Shown: positions 1 through 64,000 of the stretch, one piece after another | Position numbering within the stretch: position 1 is the first letter of the stretch | Layout: every line of letters starts with the position of its first letter | DNA from: Myxococcota bacterium | Lineage (GTDB): Bacteria; Myxococcota_A; UBA9042; PHBI01; JAWLBL01 | NCBI GenBank assembly: GCA_041687695.1 | Contig: JAWLBL010000003.1 | Span: 296,109 to 360,108 of the forward strand | DNA: 64,000 nucleotides | Reading direction: 5' to 3' | The notes under the pieces: model-generated | Databases searched by the model: none | What the model was told of the DNA's origin: nothing | The model's input: the letters and a program-made list of their open reading frames with translations, nothing else | Position numbers and translations under genes: made by a program

Positions 1-839
1 TCGGGGCCCGGGCCGCCGCCGACCAGGACCACGTCGTCGGCGCTGGGCGGGTTGAGGCGGTACTTGTCGAACGAGAAGGCCATGAACCCGGTCAGCTCGT
101 AGGTCTTGCCGACCTCCATGCTGAGGAAGAAGTCGAACTGGTGCGCGACGACGAAGCCGCCCTGCGTGAGGTAGGTCCCGCCGCCGGCCGCCTCGACGAC
201 CTTGTCGGTCGTGTGCAGGAACATGCCCTCGTAGGCCTCGCTGGCCACGTGCTGGGGCGCCACCGTCAGCGGGGCCGGGACCTCGGCCGTGCCGGTCTTG
301 GTCCAGCCGTCGAGGTCGAGCTGCGTCTGGCAGTAGTACTCCTCGAGCTCGCCCTGCAGATCCATGACGTCGCCGGGCTGGAAGTCGGTCGCCTCGGAGC
401 GCGGCACGACCACGGCCAAGCCCGAGAACAGCCCGCCGTCGGGGTCGGCGACGTAGTAGCCGTCGAGCGCGGTGCCGGTGTCGCCCGAGGGCGTGTAGGC
501 GTCGAACTTCGGGCTGACGACGACCACGCCCGACAGGCTGACGCTGTCGAGCACGGTGACGAAGTTGCTCGCCGTGCAGTCGACCTTCTCGGCCTCGAGC
601 TGGGCGTACTTGACGGTGCCGACCGGCGCCTCGTAGCCGTCGGGCAGGGTCGGGGCGTCGCCCTCGTCCGTGTCCGTGAGCGTGCCGTCGGGGCCGCTGG
701 TCTGGTCCCCGCCAGCGTCGGTCACCGTGGTGTCCTTGATGGCGTCGAAGTCTTTGACCGGGGTGTTCGTGCCGCTATCGGTGCAGGCGACGAGGAGGGC
801 GCTCAGGGCGAGCGAGGAGGCGGCGCTTCGGAGGGTCAT
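1..839 (-). CDS. Lipoprotein with OB-fold-like domain(s) of the kind found in extracellular nucleases (YhcR-like); runs off the left edge
   Basis: Translated by hand, not in the ORF track: MTLRSAASSLALSALLVAC (lipobox), acidic linker, then DGYYVADPDGGLFSGLAVVV, PGDVMDLQGELEEYY..TQL and EAYEGMFL, which resemble OB-fold motifs; no stop before position 1. Confidence 0.7.
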   Translation of the reverse strand, partial: MTLRSAASSLALSALLVACTDSGTNTPVKDFDAIKDTTVTDAGGDQTSGPDGTLTDTDEGDAPTLPDGYEAPVGTVKYAQLEAEKVDCTASNFVTVLDSVSLSGVVVVSPKFDAYTPSGDTGTALDGYYVADPDGGLFSGLAVVVPRSEATDFQPGDVMDLQGELEEYYCQTQLDLDGWTKTGTAEVPAPLTVAPQHVASEAYEGMFLHTTDKVVEAAGGGTYLTQGGFVVAHQFDFFLSMEVGKTYELTGFMAFSFDKYRLNPPSADDVVLVGGGPGP

Positions 840-861
840 CGATGGCTCTTGGATCGGTGGG

Positions 862-3800
862 CTATTCGAAAGACGGTGTGAACGTGGCTCGCAGGCCGGT
901 CGCGTCGAAGTCGAGCACGTTGACCCGGTTACCGGAAGTGTCCAATTGCAGCAACTGCCTTTCGAAGTCCAACGTCCCGAGGGTCGCCGCGATCCCCGTG
1001 CCGACCAGCCGAACGTCCGCCGGCTGCTCGGGGCCTGTGGTTTCGAAGGTCCACCGCGTGTCGCGCTGGGAAGGCGCGATGGTGACCTCGCCGTCATCCG
1101 TGATCTCGCAGCCGGGGAAGATCTCGGCCTCGAAGCTGAAGTTCTCGAAGCGGTCGTCGCCCTCGCCCAGGGCGTCCACGGCGTCGACCGTCAGCGCGGT
1201 GGTCGGGACCGGGCAGGCCGTGTAGGGCGCGGTCAGCGTCGACTCGGTGATGCGGCCCTGGATGAGGGGCGAGGTGAACGCGAAGTTCGGGTCGCCGGGG
1301 GCGGCCGTGACGCAGGCCTCGGCGTCGGGATCCCAGCGGCGGCGGTGCAGGTAGCCCGAGCGCGAGCCGACCACCACCCAGGCGTCGGCGCCGCGCACCC
1401 CGTACAGCAGCCGGCGCGGCAGGTTGGCCGGCGTGAAGGCGTCGGTGGGGATGAGGTTGTCGGGGCGGCCCAGGGTCAGCCGCAGCGCCTCGAGCGCGTC
1501 GCGGCAGGCCTGCAGGCTGACGCCGCTGGCGCGGATGGCGTCCTCGTCCAGGACGGGCTCGTTCGGGACCAGCCGGGCCGTGGCCGGGTCGACGGTCAGT
1601 CGGTCGAGGCCCACCGCCGTGATGCGCACCTCGACCTGGTTGACGGCGGCCGGTCGGACCACGCAGGCCTCGCCGTCGGCGGTCGTGATCTGCACGTCGC
1701 GCCGCAGCTCGGGCGCCAGCGTCTCGGGGGCCGCGGTCAGCACCAGCCAGTCGTTCTCTTGGACGCCGTGGGTGCAGAAGCGCTGGTTGGGCGCGAAGAA
1801 CGTGGTGTCGTCCAGCATCCGGCCCAGGGCCGAGTCGGTCCCCGGCAGGACCCCCTCGTAGGTGAGGGTCCAGGTCTCGGTCAGGACGCGCTCGAGGTCG
1901 GCGCGGTCGACGGTGTCGTCCTCGCCGGTCGGCGGGAAGAAGCCGAAGCGGCGGAACAGGTCCGGCAGCTCGCCGGTGGCCGTGGACAGGCGCTCTTCGA
2001 GCAGCGGGCCGGGGAAGGCGAAGCCCTCGGGCGGCGAGCCGCCGCGCAGCGTGACGTTGCGGCCGCGGAGCGTCAGGCGGGGGCGGCTGAGGCCGATGCG
2101 GCGCGCGGCCGGGTCGGTCACCCGGTCGGCGAAGCGGTGGAACGGGACGCCGCGGAAGACCGCACGGATGAGCTGGATGGCGCCGTCGAGGCGGGTGCCG
2201 AAGACGAACCAGGTGAAGTCGTCGCCCGGGGGCTGCCAGCACAGGCCCTGGTCGGTGCGGCCGGGCTCGCAGCCGGTCGGCGTGAAGGAGCCGTCGCCGA
2301 GGCCGAGCGGCAGCGCGGCCTGGTTGGTGCCGGGCTGGTCGGCGATGATGCGGGTCCAGAGCTGGCCGCGGACGCGGCTGGAGACGAGCGAGAGCAGGTT
2401 GGGCCCCGGCAGCTGCAGGTCGGTCACGCCCTGGAAGGCGAGCTGCGGCAACGAGACGGCCTGCACGGCGGGCAGCGTGTCGACCGGCCCGGTCGGGGTG
2501 CCGTAGGGGACGAACGGGATGGCCGGGGCCGTGGCCTCGTGCAGCGGGACGTTGACGCGGGCGAAGCCTTCGCCGGCGCGCTCGAAGACGGCGATGCGGC
2601 GGCCGTTCTGGTCGAGCACGTAGACGAAGGTGCGGGCCTCGGCCAGCTCGGGGATGTCGGAGGTCGGCAGGGCCTCGGTCGCGACGACGGTCGGGATGAA
2701 GGGGCCGAAGGGACCGGGCTGCACCTCGAACAGGTCGCCGGCGCCGAAGCAGGCCGGGTCGTCGAGGTCGGTCAGGCCGTCGAGGTCGTTGTCGATGCCG
2801 TCGGCGCACTGGGGGACGGTCTCGCCGTCGGCGTCACCGGCGTCGCAGAGCGCGTCCTGGGAGTCGGTCCGCGCGTCGAGGTCGTTGTCGAGGCCGTCCT
2901 CGCACAGGTCGGCGCCACCGAAGAAGGCGGGGGGCTCGAGGGCGAGGTCGGCGTCCGCGCTGCGGCCGATGCCGCCCTCGTCGTCGTCGGCCGCGCCCCA
3001 GCAGCCGGGGTCGGCGCCGTCGGTGAGGCCGTCGCCGTCGTTGTCGAGCGTGTCGCTGCAGGCGGGCGCGATGCCGGCTTCGGCCAGCAGGGTGCCGTCG
3101 GGGGCCATGCGCGACAGGACCGGGCGGTCGACCCAGGTCACCAGCAGCTCGTCGCCGTCCGGGCCGGGCAGCGGGCGCAGGGCCTGGACGCGCGTCGGCG
3201 TGGGGATGCGCGTGAGCGGGGGCGCGGCGGGGTCGGCGGTCAGGTCGAAGGCCCACAGCTCGGGGCCGTTGGCCGAGGACACGTAGAGGGTGCCGGGGGC
3301 GTCGGTCGGGCCGAGGACGAGGGCGCCGGCGGGGAGGCCGGGCAGGTCGAAGCGGGTGGCCGACCAGTCGAAGAGACCCCGGTCGTTGTTGTCGAAGCCG
3401 TGGATGACGATGCGGGTGACCGCGCGCTCGCCGGCGGACACGACGTAGAAGGCGCTGGCGTCGGCGGCGCGCGCGATGGCGATCGGCGACTCGGCGACGG
3501 GGATGCCCGAGAAGCCCGGCACGAAGGCGCTGGCGTCGAGGACGCGGCGGGTGCCCGAGGCCGGGTTGAGCTGGATGACGACGACCTCGCTGGTGGCCTG
3601 GTTGACGACCAGGCCGAAGAGATCGCCCTGGGTGGTCGAGGTGCCCTGGGTCACCGGCGGGCAGCGGGTCGCGTCGTTGCGCGCCTCGGTGGTCTCGTCC
3701 AGCGGCGCGACGGGCAGGACCGTCTGACCCTCGCCCTCGCAGGCGTAGGCGAAGTCGACGGGGCGCGCGAAGGCCGAGGTGAGCGGAGGGATGGGCTCCT

Positions 3801-3873
3801 CGCAGCCGATCGCCAGCGCCGCGACGGCGGACGTGGTCAGGGCGAGGGCGAGGCGTCGCAACGGGCGCGTCAT
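862..3873 (-). CDS. Large (~1003 aa) lipoprotein with a beta-propeller-like region and three C-x-D-x-x-D-N-D-x-D putative Ca-binding repeats
   Basis: Likely start MTRPLRRLALALTTSAVAALAIGC (ATG 3873, overlapping the upstream TGA); repeats CSDTLDNDGDGLTD, CEDGLDNDLDARTD, CADGIDNDLDGLTD. Confidence 0.75.
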   Translation of the reverse strand: MTRPLRRLALALTTSAVAALAIGCEEPIPPLTSAFARPVDFAYACEGEGQTVLPVAPLDETTEARNDATRCPPVTQGTSTTQGDLFGLVVNQATSEVVVIQLNPASGTRRVLDASAFVPGFSGIPVAESPIAIARAADASAFYVVSAGERAVTRIVIHGFDNNDRGLFDWSATRFDLPGLPAGALVLGPTDAPGTLYVSSANGPELWAFDLTADPAAPPLTRIPTPTRVQALRPLPGPDGDELLVTWVDRPVLSRMAPDGTLLAEAGIAPACSDTLDNDGDGLTDGADPGCWGAADDDEGGIGRSADADLALEPPAFFGGADLCEDGLDNDLDARTDSQDALCDAGDADGETVPQCADGIDNDLDGLTDLDDPACFGAGDLFEVQPGPFGPFIPTVVATEALPTSDIPELAEARTFVYVLDQNGRRIAVFERAGEGFARVNVPLHEATAPAIPFVPYGTPTGPVDTLPAVQAVSLPQLAFQGVTDLQLPGPNLLSLVSSRVRGQLWTRIIADQPGTNQAALPLGLGDGSFTPTGCEPGRTDQGLCWQPPGDDFTWFVFGTRLDGAIQLIRAVFRGVPFHRFADRVTDPAARRIGLSRPRLTLRGRNVTLRGGSPPEGFAFPGPLLEERLSTATGELPDLFRRFGFFPPTGEDDTVDRADLERVLTETWTLTYEGVLPGTDSALGRMLDDTTFFAPNQRFCTHGVQENDWLVLTAAPETLAPELRRDVQITTADGEACVVRPAAVNQVEVRITAVGLDRLTVDPATARLVPNEPVLDEDAIRASGVSLQACRDALEALRLTLGRPDNLIPTDAFTPANLPRRLLYGVRGADAWVVVGSRSGYLHRRRWDPDAEACVTAAPGDPNFAFTSPLIQGRITESTLTAPYTACPVPTTALTVDAVDALGEGDDRFENFSFEAEIFPGCEITDDGEVTIAPSQRDTRWTFETTGPEQPADVRLVGTGIAATLGTLDFERQLLQLDTSGNRVNVLDFDATGLRATFTPSFE

Positions 3874-5158
3874 CGGATCTCCGCCACCTGCACGTGGAAG
3901 TAGGGCGAGTCGGGCTGCAGCTCGACGACGCCGACGGTCTGGCTGCGGAAGTTGGCGACGTACAGGCGGCGCAGCCCCAGCGCCTCGTTGTCCATCAGGG
4001 ACATCCCGAAAGGCCCGTCGCCGGTGCGGATGATGTCGACGACCTGGCCGAGCGCCGGGTCGATGACCTCGATGCGCTCGCTGTCGAAGCAGCTGACGTA
4101 GACCAGCTCGGGCAGCGGCCCGAACGGCGGCGCGACGACGAGGCCGCCGGGGCGCACGCAGGTCGGGACCTTGGTCAGGACGGTGGCCTGCGGCTGGCCC
4201 TGCGCGCTCTGGCCGATGCCGAGGATGGCGACGCTGTTGGGCGCGCGGTAGGCGACGTACAGGCGCTGTCCGTCGTGGGAGACGGCCAGCTCGCGGCCGT
4301 GGTCGGTGCCCACCGGGGCCGGGATGGAGACCTGCCCGACCAGGCTGAGGAAGGGGTTGAGCGGGTTGGGGGTGCTGCCCTCGGCGGGCGGCGTGACCTG
4401 CAGGATCTGCAGCAGGTTGGTGTTCTTGGTCGAGGCGAAGATGCGGCCCGTGACGGGGCTCTCCGCGAAGCCGTACAGGCCGTCGGCCAGGTCCAGGTTG
4501 CCGACCAGCGCTGGGGTGCCGTCGTCGGCCAGGGCGAAGGTCGCGGTGTTGCCGTCGATCATGGCGGCGGTGAGGAGGAGGTCCGGGTCTCCCGGGAAGC
4601 GCCCCTGGCGGACCAGCACGCCGAAGGGGTCGGGTCCGACCCTGAGGACCGCGTCCTCGCCCAGGCTGTCGGTGACCTCGACGCGGTCGAGGGCCTGGGC
4701 CTCGGGGCAGATCAGGATGCCGCTGCTGGCGCGCTCGCCGCCCGGGCAGCTGACGGTCGGCTCGGCGGGGGTGCCCTCGATGGCGACGTGGTAGAGCGCG
4801 TCGTCTTCGCGGCTGGCGACGTAGCCGTGGACGGCGCTGCGGTCGCCGCCGCCGCGGGTGAGCAGCCCGAAGGGGCCCGGGAAGCCGCCGACCTGGAAGG
4901 CGGCGCTCGGGATGAACTGGTGGGTCACGGCGTCGATGGCCAGGACGGCGCCGCCCTCGAAGCGCAGGTCGAAGTTGCCGCTGGTGACCCAGACGACGCG
5001 GCCGTCCGGGTCGGCGGTGACGCTGACCGGGTAGGACAGGCGGTCGACGGGGTGGGGCGGCTCGGGGGTCTCGGCGGCGCAGCCGGCGGACAGGGCGAGG
5101 CCCGCGGCGGCGACGAGGCCGACCCGGGCGCGGCGCGAGCGGAGGAGCGTTCGGAGCG

Positions 5159-5162
<4 letters not shown>
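3870..5162 (-). CDS. YncE/YVTN-like beta-propeller lipoprotein
   Basis: TTG start overlapping the ppdK stop (TTGA); lipobox LALSAGC; blade motifs VGPDPFGV, RLYVAYRAPNSVAIL, TGDGPFGM, RLYVANFRSQTVGVV. Confidence 0.75.
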
Positions 5163-7821
<2,659 letters not shown>

Positions 7822-7825
<4 letters not shown>

Positions 7826-9885
7826 GTCGAGACCTTGTCGAACGCGGCGAGCCGGTGGAACAGGGCCGCGACGCGCTGCAGCAGGGCGAGCCGGCGCTCG
7901 CGCTCGGCCGGCACGTCGCTCATCACGAGCACCTCGTCGAAGAAGCGCTCGATGGCCGGCTCGAGCGCCACGAGACGACCCACGGCCGCCTTGTATTCCC
8001 GCCGGTCCAGGGCCTCGGTCGCCGCGTCGCGCACCTGCGCGTAGGCCTCGAAGAGCTGCTGCTCGGCGGGCTCGCTCAGCGTCGCCGGGTCCAGCGCGTA
8101 CTCGGCCTCGCCGCTGGCGATCTTGACGATGCGCTTGATGGACACGGCCAGCGCGTCCCAGTCGCTGGTCTGCTTCATCGCGGCCAGCGCCTCGAGGCGA
8201 CCGCGCGCGTCGGCCGGGTCCTCGAAGCCGACGGACAGCGCCGCCTCGACCAGATCGGTCGGGTGGTCGGTCGCCAGGGCGGCCTTGAGGCGGCCGCGGA
8301 AGAACTCGAGCAGGCGCGCCTCGAGGTCGGGCCAGGCGACGTCGAGCTGCAGGCCCGCCGCCTGCACGTTGGCCCAGGCCAGGTCCAGGGCGCGGCGCAG
8401 CGGCACGGCGCCGCCGAGGTCCTCGAGGATGCGCAGCACGCCGAGCGCCTGGCGACGAAGGGCGTAGGGGTCGGCCGAGCCGCTGGGCTCGAGGCCCAGG
8501 GCGAAGCAGCCGACGACGCTGTCGAGGCGGTCGGCCAGCGCCACCGCGCGGCCGGCGGGGGTCTCGGGCAGCTGGTCGCCCGCGAAGCGCGGCAGGTAGT
8601 GCTCGAAGATGGCCTGGGCGACGGCCTCGGGCTCGCCCGACAGGCGGGCGTAGTCGCGGCCCATCTCGCCCTGCAGCTCGGGGAACTCGCCGACCATCTG
8701 GGTCGACAGGTCGGCCTTGGCCAGCAGGCCCGCGCGCCGGGCGGTGTCCGCGTCGCCGCCCAGCTCACCCGAGAGGGTCGCCGCCAGGCTGGCGATGCGC
8801 TGGGCCTTGTCGAGCATGGTGCCGAGGCCCTTCAAGAAGGTGCGCTCGGCCAGCTTGGGCACGAAGGCCTCGAGGGGCTTGCCGCGGTCCTCTTCGAAGA
8901 AGAAGCGCGCGTCGGCGAGGCGGGCGCGCAGGACGCGGCCGTTGCCGTGGACCACGACGGCGGGGTCGGTCGGCACCGTCCCGCAGACCACCACGAAGTT
9001 CGGCAGCAGCTGGCCGTCGGGGCCGGCCACCGCGAAGTACTTCTGGTGCACCTTCATCGAGGTCACGAGCACCTGCGAGGGGATGTCGAGGTAGTGCGGC
9101 TCGAAGCTGCCGAGCAGCGGGACGGGCCACTCGACGAGGTTGCTGACCTCGACGAGCAGCGTCTCGTCCATCAGCACGCGCCCGCCGGGGGAGGCGGCGA
9201 GGGCCTCGGCCTCGCGGCGGATGAGGGCGCGGCGGGCGTCGGAGTCGGGCTCCACGTAGGCCCGGCGCAGGCCCTCGAGCCAGCTGGCCGAATCGTGGAC
9301 CTCGAAGCGGGCCGGGGCAAGGAACCGGTGGCCGCGGGTGTGGTTGCCCGCCAGCAGGCCGGCGAAGGCGACCGGGACGATGTCGCCGCCGAACAGGGCC
9401 ACGATCCAGTGGACCGGGCGGATGAAGGTCTCGCGCCGGCTGCCCCAGCGCATCGCCTTGGGCCAGGTCAGGCCGGTGACCGCCTGCTCGAGGGCGTCCG
9501 CGAGCAGATCGCGCGCGCTCTGGCCCGGGATATCGACCGTGACCGCGAGGTACTCGCCCTTGGGGGTCGAGACGCGCTCCAAGCGGTCGACGGGGACGCC
9601 GTTGCGCTCGGCGAAGGCGAGGGCGGCCTTGGTCGGCGACCCGTCCGGGCCGAAGGCGACCTTGGCCGGCGGCCCCACGCGCTCCTCGCGGCGGTCCTCT
9701 TGCCGTTCGGCGACCTTCACCGCCAGCGCGAGCCGGCGCGGCGTCGCCCAGGTCGTCAGGCCCTCGTGGGCGAGCCCCAGCGCGTCCAGCTTGGCGGCCA
9801 GCGTCCGGCCCAGCTCGTGGCGGGCGCCCTCGACGAGGCGCGCCGGGATCTCCTCGCAGCCCAGCTCGAAGAAGAGCTCCTTCAT
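7822..9885 (-). CDS. glyS: Glycine--tRNA ligase beta subunit
   Basis: Start [54 protein letters not shown]. Confidence 0.97.
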
Positions 9886-10775
9886 GCCCCGCCCTCCACG
9901 ACCGCGCGGTCCTTGCACAGCGGGAAGCCCAGCTCGCGCCGCGAGGCGACGTAGGCCTCGGCGACGCCCTTGGCGAGCGCGCGCACCCGGAAGATGTACT
10001 TCTGCCGCTCGGCGACGCTGATGGCCCCGCGCGCGTCGAGCAGGTTGAAGGTGTGCGAGCACTTCATGCAGTAGTCGTAGGCCGGCAGGACCAGCCCCTT
10101 GTCGAGCAGGCGTTTGCACTCGCTCTCGTAGCGGCCGAACAGCTCCTGGTGGAACGGGACGTCGGCCTCCTCGAAGTTGAAGTGCGAGAACTCGACCTCG
10201 TCGCGGTGCTTGACCTCGCCGTAGGTCACGCCGGGCACCCAGACGAGATCGAAGATGCTCTCCTTGTTCTGGAGGTACATCGCGATGCGCTCGATGCCGT
10301 AGGTCAGCTCGGCGCTGACCACGTCCAGCTCGACCCCGCCCACCTGCTGGAAGTAGGTGAACTGCGTGATCTCCATGCCGTCGAGCCAGACCTCCCAGCC
10401 CAGCCCCCAGGCGCCCACCGTCGGCGACTCCCAGTTGTCCTCGACGAAGCGGATGTCGTGGTCGGCCGGGTTGATGCCCAGGCGCACCAGGCTCTGCAGG
10501 TACAGGTCCTGAATGTCCGGCGGGGACGGCTTCATGATGACCTGGAACTGGAAGTAGTGCTGGAGCCGGTTCGGGTTGTCGCCGTAGCGGCCGTCGGTCG
10601 GGCGGCGGCAGGGCTCGACGTAGGCCGTGTTCCACGGCTCGGGGCCGAGCGAGCGCAAGAAGGTCGCCGGGTTGAACGTGCCGGCGCCCTTCTCGGTGTC
10701 GTACGGCTGCAGGATGATGCAGCCCTGCTCGGCCCAGAAGCCCTGGAGGGTCAGGATGAGATCCTGGAAGGTCAT
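9882..10775 (-). CDS. glyQ: Glycine--tRNA ligase alpha subunit
   Basis: [58 protein letters not shown]. Confidence 0.98.
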
Positions 10776-10875
10776 GCTCACGCGGGGGCGTCCTTTGCGG
10801 GTGCTCTGCGGTTCCTCGGGGGCCGGGAGGCGAGGCGGGCGGCGGGGCGGCGGCAGGGGAGGAACGCGCCGGAGG

Positions 10876-10905
10876 TTGCTAACACCGCGTCGCAAACGGT
10901 GTCAA
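10876..10905 (-). promoter_or_regulatory. Putative sigma70 promoter for glyQS-ppdK
   Basis: Minus strand TTGACA-N18-TAGCAA with TG just upstream of the -10; ~100 bp upstream of glyQ. Confidence 0.55.
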
Positions 10906-10999
10906 CGAATGGAGAGGCAGGGCGGGCGCGCTGCGAGGGCGCGCCGCGGGCCCGTCCAGAGCGGGGACGCGGGGGGCGGGGCCGAGGGCGGAACGGGGG

Positions 11000-11617
11000 T
11001 CAGGCGCCCAGGGTGAAGAAGCCGGCCTGGATGAGCCAGAGGTAGCCGGCGACGCGCACGACGCGCAGCAGCGACACGGCGATGAAGACCGAAAAGCGCA
11101 TGTCCATGGCGCCGGCGGTCCAGCAGGCGATGGAGTAGGGCAGGGGCGTGAGGGCGGCGGCGGCGATGGCCCATGGCCCGTAGCGGCGCACGAGGCCGTG
11201 GATCTCGCTGCCCCGGCGGGCGAGGAGCTGCTGGAACCAGACGGTGCGCTGCAGCAGGCGGCCGATGAAGAAGCCGGTCGTGCCGCCGAGCAGGCTGCCC
11301 ACGGTGCCCCAGAAGACCACGGTCCAGTAGGGCATGCCGCCGATGAGCCCGAACATGCTGAAGGCGTCGTTGGGCAGCGGGACCGTGAAGGCGTCCGGGA
11401 TGAAAAAGCCCAGGGCCACGCCGGGGCCGCCCAGCACGGCGACGAACTGTCGGCCCAGGGCCTCGAGCGGCTCGCGGAACAGCCAGGCGAGCAGACCCAG
11501 GATGGTCATCAGGCCGAGGATGCCGAGCGCGGTCGTCCAGGCGAGCCGGCGCAGGTCGAGCGGGGCGGCCGCGGGGGCGCCGGACGGGGACTGGAGGTTG
11601 GCGGGCGGCAGCGTCAT
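11000..11617 (-). CDS. DedA/VTT (SNARE-associated) family membrane protein
   Basis: Hydrophobic; GSLLGGTTGFFIGR, RYGPWAIAAAALTPLPYSIACWTAG, FIAVSLLRVVR. Confidence 0.85.
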   Translation of the reverse strand: MTLPPANLQSPSGAPAAAPLDLRRLAWTTALGILGLMTILGLLAWLFREPLEALGRQFVAVLGGPGVALGFFIPDAFTVPLPNDAFSMFGLIGGMPYWTVVFWGTVGSLLGGTTGFFIGRLLQRTVWFQQLLARRGSEIHGLVRRYGPWAIAAAALTPLPYSIACWTAGAMDMRFSVFIAVSLLRVVRVAGYLWLIQAGFFTLGA

Positions 11618-11780
11618 GGGCGCGGGCGACTCCAGCAGGGGGCGCTTCGAAGGGTAGGACCAGGCGACGGCGGCGGCTACGACGCGGGCCGACCGGGTCC
11701 CGCCCGGCGCGGCAGCGTAGGCGGGACGCCCGCCTCGGGACAAGGTGATCCGGACCCGATCAGGCGCGGCGCGGGGCGCG

Positions 11781-12287
11781 TCATTGGCACAGCTGGATCT
11801 CGGCGATGGATCGGATCTGCTGCAGACACAGGGCCTGCTCGCGGGTGAGCTGCAGGCACTGGGACATGCAGCGCTCTCCGAAGTCGTCGCCGGTCAGCTC
11901 GTCGATCAGGGCCTGCTCCTCGGGCGTGGGCGCGCCGCCGTCGTCGTCGACGTGGCGCAGCGCGTCGAGGGCCTCGCGCTGGAAGGTGTCCTGCATCTGG
12001 CGGCAGGCGCCGCGGCACATGGGCTCGCTGGCCGGGCCGGCCGAGCAGCGGCCCGACAGGCACTGCAGGCCGGCCTCGCAGCCCTCGGCCGTGACGCAGG
12101 GGCGGCCGGGGCGCGAGCGGAGCGGACCGCACTGGGCGGCCTTGCAGACGAGGCCGCTCTGGCAGTCGCGGTCCTGCTTGCAGCGCTGACCTTCGGCGGC
12201 CGCGGGGGCCTGGGAGGCGCCGCAGGCGGTGACGCCGAGCGCGGTGAGGGCGAGGAGGGCGACGGCGGCGAGGGGGCGGACGTGCAT
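11781..12287 (-). CDS. Small Cys-rich lipoprotein, function unknown
   Basis: Lipobox VTAC; two CxxxxxCxxGLxCxxxxC repeats. Confidence 0.7.
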   Translation of the reverse strand: MHVRPLAAVALLALTALGVTACGASQAPAAAEGQRCKQDRDCQSGLVCKAAQCGPLRSRPGRPCVTAEGCEAGLQCLSGRCSAGPASEPMCRGACRQMQDTFQREALDALRHVDDDGGAPTPEEQALIDELTGDDFGERCMSQCLQLTREQALCLQQIRSIAEIQLCQ

Positions 12288-12345
12288 CTGCGCGTCAGCA
12301 AAGCGGTTTGCCGCCCTGGGTGCAAGCGCATTGGGGAGGCGGCGG

Positions 12346-12384
12346 AACGAAAGAGGGCCGGCGCACCCGTGGGTGGACCGGCCC
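12346..12384 (-). terminator. Putative intrinsic terminator after sod
   Basis: GGGCCGG...CCGGCCC stem with an inner CACCC/GGGTG pair, followed on the minus strand by TCTTTCGTT. Confidence 0.5.
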
Positions 12385-12444
12385 CGTCTCGCTGCGATGG
12401 GGTCAGCTCAGGCCTGACCCCTCGTCCGTCGTCGGCGCGAGCGG

Positions 12445-13044
<600 letters not shown>

Positions 13045-13177
13045 GGATCCTCTCCGTCGTCAGGTCGGTTCGGTTCGGTAGGTGTCCGATGAAGGCGGCG
13101 GGACTGTAGCAGCAGCCCCGGAGATGGCCAACAGGGCGGCGCGCAGGGGCGCCGCCCGCGTGGCGGTCGTCACCCGG

Positions 13178-14494
13178 TCAGGGGACGAGGTTGGGCAAAA
13201 ACCACAGGCAGGCCATCGCGACCAGCGTCGGGATGATGGCGCCGGCGAGCAGGCCGAGGGGGCTGATGCCCTCGCTGCCGAAGCTGCCGCGCAGGATGCC
13301 GTAGCCGGCCGGGTTCGGGGCGTTCGCGATGACGGTCAGGCCGCCGCCGGCCACGGCGCCGGCGACCAGCGAGTACTTGGAGTCGTCGCTGAGGCCCTCG
13401 ACGAGCGAGCCCAGGTAGGTGAGGGCGGCGTTGTCGGTGACGGCGGTGAGGCCGGTCGCGCCGATGAAGAGGGCCAGCGAGTCGAGCGAGGCGAGCAGGG
13501 GCTGCAGCCACCACTTCTGGAAGCCGCCGAGGACGACGAGGCCGCCGAGGAAGAAGCCGACCAGCAGGCCTTCCTTGAGCTTGAGCTGGTCCTGGTACTC
13601 GTTGGTCACGGTCGTGACGCCCAGGAAGAACAGGAAGATGCCCATGAAGACGACGATGTGGTGGGCCGTGAGGACCACGAAGCCCATGAAGGCCAGGTGG
13701 ATGACGATCAGCCACCACGGGGTGATGGCCTCCTTGCCCGGCTCGACGGGGGCGGCGAGGGGCTTTTCGTCGAAGGCGGTCAGCTCGCGGCGGAACAGCA
13801 GGGCGACGCCGATGGTGTTGATGAGCACGGCGAGGACGGACTTGTAGCCGAAGAACTCGAGCATGTGGGCGATGTCCCAGCCCCACTTGCCGGCGACCAT
13901 CAGCACCGGCGGCGCCGCGAAGTGGGTGAGGGTGCCGCCGATGGAGATGTTGACGAAGAGGACGCCGATGGTGGCGTACATGAACCTCGTCGACATGCCG
14001 CGGTCGTAGTAGCGCTTCTTGAGGATGAGCGCCGTGACCGTCATGGCGGCCGGCTCGGTGATGAAGCTGCCGAGCAGGGGGCCGATGACGAGGGCCACGA
14101 TGAAGAAGGACAGGCTGCGCGAGATGGGCAGCAGGTTGGCGACGGTGCCGATGAGGGTCGAGGCGAAGGAGATGACGGGGCGCGTGGCGGCCATCACCAT
14201 GATGGCGAAGACGAAGGCCGGCTCGGTGAAGTGGATGACGGCTTCGGGGTGGCGCCCTTCGAGGTAGGCGATGGCCTGGTCGCCGCCCTCGAGGAAGGTG
14301 AAGGCGATGAGGAAGATGCCGGCCCACAGGCCGAAGACGGCCTCGACCTCGCCGAGCAGGTGGAAGACGTTCTCGCCGATGGACCCCTCGGGGTACTTGT
14401 GGGCGAGGTGCTCGAAGCGCTTGACGCTGAAGGTGTGGAGGATGGCCAGTCCGAAGAGGACGGTGGCCAGGATTTCGACCGTGCTCGGCTGCAA
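13178..14494 (-). CDS. Putative Na+/H+ antiporter (DUF1504-type)
   Basis: TTG start; FHLLGEVEAVFGLWA, GSFITEPAAMT, NISIGGTLTHFAAPPVLMVA, GGGLTVIANAPNPAG. Confidence 0.85.
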   Translation of the reverse strand: MQPSTVEILATVLFGLAILHTFSVKRFEHLAHKYPEGSIGENVFHLLGEVEAVFGLWAGIFLIAFTFLEGGDQAIAYLEGRHPEAVIHFTEPAFVFAIMVMAATRPVISFASTLIGTVANLLPISRSLSFFIVALVIGPLLGSFITEPAAMTVTALILKKRYYDRGMSTRFMYATIGVLFVNISIGGTLTHFAAPPVLMVAGKWGWDIAHMLEFFGYKSVLAVLINTIGVALLFRRELTAFDEKPLAAPVEPGKEAITPWWLIVIHLAFMGFVVLTAHHIVVFMGIFLFFLGVTTVTNEYQDQLKLKEGLLVGFFLGGLVVLGGFQKWWLQPLLASLDSLALFIGATGLTAVTDNAALTYLGSLVEGLSDDSKYSLVAGAVAGGGLTVIANAPNPAGYGILRGSFGSEGISPLGLLAGAIIPTLVAMACLWFLPNLVP

Positions 14495-14696
14495 AGGAAT
14501 CCTCCGTAGCGGGGGAAGGTCCGGGAAACGGTGGGGCTTTTCACGTAGCGGCGCGGCGCATGCTGGCATGGCGGGGGCTGCATGGCAACGTGAACCGGGA
14601 CGGGGCCTTGAGGCGGGAAGCGGTCGGTGGTAGGCAGGCCGGCGGCGGCCCGGAGCGCATGGCGGCCATCCGGGAGGCGGAGGAGCGAGGCGCGAG

Positions 14697-15746
14697 ATGC
14701 ACATCACGATGGTCAAAAAGCGCCTGGCGAGCGGCGAGGCGTGCCCCAAGTGCCTGCAGGCCGAGGAGGTGCTGCGCGGGCGCGGGCTGTGGGCGCGCAT
14801 CGACGAGGTGGTGTGGGCCGAGGAGGGGCGCCCCGAGTCGCCGGGGATGGTCCTGGCGGCGCGGCACGGGGTCGAGCTGGCGCCGTTCTTCGTCGTGAGG
14901 GCGGACGACGGGACCGAGACGGTGCACGTCAGCACGATTCGCCTCATCAAGCTGGCGCTGCAGCAGGCCGCGACGCCGTTGTCGGGCGCGCCGGTGGAGG
15001 GGCTCGACGGCGAGGGGCTGGTGCGGGCCGAAGCCGAGCTGGCCGTGGCCGAGCCCATCGAGGTCGTGCGGTGGGCGCTCGAGCGGTTCGGGGCGGACTG
15101 CGCCATCGCGTTCTCGGGGGCCGAGGACGTCGTGCTCGTCGACCTGGCGGTCCGGACGGGGCTGCCGTTCGGCGTGTTCTGCCTGGACACCGGGCGGCTG
15201 CACCCCGAGACGTACCGGTACCTCGAGACGGTGCGCACCCACTACGGGATCGCGCTCGAGGTGCTGTCGCCCGAGCCGGCCGCGGTGCAGGATCTCGTGC
15301 GGCGCAAGGGGCTGTTCAGCTTCCTCGAGGACGGCCACGGCGAGTGCTGCGGCGTGCGCAAGGTGGCGCCGCTGAAGGCGCACCTGGCCGGCCAGCGGGC
15401 CTGGATGACCGGGCAGCGCCGCGACCAGAGCCCGACCCGCGCCGAGGTGCCGGTCGTGCAGGCCGACCCGGCGTTCCGCGGGCGCGGCGACGGGCCGCTG
15501 GTCAAGCTCAACCCGCTGGCCAACTGGACCTCGGAGCAGGTGTGGGCCTACATCCGCGGGCGTGAGGTGCCCTTCAACCCGCTGCACACGCGCGGCTTCA
15601 AGTCCATCGGCTGCGAGCCCTGCACGCGCGCGACCCACCCGGGCGAGCACGAGCGCGAGGGCCGCTGGTGGTGGGAGGAGGCCACCGTGCGCGAGTGCGG
15701 GCTGCACGTCGCCAAGGCCGCGCCGGCGACCGCCGAGCCGACCTGA
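14697..15746 (+). CDS. cysH: Adenylylsulfate (APS) reductase, [4Fe-4S] CysH type, with an N-terminal CxxC thioredoxin/glutaredoxin-like domain
   Basis: [29 protein letters not shown] and SIGCEPCT (Fe-S ligands), C-terminal ECGLH; extra ~90 aa N-terminus with CPKC. Confidence 0.92.
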
Positions 15747-15864
15747 TGGGCGGCGGGCGGCCGGGCCCTCGGCCTTGGCCCGCGCGCCCGCGTCCCTATT
15801 AGATGTTGCTTCGTCCGGGGGCTTTGCGGTTTAACCGCGGCCCTCCGGCCAGCCAGGACACCCC

Positions 15865-17742
15865 ATGGAACAGCACGCGCACGACCTCGACCACGGCCAG
15901 CACGGCGCCCCCGACGACGCGGCGGGCGCCGACGCCGAGCTGCATCGCATCCGCCACAGCCTCGCGCACGTCATGGCGCAGGCGGTGCTCGAGCTCCGGC
16001 CCGGGTCGACCCTCGGCTTCGGGCCGCCGATCGCGGACGGCTTCTACTACGACTTCATCCTCTCCGAGCCGCTGACCGAGGCGGACTTCCCGGAGATCGA
16101 AAAGCGCATGAAGCACCTCATCAAGCAGAACCACGCGTTCGAGCGCGAGGAGCTGCCGCGTGAGGAGGCCATGGCGCGCCTCGACGAGATGGGCGAGCCG
16201 TACAAGCGCGAGTACGCCGAGGAGCTGTTCGAGAAGAAGGGCCTGAGCACGCTCAGCTTCTATCGCACGGGCAAGTTCCTCGACATGTGCGACGGGCCGC
16301 ACGTGCAGACCAGCCGGCAGATCCCGGCGGGCGCCTTCAAGCTGCGCAGCCTCGCGGGCGCCTACTGGCGGGGCGACAGCCGCAACGTGATGATGACCCG
16401 CATCTACGCCTGGGCCTTCCACACCAAGGAGGAGCTCGAGGCGCACGTGAAGGCCTACCACGAGGCCCTGGCGCGCGATCACAAGAAGCTCGGCAAGGAG
16501 CTGGACCTCTTCGTCATCGACGACACCATCGGCAAGGGCCTGCCGCTGTGGCTGCCGAACGGCACCGTCGTCCGCGACGAGCTCGAGAAGCTGATGCGCG
16601 AGCTGGAGTTCAAGGCGGGCTACGACCGGGTCGCGACGCCGCACCTGGCCAAGGTGGACCTGTACTACCAGACCGGCCACCTGCCGTACTACGCGCCGCA
16701 CATGTACCCCATCATGGAGCTCAAGGAGACCCGCGAGACGGAAGGCGGCGTGGTCGAGGAGATCAAGGAGGCCTACTGCCTGCGGCCGATGAACTGCCCG
16801 CACCACCACAAGGTCTTCGCGGCGCGCATGCGGTCGTATCGCGACCTGCCGCTGCGTCTGGCGGAGTACGGGCAGGTCTATCGCTTCGAGGACTCGGGCG
16901 CGCTGTCGGGCCTGCTGCGCGTGCGCGGCATGTGCATGAACGACGCGCACATCTACTGCACCGAGGACCAGATCAAGAGCGAGTTCCTGAAGGTGATGGA
17001 CATGCACCGCGAGGTCTACGAGATCCTCGGGCTGTCCAACTACTACTTCCGGTTCTCGACCTGGGACCCCGAGGACCCCAAGGGCAAGGACAAGTACGTC
17101 AACAACCCCGAGGCCTGGGAGAAGACGCAGCGCCTGGTCTACGAGGCGATGGTCGAGAGCGGGCTGCCCTTCAAGGAGGGCAAGGGCGAGGCGGCCTTCT
17201 ACGGGCCGAAGATCGACGTGCAGTTCAAGACGGTGACCGGACGCGAGGAGACGGCCAGCACCAACCAGCTGGACTTCGCGGTCCCCGAGCGCCTGGACCT
17301 GCGCTACACGGGTCCGGACAACAAGGAGCACCGGCCCTACATCATCCACCGGGCGCCGCTGGGGACCCACGAGCGCTTCGTGGCCTTCCTCATCGAGCAC
17401 TACGGCGGCGCGTTCCCGACCTGGCTCGCGCCCGTGCAGGTGCGCTTCGTCACGGTGGGCGAGCGCTTCAACGAGCACGCCGAGAAGCTCTGCGCCGAGC
17501 TGCGGGGCGCCCCCGGTGCCATGGTCCGCGCCGAGGTCGACGAGTCGGCCGACACGATGGGCAAGAAGATCCGCAACGCGGTGACCCGCAAGATCCCGAA
17601 CATCGCCGTCATCGGCGAGCGCGAGCAGGCCGAGGGGACCGTCACCTGGCGACGCTACGGCCGGCAGGACCAGGAGACGGTGCCGTTCGCCGAGTTCAAG
17701 GCGCGCGTGCTCGAGGCCATCGCCACGCGGAGCCGTAGCTGA
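15865..17742 (+). CDS. thrS: Threonine--tRNA ligase (no obvious N-terminal TGS domain)
   Basis: RHSLAHVMAQAV, CDGPHV, RDHKKLG, LRPMNCPHH, GEAAFYGPKID, IHRAPLGTHERF. Confidence 0.98.
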   Translation: MEQHAHDLDHGQHGAPDDAAGADAELHRIRHSLAHVMAQAVLELRPGSTLGFGPPIADGFYYDFILSEPLTEADFPEIEKRMKHLIKQNHAFEREELPREEAMARLDEMGEPYKREYAEELFEKKGLSTLSFYRTGKFLDMCDGPHVQTSRQIPAGAFKLRSLAGAYWRGDSRNVMMTRIYAWAFHTKEELEAHVKAYHEALARDHKKLGKELDLFVIDDTIGKGLPLWLPNGTVVRDELEKLMRELEFKAGYDRVATPHLAKVDLYYQTGHLPYYAPHMYPIMELKETRETEGGVVEEIKEAYCLRPMNCPHHHKVFAARMRSYRDLPLRLAEYGQVYRFEDSGALSGLLRVRGMCMNDAHIYCTEDQIKSEFLKVMDMHREVYEILGLSNYYFRFSTWDPEDPKGKDKYVNNPEAWEKTQRLVYEAMVESGLPFKEGKGEAAFYGPKIDVQFKTVTGREETASTNQLDFAVPERLDLRYTGPDNKEHRPYIIHRAPLGTHERFVAFLIEHYGGAFPTWLAPVQVRFVTVGERFNEHAEKLCAELRGAPGAMVRAEVDESADTMGKKIRNAVTRKIPNIAVIGEREQAEGTVTWRRYGRQDQETVPFAEFKARVLEAIATRSRS

Positions 17743-17744
17743 CG

Positions 17745-18803
17745 ATGACTGGCCCGGGGCTGACCTCGGGCCTCGCGTCGTCCGCCCGCCAAGGGAGGTC
17801 GGCGCCGCTCGTCGTGGCGGCGCTGGCCGCGCTGCTCGTCTGCGGGTCGGCCATCTCGTGGCTGATGGCGGGCGACGGGGCGCGTCCGGCCGCCCACCTG
17901 ACGCTCGGGCTGGTCGCTGGGCTGGCCGGCGTGCTCGCGGGCGCCCGCTGGTCGGTGCAGGCCCTGGTCGCGCCGGTGGCCCTGGCGGCGCTGGTGTTGA
18001 CCGCGCTGCTGTTCGGCACCGCGCTGGGGAGCCCCGAGCTGGGCGCCTACCGCACGGTGCAGCTGGGGCTCCCGGTGCAGCCGGCGCCCTTCTGGGTGCT
18101 GGCGGCCCAGCTGGCGGCCGTGGCGGCGGCCGGGGGCGATCGACGCGCGCGCGGCTGGCTGGCGGTCGCGCTGGCGGGCTGCCTGGCCAGCGCCTGGGCG
18201 ATGCGCGAGCTGTCGGTCGTGCCCCAGACCGCCGCCGCCCTGGTCGCCATCACCTTCAGCGTGGGCCGGTACGGGCTCGTGCTGGTGACCCTGGCCGTCA
18301 CGGGCCTGGTGGTCGCGCTCAGCGCCGGCCTGCCCTACGTCAAGCGGCGCTGGGTCGGCTGGCTGGACCCCGACGGCCACGCCCGCGGTGCCGGCTGGGA
18401 CTACCAGGCGCTGCGCCGGACCGTCCAGGGCAGCCGCTGGCTGGGCCCCGCCGAGGCGCCGCTGCCGCGCGTCTCCTCGCCCTTCGCCGACTACTGGTTG
18501 GCGTCGGCCATGTGGCGCCTGGGGCGGCTGCCCGTGCTGGGCTGGACGCTGGGGCTGGCGGCGACCCTGGTCGCGGCGGGCGCGCCGACGCTGCGCGGCC
18601 CTGCCGGGCCCGGCGTGTTGCTGACCCGCGCCGTGGCGGCCGGGATGCTGGCCTCGCTGGCCATCCACGTCGCCTACAACGTGGGCCTGATGCCCGTGAC
18701 CGCCGTCGACCCGCCGCTGGCCGGCCCCGGCGGCGCCTCGGTGGCCCTGCAGCTCTTCGCCCTGTGCTTCGGGCTCAGCCACCGCGGCGAGGCGGCGCGC
18801 TGA
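17745..18803 (+). CDS. Divergent FtsW/RodA/SpoVE (SEDS) family membrane protein
   Basis: About 10 hydrophobic segments; YVKRRWVGWLDP..GAGWDY, LPRVSSPFADYWL, NVGLMPVTAVDPPLAGPGGAS resemble SEDS motifs. Confidence 0.65.
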   Translation: MTGPGLTSGLASSARQGRSAPLVVAALAALLVCGSAISWLMAGDGARPAAHLTLGLVAGLAGVLAGARWSVQALVAPVALAALVLTALLFGTALGSPELGAYRTVQLGLPVQPAPFWVLAAQLAAVAAAGGDRRARGWLAVALAGCLASAWAMRELSVVPQTAAALVAITFSVGRYGLVLVTLAVTGLVVALSAGLPYVKRRWVGWLDPDGHARGAGWDYQALRRTVQGSRWLGPAEAPLPRVSSPFADYWLASAMWRLGRLPVLGWTLGLAATLVAAGAPTLRGPAGPGVLLTRAVAAGMLASLAIHVAYNVGLMPVTAVDPPLAGPGGASVALQLFALCFGLSHRGEAAR

Positions 18804-18809
18804 CGAGGC

Positions 18810-19232
18810 TCAGGGCCGCTGGGCGAGATCCCGGGCGCGCTTGCGGTTCTCGCTGCGGGCGACGTCGATGGCGTCGAAGATCTGCAGCGGCCAGAAGAGC
18901 ATCGCCAGGAACACGGTCGGCAGCGACAGCATGGTCACGATGAGCCAGCCGATGCCGCGGGCCGAGCGGCCGGCGTAGATCTGGCCGGCGCCCGGGATGA
19001 CCATGCTGAGCAGCCCCGCCACGGCCGGCGAGTGGGGGGGCTCGACGACGATGACCGCGGGCGGGGACTTCGGCGCGGACGCCCGGTCGACCAGCTCGCG
19101 CTCGAGGTTGGCGGCGCACACGTCGCAGTAGTTGCGGCCGAACATCTTGTTGCGGCAGCTCGGGCACACGCCGCCGCCGCAGGCGCAGCAGGCCGCGACG
19201 GCCGGGAGATCGAGGTGGACGGCGCAGTTCAT
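18810..19232 (-). CDS. B-box-type zinc finger plus TM2-like membrane domain protein
   Basis: CAVH..A...CCACGGGVCPSC..YCDVC; SPAVAGLLSMVIPGAGQIYAG. Confidence 0.8.
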   Translation of the reverse strand: MNCAVHLDLPAVAACCACGGGVCPSCRNKMFGRNYCDVCAANLERELVDRASAPKSPPAVIVVEPPHSPAVAGLLSMVIPGAGQIYAGRSARGIGWLIVTMLSLPTVFLAMLFWPLQIFDAIDVARSENRKRARDLAQRP

Positions 19233-19777
19233 GGGTCACCTCGGCGGTAGACGACCGGGCCGTCGAGGCGCTCCCAGTCGGGGACGAGCAGCTCGCGGGC
19301 GGCGAGCCAGCCGAGGACCTGCTCGGCCTCGTCGGGGTGGAGGGCGAAGTCGCGCACGAGGTCGGCGTGGGTCACGGCCGGGGCTCGGAGCGCGCGGAAG
19401 ACGCCCAGGGCGCGGGCCTCGAGGCGCTGGCGACGGTGGCGGCGCCAGACGCTGCGCCCATGGATCATGGCAGCGAGGACGAGGACACCCGCGGCGAGCG
19501 ACCCAAGCGGCGGTCCGACGACCGCCATGCTCACAGCGCACAAGTACAGCCCAAGAGGGCCAGCGAGCGCGGCGATGGAAGGTCTGCTGGGCAAGTCGGG
19601 CAAGCTGTGTGTCGGCTGTGGCCCAGGGAGGGCCGCCGGCGCCGTGAGGGCGCAGGTGCGGCAGGCGAAGCGGCCGCCCTCGGGCGCGAGGACCCGGCAG
19701 TCGGCGCACACGAACCGCCCGCAGCGTGTGCAGGCGCCCAGGGCGGGGCGGCTCGGGTGGGTCTCGCAGGCGGACAT
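19229..19777 (-). CDS. B-box-type zinc finger membrane protein with a C-terminal winged-helix-like segment
   Basis: MSACETHPSRPALGACTRCGRFVCADC..ACRTC; two TM helices; VTHADLVRDFALHPDEAEQVLGWL; stop overlaps the next ATG. Confidence 0.72.
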   Translation of the reverse strand: MSACETHPSRPALGACTRCGRFVCADCRVLAPEGGRFACRTCALTAPAALPGPQPTHSLPDLPSRPSIAALAGPLGLYLCAVSMAVVGPPLGSLAAGVLVLAAMIHGRSVWRRHRRQRLEARALGVFRALRAPAVTHADLVRDFALHPDEAEQVLGWLAARELLVPDWERLDGPVVYRRGDP

Positions 19778-19836
19778 GACGGCCTCGCTGGTTCGGCGGA
19801 CCCAACGCGGGGCCGGGTCCGCCGCTTCCCAGCCTA

Positions 19837-21234
<1,398 letters not shown>

Positions 21235-21504
21235 GGAGCTCTCCTGGAGTCGGTTCTAGGGCGTACGGGCGCGAACGCAGCGGGCTAGGCCGACCGGCGG
21301 ATGTCCGGTTGATGCAAGACGCCTATCTGGAACCACATGGTGGCGCGGACGATCGCAGAATCGCGGGTGGTTGTGAAGGGCTCGGATGCGACGATCCGAG
21401 GTGGGTTCCAACCCGCGGACGCCCCTGCCATTCCGCCGGCCACAGTGGACCGCGCCCGCCGGCTCTGCTTGTATCGCGCCCACCCCGCCGACCCGGAGCC
21501 GCCC

Positions 21505-22308
21505 ATGTCCGAACCCATCGCCCTGACCTTCGAGGGCCACGTCGCCACCGCCGCCCTGACCCGCCCCACCATGGACCCCGCCTTCTTCGACGCGCTCGAG
21601 AAGCTGCCGGCGCGCCTCGCCGAGCTCGACGACCTGCGCGCGGTCGTGCTCCACGGCCCCGACAAGGCCTTCAGCTACGGGCTCGACCTGCCCGCGACCT
21701 TCAAGGCCCACGGGCGCCTGTTCTCGGGGGGCGGCCTGGCCGCCGAGCGCACCGAGCTGCTGGCGCTCATCCGCCGCTGGCAGGCCGCCTTCACGGCCAT
21801 GGCCCAGCTGCCCGTGCCGACCATCGCCGCGCTGCACGGCTGGTGCATCGGCGGCGGCCTGGATCTCGCCAGCGCCTGCGACGTGCGCCTCGCCAGCCGC
21901 GACGCGAAGATCTCGCTGCGCGAGACGAAGATCGCCATCGTCGCCGACCTGGGGAGCCTGCAGCGCCTGCCCGCCCTCATCGGCCAGGGCCACACGCGCG
22001 AGCTGGCGTTCACCGGCAAGACCATCGACGCCCAGCGCGCCCACGCCATCGGCCTGGTCAACGACCTCTTCGACGACCGCGAGGCCGTCGTGGCCGCCGC
22101 CCACGCCATGGCCCGCGAGATCGCCGCCAACCCGCCGCTGACCGTCCGCGGCGTCAAGGACGTCCTGGACTTCGGCCTCGGGCGCCGCCCCGAGGACGGC
22201 CTGTCCTACGTCGCCGCCTGGAACAGCGCCTTTCTGGCCTCCGAGGACCTGGCCGAGGCCGTCTCGGCCTTCATGGCGCGCCGCGAGCCGGTCTTCAAGG
22301 GGCGCTGA
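21505..22308 (+). CDS. Crotonase/enoyl-CoA hydratase family (ECH1-like)
   Basis: FSYGLDL, IAALHGWCIGGGLDLASACDVR, ETKIAIVADLGSLQRLP. Confidence 0.92.
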   Translation: MSEPIALTFEGHVATAALTRPTMDPAFFDALEKLPARLAELDDLRAVVLHGPDKAFSYGLDLPATFKAHGRLFSGGGLAAERTELLALIRRWQAAFTAMAQLPVPTIAALHGWCIGGGLDLASACDVRLASRDAKISLRETKIAIVADLGSLQRLPALIGQGHTRELAFTGKTIDAQRAHAIGLVNDLFDDREAVVAAAHAMAREIAANPPLTVRGVKDVLDFGLGRRPEDGLSYVAAWNSAFLASEDLAEAVSAFMARREPVFKGR

Positions 22309-22375
22309 GGGCCCTGAAGCGTCCTGGCGCAGCGGCACCTTGACCCAGAGGCCTCCTCGGCGCTCTACTAGGGGC

Positions 22376-22999
22376 ATGAGCAGCACCCGAATCTACCGTA
22401 GTCTGCGCACGCTGGTGATCGCCGGCGGGCTGACCGTGGCTCCCCTCGCGCTGGCCGCCCCCGAGGCGCCGGTCGCCGCCGCGCCGGCGGTGTGCGAGGG
22501 CCTCGATCTGGTCCAGGCCCTGTCGGGGCTGACCTCGGGTCCGAACGTGCGGGTCGAGCGGCGGGCCGACGCCCTCGAGCTGGTCGACGTCCGCTCGGGG
22601 CAGGCGCTGGTGGTGGCCCACTGCGGCGGGCTGACGCTGGCCGGCCCCGAGGTCGTGCAGCGGCCCGAGCCGGGGCAGCCGACGCGCGCGCTCGAGACGC
22701 GCAAGGCCTCGGGCGAGCGGGCCTGGACCCACGTGGCCAGCGCGCGCGGCGCCCGCGTCACGGTGATCGAGCCCGGCGAGGTGAACGCGACCGGGCTGCA
22801 CGTCGTGGCCTTCGACTCGGGCGACGTGCACGTCACCGACGGGCGGGGTCTCGTGATGTTCGCGACGGCGACCCTGGCCGACGGCACCTACGTCGAGCGC
22901 CAGCACGCCGCGTACGGCTGCGGCTGCGAGCGGCGCACGGCCCCCGACGGGGCGGTCACCGAGGCCCCGCTGCCGACGCCGGCCCGCGCCGCTCGATAG
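22376..22999 (+). CDS. Secreted hypothetical protein
   Basis: Signal peptide ending LALA; beta-rich body with Cys residues (YGCGCE). Confidence 0.65.
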   Translation: MSSTRIYRSLRTLVIAGGLTVAPLALAAPEAPVAAAPAVCEGLDLVQALSGLTSGPNVRVERRADALELVDVRSGQALVVAHCGGLTLAGPEVVQRPEPGQPTRALETRKASGERAWTHVASARGARVTVIEPGEVNATGLHVVAFDSGDVHVTDGRGLVMFATATLADGTYVERQHAAYGCGCERRTAPDGAVTEAPLPTPARAAR

Positions 23000-23114
23000 A
23001 CGATTCGCTAGACGCCTGGCCCTTTCGCGTCGCCGCCCGGGCGAGTAAGCTCCGCGCCTCTCCACCACCCGACCCTCGCCGGCGCGCGGCGCCCGAGGCT
23101 GTGAAGGACGGCGC

Positions 23115-24863
23115 ATGACCCCCGATCGCGACGATCTGCTGGCCCGCGCGCGGGCCTGGCTGACCGAGGACTTCGACGTCGAGACCCGGCGCGAGCTCGA
23201 GCAGCTCATCGACGCCGACGACTTCGCGTCGCTGGCCGAGCGCTTCGCCGGGCCGCTCGAGTTCGGCACCGCCGGGCTGCGTGGGCTGGTCGGGGCGGGC
23301 CCCGGGCGCATGAACGCCGTGGTGGTGGCGCGCGCGACGGCGGGGCTGGCGCAGCAGATCAAGGAGACCCTGCCCGACGCGGCCGAGCGCGGGGTGGTCA
23401 TCGCGCGCGACGGCCGGCGCATGTCGCCCGAGCTGGCGCGGATCGCGGCCGAGATCCTGGCCGGGCACGGCGTGAAGGTGCTGTGGTTCGAGGCGCCGGT
23501 GCCGACGCCGGTGGCGGCGTTTGCGGGCAAGCATCTGAACGCGGCGGCCATCGCGGTGGTGACGGCCAGCCACAACCCGCCGGAGTACAACGGCTTCAAG
23601 GTCTATGGCGACAGCGGCCACCAGATCGTGCCGCCCCAGGACGAGCGCATCCGTGCGATCGCCGACGGCGTGGCGTCGGCGCGCGAGCTGCCGCGGCGCG
23701 ACTTCGACGACGCGGTGCGCGGGGGCCTCGTGCAGGTCCTGGGCGACGAGCTGGAGGAGGCGTACCTGAAGGCGCTGGACGACCAGTGCCTGGGCAGCGT
23801 GCCGCCGCCGGCACAGGTGACCGCGGTGCATACGGCGCTGCACGGCGTCGGGGACCGGTGGATCCACCGGGCGCTGACGCGGCGCGGGTTCACGGACGTG
23901 CACCGGGTCGCGGCGCAGGCCGAGCCGAACGCGGCGTTCCCGACCGTGCGCTTCCCGAACCCCGAGGAGGCGGGCGCGCTGGATCTTGCGACCGAGGAGG
24001 CGCGGGCGCGCGGGGCCGAGCTGATCCTGGCCAACGACCCGGACGCCGACCGGCTGTGCGTGGCGGTGGCGGACGCGGCGTCGAGCGACGGGTTCCGCGT
24101 GCTGACGGGCAACCAGCTGGGCATCCTGCTGGCGGACTGGCTGCTGGGCGAGCGGCAGCGGCAGGGCAAGCTGCCGGACAAGCCGCTGGTGGTGACGACC
24201 ATCGTCTCGACGTCGATGCTCGAGCGGGTGGCGGCGGCGTACGGCGCGCGGTGCGACGAGGTGCTGACCGGCTTCAAGTGGCTGTGGAAGAAGGCGCTGG
24301 AGCTCGAGCCCCAGGGGTACACGTGGGTGTTCGGGTTCGAGGAGGCGCTGGGGTACTGCGTGGGGCCGGCGGTGCGCGACAAGGACGGCGTCAGCGCGGC
24401 GCAGGTGGCGCTCGAGCTGGCGGCGGCGCTCAAGGCGCAGGGCAAGACGCTGCTCGACCGGCTCGAGGAGCTGACGCGTCAGCACGGCGTGTACGCGACC
24501 AGCCAGGTGTCGACGACGCTGCCGGGGATCGAGGGCGCGGCGCGCATCCAGCAGGTGATGAAGCAGCTGCGGGCCGGCCCGCCCGGCGCCATCGCCGGCA
24601 GCCGGGTGACGCGGGCGCGGGATCTGATGGACGCGGCGCAGACGGGCGGGCTGCCCAGGAGCAACGTCCTGACCTGGTGGCTCGAGGACGACAGCCGGGT
24701 CATCTTCCGGCCGAGCGGGACCGAGCCGAAGCTCAAGGCGTACCTCGAGGTGCGGCAGGAGGTCGGGGCGGGCGCGGGCGCGCTGGCCGACGCCGAGCGG
24801 CGGGCGCGGGCGCGGCTGGGCGAGCTGGAGGCGTGGGTGCGGCAGGTCGTCGCCCCGGGGTGA
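23115..24863 (+). CDS. Alpha-D-phosphohexomutase, PGM2/PmmB-like
   Basis: FGTAGLRG, TASHNP (phospho-Ser), NDPDADR, FEEALG, RPSGTEPKLKAY. Confidence 0.93.
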   Translation: MTPDRDDLLARARAWLTEDFDVETRRELEQLIDADDFASLAERFAGPLEFGTAGLRGLVGAGPGRMNAVVVARATAGLAQQIKETLPDAAERGVVIARDGRRMSPELARIAAEILAGHGVKVLWFEAPVPTPVAAFAGKHLNAAAIAVVTASHNPPEYNGFKVYGDSGHQIVPPQDERIRAIADGVASARELPRRDFDDAVRGGLVQVLGDELEEAYLKALDDQCLGSVPPPAQVTAVHTALHGVGDRWIHRALTRRGFTDVHRVAAQAEPNAAFPTVRFPNPEEAGALDLATEEARARGAELILANDPDADRLCVAVADAASSDGFRVLTGNQLGILLADWLLGERQRQGKLPDKPLVVTTIVSTSMLERVAAAYGARCDEVLTGFKWLWKKALELEPQGYTWVFGFEEALGYCVGPAVRDKDGVSAAQVALELAAALKAQGKTLLDRLEELTRQHGVYATSQVSTTLPGIEGAARIQQVMKQLRAGPPGAIAGSRVTRARDLMDAAQTGGLPRSNVLTWWLEDDSRVIFRPSGTEPKLKAYLEVRQEVGAGAGALADAERRARARLGELEAWVRQVVAPG

Positions 24864-24920
24864 CGCGCCGTCGGGCTTCGTGCTAGCAATCGCGTCGTCC
24901 CCTATTGGCAGCAGGAGCGC

Positions 24921-25361
24921 GTGATGGACGAGGGATCGGCGGCGGTGATGACCGAGTACGTGCTCGAGGAAAAGCGCCTGCGCGCCAAGCTGGGCGTCCT
25001 CGAGCAGCAGCTGGTCGAGCCCGAGGCGCGGCTGGAAAAAGCCAAGGCGATCCTGCTCAAGGCCAAGGCGGCCTACGAGCAGGCGCTGGAGGTGGTCAAG
25101 CCGCTGCGATCGGACAAGACGCTGCTCGAGGGCGAGCTGCAGCTGCTCGAGGAGAAGAAGCAGAAGCTGCGCATGGAGATGCGCATGCAGGAGGCGGGGC
25201 AGATCCGGCCGGGCACCAGCGAGTTCGTCGAGCAGATGAGCCAGCTGGTCGGCAGCCCCGAGGAGCTGGCCCTGCGCAAGGCGACCAAGGACGCCGAGGC
25301 CGACGAGGCGCTGGCGCGGCTCAAGGGCAAGATGAACGGCGGCAAGGACGGCGCGCAGTAG
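24921..25361 (+). CDS. Coiled-coil protein with a PspA-like C-terminus
   Basis: Long heptad-rich helix; ends ADEALARLKGKM. Confidence 0.6.
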   Translation: MMDEGSAAVMTEYVLEEKRLRAKLGVLEQQLVEPEARLEKAKAILLKAKAAYEQALEVVKPLRSDKTLLEGELQLLEEKKQKLRMEMRMQEAGQIRPGTSEFVEQMSQLVGSPEELALRKATKDAEADEALARLKGKMNGGKDGAQ

Positions 25362-25428
25362 CGCGGGCGTCGGGCCTTGGGCCGCCGGCCGTTGGCGCCG
25401 GCGACCGCGGGGTCTATGATGGGTCGCG

Positions 25429-26208
25429 ATGACCGTCGTGGACCTCACCGAGCGGCTCAACCTGGGGCGCGTGGCGGCCAACCGGCTGATGCGCTCCATC
25501 TCGCGCGTGCCCGACCCGCGGCAGTGGCCGCCGCTGGTGCGCGAGCTGTGCGAGACCTTCGACCCCGACGAGCTGGCCGAGGCGCTGTACGGGCTGGTGT
25601 TCGAGGCGGTGGCCGGCGACAGCCGCGCGGGGTGGCTGGCGACGGCGCAGCTGCTGTGCGGGGACGGGCTGCCCTACGCGACGGCGCAGGCGATCTATCG
25701 GGCGGCCGTCGAGCGCGAGCTGACGGTCGTCAGGATGATCCTGCTGGCGGGCGAGCAGGCGCACCGGACGGCCCACGAGCGCGAGTTCCGGCCGGACGAC
25801 CTGCTGGGCAGCCTGACCCTGGGCGAGCGCAAGGCGATGGCGCGGCGGCGGGACCCCGAGCTGCTGGACCGGCTGGTCGGCGACGGCGACCCGGCGGTCA
25901 TCGACATCCTGCTGGGCAACCCGCGGACGACCGAGGCGCAGGTGGTGCGGCTGGCGTCGCGGCGGCCGAACCGGGCCCGGGTCCTGGCGCAGGTCGGGCG
26001 TGCCCATGGCGGCAAGTGGCTGGCCCAGTCGGCGGTGCAGCGGGCGCTGGTCCTCAACCCCTACGCGCCGGTGAAGATGGCGGTGGCGCTGGCGCCGCTG
26101 TTGCCGCGGCAGGCCCTGCGCGAGGTGAAGACCGCCAGCGGGCTGAACCCGCTGGTGACCGGCCTCGCCGGCGAGCTGCTGGCGCTGGGCGAGCGGGCCG
26201 CCGGGTAG
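25429..26208 (+). CDS. Conserved hypothetical protein with helical (LRV/HEAT-like) repeats
   Basis: LTLGERKAMARR, DPAVIDILLGNPRTTE, VQRALVLNPYAP. Confidence 0.7.
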   Translation: MTVVDLTERLNLGRVAANRLMRSISRVPDPRQWPPLVRELCETFDPDELAEALYGLVFEAVAGDSRAGWLATAQLLCGDGLPYATAQAIYRAAVERELTVVRMILLAGEQAHRTAHEREFRPDDLLGSLTLGERKAMARRRDPELLDRLVGDGDPAVIDILLGNPRTTEAQVVRLASRRPNRARVLAQVGRAHGGKWLAQSAVQRALVLNPYAPVKMAVALAPLLPRQALREVKTASGLNPLVTGLAGELLALGERAAG

Positions 26209-26211
26209 CGC

Positions 26212-27894
26212 CTACTCGAAGCAGGCCGGGTCGGCGGCGTCGTGGAAGCGGACGATGAGGCCGTGGGTGGGCGAGAAGCTGGTGCCGTTGTCGCCGCCCA
26301 CGATGAGGCCCGAGTCGCAGGCGGTGTTGGGGCGCCAGTCGACCGAGTGGAGGTACTGGCTGCCCGAGTTGCCGAACCAGGGGGCCTTGTCGAAGGCGGG
26401 GATGGACTGGTCGACGAAGGCGCCCGTGTCCAGGTTGGGGAGCCAGCCGCCGCGGTACTCGACGACGCTGGCGTAGTCGACGATGGCCTTGCCGACGATG
26501 AGGGCGCGGGTGCCGTCGGGCTTCCAGCCGATGCCCTGGGGGCCCATGCCGGTGGGCAGCGGGAGCGTGGCCATGGTCCAGGCGCCGTCGAACACGTAGA
26601 CCTTGTTGGACGACCAGCCCGAGACGAAGCCGAACTGGCCGTCCGGGCGCCAGGCGGCGAAGCCGGCGTTGCCGAAGCCGGGGCTCCAGTTGTTGCCGAT
26701 GGGTTGCGTGGTGCCGACCAGCCAGGTCTTGGAGCCGGCGCCGTTGAGGCCTTCGGCGGTGACCACGCCGGGCGCGCCGTAGATGGCGGGATCGAGCCAC
26801 ATCAGATCGATGAGGCCTGCGTTGGCGACGCCCGCGACGACCGGGGCGAGGCCGGTGTCCGGGTGCCAGGGGTAGAGGTAGGTGATGTAGCCGGCGCCGG
26901 GCTTGGCCCAGGTGCCGATGATGGCCGCGCTGGTGCCGGGCTGGACGACGACGGTGACCGGGGTGCCGTTGGTCAGGGTCTCGCGCTCGGTGAAGACCAG
27001 GGCGCCCTCGAGGTCGAGGGCGGCGCTCCAGAGGCGGCCCTTGCCGTCCTTGTGGGTGCCGACGAGGAGGAAGAGGCCGTCGGGGGTGACGTCGAGGTCG
27101 GCGAGGGTGTGTCCGGCCAGGTCGGAGAGGAGGGCGACGGCGCCCGTGGCGGCCTCGTAGCGCAGGATCTGGCCGCCCTTGCCCAGGATGAGGGCGAAGT
27201 CGCCCGAGGGGTGCCAGCGGACGCGGTGGAGGTCGTCGAGGACGAGGAGCTGGTTGACCTTGGTGTACAGGAGGACGCCGGGGTCGTAGGGGTCGGGCTC
27301 GGGGCCGGTGTCGGGTTCGGTGGCCGTGTCGGGGACCGTGGCGGTGTCCGGTTCCGTGGCCGTGTCGGTGGCCGAGTCGGGGACCGTGGCGGTGTCCGTG
27401 GCCGTGTCGGGTTCGGTGGCCGTGTCGGGGACCGTGGCGGTGTCCGGTTCCGTGGCCGTATCGGGGGCCGAGGCCGTGTCGGGCTCGGCCACGGCGTCGG
27501 CCACGGCCACGGCGTCGGGCTCGGCCACGGCGTCGGCCATGGCCACCGAGTCGGGGACCGAGGACGAGTCGGGCTCGCGGGTGTCGGGTTCGGAGGGCAG
27601 GTCGGGGGTCTTGGTGGTGTCCTGAGGGCCCGGGTCGGGGGCGACGTCGGCGGGGACGTCGGTGGTCAGCGTGTCCTCGAAGGTCAGCGGGACGCAGCGG
27701 CCGCCGTGGCAAGGGGCGCCGGGCGGGCAGGCCTGCTCTTGCTCGAAGACGGCGGCGGGCGTGCAGACCATGACGCGGTCACCGTCGCAGACGCGGGCGC
27801 CGCGGGCGCAGGGGCCGTCGGTCGTGGCCGGGTCGTCGCCGCAGGCGAGCAGGGCGGCGGCCAGGGACAGGCTCAACAGGCTTCGGGCGGACAT
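26212..27894 (-). CDS. Lipoprotein with an acidic repeat linker and a C-terminal WD40-like beta-propeller
   Basis: Lipobox LLAC; (P)DTAT(E/V) repeats; blades WHPSG, WRPDG, WKPDG, WRPN. Confidence 0.8.
   Translation of the reverse strand: MSARSLLSLSLAAALLACGDDPATTDGPCARGARVCDGDRVMVCTPAAVFEQEQACPPGAPCHGGRCVPLTFEDTLTTDVPADVAPDPGPQDTTKTPDLPSEPDTREPDSSSVPDSVAMADAVAEPDAVAVADAVAEPDTASAPDTATEPDTATVPDTATEPDTATDTATVPDSATDTATEPDTATVPDTATEPDTGPEPDPYDPGVLLYTKVNQLLVLDDLHRVRWHPSGDFALILGKGGQILRYEAATGAVALLSDLAGHTLADLDVTPDGLFLLVGTHKDGKGRLWSAALDLEGALVFTERETLTNGTPVTVVVQPGTSAAIIGTWAKPGAGYITYLYPWHPDTGLAPVVAGVANAGLIDLMWLDPAIYGAPGVVTAEGLNGAGSKTWLVGTTQPIGNNWSPGFGNAGFAAWRPDGQFGFVSGWSSNKVYVFDGAWTMATLPLPTGMGPQGIGWKPDGTRALIVGKAIVDYASVVEYRGGWLPNLDTGAFVDQSIPAFDKAPWFGNSGSQYLHSVDWRPNTACDSGLIVGGDNGTSFSPTHGLIVRFHDAADPACFE
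27300..27560. repeat. Intragenic tandem repeat with 12/18-bp units encoding EPDTAT / VPDTAT / DAVA
   Basis: Recurrent GTGGCCGTGTCGGGGACC and GTGGCGGTGTCCGGTTCC units. Confidence 0.85.
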
Positions 27895-27936
27895 ACCGGA
27901 CCTCGCGGTGGGGCGAGGCCAGTCTTTATCACGCGG

Positions 27937-27957
27937 GCGTCAGGGCGTCGCGCGGAG
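27937..27957. repeat. Direct repeat copy 1 (copy of the phoU 3' end), distal boundary of the ATPase-HNH cassette
   Basis: GCGTCAGGGCGTCGCGC (27937-27953) identical to 30073-30089; 20/21 when extended by 4 bp. Confidence 0.85.
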
Positions 27958-27960
27958 TCC

Positions 27961-28770
27961 TCACCAGCGCAGCGCTTCGGGTACGCCAGCGAAGAGATCG
28001 AGGAGGCGTCGGTGCGATTCCCATTGGCGCTGCATCTCTCGAAAGACCGAAGGGTGCTGCTTGCCGAGGAGCCCCGTCCTCTTGGCGGCGAGGGCCTGCG
28101 GGGAGGCGCCGTTATCCCGTGCGTCCCGGTAGGCGACGAGAGCGTTGCAATAGTCCTCGAAGGCTTCGCGTCTCGCGCGAGGGAGAACGTCTCGGGTGTT
28201 CAGGCGTAGGACGTCGATCGTGTATTTCGCCCGAGCATGCTGGCGCGTTCCGGGCACCGCCAACGGAACGAAGCGGAACGTTCCCTGCAGATCGAGGATC
28301 ATGAACTCCATCGGGTCATCGCGTCTGGGATCGATCAGGACCTCGTCACCAGCGAGGGGAGGGACCACGGGGTCGTCGCGGCGCCGAGAGACCTCGACCG
28401 GGTCGACCCGGCCCTCGGGAAAGACGGCGAACTGGTTGCTCTTGGGACCGTTGCAGGGGCCGCAGGCGTAGAGATAGTTCGTCCACGCGAAGACGGCCTC
28501 TGGATACAGGTCCTTGGGCCGGATGTGTTCCACCTCGTCGGCCATGCTGTCTTCGCAGTAGCCGCAGCGACGGGCCCCGGCGCACATGCGATCGAGCGTG
28601 GCCTTCACGTCTCGAAAGGCCGCATTCCGCGAAGTGTTCTTGCTCTTGAACTCAGCTTTGGCCGAGGCCACGCGCGCCGGGTAGGCGCCGGCGGCATCGA
28701 CCGTGGTCTGGTATGCGCTCAGCGACTGCAGGGTCGTGGCGTTCGGCGAGAGATTGAGGAGGCGGATCAT
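27961..28770 (-). CDS. HNH endonuclease, PtuB/retron-effector-like
   Basis: RCGYCE..DEVEHIRPK..YPEAVFAWTNYLYACGPCNGPK; LIDPRRDDP; ATG overlaps the ATPase stop (ATGA). Confidence 0.88.
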   Translation of the reverse strand: MIRLLNLSPNATTLQSLSAYQTTVDAAGAYPARVASAKAEFKSKNTSRNAAFRDVKATLDRMCAGARRCGYCEDSMADEVEHIRPKDLYPEAVFAWTNYLYACGPCNGPKSNQFAVFPEGRVDPVEVSRRRDDPVVPPLAGDEVLIDPRRDDPMEFMILDLQGTFRFVPLAVPGTRQHARAKYTIDVLRLNTRDVLPRARREAFEDYCNALVAYRDARDNGASPQALAAKRTGLLGKQHPSVFREMQRQWESHRRLLDLFAGVPEALRW

Positions 28771-30038
28771 TCCTTGGCTGCGTCCGTCGGCAACATGCGC
28801 TTGAGCGCCTCGCGTCGCTCCTCCTCGTCGGGTCGGAGTGAGCTCGATAGCGCGCGGGCATTGAGCCCCGCCAGCTCGTCGAGGAGCTCGTTGGCTTGGT
28901 CGGAGCGCGTCACCCCAGGGCCGAAGACGCCCGTGCCGTAGGCGTCGAGGACGTTGCCATACAGGAGGCGCTGCAGCGCCAGGCCCGTCACCATCTCACC
29001 CTGGTCCTCGCTGGCGGACGCACCCGGCCGCGGGAGTCGGAACACCGTCCCGTGCTCGGCCGCGTGACACACGAGCGGGCTGTGGGTCGACACGATGAAC
29101 TGGACGTTGGGGAAGTGGCGGCGGAACCAGAAGCCGATGGTGCGCTGCCACGTCGGGTGCAAGTGGGCGTCGATCTCGTCGATGAGCACCACACCCGATC
29201 GGAGCACCCGCTCGGCATCGTCCGAGAACAGGCCGGTCGGTCCGAAGGTCAGGGCCATCTGTCGAATGAGTTCGAAGGTCATGCTCAAGATGGAGCGGTA
29301 GCCATCGGACAACGCCTCGACGGGGAGGGGGATCCCATCGGCGTCTTCGAACTCGACCCCCTTGGACGAGATCTCGACCAGCTTCACGCCATGGGGGAGA
29401 AACTCTGGCTGGTTGATGAAAGCTCGGAATGGCTCCAGCAGGTCACCGATCGGATCGTTCTCTAGGGCCTTGAACTTGAGCTCCTTGAGCCAGGCCAGCG
29501 CCTCGGTCAAGGCGACCGACTCGCCGAACACGGACAGGTGACGGGCCAACTTCGGCTGGCTGTAGAACAGCTTCTCGAAGTCCTTGTCGCCACCGGTGAA
29601 GCGCCGAAAGGGTCCGTACGACGCGCAGAACCAGCCGCTGCCATTGCCCCAGACGTGGCGGTCGGGGCTGCCGATGTCCGCGGAGGCGGCGAGCTGGACG
29701 CCGCCCTGGCGCTCGAAGGTGACACCCGTCTGCAGCGCCGAGGCGCGGGGTGTCGTGCCTGAACCGCTGAAGCCGTCATCGGTCTCGGTGCGCTGGAGCC
29801 CGACGCGAATCTCCCCCCGTTCCGTGCCGGCCCGCAGCCACTCCGCCCAGCTCTGACGAAGCCCCAGCGCGTCGCGCGGACCGATGAGGGCCAGGGCGAT
29901 GCTCCTGAGGAAGGTGCTCTTGCCGGCTCCGTTGTCCCCGAGGATGACGTGCCAGCCCGGGCCTGCATCGGCTCCCGGCGTCCAGGTCAGCTCGGGGATC
30001 GAGCGTACGTTCCGAAGCGTGGCACGTGTCAGGAACAT
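28767..30038 (-). CDS. ABC/AAA ATPase, PtuA-like (Septu-type defence)
   Basis: Walker A GDNGAGKST, signature LSDGYRS, Walker B/D-loop LIDEIDAHLHPTWQ, FPNVQFIVSTHSP. Confidence 0.9.
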   Translation of the reverse strand: MFLTRATLRNVRSIPELTWTPGADAGPGWHVILGDNGAGKSTFLRSIALALIGPRDALGLRQSWAEWLRAGTERGEIRVGLQRTETDDGFSGSGTTPRASALQTGVTFERQGGVQLAASADIGSPDRHVWGNGSGWFCASYGPFRRFTGGDKDFEKLFYSQPKLARHLSVFGESVALTEALAWLKELKFKALENDPIGDLLEPFRAFINQPEFLPHGVKLVEISSKGVEFEDADGIPLPVEALSDGYRSILSMTFELIRQMALTFGPTGLFSDDAERVLRSGVVLIDEIDAHLHPTWQRTIGFWFRRHFPNVQFIVSTHSPLVCHAAEHGTVFRLPRPGASASEDQGEMVTGLALQRLLYGNVLDAYGTGVFGPGVTRSDQANELLDELAGLNARALSSSLRPDEEERREALKRMLPTDAAKE

Positions 30039-30072
30039 GGGAGCGTCTCGGGGCTGAGGTGCGTCAGGTGAA

Positions 30073-30093
30073 GCGTCAGGGCGTCGCGCTGAG
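30073..30093. repeat. Direct repeat copy 2, containing the phoU stop codon
   Basis: GCGTCAGGGCGTCGCGCTGAG; TCA at 30076-30078 is the phoU TGA. Confidence 0.85.
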
Positions 30094-30762
30094 CTTGCCG
30101 ACGTGGCGGATGTCCTTGCCCTGGACCATGTAGACGACCTGCTCGGCCAGGTTGGTCGCGTGGTCGCCGATGCGCTCGAGGAACTTGGCGACCGACTGGA
30201 TGTGGATGGCGCGCTCGATGGCCGTGGGGTCGCGCAGCATCAGGGCGAGGAGATCGCGGAAGACGACGCGGTACAGCTCGTCGACCGGGTCGTCGCGCTC
30301 GATGACCTGGCGGGCCTTGACGGGGTCGGAGGCCACGAAGGCGTCGATGGCGTCGCGCACCATGGACTGCGCCAGCTCGGCCATCCGGGGGATGTCCTCG
30401 TAGGGCTTGAGCTGCGGCTCGGCGTTCAGGTCGACGGCGCGCTCGCAGATGTTCACGGCGAGGTCGCCGATGCGCTCGAGGTCCGTCACCATCTTCAGGG
30501 CGAGCGTGATGAAGCGGAGGTCCGAGCCCATCGGCTGGCGCTTGGCGAGGATGAGCAGGCACAGCTCGTCGGTCTCGACCTCGCTGGTGTTGACCTCGCG
30601 GTCGGCCTGGATGGTGGCCCGGGCGAGCTCGCTGTCGCGCTCGACCAGCGCCCGCACGGCGTTGCGGATCATCTCCTCGACGCGGGCGGCCATCATCAGG
30701 ATGCGCTCGCGCAGGAGGTGGAGCTCGCTCTCGAACTCGCGATCGGTGTGTCGTTTCGTCAT
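30076..30762 (-). CDS. phoU: Phosphate signalling protein PhoU
   Basis: QPMGSDLR, DLERIGDLAVNI, KFLERIGDHATNLAEQV. Confidence 0.97.
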   Translation of the reverse strand: MTKRHTDREFESELHLLRERILMMAARVEEMIRNAVRALVERDSELARATIQADREVNTSEVETDELCLLILAKRQPMGSDLRFITLALKMVTDLERIGDLAVNICERAVDLNAEPQLKPYEDIPRMAELAQSMVRDAIDAFVASDPVKARQVIERDDPVDELYRVVFRDLLALMLRDPTAIERAIHIQSVAKFLERIGDHATNLAEQVVYMVQGKDIRHVGKLSATP

Positions 30763-30783
30763 GCGCCCCTCGTGGCACCGAAT

Positions 30784-30801
30784 GTTACCGCGAGATGAAG
30801 C
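30784..30801 (-). promoter_or_regulatory. Weak PHO-box-like site upstream of phoU
   Basis: Minus strand GCTTCAT-CTCG-CGGTAAC, 11-bp periodicity, degenerate. Confidence 0.35.
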
Positions 30802-30853
30802 CGTGGTCTCGATTTCGAGCGCCCGGAGGCGCGCCGTGCGGCCGGAGCGCGCG

Positions 30854-31633
30854 TCACCCGAACTTGCCGGTGATGTACTCCTCGGTGCGCGAGTCGCTCG
30901 GGCCCGTGAAGATCTGGTCGGTCGTGCCGTACTCGATGAGGTCGCCCATCAGGAAGAAGGCCGTCCGGTCCGACACACGCGCCGCCTGCTGCATCGAGTG
31001 GGTCACGATGACGATGGTGACCTGCTCGCGCAGGACGTGGATGAGGTCCTCGATGCGCGCGGTGGCGATGGGGTCGAGGGCCGAGCAGGGCTCGTCCATC
31101 AGCAGCACCTGCGGCTCGACCGCCAGCGAGCGCGCGATGCACAAGCGTTGCTGCTGGCCGCCCGACAGGCTGCCGCCCGGCGCGTCGAGGCGGTCCTTCA
31201 CCTCGTCCCACAGGGCCGCGCGGGTCAGCGCCCGCTCGCACACGTCGGCGGACGTCGCCTTGTCGAGGGTGCGCGTGAGCTTGAGCCCGCTGAGGACGTT
31301 GTCGCGGATGGACATGGTCGGGAAGGGGTTCGGCTTCTGGAAGACCATGCCCACGCGGCGGCGCAGCAGCACCGGGTCGACGTGCTTGCCGTAGATGTCC
31401 TCGCCGTCGAGGGTCACGCGGCCGGTGACGCGCGCCGTCGCGATGAGCTCGTGCATGCGGTTGAGCGTGCGGATGAACGTCGACTTGCCGCAGCCCGAGG
31501 GGCCGATGATGGCGGTGACGCGGCGAGCGGGGATGTCGAGGGAGATGCCCTTCAAGACCTGGTGGGTCCCGAACCAGGCCTGAAGATCGGTGACGCTGAT
31601 CTTGCTGACGGTCGGCGTGTCGCGGTGGGGCAA
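30854..31633 (-). CDS. pstB: Phosphate ABC transporter ATPase
   Basis: TTG start with [53 protein letters not shown]. Confidence 0.97.
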
Positions 31634-31644
31634 CGCGGGGCCTC

Positions 31645-32505
31645 CTAGACGTGGATGCGGCGCTGCAGCCGGTTTCGAAGGAAGACCGCGAGGCCGTTGA
31701 GGATGAGCAACGTCGTGAGCAGGACGACGATGCCCGCGGCGGCGGCGGTGGTGAAGCCGGCCTGGGGGCGCGAGACCCAGTTGAAGATCTGGATGGGCAG
31801 CGCGGTGAAGGGCTCGAGCGGGCCCTCGGGGAGGAAGGCCATGTAGGTGAGGGCGCCGATGACGATGAGCGGGGCCGTCTCGCCGATGGCGCGGGAGATG
31901 GCGAGGATGGAGCCGGTCATGATGCCCGGGGCGGCCATCGGCAGCACGACGTGGCGGATGGTCTGCCAGCGGGTGGCGCCCAGGGCGTAGCTGCCCTCGC
32001 GCAGGAGCCCCGGGACCGTGCGCAGGGCCTCGCGGGTGGCGGTGATGATGACCGGCAGGATGAGCAGGGCCAGGGTCAGCGCGCCGGCGAGCAGGCTGCG
32101 GCCGAGGCCGAGGGTGCGGACGAAGACGGCGAGGCCGAGCAGGCCGTAGATGATGGACGGGACGCCGGCGAGGTTGGCGATGTTGAGCTCGACGAGGCGG
32201 CTGAAGCGGCCGCGGCCGCCGTACTCCTCGAGGTAGACGGCGGCGCCGACGCCGAGGGGGACGGCGAACAGGGCGGTGAGGCCGATGAGGTAGACGCTGC
32301 CGACCAGGGCCGGGAAGACGCCGGCGGACGAGGCGCGGCGCGACGGGAAGCTGGTCAGGAAGTCGGGCCCGAGGCGCGGCAGGGCGTCGATGACGACGTC
32401 CGCGACCAGCCAGACCAGGGTGGCGAGCGGGAGCAGGATGGCGGCGAGGCACAGGCCGACGAACAGGCGCTCGGCGCGGCGCTCCCAGCGGCGGGTGGCT
32501 TGCAT
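31645..32505 (-). CDS. pstA: Phosphate ABC transporter permease
   Basis: [39 protein letters not shown]. Confidence 0.96.
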
Positions 32506-32507
32506 GG

Positions 32508-33470
32508 TCAGGCCTCGCGGCGCCGCCCGATGAGGCGGATGCTGATGGCGTTGAGGGCCAGGGTCATGACGAACAGGGCGGCGGCGACCGCGAAGATGGT
32601 GCGGTACTCGAGGGTGCCGGCGGGGGTGTCGCCCATGGAGACCTGGACGATGTAGGCGGTCATGGTCTCGATGGGGACGCGCGGGTCGAGGGTGAGGTTG
32701 GGCTGCTGGCCGGCGGCGATGGCGACGATCATCGTCTCGCCGATGGCGCGGCCGATGGCGAGGGTGAGCGCCGCGGTGATGCCGGAGCGGGCGGCCGGGA
32801 CGACGACGCGGAAGATGGTCGGCAGGCGGCCGGCGCCCAGGGCGTAGGCGCCCTCGCGCAGGCTCTGCGGGACGGCGTAGAGGGCGTCCTCGCTGAGGCT
32901 GGAGATCATGGGGATGATCATGATGCCCATGACGATGCCCGGGCTGAGGGCGTTGAAGCTGGCGAGATCCGGGACGACGGTCTGCAGCATGGGCGTGACG
33001 ACGATCAGGGCGAAGTAGCCGTAGACGACGGTCGGGATGCCCGCCAGGACCTCGAGCATGGGCTTCAAGACGCGGCGGACGCGCGCCGGGGCGAACTCGC
33101 TCATGTAGATGGCGGCGAGCAGGCCGAAGGGCAGGGCGACGGCGATGGCGATGGCGCTGGTGAGCAGGGTGGCGCCCAGCAGCGGCCAGATGCCGAAGTG
33201 CTTGTCGGCGAAGAGCGGCGTCCACTGGGTGTCGCCCAGGAAGTCGGTCAGCGGCACCTCGTCGAAGAAGCGCCAGGTCTCGACGGCGAGGACGCCGAGG
33301 ATGCCGGCCGTGGTCAGCAGCGTCAGGGCGCCGCTGCCGGCCAGGGCCCACTCGATGACGCGCTCGCGCAGCGGAGCCGAGCGCGCGGGGCGCGGCGCCG
33401 GGGTGGGGGCGGCGTCGTCGTCGGGGGCGGCGGCCACGTGGGGGAGCTCCTCCGAGGCGTGGATGTCCAT
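32508..33470 (-). CDS. pstC: Phosphate ABC transporter permease
   Basis: [32 protein letters not shown]. Confidence 0.96.
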
Positions 33471-33485
33471 GGTTGAGATCGCCTG

Positions 33486-34487
<1,002 letters not shown>

Positions 34488-34531
34488 GTGAGCCTCTGTG
34501 GAAGGCCCCCGAGGGGGCGAGCGTCGCGCGG

Positions 34532-34565
34532 ACCCTAGGTCCGTCGTGTGACGCGAAGGTGACAG
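34532..34565 (-). promoter_or_regulatory. PHO box and -10 element upstream of pstS
   Basis: Minus strand CTGTCAC-CTTC-GCGTCAC (34548-34565), then 10 nt, then TAGGGT. Confidence 0.75.
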
Positions 34566-34604
34566 CCAAGCCACATCACCGGGGCGGCCGGCAGGAAGGA
34601 CACG

Positions 34605-35771
34605 TCAGAAGGACACTTGGAGCTGGCTGCGCACGATGAAGTCGGTGCGATCGGTGACGGCGTCGCCGTCGAGGTCGTGGTAGGCCGCGAGCCCGCCGTC
34701 GGTCTGCAGCTTCAGCGCGTGCTCGCGCCAGTACACGCTCATCCCGACCACGGCCTCGTGGTCCCAGTCCTCGCCGTCCTGGCGCTCGACGTAGGCGTAG
34801 CGCACGGCCGGCTGGTAGCGGTCGGCGAAGACGTAACCCGCCTGCGCGTGGAACCCCCAGGCGTCCAGGGCCCGCTGACCGAACTCCTCGCCCTCCTGGC
34901 GGCTGGTCACGTACAGGCCGCCCGTGGTCGAAAAGCCCGACGCCTTGAGGATCCAGTCGAGCTGGCCCGAGACGGCGCCGCGGTCGTCGTCGTCCGCGTC
35001 GAGCATCGCGAGGCCGCTGACCGCGACGGCGTAGCGCAGCGGCCCGCCCTCGAGGTCGGCCTCGGAGTAGCCCTTGATGCCGCCGTGGTTGAAGCCCAGG
35101 CGCGCGACCAGGGCCGGCTCCATCAGGCGCGGTGTGTTCGAGAACGACGGCTTGACGATCTCGCCCGTGCCCTCGTCGGGGTCGACGACGACGTCCGCGG
35201 TCAGGCGAGCGCCGTCGGGCTTCATGCCGTTGAAGACGCCGAACGCCCACTCGAAGGTGGGCGAGCGCTCGTAGCCGTTGTGGAGCATCAGGCCGATGTC
35301 GCGGCCGGTCGGGAAGAGCTTGTCGGTGATGGAGCGCTCGACCAGGGCCAGGCGCGAGCTGGAGATGATCTGCTGGCGCGAGAAGGGGCGCTTGTACTGG
35401 CCGACGCGGAGCCGGACGTCCGGCTCGAAGGCGTACTCGACGAAGCCGTCCTTGAGCGTGAAGAAGCCGCGGGCGACGTCGAGCTCGAACTCGTAGGTGA
35501 GGTCCTTGCCGAAGGCGTTGCCCGCTAGCGTCAGGCGACCGCGGGTCAGGGAGAACTGCGAGGCGGTCGAGGTCTCGTCGCCGCCCTCGTCCTCGATGCC
35601 GAGGGTCCAGCGCAGTTCGAAGCGCGGCTGGATGCGGAGGGAGAAGTCGCCGGCCGCGTCGCGGATGAAGAAGCCGCGATCGTAGCCGGCGGTCTGGGCG
35701 GCGGCGGGGGCGGCGGACAGGGGCAGCGTGAGCAGGGCCGCGGCGAGGGGGAGGAGTGTGAGCGCGCGCAT
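34605..35771 (-). CDS. Phosphate-selective porin (OprO/OprP family)
   Basis: Signal peptide; RVGQYKRPFSR, GRDIG; C-terminal beta-signal QLQVSF; Pho-locus context. Confidence 0.88.
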   Translation of the reverse strand: MRALTLLPLAAALLTLPLSAAPAAAQTAGYDRGFFIRDAAGDFSLRIQPRFELRWTLGIEDEGGDETSTASQFSLTRGRLTLAGNAFGKDLTYEFELDVARGFFTLKDGFVEYAFEPDVRLRVGQYKRPFSRQQIISSSRLALVERSITDKLFPTGRDIGLMLHNGYERSPTFEWAFGVFNGMKPDGARLTADVVVDPDEGTGEIVKPSFSNTPRLMEPALVARLGFNHGGIKGYSEADLEGGPLRYAVAVSGLAMLDADDDDRGAVSGQLDWILKASGFSTTGGLYVTSRQEGEEFGQRALDAWGFHAQAGYVFADRYQPAVRYAYVERQDGEDWDHEAVVGMSVYWREHALKLQTDGGLAAYHDLDGDAVTDRTDFIVRSQLQVSF

Positions 35772-35830
35772 GGGCCTCGTCCTGGGAGGGGGGGGACGCG
35801 CGGGGGGCGCGTCGTCCGGTGACGAGCGGC

Positions 35831-35864
35831 GTTGTAGGCGGGCTTTGTGACGGGGCGGTGACGC
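35831..35864 (-). promoter_or_regulatory. PHO box and -10 element upstream of the porin
   Basis: Minus strand GCGTCAC-CGCC-CCGTCAC (35847-35864), then 10 nt, then TACAAC. Confidence 0.7.
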
Positions 35865-35875
35865 CGGTGAAGCGG

Positions 35876-37387
35876 CTATGAAAAAGGTGGCGAGAGGGCG
35901 GCGTCGGTGACGGGGGCGTGAAGGTCGGTGACGGGCGCGGAGGGCAGGGCGACCCAGAAGCGCGAGCCGTGGGGGGTGACCGCCTCGACGCCGACCTCGC
36001 CGTCCATGGCCTCGGCGAGGTGCTTGACGATGGCGAGCCCGAGGCCGGTGCCGCCTGTCTCGTGGGACGCGCCGCCGGCGCGCGCGCGGCCGTCGTCGAC
36101 GCGGTAGAAGCGCTCGAAGATGCGGGGGCGGTGGCGCGGGTCGAGGCCCGGGCCGTCGTCGACGACGTCGATGCGGACGAGGGGGGCGGCGTCCGGCGCG
36201 TCGGCGGGGGCGGCGCGGTGGGCGGCGATGACGACGTGGCCGCCGGCGGGGGTGTACTTGAGGGCGTTGGCGACGAGGTTGGTCAGGATCTGATCGAGGG
36301 CCTGCGGGTCGGCCATGGCCCGCAGGTCGGCCGGGACGTCGATGGCGACCTGGATGTGCTTGTCCTCGGCCAGGCTGCCCAGGGCGGAGGCGGTGCGCAG
36401 GGCGGCGCGGCGGAGATCGATGGCGACCGGGGCGATGGCGTACTTGCCGGCCTCGAGGCGGGAGATGTCGAGCAGGCCGCCGATGAGGCGGGTCAGGCGC
36501 TCGGCGTTGCGGTGGATGCCGTCGACGAAGCGGCGGGCGGAGCCGGGGTCGTCCAGGGCGCCGTCGAGCAGGGTCTCGGCGTTGGCGCGGACGATGCTGA
36601 CGGGGGTGCGCAGCTCGTGGGAGACGTTGGCGACGAAGTCGCGGCGGATGCGCTCGAGGCGGCGGATCTCGGTGACGTCGTACAGGACCAGGATGCAGCC
36701 GCGGCCCGACGACAGGGGCGCGGCGTGGGCCAGGACGCGGCGCGGCGCGGGGCGGCCGGGGAGGTCGAGCTCGGCCGAGGCGGTCTGGCCGTCGAGCGCG
36801 CGATCGGCGAGCTGTTGCAGGCCCGGGACGCGCGCGAGCTCGAGCAGGGTGCGGCCGACGGCCTCGCCGCGCAGGCGCAGCCAGTCGACGGCGGTGCGGT
36901 TGACGAGCGTGGCCTGGCAGCCGGCGTCCAGCGCGATGACGGCCTCGCGCATGCTCTCGAGCACGGCCTGGAAGCGGTCGCGCTCGGCGGCCAGGGTCGA
37001 GACGACCCCCTCGAGGGCGTCGGCCAGGCGGTTGAACGAGCCGGCGAGGCCGCCCAGCTCGTCGCCCGTGTGGACCGACAGGCGCCCGGCGCGCTCGCCG
37101 GCCGCCACGGCGCGGGCCTTGTCGACGAGATCGCGCACGGTGCGGGCCATCAGGTGGGCCGCGAGCCCGCTCATGAAGAGCGCCAGCAGGACGCCGATGC
37201 CGGCGCCGACGAAGATCGCGACGCGCAGCGGGCCCATGGCGGCCTCGACGTCGCCGGTGCGGCCGGCGGCGCGCACGATGTCGCGCAGCTCGGTCTCGAG
37301 GTAGACCGCCGTCGCGAGGGCCGCGACGACGACGAGGGCGACCGAGACGGCGAAGAGCTTGCCGCGGATGCCGAGGCGGACGTTCAG
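35876..37387 (-). CDS. phoR: Phosphate regulon sensor kinase (2 TM, HAMP, PAS, HisKA, HATPase); probable CTG start
   Basis: RRDFVANVSHELRTP, NLVANALKY, IFERFYRVD, GTGLGLAIVKH; frame extends upstream through TM1 to CTG 37387, overlapping the phoB TGA, with GAGGAG upstream. Confidence 0.9.
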   Translation of the reverse strand: MNVRLGIRGKLFAVSVALVVVAALATAVYLETELRDIVRAAGRTGDVEAAMGPLRVAIFVGAGIGVLLALFMSGLAAHLMARTVRDLVDKARAVAAGERAGRLSVHTGDELGGLAGSFNRLADALEGVVSTLAAERDRFQAVLESMREAVIALDAGCQATLVNRTAVDWLRLRGEAVGRTLLELARVPGLQQLADRALDGQTASAELDLPGRPAPRRVLAHAAPLSSGRGCILVLYDVTEIRRLERIRRDFVANVSHELRTPVSIVRANAETLLDGALDDPGSARRFVDGIHRNAERLTRLIGGLLDISRLEAGKYAIAPVAIDLRRAALRTASALGSLAEDKHIQVAIDVPADLRAMADPQALDQILTNLVANALKYTPAGGHVVIAAHRAAPADAPDAAPLVRIDVVDDGPGLDPRHRPRIFERFYRVDDGRARAGGASHETGGTGLGLAIVKHLAEAMDGEVGVEAVTPHGSRFWVALPSAPVTDLHAPVTDAALSPPFS

Positions 37388-38103
37388 GGCGCGGTCTCCT
37401 CGTCGGGGCGCGCGCGGAAGCGGTAGCCGACCCCGCGGATGGTCTCGATGTAGTGGCCGGCCTCGCCGAGCTTCTCGCGCAGGCGCTTGACGTGCGTGTC
37501 GACCGTGCGGGTCGTGACGTCGGCGTGGATGCTCCAGACGTCGTTGAGCAGCGCGTCGCGCGACTGCACGCGGCCCTTGCGCTCGATGAAGGTGGCGAGC
37601 AGGCGGAACTCGAGGGCGGTCAGCCGGACCTCTTCGTCGTCGACCCAGGCGCGGTGGGCCGGCGGGTCCAGGCGCACCCGGCCGAAGACGACCTCGTCCT
37701 CGCGGGCGGTCTCGGCGCGCGGCGCGTCGGGGGCGTTGCGGCGCAAGAGCGCGCGGATGCGCAGGAGCAGCTCGCGGACGCTGAAGGGCTTGGTCACGTA
37801 GTCGTCGGCGCCGAGTTCGAAGCCGACGACGCGGTCGATCTCGTCGCCGCGGGCGGTCAGCATCAGGACCAGGACGCCGCGCGTGCGATCGTCCTGGCGC
37901 AGGCGCCGGCAGACCTCGGTGCCCGACAGATCGGGGAGCATCAGGTCGAGCACGACCAGGTCGGGCGGCGTCTCACGGGCCAGGGCCAGCGCCTGCTGGC
38001 CGGTGTCGGCCACCTGCGTCTCGTAGCCCTCGCGGCGCAGGTTGTACTCGAGGGTGCCGGTGATGTCGGGCTCGTCGTCGACGAGCAGAATTCGCGCGGT
38101 CAT
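37384..38103 (-). CDS. phoB: OmpR-family response regulator of the Pho regulon
   Basis: VLDLMLP, GADDYVTKPFS, RTVDTHVKRLREKL, IETIRGVGY. Confidence 0.93.
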   Translation of the reverse strand: MTARILLVDDEPDITGTLEYNLRREGYETQVADTGQQALALARETPPDLVVLDLMLPDLSGTEVCRRLRQDDRTRGVLVLMLTARGDEIDRVVGFELGADDYVTKPFSVRELLLRIRALLRRNAPDAPRAETAREDEVVFGRVRLDPPAHRAWVDDEEVRLTALEFRLLATFIERKGRVQSRDALLNDVWSIHADVTTRTVDTHVKRLREKLGEAGHYIETIRGVGYRFRARPDEETAP

Positions 38104-38145
38104 GACGGCTCTCCGGAGGCAGCGAGCGGGTGCGCTCGCGCCGTC

Positions 38146-38180
38146 CCCCTACTCTCGCCCGCGTGACAACAGCGTGACGG
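38146..38180 (-). promoter_or_regulatory. PHO box upstream of phoB (autoregulation)
   Basis: Minus strand CCGTCAC-GCTG-TTGTCAC (38163-38180), then 11 nt, then TAGGGG. Confidence 0.7.
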
Positions 38181-38204
38181 GGCCGAAACTTTCTGGGCGG
38201 CCCC

Positions 38205-38708
38205 TCAGGGCGTGTCGGGACGCAGCAGCTTCACGAGCCTCCAGCCGCCGAGGTCCGTCAGCGCGTCGCCCCAGTCCGTCGGCGGGTGCTCGAGCAGGAC
38301 GGCGTTGGCGGGGGTCATGCCGATCACCTCGCCGCTGAGCGCCGACGCCATCTGCTCCCAGCCGGGGTTGTGCCCGAGGACCAGCGCGATGCGCGCGTTC
38401 GCGGCCAGCGCGGGCAGCGTCGCGCGCACCTCGGCGAGCCCGGCGTGGTACAGCAGGCCGGTGAAGCGGGGCTGGACGGCGGCGCCGAGGGCCGGCGCGA
38501 GGGCCTCCCAGGTCTCGCGCGTGCGGAGGGCGTCGCTGGAGACGACGACGTCCGGAACCCAGCCGAGGGCGCGCAGCCGCTGGCCGACGGTCGGGGCGTC
38601 GACGCGGCCGCGGGCGCTGAGCGGGCGGTCGTGGTCGTCGGTGTCGGCCGGCCAGGCGCTCTTGGCGTGGCGGAGGACGATGAGACGCAAGGGCGCGGTC
38701 TGGCTCAT
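38205..38708 (-). CDS. sixA: SixA-like phosphohistidine phosphatase
   Basis: LRHAKS, DHDRPLSARG, SSDALRTRET, LGHNPG. Confidence 0.88.
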   Translation of the reverse strand: MSQTAPLRLIVLRHAKSAWPADTDDHDRPLSARGRVDAPTVGQRLRALGWVPDVVVSSDALRTRETWEALAPALGAAVQPRFTGLLYHAGLAEVRATLPALAANARIALVLGHNPGWEQMASALSGEVIGMTPANAVLLEHPPTDWGDALTDLGGWRLVKLLRPDTP

Positions 38709-38754
38709 GCGGGCGGGCTCGTGGGCGGTCGGCGTGGCGCGTGCGCCGGGGAGT

Positions 38755-40836
38755 CTAACGCAACCAAGGGCCGATGAGGGACCATAGACCGAGGTGCGAG
38801 AAGTCGGTCTTGACCAGGTAGCCGTCGGCGCCGGCCGCCAGGGCGCGCTCGCGGTCGCGGTCGCGGCCGCGCATCGACACGACCAGGATGGGCACGCGCC
38901 GGCCGCCCTGGTCCGCCTGCGTCGCGCGCGCGGCGCGGATGAAGGCGAGGCCGTCCATGTGGGGCATCTCGATGTCGGTCAGGACGAGGTCCACGTCGTC
39001 GGAGCGGCGGAGGCGGTCGAGGGCCTCGGCGCCGTCGGCGGCCTCGATGACGCGGGCGCCGTGGGCGCGCAGGCTGTCGGCGACGAGATCGCGGACGACC
39101 GGCGAGTCGTCGGCGACCAGGACGGTGGGCAGGCGCGCCGGGGCTGAGGGGGGAGGGGCGGCAGGGGCGTAGGCCAGGGCGACGAGGGCGCGGACCTCGA
39201 GGGCGAGGGCGAGGCCGCCGTCGTCCTGGGGGACGACGCCGCGGACCAGCGGGTGGGCGGCGAAGACGGGGTGGCCGCTCTTGGTGAGCATGGCGCGCTC
39301 GACGTGGCCGGTGGTGCCCGCCAGGGCGGCGCGGCGCCCGCCGCTGTCGACGACGACGAGGCGCGGCGGGCCGCCGTCGGCGCTCGCGCGGGCGGACGTG
39401 GGGACGTCGAGGGCCGTCGGCAGGTCGAGGACGGGGACGAGCGCGCCCTCGTAGGCGATGGCGCGCGTGGCCGCGGCGTCGGGCGGGGCGGGGACGAGGG
39501 AGAGGACCGACATGGCGCGGAGGGCGTAGCGTTCGGGGCCGACGTCGAAGAGCAGGAGCGGGGTGACGGCGAGGTGGATGGGGGCGCGGATGGTGAAGGT
39601 CGCGCCTACGCCCGGGGTCGAGGCGACGGTCAGGTCGCCGCCGATCGCCTCGAGGCCGGCCAGGGCGGCGTCGAGGCCCAGGCCGCGGCCGGAGGTGGGC
39701 GTCACGGCGCCGCGGGTGGACAGGCCGGGGGCGAACAGCAGGCGCAGGGTGGCGGCTTCGTCGAGGGTGGCGGCCTCGGCGGCGGGGACGAGCCCGCGTT
39801 CGAGCGCGCGGCGGCGGACGGCGGCGAGGTCCACGCCGGCGCCGTCGTCGGTGACCGAGAGCTCGAGCGTGTCGGCCGACAGGCGCGCGCTCAAGGTGAC
39901 GAGGCCCTCGGGCGGCTTGCCGCGGGCCCGGCGGACGTCCGGGGGCTCGACGCCGTGGTCGACGGCGTTGCGGACGAGGTGCAGGAGCGGCTCGGCCAGC
40001 GCGTCGGCGACGGCGCGGTCGACCTCGAGGGCGTGGCCGTGGACCTCGAGGCGAAGCTGGCGGCCCAGGGCGCGGGCCAGGTCTCGGGCCTCGCGGGGCC
40101 AGGGGTCGAGGAGGGCGGAGAGCGGGACCAGGCGCAGGCCGCGGCTGGCGGCGTCCAGCTCGGCGGCGAGGCGGTCGATCTGGCGGTCGTCGGCGCGCAG
40201 GCGGGCCTCGAGGCCGGAGAGGGCGTCGACCAGCGCGCCGAGGGCGGCGGCGGGGCCGTCGGCGGGCCCGGCGCCGGCCGAGGAGCGGGCGGGCAGGGCG
40301 GCGGCGGCGCGGTCGCGGGCGGCGCGCAGCTCGGTGGCGGAGCGGGCGACGCGGGCGCGGACGAGCAGGAGGTCGCCGAGGAGGTCGCGCAGGCGGTCGA
40401 CCTGCGCGGCCGAGACGCGGACGGCGGGGCGGGCGCGCGGGGGCGGGTCGGCAGGGGTGGCGGGGGCGCCGGGCGCGGCGTGGGCGGCGCGGCCCAGGAA
40501 GGCGTCGGCGTCGGGGGCCGGGGCGTCGGCGGGGCGTTGCAGGAGGGCGCCGAGGAGATCGAGCCCGCGCAGGACGTGGTCGGCGGCGGGGCCGCGCAGG
40601 GGCGGCGGGGCGGCCGAGGCGAAGGGGGCGAGGGCGTCCTCGAGGGCGTGCGCGACGTCGGCCATGGCCGCGTAGCCCATCAGGCGGGCCTCGCCCTTGA
40701 GGGTGTGGAGCTCGCGGGCGAGGTCGCGCAGGGCGCCCTGCGGAGCGCGGCCGGCGGTGACCTGCACCCAGGCGGTCGTCATGCGGACGAGCCGCTCGTC
40801 CGCGAGGGCGAGGAAGGTCTCGAGGCGTGTGGCCAT
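38755..40836 (-). CDS. cheA: Hybrid CheA kinase (Hpt, dimerisation, HATPase, CheW, REC)
   Basis: RELHTLKGEARLMG, PLLHLVRNAVDHGVE, LFAPGLST..SGRGLGL, C-terminal VADDS/LTDIEMP. Confidence 0.93.
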   Translation of the reverse strand: MATRLETFLALADERLVRMTTAWVQVTAGRAPQGALRDLARELHTLKGEARLMGYAAMADVAHALEDALAPFASAAPPPLRGPAADHVLRGLDLLGALLQRPADAPAPDADAFLGRAAHAAPGAPATPADPPPRARPAVRVSAAQVDRLRDLLGDLLLVRARVARSATELRAARDRAAAALPARSSAGAGPADGPAAALGALVDALSGLEARLRADDRQIDRLAAELDAASRGLRLVPLSALLDPWPREARDLARALGRQLRLEVHGHALEVDRAVADALAEPLLHLVRNAVDHGVEPPDVRRARGKPPEGLVTLSARLSADTLELSVTDDGAGVDLAAVRRRALERGLVPAAEAATLDEAATLRLLFAPGLSTRGAVTPTSGRGLGLDAALAGLEAIGGDLTVASTPGVGATFTIRAPIHLAVTPLLLFDVGPERYALRAMSVLSLVPAPPDAAATRAIAYEGALVPVLDLPTALDVPTSARASADGGPPRLVVVDSGGRRAALAGTTGHVERAMLTKSGHPVFAAHPLVRGVVPQDDGGLALALEVRALVALAYAPAAPPPSAPARLPTVLVADDSPVVRDLVADSLRAHGARVIEAADGAEALDRLRRSDDVDLVLTDIEMPHMDGLAFIRAARATQADQGGRRVPILVVSMRGRDRDRERALAAGADGYLVKTDFSHLGLWSLIGPWLR

Positions 40837-40845
40837 CGCGCGCCC

Positions 40846-42219
40846 TCAGCCGCCGGCGGCGCGGGCGTCGTCGCCGGGGCGCTCGGGCGCCGGGGGGCGG
40901 CGGCTGTTGCGGCGGCCGAGCCGGACGACCGCCGCGTCGCGGGGCGACGGGGTGATGAGCGCCGACAGCTCGGCGGCGAGGCGCGCGAGGCCGTCGGCCG
41001 ACCGCGAGGTCGCCTTGATGTCGGTCATCGCCTGGCCGAGCAGCTCCTTCATCTCGTCCATGCTGCGGCTGACCTGCTCGGTGGCGGCGCGCTGCTGCTG
41101 GGTCACGGTCGCGATGTCGCGCGCCGACCGCGTCGTCTCGGCGCTCGAGGCCTTGCCGTCGTGGCTGGCCCGCACCGCCTCGACGGACGACTCGCGCACC
41201 TCCTTCATCAGGGCGCGGATGCCGTCGACCGACTCGACGACGTGCTCGGACAGGCGCCGCATCTCCTTGGCGACCAGGGTGAAGCCCTGGCCGGCCTCGC
41301 CCGCCTTGGAGCCTTCGAGGGCGGCGTTGAGCGCCAACAGGTCGGTGCGGTCGGCGACCTGCATGATGCTCGCGAGCAGCTCGGCGACACGCTCGGCGTA
41401 CCGGTTGAGTTCGCCGATGCGGTCGGCGACCTCCTCGGCGCCGGCCAGGGTGGACTCGGCGTGCTCGAGGACGGTGCCGGCGCTGTCGGCGATGCGCTGG
41501 GCGGCGCTGAGCAGCACGTCCATGACGCGGCGCGTCTCCTCGACGGCGGCGGCCTCGCGGGCGGCGGCGGCCTCGCGGGCGCGGGCGGCGGCGAGCAGCG
41601 CGCGCGAGGTGGCCGAGAGCTGGCGCGACGTCTCGCGCAGCGGGCGGGCGAGGCTGGCGCTGAGCAGCCAGGCGAGGGCGACGCCGCCGGCCATGATGAC
41701 CAGGCTGACGACGAGGGCGAGGCGGGCGCTGGCGCGGCGCTCGGCGAGGATGAAGGCGCGCGAGAAGCCGCCGACCAGGGTGCCCACGAGCGCGCCGTCG
41801 CCGGGCGCGCGGATGGGGACCGCCACGTGCAGGTGGTCGGGCGTGGCGAGCGCGGTGCGGGTCGGGACGAGCCGGCGCAGCGAGTCGGCCTCGGGGACGG
41901 GCGGGCCGGAGGTGCGGCGGAGGGCGACCTCGCCGCTGGGGCCGATGACGGTCAGGTAGATCAGCTCGGGGTCGCCCTGGACGGCCGCCGCGAACGCGCG
42001 CCGGAGGTCTGCCAGGTCGCTCGGGCCCTGGCCGACGACCGGCCCGGCGTGGTCGGCCAGGGTGGTGAGCCAGCTGAAGGCGCGCTGCTCGAGCGCCGCG
42101 TCGGCGACGGCCTCCTGGCGCGCCGGGACGAACACCGCGAAGAAGGTGGCGATGCACGCGATCGGCACCGCGATCGCCGCGATGACCCGGGTCTGCAGGC
42201 CGAGGCGCGTCAGCGTCAT
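40846..42219 (-). CDS. Methyl-accepting chemotaxis protein (2 TM, short signalling domain)
   Basis: VADRTDLLALNAALEGSKAGEAGQGFTLVAKEMRRL. Confidence 0.92.
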   Translation of the reverse strand: MTLTRLGLQTRVIAAIAVPIACIATFFAVFVPARQEAVADAALEQRAFSWLTTLADHAGPVVGQGPSDLADLRRAFAAAVQGDPELIYLTVIGPSGEVALRRTSGPPVPEADSLRRLVPTRTALATPDHLHVAVPIRAPGDGALVGTLVGGFSRAFILAERRASARLALVVSLVIMAGGVALAWLLSASLARPLRETSRQLSATSRALLAAARAREAAAAREAAAVEETRRVMDVLLSAAQRIADSAGTVLEHAESTLAGAEEVADRIGELNRYAERVAELLASIMQVADRTDLLALNAALEGSKAGEAGQGFTLVAKEMRRLSEHVVESVDGIRALMKEVRESSVEAVRASHDGKASSAETTRSARDIATVTQQQRAATEQVSRSMDEMKELLGQAMTDIKATSRSADGLARLAAELSALITPSPRDAAVVRLGRRNSRRPPAPERPGDDARAAGG

Positions 42220-42277
42220 GGCGACCGGTATCCCACGCCGCCCGCGACAACGCCAGTCAGGGCCAGCCAGGGGCCGG

Positions 42278-42748
42278 TCAGGGCCCGGCCGCCACCGCCC
42301 GCAACACCGCCTGCGCGAGCGCCTCCGGGTCGACCACCCGCGCCGCCCGCCCCCGCCAGCTCACCTCGCCGCGCGTCCAGTCCGGGCCCCGGTCCCCCGC
42401 CGCCGCCGCCGCCACCGCCTCGACCTCGACCACTCCGACCGCCTCGTCCGCGACCAGGGCCACCTCGCCCTCCGCCCCGCCCACCACGACCAGCCGCGGC
42501 AACATGGCCCCGGGCGTCGCCGCCTCCTCCTCACCCAGCAGCCGCTGCGCCGACACCACCGGCAGCGGCCGCCCCTCGATCACCGTCAGCCCGACCAGCC
42601 ACGCCGGCGACCTGGGCGCCCGCGCCACCGCCCCCAGCGTGACGACCTGCCGCACCGCCGCCGCCGGCACCGCCAGCCAATGCCCTCCGGCGCGCAGCAC
42701 CACATGCTCGCCGCCCGCCCGGTCCGCGCCCCGTTCCGCCGCTCCCAT
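42278..42748 (-). CDS. cheW: CheW-like coupling protein (start uncertain)
   Basis: LAVPAAAVRQV, PRSPAWLVGLTVIEGRPLPVV, ALVADEAVGV. Confidence 0.82.
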   Translation of the reverse strand: MGAAERGADRAGGEHVVLRAGGHWLAVPAAAVRQVVTLGAVARAPRSPAWLVGLTVIEGRPLPVVSAQRLLGEEEAATPGAMLPRLVVVGGAEGEVALVADEAVGVVEVEAVAAAAAGDRGPDWTRGEVSWRGRAARVVDPEALAQAVLRAVAAGP

Positions 42749-42854
42749 GCCATCCCGCATAGCCCAACCCCGCGTACCGAAACAAGTCACGCGTCACCGC
42801 CGCGCCTCGATGCCCCTTGCTGGCGCGCCCCCACCCCGCCTAGGATGGCCCCGC

Positions 42855-44657
42855 ATGGCCCGTCAGGCGACCATCTACCCCTACGAGCTGCTCGACCTCC
42901 TCGAGGAGCTCCAACGCGTCCGCTTCAGCGGCACGCTCACCCTCCACGCGGGCGGCGCGACCACGCTGTACGTCAACGCGGGCACGGTGCGCTACGCCCG
43001 CACGACCCGCGTCATGGGCGCCTTCCCGGCCTACCTCCTGTACCAGCGCGTCTTCTCGCGCGACCTCCTCAAGCGCGCGCTCGCCGCCTGCACCGACGAG
43101 GGCCTGACCCTCGAGCGCTACCTCATGCGCGAGCGCGTCCTCAGCCCCGAGGACCTGCGCCACCTCAAGTGCGATCTGGCCCGCGACATCTTCGCCCACG
43201 CCCTGTGCGCCTCGGGCACCGTCGAGATCCAGCCCGTGACGCGCCTGTCGTCCGAGTACAAGCAGCCGGTCCTCGACCCCTACGAGGCGCTCTTCACCTG
43301 CGCCGCCGAGCACCCCGCGCGGCCGGTCATCGCCGCCGCCTTCGAGGGCTGCGGCCACCGCCGGCTCGCCCGCGGCCCCGAGACCTTCGCGCTGCTGCCC
43401 AGCTTCCGCGCCGTCTTCGGCCGCAGCCCCGTCCTGGCGCTGCTCGGCGACGCGCCGACCGTCGACGCCGTGTTCGAGGCGCTGGCCGACGAGGACGCGC
43501 GCGAGGACGACGGACTGACCCCGGCCGACGTGCAGGCCCAGCTGTTCGCCCTGCTGCGCGCCGGGATGGCCAACCTGGACGGCGACCCGCCGCGCCGCGC
43601 CGTCCTGCGCCCGCGCCCGGAGCCCGAGGCCGCCGAGCGAGAGCCGGCGCCCGCCGCGGTCCCGGCCGCCGCCGACGACGACGATCCCGAGCTCCTCTGG
43701 CGCTCCCGCACCCCGACCCGCCCCGGCGTCCCCGTGCGCGCGTGTGGCGACGAGGCGCTGCTGGCGCGGTCCCCCGGGCTGCCCGCGTCGCCCCCGCGCC
43801 CCTCCCTCGAGCCGGCCGCCTCGCCGGTCGCCCGCGCCACGGCCTTCGCCGCGCACGCCGAGCGCACGCCCACCGGCGGCGACGTCGGCCTGCGCGACAT
43901 CCTGGTGGGCGAGAGCCTCATCGCGACCGCCGACCAGGCGCAGCAGCAGGACCGCCACGCCTTCTTCGGGCTGCGGCCGGACGCGCCGCTCAGCGCGCTG
44001 CGGGCCGCCTATCGGCGCGCGTGGAGCCAGTACGCGGCGGAGCGCTTCGAGGGCTTCGCGCTGTCGACCGAGGCGGCGGCCGCGCTGGTGCGCGTGCAGG
44101 AGCACATCGAGCGGGCGTACGACACGCTGACCGACCCGGCGCTGCGAGTCGAGCACGACCGCGTCTGGGACGTCCACGGGCCGGACGCCGCGGCGATCGA
44201 GGCCATGTTCGAGGCCGAGGCGTGCTTCGAGGAGGGCCGGGCGCGGCTCGAGGCGCGCGAGGCGCCGGAGGCCGTGGCGCTGCTGGGGCGGGCGGCGGCG
44301 CTGTGCCTCGCCGAGCCCGAGTATCCGGCGTGGCAGGCGTGGGCGCTGGTGTGCGCGAGCCTGTGGCGCCAGGAGGTGCCCGACGCGCCGGCCGACCCGC
44401 ACGTGCTGCTCGAGCGGGCGCTGGCCCTCGACGGCGAGCTGCCGTCGGCGTGGATGTTCATCGCGCGCATCGCCGAGCTGGCCGGGGACGGCGAGGCGGC
44501 GGCGCGCGCGTGGCGCCGGGTGGTCGCCGCGGAGCCCGGGCACCCCGAGGCGACCGAGGCCCTGGGCCGGCTGGGGGCGGGCGGCGCCGCGACGCCCGAC
44601 GACGAGCCGGCGACCCTGGTCGACCGCCTGGACCGGATCCTGGACCCGGTCCGCTGA
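42855..44657 (+). CDS. DUF4388-like N-domain, degenerate J-domain and TPR protein
   Basis: RFSGTLTL..LYVNAGTVRYA; HAFFGL..LRAAYRR..YAAERF..AYDTLTDP; C-terminal TPR helices. Confidence 0.8.
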   Translation: MARQATIYPYELLDLLEELQRVRFSGTLTLHAGGATTLYVNAGTVRYARTTRVMGAFPAYLLYQRVFSRDLLKRALAACTDEGLTLERYLMRERVLSPEDLRHLKCDLARDIFAHALCASGTVEIQPVTRLSSEYKQPVLDPYEALFTCAAEHPARPVIAAAFEGCGHRRLARGPETFALLPSFRAVFGRSPVLALLGDAPTVDAVFEALADEDAREDDGLTPADVQAQLFALLRAGMANLDGDPPRRAVLRPRPEPEAAEREPAPAAVPAAADDDDPELLWRSRTPTRPGVPVRACGDEALLARSPGLPASPPRPSLEPAASPVARATAFAAHAERTPTGGDVGLRDILVGESLIATADQAQQQDRHAFFGLRPDAPLSALRAAYRRAWSQYAAERFEGFALSTEAAAALVRVQEHIERAYDTLTDPALRVEHDRVWDVHGPDAAAIEAMFEAEACFEEGRARLEAREAPEAVALLGRAAALCLAEPEYPAWQAWALVCASLWRQEVPDAPADPHVLLERALALDGELPSAWMFIARIAELAGDGEAAARAWRRVVAAEPGHPEATEALGRLGAGGAATPDDEPATLVDRLDRILDPVR

Positions 44658-44660
44658 GCC

Positions 44661-45110
44661 TCACCGGCGCGGGCCTTCGAGGCGCTCGGGCGCGATGACG
44701 ACCGCCTCGGACGCGTCCGGGTGGACGAAGTCCGCGATGACGCGGTGGGTGACCTGGTTCAGCCAGCCGCGCAGCGTCTCGGACAGCTCGCGGTACTCGG
44801 GCCACAGCACCTCGTCGACGAAGCGCTTGGAGACCCGCACCATGACCGTGTTGAACTGCTGCGCCTTGTAGCGATAGGGCTCGAGTCCATAGCGGCGCAG
44901 CAGCGCCAGGAACAGCTTCCGATCCCACTCGTCGATGAGCGAGAAGCTGTATTCGACCGGCGGGTCCTCGCGCTCGAGCTGACGCAGGCGATGGAGCACC
45001 CGGGCGCGCGCCTCGGCGGCGGCCTCCTGCTCTCCGCGGGTCGCGGCGCCGGACAGCAGGGCCTGGATGCGCGCGAGCTTGTCGCGCAGTTTGGCGGCGT
45101 CGATGCCCAT
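44661..45110 (-). CDS. Conserved hypothetical protein (DUF2786-like N-terminal hairpin)
   Basis: LRDKLARIQALLSGAATRGEQEAA; FLALLRRYGLEPYRY; FVDEVLWPEY. Confidence 0.72.
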   Translation of the reverse strand: MGIDAAKLRDKLARIQALLSGAATRGEQEAAAEARARVLHRLRQLEREDPPVEYSFSLIDEWDRKLFLALLRRYGLEPYRYKAQQFNTVMVRVSKRFVDEVLWPEYRELSETLRGWLNQVTHRVIADFVHPDASEAVVIAPERLEGPRR

Positions 45111-45294
45111 GACGCCACCATGCCCGCAGGCCCGATCGCGCGCAACGGCCCCGCGTAACCCGCTGCAAGCCTCGACGCGTGGACCTCGCCGCGGCCCCTG
45201 CGTTAACCTGGCCGAATCAGGACGGCCACGGTCCGATTGGGGAGCAACGGATCGCGCGCCCCCGTCTGGGACCCTCGTCGAAGGACACGAAGCC

Positions 45295-47774
<2,480 letters not shown>

Positions 47775-47778
<4 letters not shown>

Positions 47779-48167
47779 CCCGCGGCCGCCTCCTCGTCGT
47801 CGACGACAACCCGGTGAACCTCAAGCTGCTCCGCGTCCTGCTGCGGGCCGAGGGCTTCGACGTCGCGACGGCCGACGACGCCCCCTCCGCCCTCGACGCC
47901 CTCGCCGAAGGTGGCCCCTCCTACGACGCCGTCCTCGTCGACATCCAGCTGCCCGGCGTCGACGGGCTCGACCTCACCCGCGCCGTGCGCGCCGACGCCG
48001 CCCACCCCGACCTGGTCGTCGTCGCCGTCACGGCCTACGCCATGGTCGGCGACGAGGACCGCGCCCTCCGGGCCGGCTGCGACGCCTACGTCACCAAGCC
48101 CATCGACACCCGCGCGCTGCCCAGGCTCCTCGACGCCCTGATCACCAGCCGCCGGGCGGAGCGCTGA
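47775..48167 (+). CDS. Single-domain response regulator (DivK-like)
   Basis: GTG overlapping the upstream TGA; LVVDDNPVN, VDIQLPGVDG, VTAYAMVGD, YVTKPID. Confidence 0.9.
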
Positions 48168-48178
48168 GGAGGTCCGAC

Positions 48179-51064
48179 GTGCCCGCGCACCCCGCCCCCG
48201 ATCGCCAGAGCGTCCTCGTCGTCGAGGACAACCCCGTCACGCGCAAGCTCGTCCGCGTCGCGCTCGAGGCCGAGGGCTATCGCGTCCTCGAGGCGCGCGA
48301 CGGCGGGCGCGCGGTCGCCTTGCTCGCCGCCGAGGCGCCCGATCTCGTCATCCAGGACCTCGTCCTGCCCGACATGGACGGCTTGGCCCTCATCGAGCGC
48401 CTGCGCGCCACGGGCCGCGGCGCCGAGATCCCCATCCTGGCCTTCTCCGGCCTCATCCAGCAGCTCGAGGACCAGCGCCTGGCCCGCGCCGGCTTCGACG
48501 ACCTGATGCTCAAGCCCATCGAGCCCTCGCGCCTGGTCGACGTCGTGCGCGCCCACCTGCCGCAGCCGGTCGCGCCCAGCCGCCTGCCGGGCGCCGGCCG
48601 CCACGTCGTCCTCGCCGACGACGACCCGGTGCAGCGCAAGCTCACGCGCGTGCGCTTGGAGCAGCTCGGCTTCGCGGTCACCACGGCGGCCGACGGCGCC
48701 GAGGCCCTCGAGCTGGCGCGCCGCCTTCGCCCCGACGTCCTGGTGAGCGACGTGCTGATGCCGCGCCTCGACGGCTTCGGCCTCTGCCTCGAGGCGCGCC
48801 AGGACCCGCGCCTGTCGGACCTGCCCATCGTCCTGGTCACCTCGTCTTACATCGAGGCCGAGGACCGCGCCCTCGCCGAGCAGGCCGGCGCCGACGCCTT
48901 CATCGTCCGCACGCCCGATCTGCGCGAGCTGCTCCAGACGCTCGAGGCCCCGCTGGGCCGGGTCGACCCGCGCCCGCCGCCCGCCGCCGCCGAGGCCCTG
49001 GCCTTGGACGAGCAGCGCAACCGGCGCCTGCTGAGCCAGCTCGACCGCCACCTGGCCGTCAACGCCAGCCTCGCCCGTCGCGCCTCGACGCTGGCGGCCG
49101 GCCTCACCGTCCTCGGCGGCGTCTCGGACGCCATCCTGGCCTCGCGCGACGTGCACGCGGCGCTCGCCGACGTCCTCGCCCGCTGCCTGGACGCCATCGG
49201 CGTGTCTCGGGGCGCCATCTTCCTGGTGCAGGACGCGCGCCTGAGCGTCGCCGCGTCGCACGGCTTCGAGGACACGCCGCCCGAGCGCCTCGAGTCCTTC
49301 TTCGGCCAGCCGGGCCTGCTCCGCGCGACCATCCTGGGCGCCCAAGCCTTCGAGCTGACGCCGAGCGATCCCGCCGCCCACCCGGTCCTCGAGGTGCTCG
49401 CCCCGGGCGCCACCCTGCTCCCGCTCACCTGCAGCGACGAGCGCCTCGGCGCACTGCTCATCGACGCGCCGCCCGCGCCGGTCCCTCAGCGGCACGGGGA
49501 CCAGGCGTGGGGCGAGGACTGGCGCAGCTTCGCGCGCAGCATCGCCACCCAGATCAGCGTCGCCCTGGCGCTCGCCCGCACCTTCGAGCGCATGGCCGCC
49601 TCCGAGCAGCGCCGCCGGCTGCTGATGGAGAGCGCGCACGACGCGATGCTGGTCGTCTCGGCGGGCGGCCTGGTGGTCGAGGCCAACGTCGCCGCCGACC
49701 AGCTGTTCGGTCTGCCGCTCGACGGCACCGAGGGACGCCGCCTGAACGACCTCATCCCGGGGGTCGGCCGCGAGCTGTACGATCCGGCGGCGCCCAGCGG
49801 CATCCACCCCCTGGTCGTGCGGCGGCCGGACGGCGCCGAGACGCCGGTCGAGGCCACCAGCGCCCACGTCACCCTGCGCGACGAGGCCTTGTCGCTGGTC
49901 GTCCTGCGCGACGTCACCGAGCGCGAGGCCCTCGAGGCGCAGCTGCGCCAGGCGCAGAAGATGGAGGCGATGGGCCTGCTCGCGGGCGGCGTCGCGCACG
50001 ACTTCAACAACCTGCTCGCCGTCGTGCTGATGTGCTCGCAGTTCCTGCTCGACGACCTGCCCGCCGACGACCCGCGGCGCGAGGACGTCGAGGAGATCCT
50101 GGCGGCCGGGCAGCGCGGCGCCGGGCTGACGCGCCAGCTGCTGGCCTTCGGGCGGCGTCAGGTGCTGCAGCCCGAGGCGCTCGTCCTGAGCGAGGCCGTC
50201 GCCGAGATCGGCAAGATGCTGCGACGCCTCATCGGCGAGGACATCACCCTGGCGCTCGAGCTGGCCCCGGCGCTGCCGACCTGCCTGGCCGACCCGGGGC
50301 AGATCGAGCAGGTCCTGGTGAACCTGGTCGTCAACGCGCGCGACGCGATGCCCGGCGGGGGCCGCATCACCGTGACCACCGGCCTCGACCCCCAGCACGA
50401 CGACTGGGTCGTCCTGGCGGTCGCCGACACCGGCGTCGGCATGCCGCCCGAGGTCCGCGCGCGCATCTTCGAGCCGTTCTACACGACCAAGGGCCCGGGG
50501 CGCGGCACCGGCCTCGGCCTGTCGACGGTGCTCGGCATCGTCGAGCAGTCCGGCGGCCGGGTCGAGGTCGACAGCGTCCCCGGCGCCGGCACCATCTTTC
50601 GCGTCCTGCTGCCGCGCCACCGCGGCCCCGCCCCCACCCGCGCTGCCGCCCGCCCGGCCCGTATCCGACGCAAGGGCGTCGAGACGGTGCTGCTCGCCGA
50701 GGACGACGTGCGCCTGCGCACCGGCATGGCGCGCGTGCTCGGGGCGGCCGGCTACCGGCTGCTGCTGGCCGCCGACGGCGACGAGGCGGTCGAGGTCGCG
50801 ACCCGCCACCCGGGGCCCATCCCGCTCATGGTGGCCGACGTCGTGATGCCCGGCCTCAACGGCCCCGAGGCGGCCGAGCGCGTCCGCCAGCTCCACCCCG
50901 AGACCGAGGTCCTCTTCGTCTCGGGCTACTTCGACCACACCGCCCTGTCGGCCCCCCTGCTCGCCGGCGGCGCCCACTTCCTGCCCAAGCCCTTCACCCC
51001 TGACGCCCTGACCCGCAAGCTCGACGAGCTCCTCGGCGCCCGCGCCCACACCACCACGGGCTGA
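48179..51064 (+). CDS. Hybrid histidine kinase: REC-REC-GAF-PAS-HisKA-HATPase-REC
   Basis: AQKMEAMGLLAGGVAHDFNNLL, NLVVNARDAM, FEPFYTTKGPGRGTGLGL; three REC domains with Asp retained. Confidence 0.92.
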   Translation: MPAHPAPDRQSVLVVEDNPVTRKLVRVALEAEGYRVLEARDGGRAVALLAAEAPDLVIQDLVLPDMDGLALIERLRATGRGAEIPILAFSGLIQQLEDQRLARAGFDDLMLKPIEPSRLVDVVRAHLPQPVAPSRLPGAGRHVVLADDDPVQRKLTRVRLEQLGFAVTTAADGAEALELARRLRPDVLVSDVLMPRLDGFGLCLEARQDPRLSDLPIVLVTSSYIEAEDRALAEQAGADAFIVRTPDLRELLQTLEAPLGRVDPRPPPAAAEALALDEQRNRRLLSQLDRHLAVNASLARRASTLAAGLTVLGGVSDAILASRDVHAALADVLARCLDAIGVSRGAIFLVQDARLSVAASHGFEDTPPERLESFFGQPGLLRATILGAQAFELTPSDPAAHPVLEVLAPGATLLPLTCSDERLGALLIDAPPAPVPQRHGDQAWGEDWRSFARSIATQISVALALARTFERMAASEQRRRLLMESAHDAMLVVSAGGLVVEANVAADQLFGLPLDGTEGRRLNDLIPGVGRELYDPAAPSGIHPLVVRRPDGAETPVEATSAHVTLRDEALSLVVLRDVTEREALEAQLRQAQKMEAMGLLAGGVAHDFNNLLAVVLMCSQFLLDDLPADDPRREDVEEILAAGQRGAGLTRQLLAFGRRQVLQPEALVLSEAVAEIGKMLRRLIGEDITLALELAPALPTCLADPGQIEQVLVNLVVNARDAMPGGGRITVTTGLDPQHDDWVVLAVADTGVGMPPEVRARIFEPFYTTKGPGRGTGLGLSTVLGIVEQSGGRVEVDSVPGAGTIFRVLLPRHRGPAPTRAAARPARIRRKGVETVLLAEDDVRLRTGMARVLGAAGYRLLLAADGDEAVEVATRHPGPIPLMVADVVMPGLNGPEAAERVRQLHPETEVLFVSGYFDHTALSAPLLAGGAHFLPKPFTPDALTRKLDELLGARAHTTTG

Positions 51065-51173
51065 CCGCGTCACGGGCTCCAGCGCGACGGATCGCGCCCG
51101 ACTTCCGGCGAGCGCGCTCGGCCGATACCCTGCCGCCTCACCCATCGCCACGCGCTGGCCCGAGGTCTCGTCC

Positions 51174-52031
51174 ATGCCCATCGCCGCCGCCCTCGCCTCC
51201 CTCCTCGTCCTGCTCTCGGTGGCCCTCACGGCCAAGCCCGCGCGCGCCTGCAGCTGCGCGTTCGAGTTCGAGACGCGTGCGCTGCTCCCGCGCCCGAACC
51301 AGATCGACGTACCGACCAACACTCGGGTCACCGTGCTCCGGCCCCCGGAACGCTCGTTCGCAGTGAACCTCATCGCGCCCGACGGCACGTCGATCCCCCT
51401 CACGCGCACCAACCGCTTCCGCCTCGGACCGGACCTCGTCGAGGTCGCCGCGCCGCCGAGCGACCTCGCGCCCAACACGACGTACGGCGTGGACGTCGTC
51501 GGCAACGGCGAGCCCGACTTCATGTTCACTACGGGCGCGGCACCCGACGACAGCCCACCGCCCGAGCCCAAGCTCGGCCTGGCGAAGTACACGGAGGAAG
51601 GCGGCGGCCTGTTCGGCGGCATGTCCTCGTGCGGCGAGTCCAAGATCTGGACGCTCCCCGTCCGCTTCGACCCGCTCGACGGCACGGTGTTGCTCCTCAC
51701 CGAGGTCGACGGAAGCATCTCCAGCCCCACCGCGCCCGGCGACAATGCGCTCGCCGAATTCAGAAGCGTCGCCGAGGGCCGCCGCGAGGCGTCGGTCACG
51801 GTCGGCCAGTTCGCCTGCAATGCGGGCCTCGCCGCCAAGGAGGGCGCCCGGATCCGAGTCGCCCTGCTCGACATGTCGGGCCAGCTCTCCGGCTGGTCCG
51901 GCGCGCGCACCCTGGACGACGGGTGCAACGGCGGCGGCGACGGCGCGACGGCCGCGTCCCTGGGGCTGTCCCTCCTGGCGCTGGCCGCCGTCCGCCGCCG
52001 GCGGCCTCAGCCTCCGCAGCAGGCGTCGTAG
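51174..52031 (+). CDS. Secreted protein with an Ig-like domain and a MYXO-CTERM-like sorting tail
   Basis: Signal ending ARA-CSC; DVPTNT..LAPNTTY..FTTG (Big_5-like); tail GCNGGG..LSLLALAAVRRRR. Confidence 0.78.
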   Translation: MPIAAALASLLVLLSVALTAKPARACSCAFEFETRALLPRPNQIDVPTNTRVTVLRPPERSFAVNLIAPDGTSIPLTRTNRFRLGPDLVEVAAPPSDLAPNTTYGVDVVGNGEPDFMFTTGAAPDDSPPPEPKLGLAKYTEEGGGLFGGMSSCGESKIWTLPVRFDPLDGTVLLLTEVDGSISSPTAPGDNALAEFRSVAEGRREASVTVGQFACNAGLAAKEGARIRVALLDMSGQLSGWSGARTLDDGCNGGGDGATAASLGLSLLALAAVRRRRPQPPQQAS

Positions 52032-54982
52032 TCCTCGCAGCAGTCGCCGTTGCCCACGCAGGTCGCGTCGCAGTAGCACCCGCCCGGCGCCGGGCTCGAC
52101 GACCCGCAGTGTCCGGCGCAGGTCGCGCCCGCGTCCGCTCCGCACTGGCCGGCGGCCGCCTCGCAGTAGAACTGATCGTTACACACCTGGCCCGCCTCGC
52201 ACGACCCGCACGAGCCGCCGCAGCCGTCCGAGCCGCACAGCTTGAGCGTGCACTCGGGCTCGCACGGGCCCTGCATGGGGGCGCCCGGGCAGTAGACCCC
52301 ATAGGCCAGCGACCCGGCCATCGTCGTCTGCAGGACGCCCAGGTGCAGCCGGTTGTGCGTGTCCACGACCACGTTCACCGCGCTCGGCCACGTAGGGCCG
52401 TTCCAAGGGATCGCGCCCAGCGGGGCCAAGCCGTCGGCGGTCATCTCGGCGAACACCAGATCGTCGGTCTCGAGCCACGCGGCGAGGATGACGCCATCCT
52501 GGGTCGTCGTCAGATAGGGCGCGCTGGCGCCCTCGATCGTGTCGACCAGGCCGCCGGAGCTCGCCGCCTCGTCCAGCCGCAGCGTGAGCTTGCCGTCCTT
52601 GGTGTAGGCCACGCCCAGGTCCCCGCCGGCCGAGACCGCGAGCCGCACGTTCGACGCGCCGACCTCGGCCCAGATGTCGGTGGTCGTCCCATCCGGGTGC
52701 GTCACGCGGATGTCGTTGCCCACGGGGCGGGCCGTGTACAGGCCGAGGTCTGGCGTGAAGAACAGCGAGACGTCTTCGCCCTCCAGCGCGCTCGGGGCCA
52801 GCTCGGCCATCGTCCATTCCTCCGCGGCCGTCTTTCGGTGGGCCACCATCGTCTTGCCGGTCGCCTGGTCCACGTACGCCCAGGCCACGGCCGTCCCGCG
52901 CGCGGCCGTCGAGATGACGTCCCAGTAGCTGTTCGTCGAGGACGTCGCGTCCAAGGACGTCGGGGTCTCGCCGCTGACCGCGACCAGCTGGGCCATCACG
53001 GGCGAGCTCCCGTACTTGTAGGCCACATAGACCTCGCCGTCCCCGGCAGCGATCGTCGCGATGCCCACGGGGTCGGTCGCCAGGGTCACCTCGTCCGTCC
53101 ACCCTTTCAGCAGCTTCAGTTTGCCGCCGGTCCCCTCGTTGACCACCCCGACCGGCATCGTCCCGTGCATGGCGAAGTAGTCGCGCGACCAGATCGGCGA
53201 CTTGCCCGAGACCGGCTCGAACATGATCTTCGGTGGGCGGTTGCAGCCCAGGCACTCCGGCAGCTCGTCGGTCTGCCCGTCGCAGTCGTTGTCCAGGCCG
53301 TCGCAGCTGACCTCGGTCGCCTCGTAGTGCGGGCTGACCGCCAGGTACTCCGCGGCCTCGCACACCCAGCCCTTGGCGCCCTTGCAGGCCGCCACCGCCC
53401 CGGCGCACACCCCTTGCTGCTTGTCGCACGCCGCCGGTGTCCCGATCTCGGGCGCCTCGTCCGTCTCGCCGTCGCAGTCGTCGTCGACGCCGTTGCAGGT
53501 CTCGACCGGCGTCGCCGCGCAGCCGCCGCAGGCGTTGACGTCGCAGCACTGCCCCCCGACGCACCCCGTGGTCTGGCAATCGCTCGCGCTCTCGCACGCG
53601 TCGCCCGCCGGGCACGGATCGCAGGCCCCGCCGCCGCAGTCCACGTCCGTCTCGGGGCCGCTCTTCACGCCATCCTGGCAGCTCGCGCACACCCCGTCGT
53701 CGCAGCGCCCCGAGACGCAGTCGCCAGCGCCCAGGCACGCGCCCCCATCCGGACAGGTGGCGCCGCAGGCCCCGCCGCAGTCCACCCCCGTCTCGTCGCC
53801 GTTCTGCTGCCCGTCCTCGCAGCTGACGCACACCTCGTCCTCGCACACGCCCGAGGCGCAGTCGTCGCCGTCCTCGCAGGCCTGGCCCGCCGCGCAGCCG
53901 CCGCACTTGGGGCCGCCGCAGTCGACGTCCGTCTCGCCCTGGTTGCGCTGGCCGTCGTCACACGTCGGCGCCTGGCAGACGCCGAAGACGCAGGCGTCGG
54001 ACAAGCAGTCGCTCTGCTTGATGCAGCCCTTGCCCAGCGCGCACGGCGAGCAGGCCCCGCCGCCGCAGTCCACGTCCGTCTCGCCCTGGTTCTTCTCGCC
54101 GTCCTGGCAGCTCGCGGGCAACGCGCACGTTCCTGCCTCGCACAGCGCCGACAAGCAGTCGCCGTCGACCTCACAGGCCTTGCCCAGGCCGCACCCGTCG
54201 CAGCCGCCGCCGCAGTCCACGTCCGTCTCGTCGCCGTTCTTCACGCCGTCGTCGCACGCCGGCGGCACCTCGGCGCAGACGCCGCCGTCGCACTTGCCAC
54301 TCTCACAGTCGCCGCCCGACTGGCACGTGTCGCCGAGGCCGCACCCGGGGCACCCGCCACCGCAGTCTACGTCGGTCTCGGTGCCGTTGCGGACCCCGTC
54401 ACTGCAGGTCGGGCTGGCGCAGAGGCCGGCCTTGCAGAAGCCGCTGATGCAGTTGCCGTCGTGAAGGCAGCCGTTCCCGTCGGCGCACAGCGGGCACTCG
54501 CCCGCGCAGTCCACGCCGGTCTCGGCGCCGTTCTTCACACCGTCGTTGCAGGTGGGCTCGGAGCAGACCCCCGCCTTGCAGTACCCGCTGACGCACTGCG
54601 CGTCGTCGCTGCACGACCCGCCGAAGCACGTGGGGCAGCTGCCGCCGCAGTCGACGCCGGTCTCGCCCGGGTCCTGCGTGCCGTTGGCGCAGGTCGCGGG
54701 GAGGCACACGTAGGCCACACCGCACGTGCCGCTCGCGCAGTCGTCGCCCGCGAGGCACGCCTTGCCGTCCGCGCAGGGGCCGCAGCTCCCGCCACAGTCG
54801 ACGTCGGTCTCGTCGCCGCCCTTTTCGCCGTCCGCGCAGCCGTCCTTGGGCCCGCCGTCCTCGGCGTCCGAGTCCCCCTGGCCCACGTCGGGCAGCGGTG
54901 CCGAGGGCTGGCCACCCGGCGCGTCGCACGCGACGAGGGGGAGCGCGAGCACGAACGAAACGAACGCCAGCTTCATGCGCAT
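52007..54982 (-). CDS. Cys-rich repeat lipoprotein with a C-terminal somatomedin-B-like domain
   Basis: Lipobox LVAC; nine C-x-D/N-G-x5-E-T-x-V-D-C-G/A-G repeats; two CxGxDxDCDGxTDE repeats; ends CAGHC..CYCDATCVGNGDCCEDYDACC. Confidence 0.85.
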   Translation of the reverse strand: MRMKLAFVSFVLALPLVACDAPGGQPSAPLPDVGQGDSDAEDGGPKDGCADGEKGGDETDVDCGGSCGPCADGKACLAGDDCASGTCGVAYVCLPATCANGTQDPGETGVDCGGSCPTCFGGSCSDDAQCVSGYCKAGVCSEPTCNDGVKNGAETGVDCAGECPLCADGNGCLHDGNCISGFCKAGLCASPTCSDGVRNGTETDVDCGGGCPGCGLGDTCQSGGDCESGKCDGGVCAEVPPACDDGVKNGDETDVDCGGGCDGCGLGKACEVDGDCLSALCEAGTCALPASCQDGEKNQGETDVDCGGGACSPCALGKGCIKQSDCLSDACVFGVCQAPTCDDGQRNQGETDVDCGGPKCGGCAAGQACEDGDDCASGVCEDEVCVSCEDGQQNGDETGVDCGGACGATCPDGGACLGAGDCVSGRCDDGVCASCQDGVKSGPETDVDCGGGACDPCPAGDACESASDCQTTGCVGGQCCDVNACGGCAATPVETCNGVDDDCDGETDEAPEIGTPAACDKQQGVCAGAVAACKGAKGWVCEAAEYLAVSPHYEATEVSCDGLDNDCDGQTDELPECLGCNRPPKIMFEPVSGKSPIWSRDYFAMHGTMPVGVVNEGTGGKLKLLKGWTDEVTLATDPVGIATIAAGDGEVYVAYKYGSSPVMAQLVAVSGETPTSLDATSSTNSYWDVISTAARGTAVAWAYVDQATGKTMVAHRKTAAEEWTMAELAPSALEGEDVSLFFTPDLGLYTARPVGNDIRVTHPDGTTTDIWAEVGASNVRLAVSAGGDLGVAYTKDGKLTLRLDEAASSGGLVDTIEGASAPYLTTTQDGVILAAWLETDDLVFAEMTADGLAPLGAIPWNGPTWPSAVNVVVDTHNRLHLGVLQTTMAGSLAYGVYCPGAPMQGPCEPECTLKLCGSDGCGGSCGSCEAGQVCNDQFYCEAAAGQCGADAGATCAGHCGSSSPAPGGCYCDATCVGNGDCCEDYDACCGG

Positions 54983-55124
54983 GACAGCGGACTCCGAGGA
55001 AGGGTGGGGTCGAGGCGGCGGCAACCTAATCATCGAGACCGCTCGACTCAACGGGTCGCGTCGACTTCACGCGTCGGTCTCCGCCGCGCTGGCGCCGACC
55101 ATCCAGAACGCTTAGCGTTCGGCC

Positions 55125-56501
55125 ATGCGGACACCCCACCTCGTCGGCGCACCGGGCGTCCTGGTCGCGGTCATGAGCCTGCTCGGCTGCGGTCGAGCTG
55201 AGGTCGTCGAGGCGACCACCCCACCTCCCGAGCCCCCCGCCACCACCCTCGACACCACCGCCCGGCGGCCGCCCTGGCCTCTGGTCGCGACCGAGCTGTG
55301 GCGCACGGAGCTGGGCGGCTGGGTCCCGCGCCGCATCGCCCCGCGCGCCTCGGGTGGCCACCTGACCGCCTGGCACGCCGCCGCAGAGGCCAAAGGTCCC
55401 GCCTTGCCGGTGCCCGCCACCGGGGCCGGCAACCTGCTGGTCACGGCGACCGACCCCAAGGGCGCCTTCCTCTGGGCCACCCGCGTGGGCGCTGCCGAGG
55501 ACGCCGAGATCGAGGACCTCACGGCCGTCGGCGACGAGGCCGTCCTGGCCGTCCGCTCCATCGACCCGCTCGCGGTCGCCGAGCAGCGCCTCGCCCCGCG
55601 CGCCCCGACCGACCCCTTCGACCTTCCGACCGTCTCGGCGATCGTCCGCCTCGACGCCGCCGGCGCCCCCCGCGCCCTGCGCGCCCTGCCCGACGAGCCC
55701 CAGGACATCGCCCTGGCCGCGGCTGCAGACGGCGATCTCTTCGTCGGGCTGTCGTGGATGGGCCAGGACGCCTTCTTCGGCCCGGCGCGCCTGATGCGCC
55801 AGGCCCCCGACGGCACCACCCGCTGGCAGCGCCAGCTCGACGCCCTCGAACTCTACCGCCTGCGCGTCCACGGCGACCACCTGCTCGCCTCGGTCCGGGC
55901 CGACGACCGGCTCTCCCTGTGGCTGCTCGATCCGACGACCGGGCAGACGCGCCACGACTACGCCATCACCAAGCTCCCCAGCATGGGTGACCTGGGGACC
56001 CTCGCCGGCGCCGCCCCCGCCGGGGCGGGCTGGGTCGCCTTCGGCGAGACCGGCGACGACGTCCAGGTCGCCGGCGTCCCCCACGGGCGCCCCAGCTACG
56101 CCATCCAGCCCTTCGTCCTCCACGCGGCCGCCGACGGCGCCCTGCGCTTCGCCGATCTGGCCGACCTCACCGCCTGGGTCCCCGCCGTCGGCACCCTGGC
56201 CGGCGCCCCCGCCGCCGCCTTCGACGTCATCCACACCGGCGCCGACCCGGCGCTGCACCGCGGCGTCTACCTGGCGGTCGCCGCCGACCCGGCCCGGCCC
56301 GCCCTGCTCCCGGTCTACCAGTACCGCTACGAGGACGACGACTGGCAGCGCAACCCCGCCGAGACCGTCCTGGGCGACCCCTTCCGCCTCGACGCCGGCC
56401 ACCTCGCGGGCGACCTCGCCACCCTGGCCGGCCGCTGCGGCCTCGAGTCCAACCCGCGCTCCGGCTGCCTCGTCCAGGTCCGCGTCGCGCCCGCCCAGTG
56501 A
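55125..56501 (+). CDS. Lipoprotein, possibly a beta-propeller; function unknown
   Basis: Lipobox LLGC; repeated DxxGxxxW blade-like motifs (DPKGAFLW, PDGTTRW). Confidence 0.65.
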   Translation: MRTPHLVGAPGVLVAVMSLLGCGRAEVVEATTPPPEPPATTLDTTARRPPWPLVATELWRTELGGWVPRRIAPRASGGHLTAWHAAAEAKGPALPVPATGAGNLLVTATDPKGAFLWATRVGAAEDAEIEDLTAVGDEAVLAVRSIDPLAVAEQRLAPRAPTDPFDLPTVSAIVRLDAAGAPRALRALPDEPQDIALAAAADGDLFVGLSWMGQDAFFGPARLMRQAPDGTTRWQRQLDALELYRLRVHGDHLLASVRADDRLSLWLLDPTTGQTRHDYAITKLPSMGDLGTLAGAAPAGAGWVAFGETGDDVQVAGVPHGRPSYAIQPFVLHAAADGALRFADLADLTAWVPAVGTLAGAPAAAFDVIHTGADPALHRGVYLAVAADPARPALLPVYQYRYEDDDWQRNPAETVLGDPFRLDAGHLAGDLATLAGRCGLESNPRSGCLVQVRVAPAQ

Positions 56502-56508
56502 GCCTCGC

Positions 56509-57534
56509 TCAGTCCGGGTAGCCGACCATCTTGCCGGCCTCGGCGTCCCACAGCTTCAGCCGGAAGCAGGCCACGATGTCCCGCGGCCGCAGCGACGTCT
56601 TGCCCGGCTGCTGCAGCTCGGGCAGCGCGGCCATCGCCTCGGGCAGCCGGTAGAACGGGATGGACGGGTTCAGGTGGTGCACGTGGTGGTAGCCGATGTT
56701 GCCGCAGAACCAGCGCATCAGCGGGCCCATCTCCATGTAGCTCGACGACTCGAGCGCGGCGTGCGCGTACGTCCACTCGGTCCGCGGCTTCACGTCGACG
56801 TCCGGGTAGTTGTGCTGGGCGTAGAACAGGTAGCCGCCGGCCGCCGAGGCCACGAACAGCGGCAGGAACAGGCCGAACACGTACGCCTGCCACAGCCCCA
56901 GCCCGATGAGCGTCGCCGCCGCCGCGACGTGCAGCGCCAGGGCCAGCGCCGAGTCCCAGTTCTTCTTGGGGTTGCGCTTGAAGGCCGACACGCACATGCC
57001 GCCGATGAAGATGGTGAAGAACCCGAACAGGATGGTCAGCGGGTGGCGGATGAGCTTGTACATGCGCTTTTGCGCCGGGCTCATCTTGCGCCACATGTCG
57101 GTCGAGACCATCAGGTACGAGCCGATGTGGCTGCCGACCAGCTTGGCGGTGTGCGCGTGGTGGTAGTTGTGGGTCTCCTTCCACACGCGCTTGGGCGTCA
57201 GCAGCACCAGCCCGACGACGGTGAACAGCGCCTTGGCCACCGAGGAGCGGCGCAGCAGCGCGCCGTGCATGTGGTCGTGGAAGAAGATGAAGACGCGGAC
57301 CATCACCAGGCCCGAGATCACGGCCGCCGCCGCGCGCGCCGTCCACCAGGGGGCCAGCAGCGCCGTCGCCGTCGTCGCGCCCAGCACGGCCAGCGTGCTC
57401 AGGACGTGCAGCCAGCTGCGCCGCGTGTCCTCGACCGCGAACGGCTTGGTCGCCAGGATGAGGTCCTTGCCGTCGCGCCCGTCCGCCGCGGGGCGCGCGC
57501 CCTCGCCGGCCGCGTGCTCAACCATCGTCGCCAT
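56509..57534 (-). CDS. Membrane fatty-acid desaturase
   Basis: His boxes HDHMH, HNYHH, HHVHH; IPFYRL. Confidence 0.93.
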   Translation of the reverse strand: MATMVEHAAGEGARPAADGRDGKDLILATKPFAVEDTRRSWLHVLSTLAVLGATTATALLAPWWTARAAAAVISGLVMVRVFIFFHDHMHGALLRRSSVAKALFTVVGLVLLTPKRVWKETHNYHHAHTAKLVGSHIGSYLMVSTDMWRKMSPAQKRMYKLIRHPLTILFGFFTIFIGGMCVSAFKRNPKKNWDSALALALHVAAAATLIGLGLWQAYVFGLFLPLFVASAAGGYLFYAQHNYPDVDVKPRTEWTYAHAALESSSYMEMGPLMRWFCGNIGYHHVHHLNPSIPFYRLPEAMAALPELQQPGKTSLRPRDIVACFRLKLWDAEAGKMVGYPD

Positions 57535-57619
57535 GGCGGTGCCTCCTCGTAGGAACGACGGGGGATTACCCGAGCCCGCGCCGCCTCGCAACCGAGCGGT
57601 GGCTCGGCCTTCGAAATGG

Positions 57620-57658
57620 CGGAGGCGGCGCCCAGGTCGTCCCCGAACGCCGCCTCCG
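57620..57658 (-). terminator. GC-rich stem-loop downstream of the lipoprotein gene
   Basis: CGGAGGCGGCG...CGCCGCCTCCG 11-bp stem, large loop, weak U tract. Confidence 0.4.
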
Positions 57659-57677
57659 GCTCACGCGTCGCTCGCGA

Positions 57678-58733
57678 CTACTCGGCGGCGGCCGGCGCGC
57701 CCGGCTCGACCGTCACGTCGATGCTCTTCGAGATCGTGTTGTCCTCGACCTTCACCGACGGCGTCGCGCTGAACTGCAGGAACTTGCGGCCGTACTTCTC
57801 GCCCTCGGTGGGCTCGCCGAACTTGGCCTTCAGCAGCCCCAGGATCTCGTCCTTGGCGGCCGGGTGCGGCTCGTAGTCGACGCCGAAGCGGTAGCGCTCG
57901 ACCTTGCCGTCGTCCGACCAGGTCACGTTGACGCGCGTCCAGTAGCTGCCCCACTCGGTGGGCGGCAGGTCCAGGTGGACCGACGGCTTGGCGGCGCCCA
58001 GCGCGCTCAGATCCTTCTCGGCCATCTTCTCGATGGCCTTGCGCTGCTTCTCGGCCTCCTCCTTCGAGGTGGCCACGTAGTAGGCGGCGAAGGCCGTCTT
58101 CAGCTGCTCGTCGGTCGCGCCCAGGATCGCCTGGTCCTTCTCGAAGCCGAAGGGCACGCCCTTGTCCGCGCCGATGAGCTGGGCGGCCGGGACGTAGGGC
58201 GTCAGGACCAGATCCATGTCCTCGCCGAAGCCGTCCTTGAGCACCGCGCGGACGCCCGCCTCGGCGTTGAACCAGTGCTGCTGCTTCTTGCCCAGGTCCT
58301 CGCCCTCCTTGGGCTCACCCCAGGCGGCCTTCAGCGCGTCGAGCGCCCCGGCCTTCGGCAGCTTGACGGTCAGGCTCTGCAGCTTGCCGGTCTTCTTGGG
58401 GAAGTACGCGTCGAAGCTGACGCCCTCGTACTCCGCCGAGTCGACGCCCGGGTACTTGCCCTCGAACATCTCGGGGGCGGCGGCCTTGGCCTCCTCCTCG
58501 GTCATGCCGAACTTCAGCTTGGCGTGCGGGCCCTGCAGCTCGGGCGCCTTGCTGGTGAAGAAGCCCTCGAGGGTCTTCTTCTTCTCGGGGGCCTTCTTGT
58601 CGGCCTCGCCCTCGGCCTTCTCGCCGGCCGCCGGGGCCTCTTCCTTCTTGTCACAGGCGACGGGACCGGCGACGGCCAGCAGGGCCGCGCCACCGAGGGC
58701 CACCGCCCAGCGCTTCATCAGGTAGACGTTCAT
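57678..58733 (-). CDS. Lipoprotein with an internal two-domain duplication
   Basis: Lipobox PVAC; FGMTEEEAK..KAAWGEPKEG versus LGATDEQLK..KAKFGEPTEG. Confidence 0.78.
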   Translation of the reverse strand: MNVYLMKRWAVALGGAALLAVAGPVACDKKEEAPAAGEKAEGEADKKAPEKKKTLEGFFTSKAPELQGPHAKLKFGMTEEEAKAAAPEMFEGKYPGVDSAEYEGVSFDAYFPKKTGKLQSLTVKLPKAGALDALKAAWGEPKEGEDLGKKQQHWFNAEAGVRAVLKDGFGEDMDLVLTPYVPAAQLIGADKGVPFGFEKDQAILGATDEQLKTAFAAYYVATSKEEAEKQRKAIEKMAEKDLSALGAAKPSVHLDLPPTEWGSYWTRVNVTWSDDGKVERYRFGVDYEPHPAAKDEILGLLKAKFGEPTEGEKYGRKFLQFSATPSVKVEDNTISKSIDVTVEPGAPAAAE

Positions 58734-58851
58734 CGGAGTTCCTCACGGTGTGGGGTGTGTGGTGTGTGGTGTGACGAGCGGCGCGAGGCTGCAGAAGCCC
58801 ATCGCTCGCGTCAAGTCGCCCCCATCCCCCCCGTCACCGCCGAGACCCCGA

Positions 58852-60143
<1,292 letters not shown>

Positions 60144-60147
<4 letters not shown>

Positions 60148-61040
60148 GCTCCGATCGGATGCCAGGCGGTCTTCAGCTCGACGAACGGCAGGATCCAGTA
60201 CGGGCTCTGCATGTCGTCACCCAGCCAGCGCGGCGCGTCCGGGTCGTCCATGAAGTGGACCCGCTTGACGCTCTCGGCGCCGGCGGTCGCCAGCGCCTTT
60301 CGCTGCCCGTCCTGGCCGCCGAAGCACAGCACCGCGTCGATGTCCGCGTGGCTGCCGACGTGGCCCAGCAGCTCGGCCCGCTGGCCGGTCAGGATGTTGA
60401 CCACGCCGCCAGGCAGGTCGCTGGTCGCCAGCACCTCGGCCAGCTCGATGGCCAGGGTCGGCGCGGCGCTGTCGACCACGACGATGGCCGCGTTGCCCGA
60501 CACGATGACCGGCAGGATGGCCGAGACCAGCCCCGCCAGCGGCGCGTTCTGCGGCGCCAGCACGGTCACGACGCCCACGGGTTCGGGCGACGTGAAGTTG
60601 AAGTAGGGCGCCGAGACCGGGTTGGTCGACCCGAAGACCTGGGTGAACTTGTCCGCCCAGCCCGAGTACCAGACGACGCGGTCGATGGCGCAGTCCACCT
60701 CTGCGGTCGCCGCCTTGGGCGAGTAGCCGGCCAGCTCGACCAGGCCGCGCTCGAAGAGGGCGCGCCGCGCCTCGAGCATCTCGGCCATCCGGTACAGGAT
60801 CTGCCCGCGGTTGAAGGCGGTCCGCTTGCTCCAGCCCCCGAAGGCCTTGCGGGCGGCCAGCACCGCCTCGCGGAGATCTTTACGCGACGCGCGCGAGATG
60901 TCGGCCACGAAAGCCCCCTTCGCGTCCTGCACGGACAGGTAGCGCCCGCTCTCGGTGCGCGGGAACGCCCCGCCGATGAACAGCTTGTACGACTTGCGGA
61001 CGCCGATGCGGCCCGCCGCCGGTGCCTTGGCCGCCATCAC
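60144..61040 (-). CDS. Truncated aldehyde dehydrogenase-like protein (NAD-binding half only)
   Basis: YKLFIGGAFPRTESGR, GWADK, EPVGVV, LPGGVVNILTG; no ELGGK and no catalytic Cys. Confidence 0.85.
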
Positions 61041-62557
61041 TTGACCTCCAGGTAGGGGAGCAGCCCGTGGCGGCCGCCCTCACGGCCGAAGCCGCTCTCC
61101 TTGAAGCCCCCGAACGGGCTCGCCGGGTCGAACTTGTTGAAGGTGTTGCCCCACACGACGCCGGTCCGCACGGCGCCGGCCAGCTTGAACAGCTTGGCGC
61201 CCTTGTCGGTCCACACGCCGGTCGACAGGCCGTAGGGCGTGTTGTTCGCCTTCTCGACCGCCTCTTCCGGGGTCCGGAAGGTCAGGATGGACAGCACCGG
61301 GCCGAAGATCTCCTCCTGCGCGATGCGGTGCGCCTGCGTGACGCCCGTGAAGAAGGTCGGCGGGAAGAAGAAGCCCCGCTCGGGCAGCCGGCACGGGGTC
61401 GACCAGCGCTCGCCGCCTTCCTCTTCGCCCGCCGCGACCAGCCCGCGGATCTTGTCGAGCTGCATCTTCGAGTTGATGGCGCCGACGTCGGTGTTCTTGT
61501 CCATCGGGTCGCCGACCCGCAGCGTCGCCATCCGGTCCTTCAGGCGCGCCACCACCTCGTCGACCACGCTCTCCTGCACGATGAGGCGCGAGCCGGCGCA
61601 GCAGACGTGGCCCTGGTTGAAGAAGATGCCGTTGACGATGCCCTCGACCGCCTGGTCGAGCGCGGCGTCGGCGAAGATGATGTTGGCGCCCTTGCCGCCC
61701 AGCTCCAGCGTCAGCCGCTTCCTGGTCCCGGCGATGGTGCGCTGGATCAGCTTGCCGATGTGGGTCGACCCGGTGAAGGCCACCTTGTCGATGTCGGGGT
61801 GGTTGACCAGCGCCGCGCCGGTCGCGCCCGCGCCGTTGATGATGTTGACCACGCCCGGCGGGAGATCCGCTTCCTGAAGGATCTCGGCCAGCTTCATGGC
61901 CGTCAGCGGCGTCGTCTCGGCGGGCTTCAAGACGACCGTGTTGCCGGTAGCCAGCGCCGGGGCGATCTTCCAGGCCGCCATCAGCAGCGGGAAGTTCCAC
62001 GGGATGACCTGGCCGGCCACCCCCAGCGGCGCCGGGTTGGTGCCCGGGAAGGCGTACTCCAGCTTGTCGGCCCAGCCCGCGTAGTACATGAAGTGCGCGG
62101 CCGCCAGCGGCACGTCGATGTCGCGCGACTCGCGGATGGGCTTGCCGCCGTCCAGGGTCTCCAGCACGGCCAGCTCGCGGGCGCGGTCCTGGATCATCCG
62201 GGCGATGCGGTAGATGTATTTGGCGCGCTCGGCGCCCTTCATGCCCTTCCAATACTTGTCGTACGCCTGCCGGGCGGCCTGCACGGCGCGATCGACCGTC
62301 GCCTCGTCGGCGGCGGCCACCTCGGCCAGCACCTCTTCGGTGGCCGGGTTGATGGTCGGGAAGTAGTTGTCCCCGTCCACCAGCTCGCCCCCGATGAAGT
62401 GCCCGTAGCGCGAGCGGACCCGCACGTGGTCCTTCGACTCGGGGGCGGGCGCGTACTCCCACAGGTCGCCGAACAGCAGCGCGCGCGGGCTCGCCGGGGC
62501 GGCGTGCGCCTGCGACTCGGTCTCGGTCCTGGTCTCTTCGGTCACGGCAGCGCTCAT
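61037..62557 (-). CDS. Aldehyde dehydrogenase
   Basis: IPWNFP, FTGST, LELGGK, FFNQGHVCCAG, EEIFGP, PFGGFKESG. Confidence 0.95.
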   Translation of the reverse strand: MSAAVTEETRTETESQAHAAPASPRALLFGDLWEYAPAPESKDHVRVRSRYGHFIGGELVDGDNYFPTINPATEEVLAEVAAADEATVDRAVQAARQAYDKYWKGMKGAERAKYIYRIARMIQDRARELAVLETLDGGKPIRESRDIDVPLAAAHFMYYAGWADKLEYAFPGTNPAPLGVAGQVIPWNFPLLMAAWKIAPALATGNTVVLKPAETTPLTAMKLAEILQEADLPPGVVNIINGAGATGAALVNHPDIDKVAFTGSTHIGKLIQRTIAGTRKRLTLELGGKGANIIFADAALDQAVEGIVNGIFFNQGHVCCAGSRLIVQESVVDEVVARLKDRMATLRVGDPMDKNTDVGAINSKMQLDKIRGLVAAGEEEGGERWSTPCRLPERGFFFPPTFFTGVTQAHRIAQEEIFGPVLSILTFRTPEEAVEKANNTPYGLSTGVWTDKGAKLFKLAGAVRTGVVWGNTFNKFDPASPFGGFKESGFGREGGRHGLLPYLEVK

Positions 62558-62571
62558 CGTTCGAGATCCCC

Positions 62572-63477
62572 TCAGCTCAGGCTGAAGTCGCGCGGCGACT
62601 GGTAGCGGCCCGTGCGCTCTTTCTCGAGCTGCATCAGGACGTCGTTGAGCAGGCTCGACGCGCCGAAGCGGAACCAGTCCGCGCTCAGCCACGCGTCGCC
62701 CAGCGTCTCCTTGACCATGACCAGAAAGCGCAGCGCCTCCTTGGCCGTGCGGATGCCGCCCGCCGGCTTCATCCCCACCATCTTGCCGGTCGCCCGGAAG
62801 TGGTCGCGGATGGTCTCCAGCATGACCAGCGTCACCCCCAGCGTCGCCGCCGGCGTCACCTTGCCGGTGGACGTCTTGATGAAGTGCGCCCCCGCGTCGA
62901 TGGCGATCTGCGAGGCCAGCCGCGCGTTGTCATAGGTCTGCAGCTCGCCGGTCTCCAGGATCACCTTCAGGTGCGCAGGCCCGCAGACCTCCACCGTCGC
63001 CGCGACCTCGTCGAAGACCTTGCCGTACTCGCCGGCCAGGAAGGCCCCGCGGCTGATGACCATGTCGATCTCATCGGCGCCCAGCTCGACCGTGCGCCGC
63101 ACCTCGTCCAGCCGCTCGGCGAGCGTCGCCTGCCCGCTGGGGAAGTACGTCGCCACCGCGGCCACCTTGACGGTCGACCCGGCCAGCGCCCGCTTCGCCA
63201 CGGGCACCATCGTCGGGTACACGCACACCGCGGCCACCGGCGGCGCCGTCCCCGGCCCCTGCAGCGGCCGCACCGCCTTGGCGCACAGCGACTGCACCTT
63301 GCCGGGCGTGTCCATGCCCTCGAGCGTGGTCAGATCCATCATCGACACGGCCAGCTCGAGCCCAGCCACCTTGGCGCTGGTCTTGATGCTGCGCGTGTTG
63401 AGCCGCGCCACCCGCTCCTCGACCGCCACCTGGTCCACGCTCGGGACCCGCGGCGGCTCGTACCTCGTGCTCACCAT
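62572..63477 (-). CDS. deoC: Deoxyribose-phosphate aldolase
   Basis: DLTTLEG, GADEIDMVI, LKVILETGEL, FIKTSTGK, KPAGGIRT, RFGASSLL. Confidence 0.97.
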   Translation of the reverse strand: MVSTRYEPPRVPSVDQVAVEERVARLNTRSIKTSAKVAGLELAVSMMDLTTLEGMDTPGKVQSLCAKAVRPLQGPGTAPPVAAVCVYPTMVPVAKRALAGSTVKVAAVATYFPSGQATLAERLDEVRRTVELGADEIDMVISRGAFLAGEYGKVFDEVAATVEVCGPAHLKVILETGELQTYDNARLASQIAIDAGAHFIKTSTGKVTPAATLGVTLVMLETIRDHFRATGKMVGMKPAGGIRTAKEALRFLVMVKETLGDAWLSADWFRFGASSLLNDVLMQLEKERTGRYQSPRDFSLS

Positions 63478-63603
63478 GCCGACGCTCCACTTCCCCGAGC
63501 TCCCTCGCCCGGCGCGCCGACGAATACCACCCAACCCGCCCACTGACAACGCACCGCGCCACACCTGCGGCCCGACACCGGTCAGCCTCGGCGCGCGTTC
63601 GCC

Positions 63604-64000
63604 CCGGAGCACTCCAACTCAGGCCCAGCGCCCCCGGAGACGGAGTGCTCCAGCTTGCTGGAGCCCCCATCGCCGGCGGCTTGCCGCCGGGTACCCGCAC
63701 GACGCCCGGCGCAGCAAGCTGCGCCGCATCGGGGCTCCGGCAAGCCGGAGCACTCCATCCCGCCTGCCAGCGCCCCTCGGAGTGCTCCAGCTTGCTGGAG
63801 CCCCATCGCCGGCGGCTTGCCGCCGGGGCTGTGCCGCCGTCCCGGCGCAGCAAGCTGCGCCGCATCGGGGCTCCGGCAAGCCGGAGCACTCCATCCCGCC
63901 TGCCAGCGCCCCTCGGAGTGCTCCAGCTTGCTGGAGCCCCATCGCCGGCGGCTTGCCGCCGGGGCTGTGCCGCCGTCCCGGCGCAGCAAGCTGCGCCGCA
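63604..64000. repeat. REP/BIME-like palindromic tandem array, unit 136-137 bp, truncated by the window edge
   Basis: Units start at 63641, 63778 and 63914; each full unit holds four hairpins with a GCTTGC/GCAAGC core; outer pair carries a GGAGT tail. Confidence 0.88.

Follow-up and report, generated by a model that had tools for sequence, protein, structure and literature searches.

The window, meaning the entire stretch of 64,000 nucleotides that was analyzed, contains a phoB-phoR-porin-pstS-pstC-pstA-pstB-phoU cluster (the pst gene names other than phoU were read from sequence and gene order, not from a profile scan). The last gene of the cluster, phoU (30076..30762, minus strand), is intact and serves as the anchor gene of the structure described here. 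Its 228 aa product matches PF01895 (E 1.8e-50) and TIGR02135 (229.6 bits, cut-off 130.25). A spacer of 37 nt (30039..30075, minus strand) separates the phoU stop from the start of ptuA (28767..30038, minus strand), which is followed by ptuB (27961..28770, minus strand). Beyond ptuB lies a lipoprotein-type gene (26212..27894, minus strand) whose 560 aa product contains a repeat linker. GC3 is 0.98 in phoU and a host-like 0.97 in the lipoprotein-type gene, for which no match was found in Pfam, NCBIfam or PADLOC.

ptuA encodes an ABC/AAA-type ATPase of 423 aa. It matches the PADLOC PtuA1 profile PDLC00269 over residues 1-421 (E 4.7e-150), AAA_21, and PtuA chains in the PDB including 8ee4. Residues 34-41, 243-247 and 283-288 form what we take to be the Walker A, signature and Walker B motifs, along with H319. 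ptuB encodes an HNH nuclease of 269 aa that matches the PADLOC PtuB1 profile PDLC00340 over residues 1-269 (E 5.8e-110) and PtuB chains in the PDB. The HNH core consists of CxxC (69-72), H82, N98, CxxC (103-106) and N107. The genes are adjacent on the minus strand, overlap by ATGA, and are the sole genes between the two copies of a direct repeat. An earlier note, made from the sequence alone, had described two ATGA-coupled genes for a Septu-like ATPase and HNH nuclease with nothing else between the repeats; the ORFs and the full-length PtuA1 and PtuB1 matches agree with it.

Judged from the full-length PADLOC matches to both proteins, the ATPase and HNH motifs, and the lack of a retron reverse transcriptase, the cassette is a predicted stand-alone Septu type I pair. 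No reverse transcriptase was identified in the host genome (99% complete), which has no PF00078 (RVT_1) match. Like Septu type I, the locus has an ATPase gene followed directly by an HNH gene. The solved Septu type I proteins (PDB 8ee4, 8ee7, 8eea, 8sux) are distant, and alignments to them are confined to the HNH core and the C-terminal part of the ATPase. The retron type I-A effectors (Ec78 and Ec83 PtuAB) contain a homologous ATPase and HNH protein, but their PtuA is 542-552 aa long, compared with 423 aa here. A retron Ec78 effector was rejected, with NF041760 and NF041761 scores of 102.8/500 and 47.1/150 bits and no reverse transcriptase in the genome. According to the available text of PMC12819146, studied Septu consists of an ABC ATPase and an HNH nuclease, stand-alone PtuAB nicks DNA, and nicking falls with rising ATP. 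One Septu system cleaves tRNA-Tyr, according to PMC13096335. By analogy, infection would free PtuB from its control by PtuA, and PtuB would nick DNA or cut tRNA. Anti-phage activity of this pair is predicted by homology.

Both genes have more codons ending in A or T than the genes around them, as the earlier note had stated. GC3 is 0.868 in ptuA and 0.807 in ptuB versus 0.957-0.994 in 12 neighboring genes and 0.99 in a 13th. Among 5065 called genes of at least 150 codons, GC3 is that low in 5.1% (ptuA) and 2.9% (ptuB). A foreign composition of ptuAB is supported. The insert is 2.1 kb long, with two genes and no other mobile genes. Neither the ORFs nor a Pfam profile scan revealed a recombinase or recombinase fragment in the 2.1-kb cassette, and its description as integrase-free stands.

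A repeat search of the window identified an exact 17-mer at 27937-27953 and 30073-30089, offset by 2136 bp. The match extends to 20/21 identity (27937-27957 and 30073-30093), and the flanks of the two copies are unrelated. Copy 1 (30073..30093, minus strand) comprises the last five codons of the functioning phoU, its stop and 3 nt more. Copy 2 (27937..27957, minus strand) is an orphan phoU end located 3 nt beyond the ptuB stop, and it runs on into the 5' region of the lipoprotein-type gene. Both the duplication and its placement at the phoU and HNH stops had been claimed from the sequence, and the coordinates agree. The single mismatch in the repeat is non-synonymous. At 30061-30068 the spacer echoes 8 nt of the repeat end. 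Copy 2 is probably the displaced original phoU end, with the native copy judged from relatives of the pair at other loci, and the lipoprotein-type gene would be the downstream flank that follows phoU at an empty site.

The 17-mer occurs in 3 exact copies in the 7.97-Mb genome, the third in an unrelated context. The 21-mer with at most one mismatch was found only at these two places. A multicopy genomic repeat was therefore rejected, and the genome search answers in the negative a concern of the earlier note that the 17-mer might be common. A transposon or MITE-like unit was also rejected, as there is no transposase and no pair of terminal inverted repeats next to a short target duplication. 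An inverted pair (23 nt, 74%, 27958-27980 and 30012-30034) is one of 176 pairs, lies inside coding sequence and does not abut the right repeat. This genome (73% GC) has many isolated exact 17-mers spaced by 1-4 kb (392 were counted), so the length of the phoU repeat by itself proves little. A stop-including match of the phoU-repeat score was found in 1/3000 unlinked 15-kb controls.

The same layout was found at other genes of the host genome. A stop-including copy (score of at least 18) was present within 15 kb downstream of 30/5932 genes and in 1/3000 unlinked controls, where some of the 30 genes are paralogues or tandem repeats and the 5932 gene calls are home-made and unvalidated. A 3'-end duplication was found for 5/159 genes when the next gene had low GC3 and for 11/4302 when it was native (Fisher p 1.7e-4). 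From 34 anchors with a score of at least 16, 16 were viewed and 14 cassette-like cases, phoU included, were picked by hand. The 20 anchors omitted had a second copy that was the end of another gene, had no gene between the copies, appeared to be paralogues, or scored 16-17 around native genes. They include a case with a score of 17 (C2:320990).

The 14 host cases involve 14 different genes and repeats of 21-292 bp. The repeat ends at most 7 nt from the stop in 11/14 (combined p 1.3e-5, post hoc). The cargo behind hsdS (C31) is a second ATPase and PtuB-like pair. Further defense cargo includes an AbiE-type pair (C6) and AAA plus YhcG (C2), while an oxidoreductase with DUF1641 (C21) and YceI with CotH (C2) represent cargo without a nuclease match. 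In the C36 repeat 4/4 codon changes are synonymous, as between alleles. When the 14 cases were pooled, 10/24 changes were synonymous (expected 0.28, p 0.10), which is not significant. Five of the 14 repeats have no coding mismatch, and exact duplication explains these equally well.

The pair was then followed into other genomes. The best 80 of 110 ptuA relatives were taken, 72 of them with an adjacent ptuB; omission of the 8 without ptuB and of 4 with short flanks left 68. A repeat (score of at least 18) tightly surrounds the pair in 6/68 relatives versus 1/484 shifted control windows, and the remaining 62 show no such repeat. Two of the six (L101 and L103) represent one event, so there are about five independent bracketed pairs. 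A further relative, L091, has a 52-bp repeat and a broken ptuB and is not among the six. The genes whose ends are duplicated are modB-like (L038, L041), htpX-like (L101, L103), cyclase-like (L104, from the other side) and others, all named from sequence. The two copies in L038 are identical at 94/95 positions. One relative, L099, carries the pair within a tRNA-ended island with a tRNA-end repeat.

Empty sites were identified for several of these insertions. In Myxococcus eversor (L056) the repeat is 13 bp, below the threshold, and most of it lies past the stop. Among 18 genus relatives, the flanks of this site are joined directly in 13, the site is filled in 1, and it is rearranged in 4. The three closest relatives (94-96%) have the direct flank join with one repeat copy. 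In L055 the L056 site is occupied by the pair and bears no repeat. In L229, htpX runs straight into what lies after the L101 remnant, and that remnant resembles the L229 allele. ptuAB is absent within 1.5 kb at 17/19 modB loci. At three of the loci examined (L255, L256, L258) the continuation, judged by eye, resembles the flank beyond the L041 remnant, and in L269 a modB remnant lies behind other cargo. Lineages that are far apart have this pair at the same gene, yet it is missing from closer ones (L209, L041). Changes in the repeats are allele-like in L041 (4/5 synonymous) and L269 (6/6). The cross-genome count is 14/20, under a stopping rule that favors synonymous edges. The earlier reading of the repeat as an insertion scar gains from the filled and empty sites seen at other genes among relatives of the pair. 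As a separate observation, about 4-6 nt are common to htpX and the L104-type sequence after ptuB at the right joint of L101, a weak, single GC-rich case.

The proposal that the phoU 3' end is a special attachment site, and perhaps a cassette-exchange hotspot, fared less well. No stop-including repeat (score of at least 12), ptuA, ptuB or lipoprotein-type gene was found at 101 phoU loci, 70 of which had at least 1.2 kb of downstream sequence. With the phoU end reused at 0/101 loci, a hotspot was rejected for distant relatives; all 101 loci are of that kind and form a weak test for the lineage of the host itself. The 41 genomes searched include no other member of the host's family. Neither an empty site nor a donor at phoU was found in these genomes (best PhoU 73%) or among the best 80 of 327 metagenome contigs (best PhoU 71%). 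phoU was not named as an island site in the titles or abstract openings among the literature matches listed, in a search that covered a minority of subscription papers; one of those matches contains the word a single time. In one read run (X1; short pieces, patchy, depth about 2-4), a single piece covers 30045-30195 unchanged, and there was no cassette-skipping or circle joint among the joints listed.

We felt that ptuAB was probably spliced in by host recombination, with the phoU end as the homology anchor. A donor strain would already carry ptuAB behind its phoU, and a fragment with the phoU tail and ptuAB would enter the cell. The phoU part would pair with the host gene while the opposite end joined without homology, either because a trimmed, recircularized piece entered through one crossover or through a one-sided joint inside phoU of the type made by homology-facilitated illegitimate recombination (HFIR). 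The incoming tail would complete phoU and the old tail would remain behind ptuB. The repeat would end with the stop codon because strains are homologous no further than that, and its 5' edge would lie wherever the joint fell or a later deletion trimmed it. Within this explanation ptuAB counts as a passenger rather than as a mobile element.

The variable 5' edges, the 3' edges at the stop, the mixed cargo and the many targets together argue for host recombination anchored in the flanking gene. So does the fact that one cargo recurs at orthologous genes of lineages far from one another. Among the routes offered in the earlier note, recombination by homology is the one that fits. The ComEC, DprA and Ku families are present in the host genome and lend weak support; ComEC and DprA also matched in 10/14 and 11/14 control genomes. 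Against this explanation stand the lack of an empty site or donor at phoU among the sequences searched, the non-synonymous phoU mismatch, the L056 repeat that lies mostly past the stop, and the 62 relatives of the pair with no such repeat. A length of 21 bp is short for a RecA-type crossover, and the model has to assume trimming at a later stage or a one-sided joint. It accounts for spreading at a site and does not explain how the pair first came to lie behind phoU.

Precedents for such an anchor come from two systems. In E. coli conjugation, 56/60 clones gained a partial anchor duplication through a single crossover of a trimmed circle, and the duplications measured 109-950 bp in 14 sequenced clones (PMC3240628, available text). 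Classical HFIR yields deletions, not duplications, in the same text. Trimmed-circle uptake and HFIR share with the locus a one-sided anchor, a variable anchor leftover and the lack of an integrase, but the laboratory duplications of PMC3240628 are 109-950 bp and the phoU repeat is 21 bp. For Vibrio T6SS arrays, PMC5361080 proposes a similar anchor model. Sequential displacement at the Vibrio effector-immunity loci likewise involves a one-sided anchor and a variable leftover without an integrase. T6SS displacement, as described there, swaps part of the anchor protein, whereas here phoU is whole and unrelated cargo has been added.

Repair of a break with exact duplication of the target, a route suggested for restriction-modification genes, is an explanation that we regard as unlikely although several observations suit it. 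Staggered nicks or a break would arise close to where phoU ends, perhaps by the action of the incoming nuclease; their repair would capture ptuAB and copy 21 bp of host DNA, and a donor phoU would be unneeded. DNA breakage is suggested as a shared property in PMC2853133, and stand-alone PtuAB has the nicking activity (PMC12819146, available text). The 5/14 host repeats without a coding mismatch and the 94/95 identity in L038 are compatible with exact copying, and break repair accounts for the first arrival at a new gene. It does not predict repeats that end at the stop (11/14 within 7 nt), allele-like synonymous differences (C36, L041, L269), nuclease-free cargo, or the same pair at an orthologous gene in distant lineages. 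Repeats that mostly end at the stop and are in some cases allelic point to a homology anchor rather than to breakage.

Integrase targets in protein genes carry an identity block from the crossover to the gene end, and the gene is restored. The geometry of the locus is the same, with the target end duplicated and restored as in integrase islands at the 3' ends of protein genes and tRNAs. A remnant or satellite of an integrative element, with an integrase that was lost or acted in trans, a recombining circle with the phoU tail as attP and the island trimmed to two genes, would produce it. The tRNA-ended island of L099 and the 3 PF00589 and 2 PF00239 matches for site-specific recombinases in the host genome are in keeping with that origin. 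We nevertheless consider it distinctly unlikely. Integrase islands differ from the locus and layout here, which have no integrase or fragment of one in the 2.1 kb, many unrelated targets and variable repeat lengths. The 14 target genes with blocks of 21-292 bp would need as many specificities from five recombinase matches, which counts against the in-trans integrase of the earlier note. Two of the three tyrosine recombinases (310 and 329 aa, GC3 0.98 and 0.94) are likely the native XerC/D. The 101 distant phoU loci that do not reuse the phoU end, and the silence on phoU as an island site in the titles and abstract openings listed, also weigh against it.

It is a long shot that an undescribed gene-end-targeting process, host-encoded or aided by nicking from cargo such as PtuB, builds stop-anchored insertions at arbitrary genes, and that this is a main integrase-free, cross-phyla route by which Septu and other defense modules come under host operon control. 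If true, the operon control here would be phosphate signaling. A chance similarity of GC-rich sequence, with the pair introduced by double-crossover replacement between phoU and the lipoprotein-type gene, is very improbable: the 392 isolated 17-mers, the third 17-mer copy and the repeat-free pair of L055 speak for it, but only 1/3000 15-kb controls gave a stop-including match, and the match is placed 3 nt from where the cargo ends, with the same geometry as longer and unmistakable cases elsewhere in the genome.

Insertion in which a long stretch of the target is duplicated was reportedly described for restriction-modification genes by Nobusato in 2000. Furuta, Abe and Kobayashi (2010, PMC2853133), in the text available, describe integrase-free insertion of restriction-modification genes with a long, variable target duplication that often spans start or stop codons, covering all restriction types without other mobile genes. 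In kind, therefore, the layout is not undescribed as the earlier note had suggested. The PMC2853133 class and the layout here share a small insert, the lack of other mobile genes, direct repeats that are unique and vary in length, and a stop codon within the repeat; empty sites are known here from relatives of the pair at other genes. Set against the screen as given in that text, the insert (2.1 kb, two genes) is below 20 kb and has no other mobile genes, and the repeat is not multicopy. The insert holds only ptuA and ptuB rather than R and M genes, and the 21 bp repeat with one mismatch is under the 30 bp that the required duplication must exceed (20 bp in the second screen of the paper). Longer repeats than the 21 bp at phoU are found in the sister cases of the host genome and in relatives of the pair elsewhere. 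The cargo also differs from that of PMC2853133, being Septu and, in the host genome, non-nuclease genes as well. Supplementary Figure 7 of that paper may hold closer cases.

Both the Septu system and the insertion type are already known, and the phoU case joins known kinds. A literature search covering a minority of subscription papers gave no report of this layout for Septu among the matches listed. What the case adds is that the target-duplication scar extends to Septu, backed by controls and by sites both filled and empty in several phyla, and that stop-anchored repeats form a pattern throughout one genome, at 14 sites or more. These bear on how small defense systems without mobility genes enter chromosomes. 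Stop-anchored, partly allelic repeats can separate homology-anchored uptake from nuclease-driven duplication.

The insertion may also have consequences for expression. Unlike known Septu systems, this locus appears to be without its own promoter. A scan limited to sigma-70 promoters and to terminators gave 0 matches for either in 27700-31000. As the 37-nt gap has no promoter- or terminator-like site, ptuAB would be transcribed by read-through from phoU and may follow phosphate signaling, in which case an anti-phage nuclease would track phosphate status. A conserved Pho box before phoU was rejected (1/96 relatives versus 2/288 controls). A weak Pho-box-like 7-4-7 repeat (30784..30801, minus strand) is located upstream of phoU, and stronger repeats resembling what we take to be the Pho-box consensus precede pstS, the porin gene and phoB. 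All of the minus-strand Pho-box-like matches in the window (5/5) lie within the pho cluster, the weakest of them just before phoU.

The interval between htpX and a cyclase gene in Candidatus Binatia (loci L101, L103, L104, L226, L228 and L229) was found in three states. One is empty, the second holds ptuAB, the Septu type I pair, with a remnant of htpX at the right, and the third holds ptuAB with a remnant of the cyclase gene at the left. This interval is a true exchange hotspot, with entry from both sides. In several relatives (L055, L086, L091) a premature stop shortens ptuA or ptuB, which suggests decay after arrival or else assembly error. A second copy of a modB-like gene end lies ∼1.1 kb downstream of the first in L269 (2127-3260), after non-Septu cargo, and 6/6 changes between the last 14 codons of the copies are synonymous.

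The genome that holds the window (G000) carries a second ATPase and PtuB-like pair, downstream of hsdS in a Type I restriction locus (L292, G000:C31:18487-21720). The ATPase (449 aa) and the PtuB-like protein (246 aa) are encoded with GC3 of 0.81 and 0.75, respectively. The end of hsdS, duplicated perfectly over 28 bp, brackets the pair, ∼1 kb without a called gene separates hsdS from the ATPase gene, and a Schlafen AlbA_2/RecG-like gene follows the pair.

Duplicated gene ends flank other cargo in this genome. The end of a transglutaminase-like gene, copied over 81 bp, flanks an AbiE-type antitoxin/toxin pair (L288, G000:C6:259620-261790), beyond which lie barstar-like and Phd-like genes. At L284 (G000:C2:79030-82200) a 79-bp gene-end copy flanks a YhcG/PDC-S02 nuclease and an AAA-like gene, the latter split into two pieces by gene calling. 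At the ends of convergent genes, a repeat of 82 bp flanks an oxidoreductase and DUF1641 pair of near-native GC3, with no nuclease match in the cargo (L290, G000:C21:162810-165380). Most duplicated ends finish at the stop codon; the 292-bp duplication at L291 (G000:C22:82230-84520), which extends 220 nt beyond the stop into a tandem-like repeat, is an exception.

Behind phoU in the window, the end of the repeat (30073-30080) is echoed over 8 nt at 30061-30068, 12 bp into the spacer, possibly as a junction scar. The lipoprotein-type gene at 26212-27894 (560 aa), for which no family match was found, encodes a low-complexity linker with an 18-nt period (27271-27627). Pho-box-like 7-4-7 repeats precede phoU, pstS, the porin gene and phoB on the minus strand (30784-30801, 34548-34565, 35847-35864, 35907-35924 and 38163-38180), and all minus-strand matches in the whole window fall inside this cluster.
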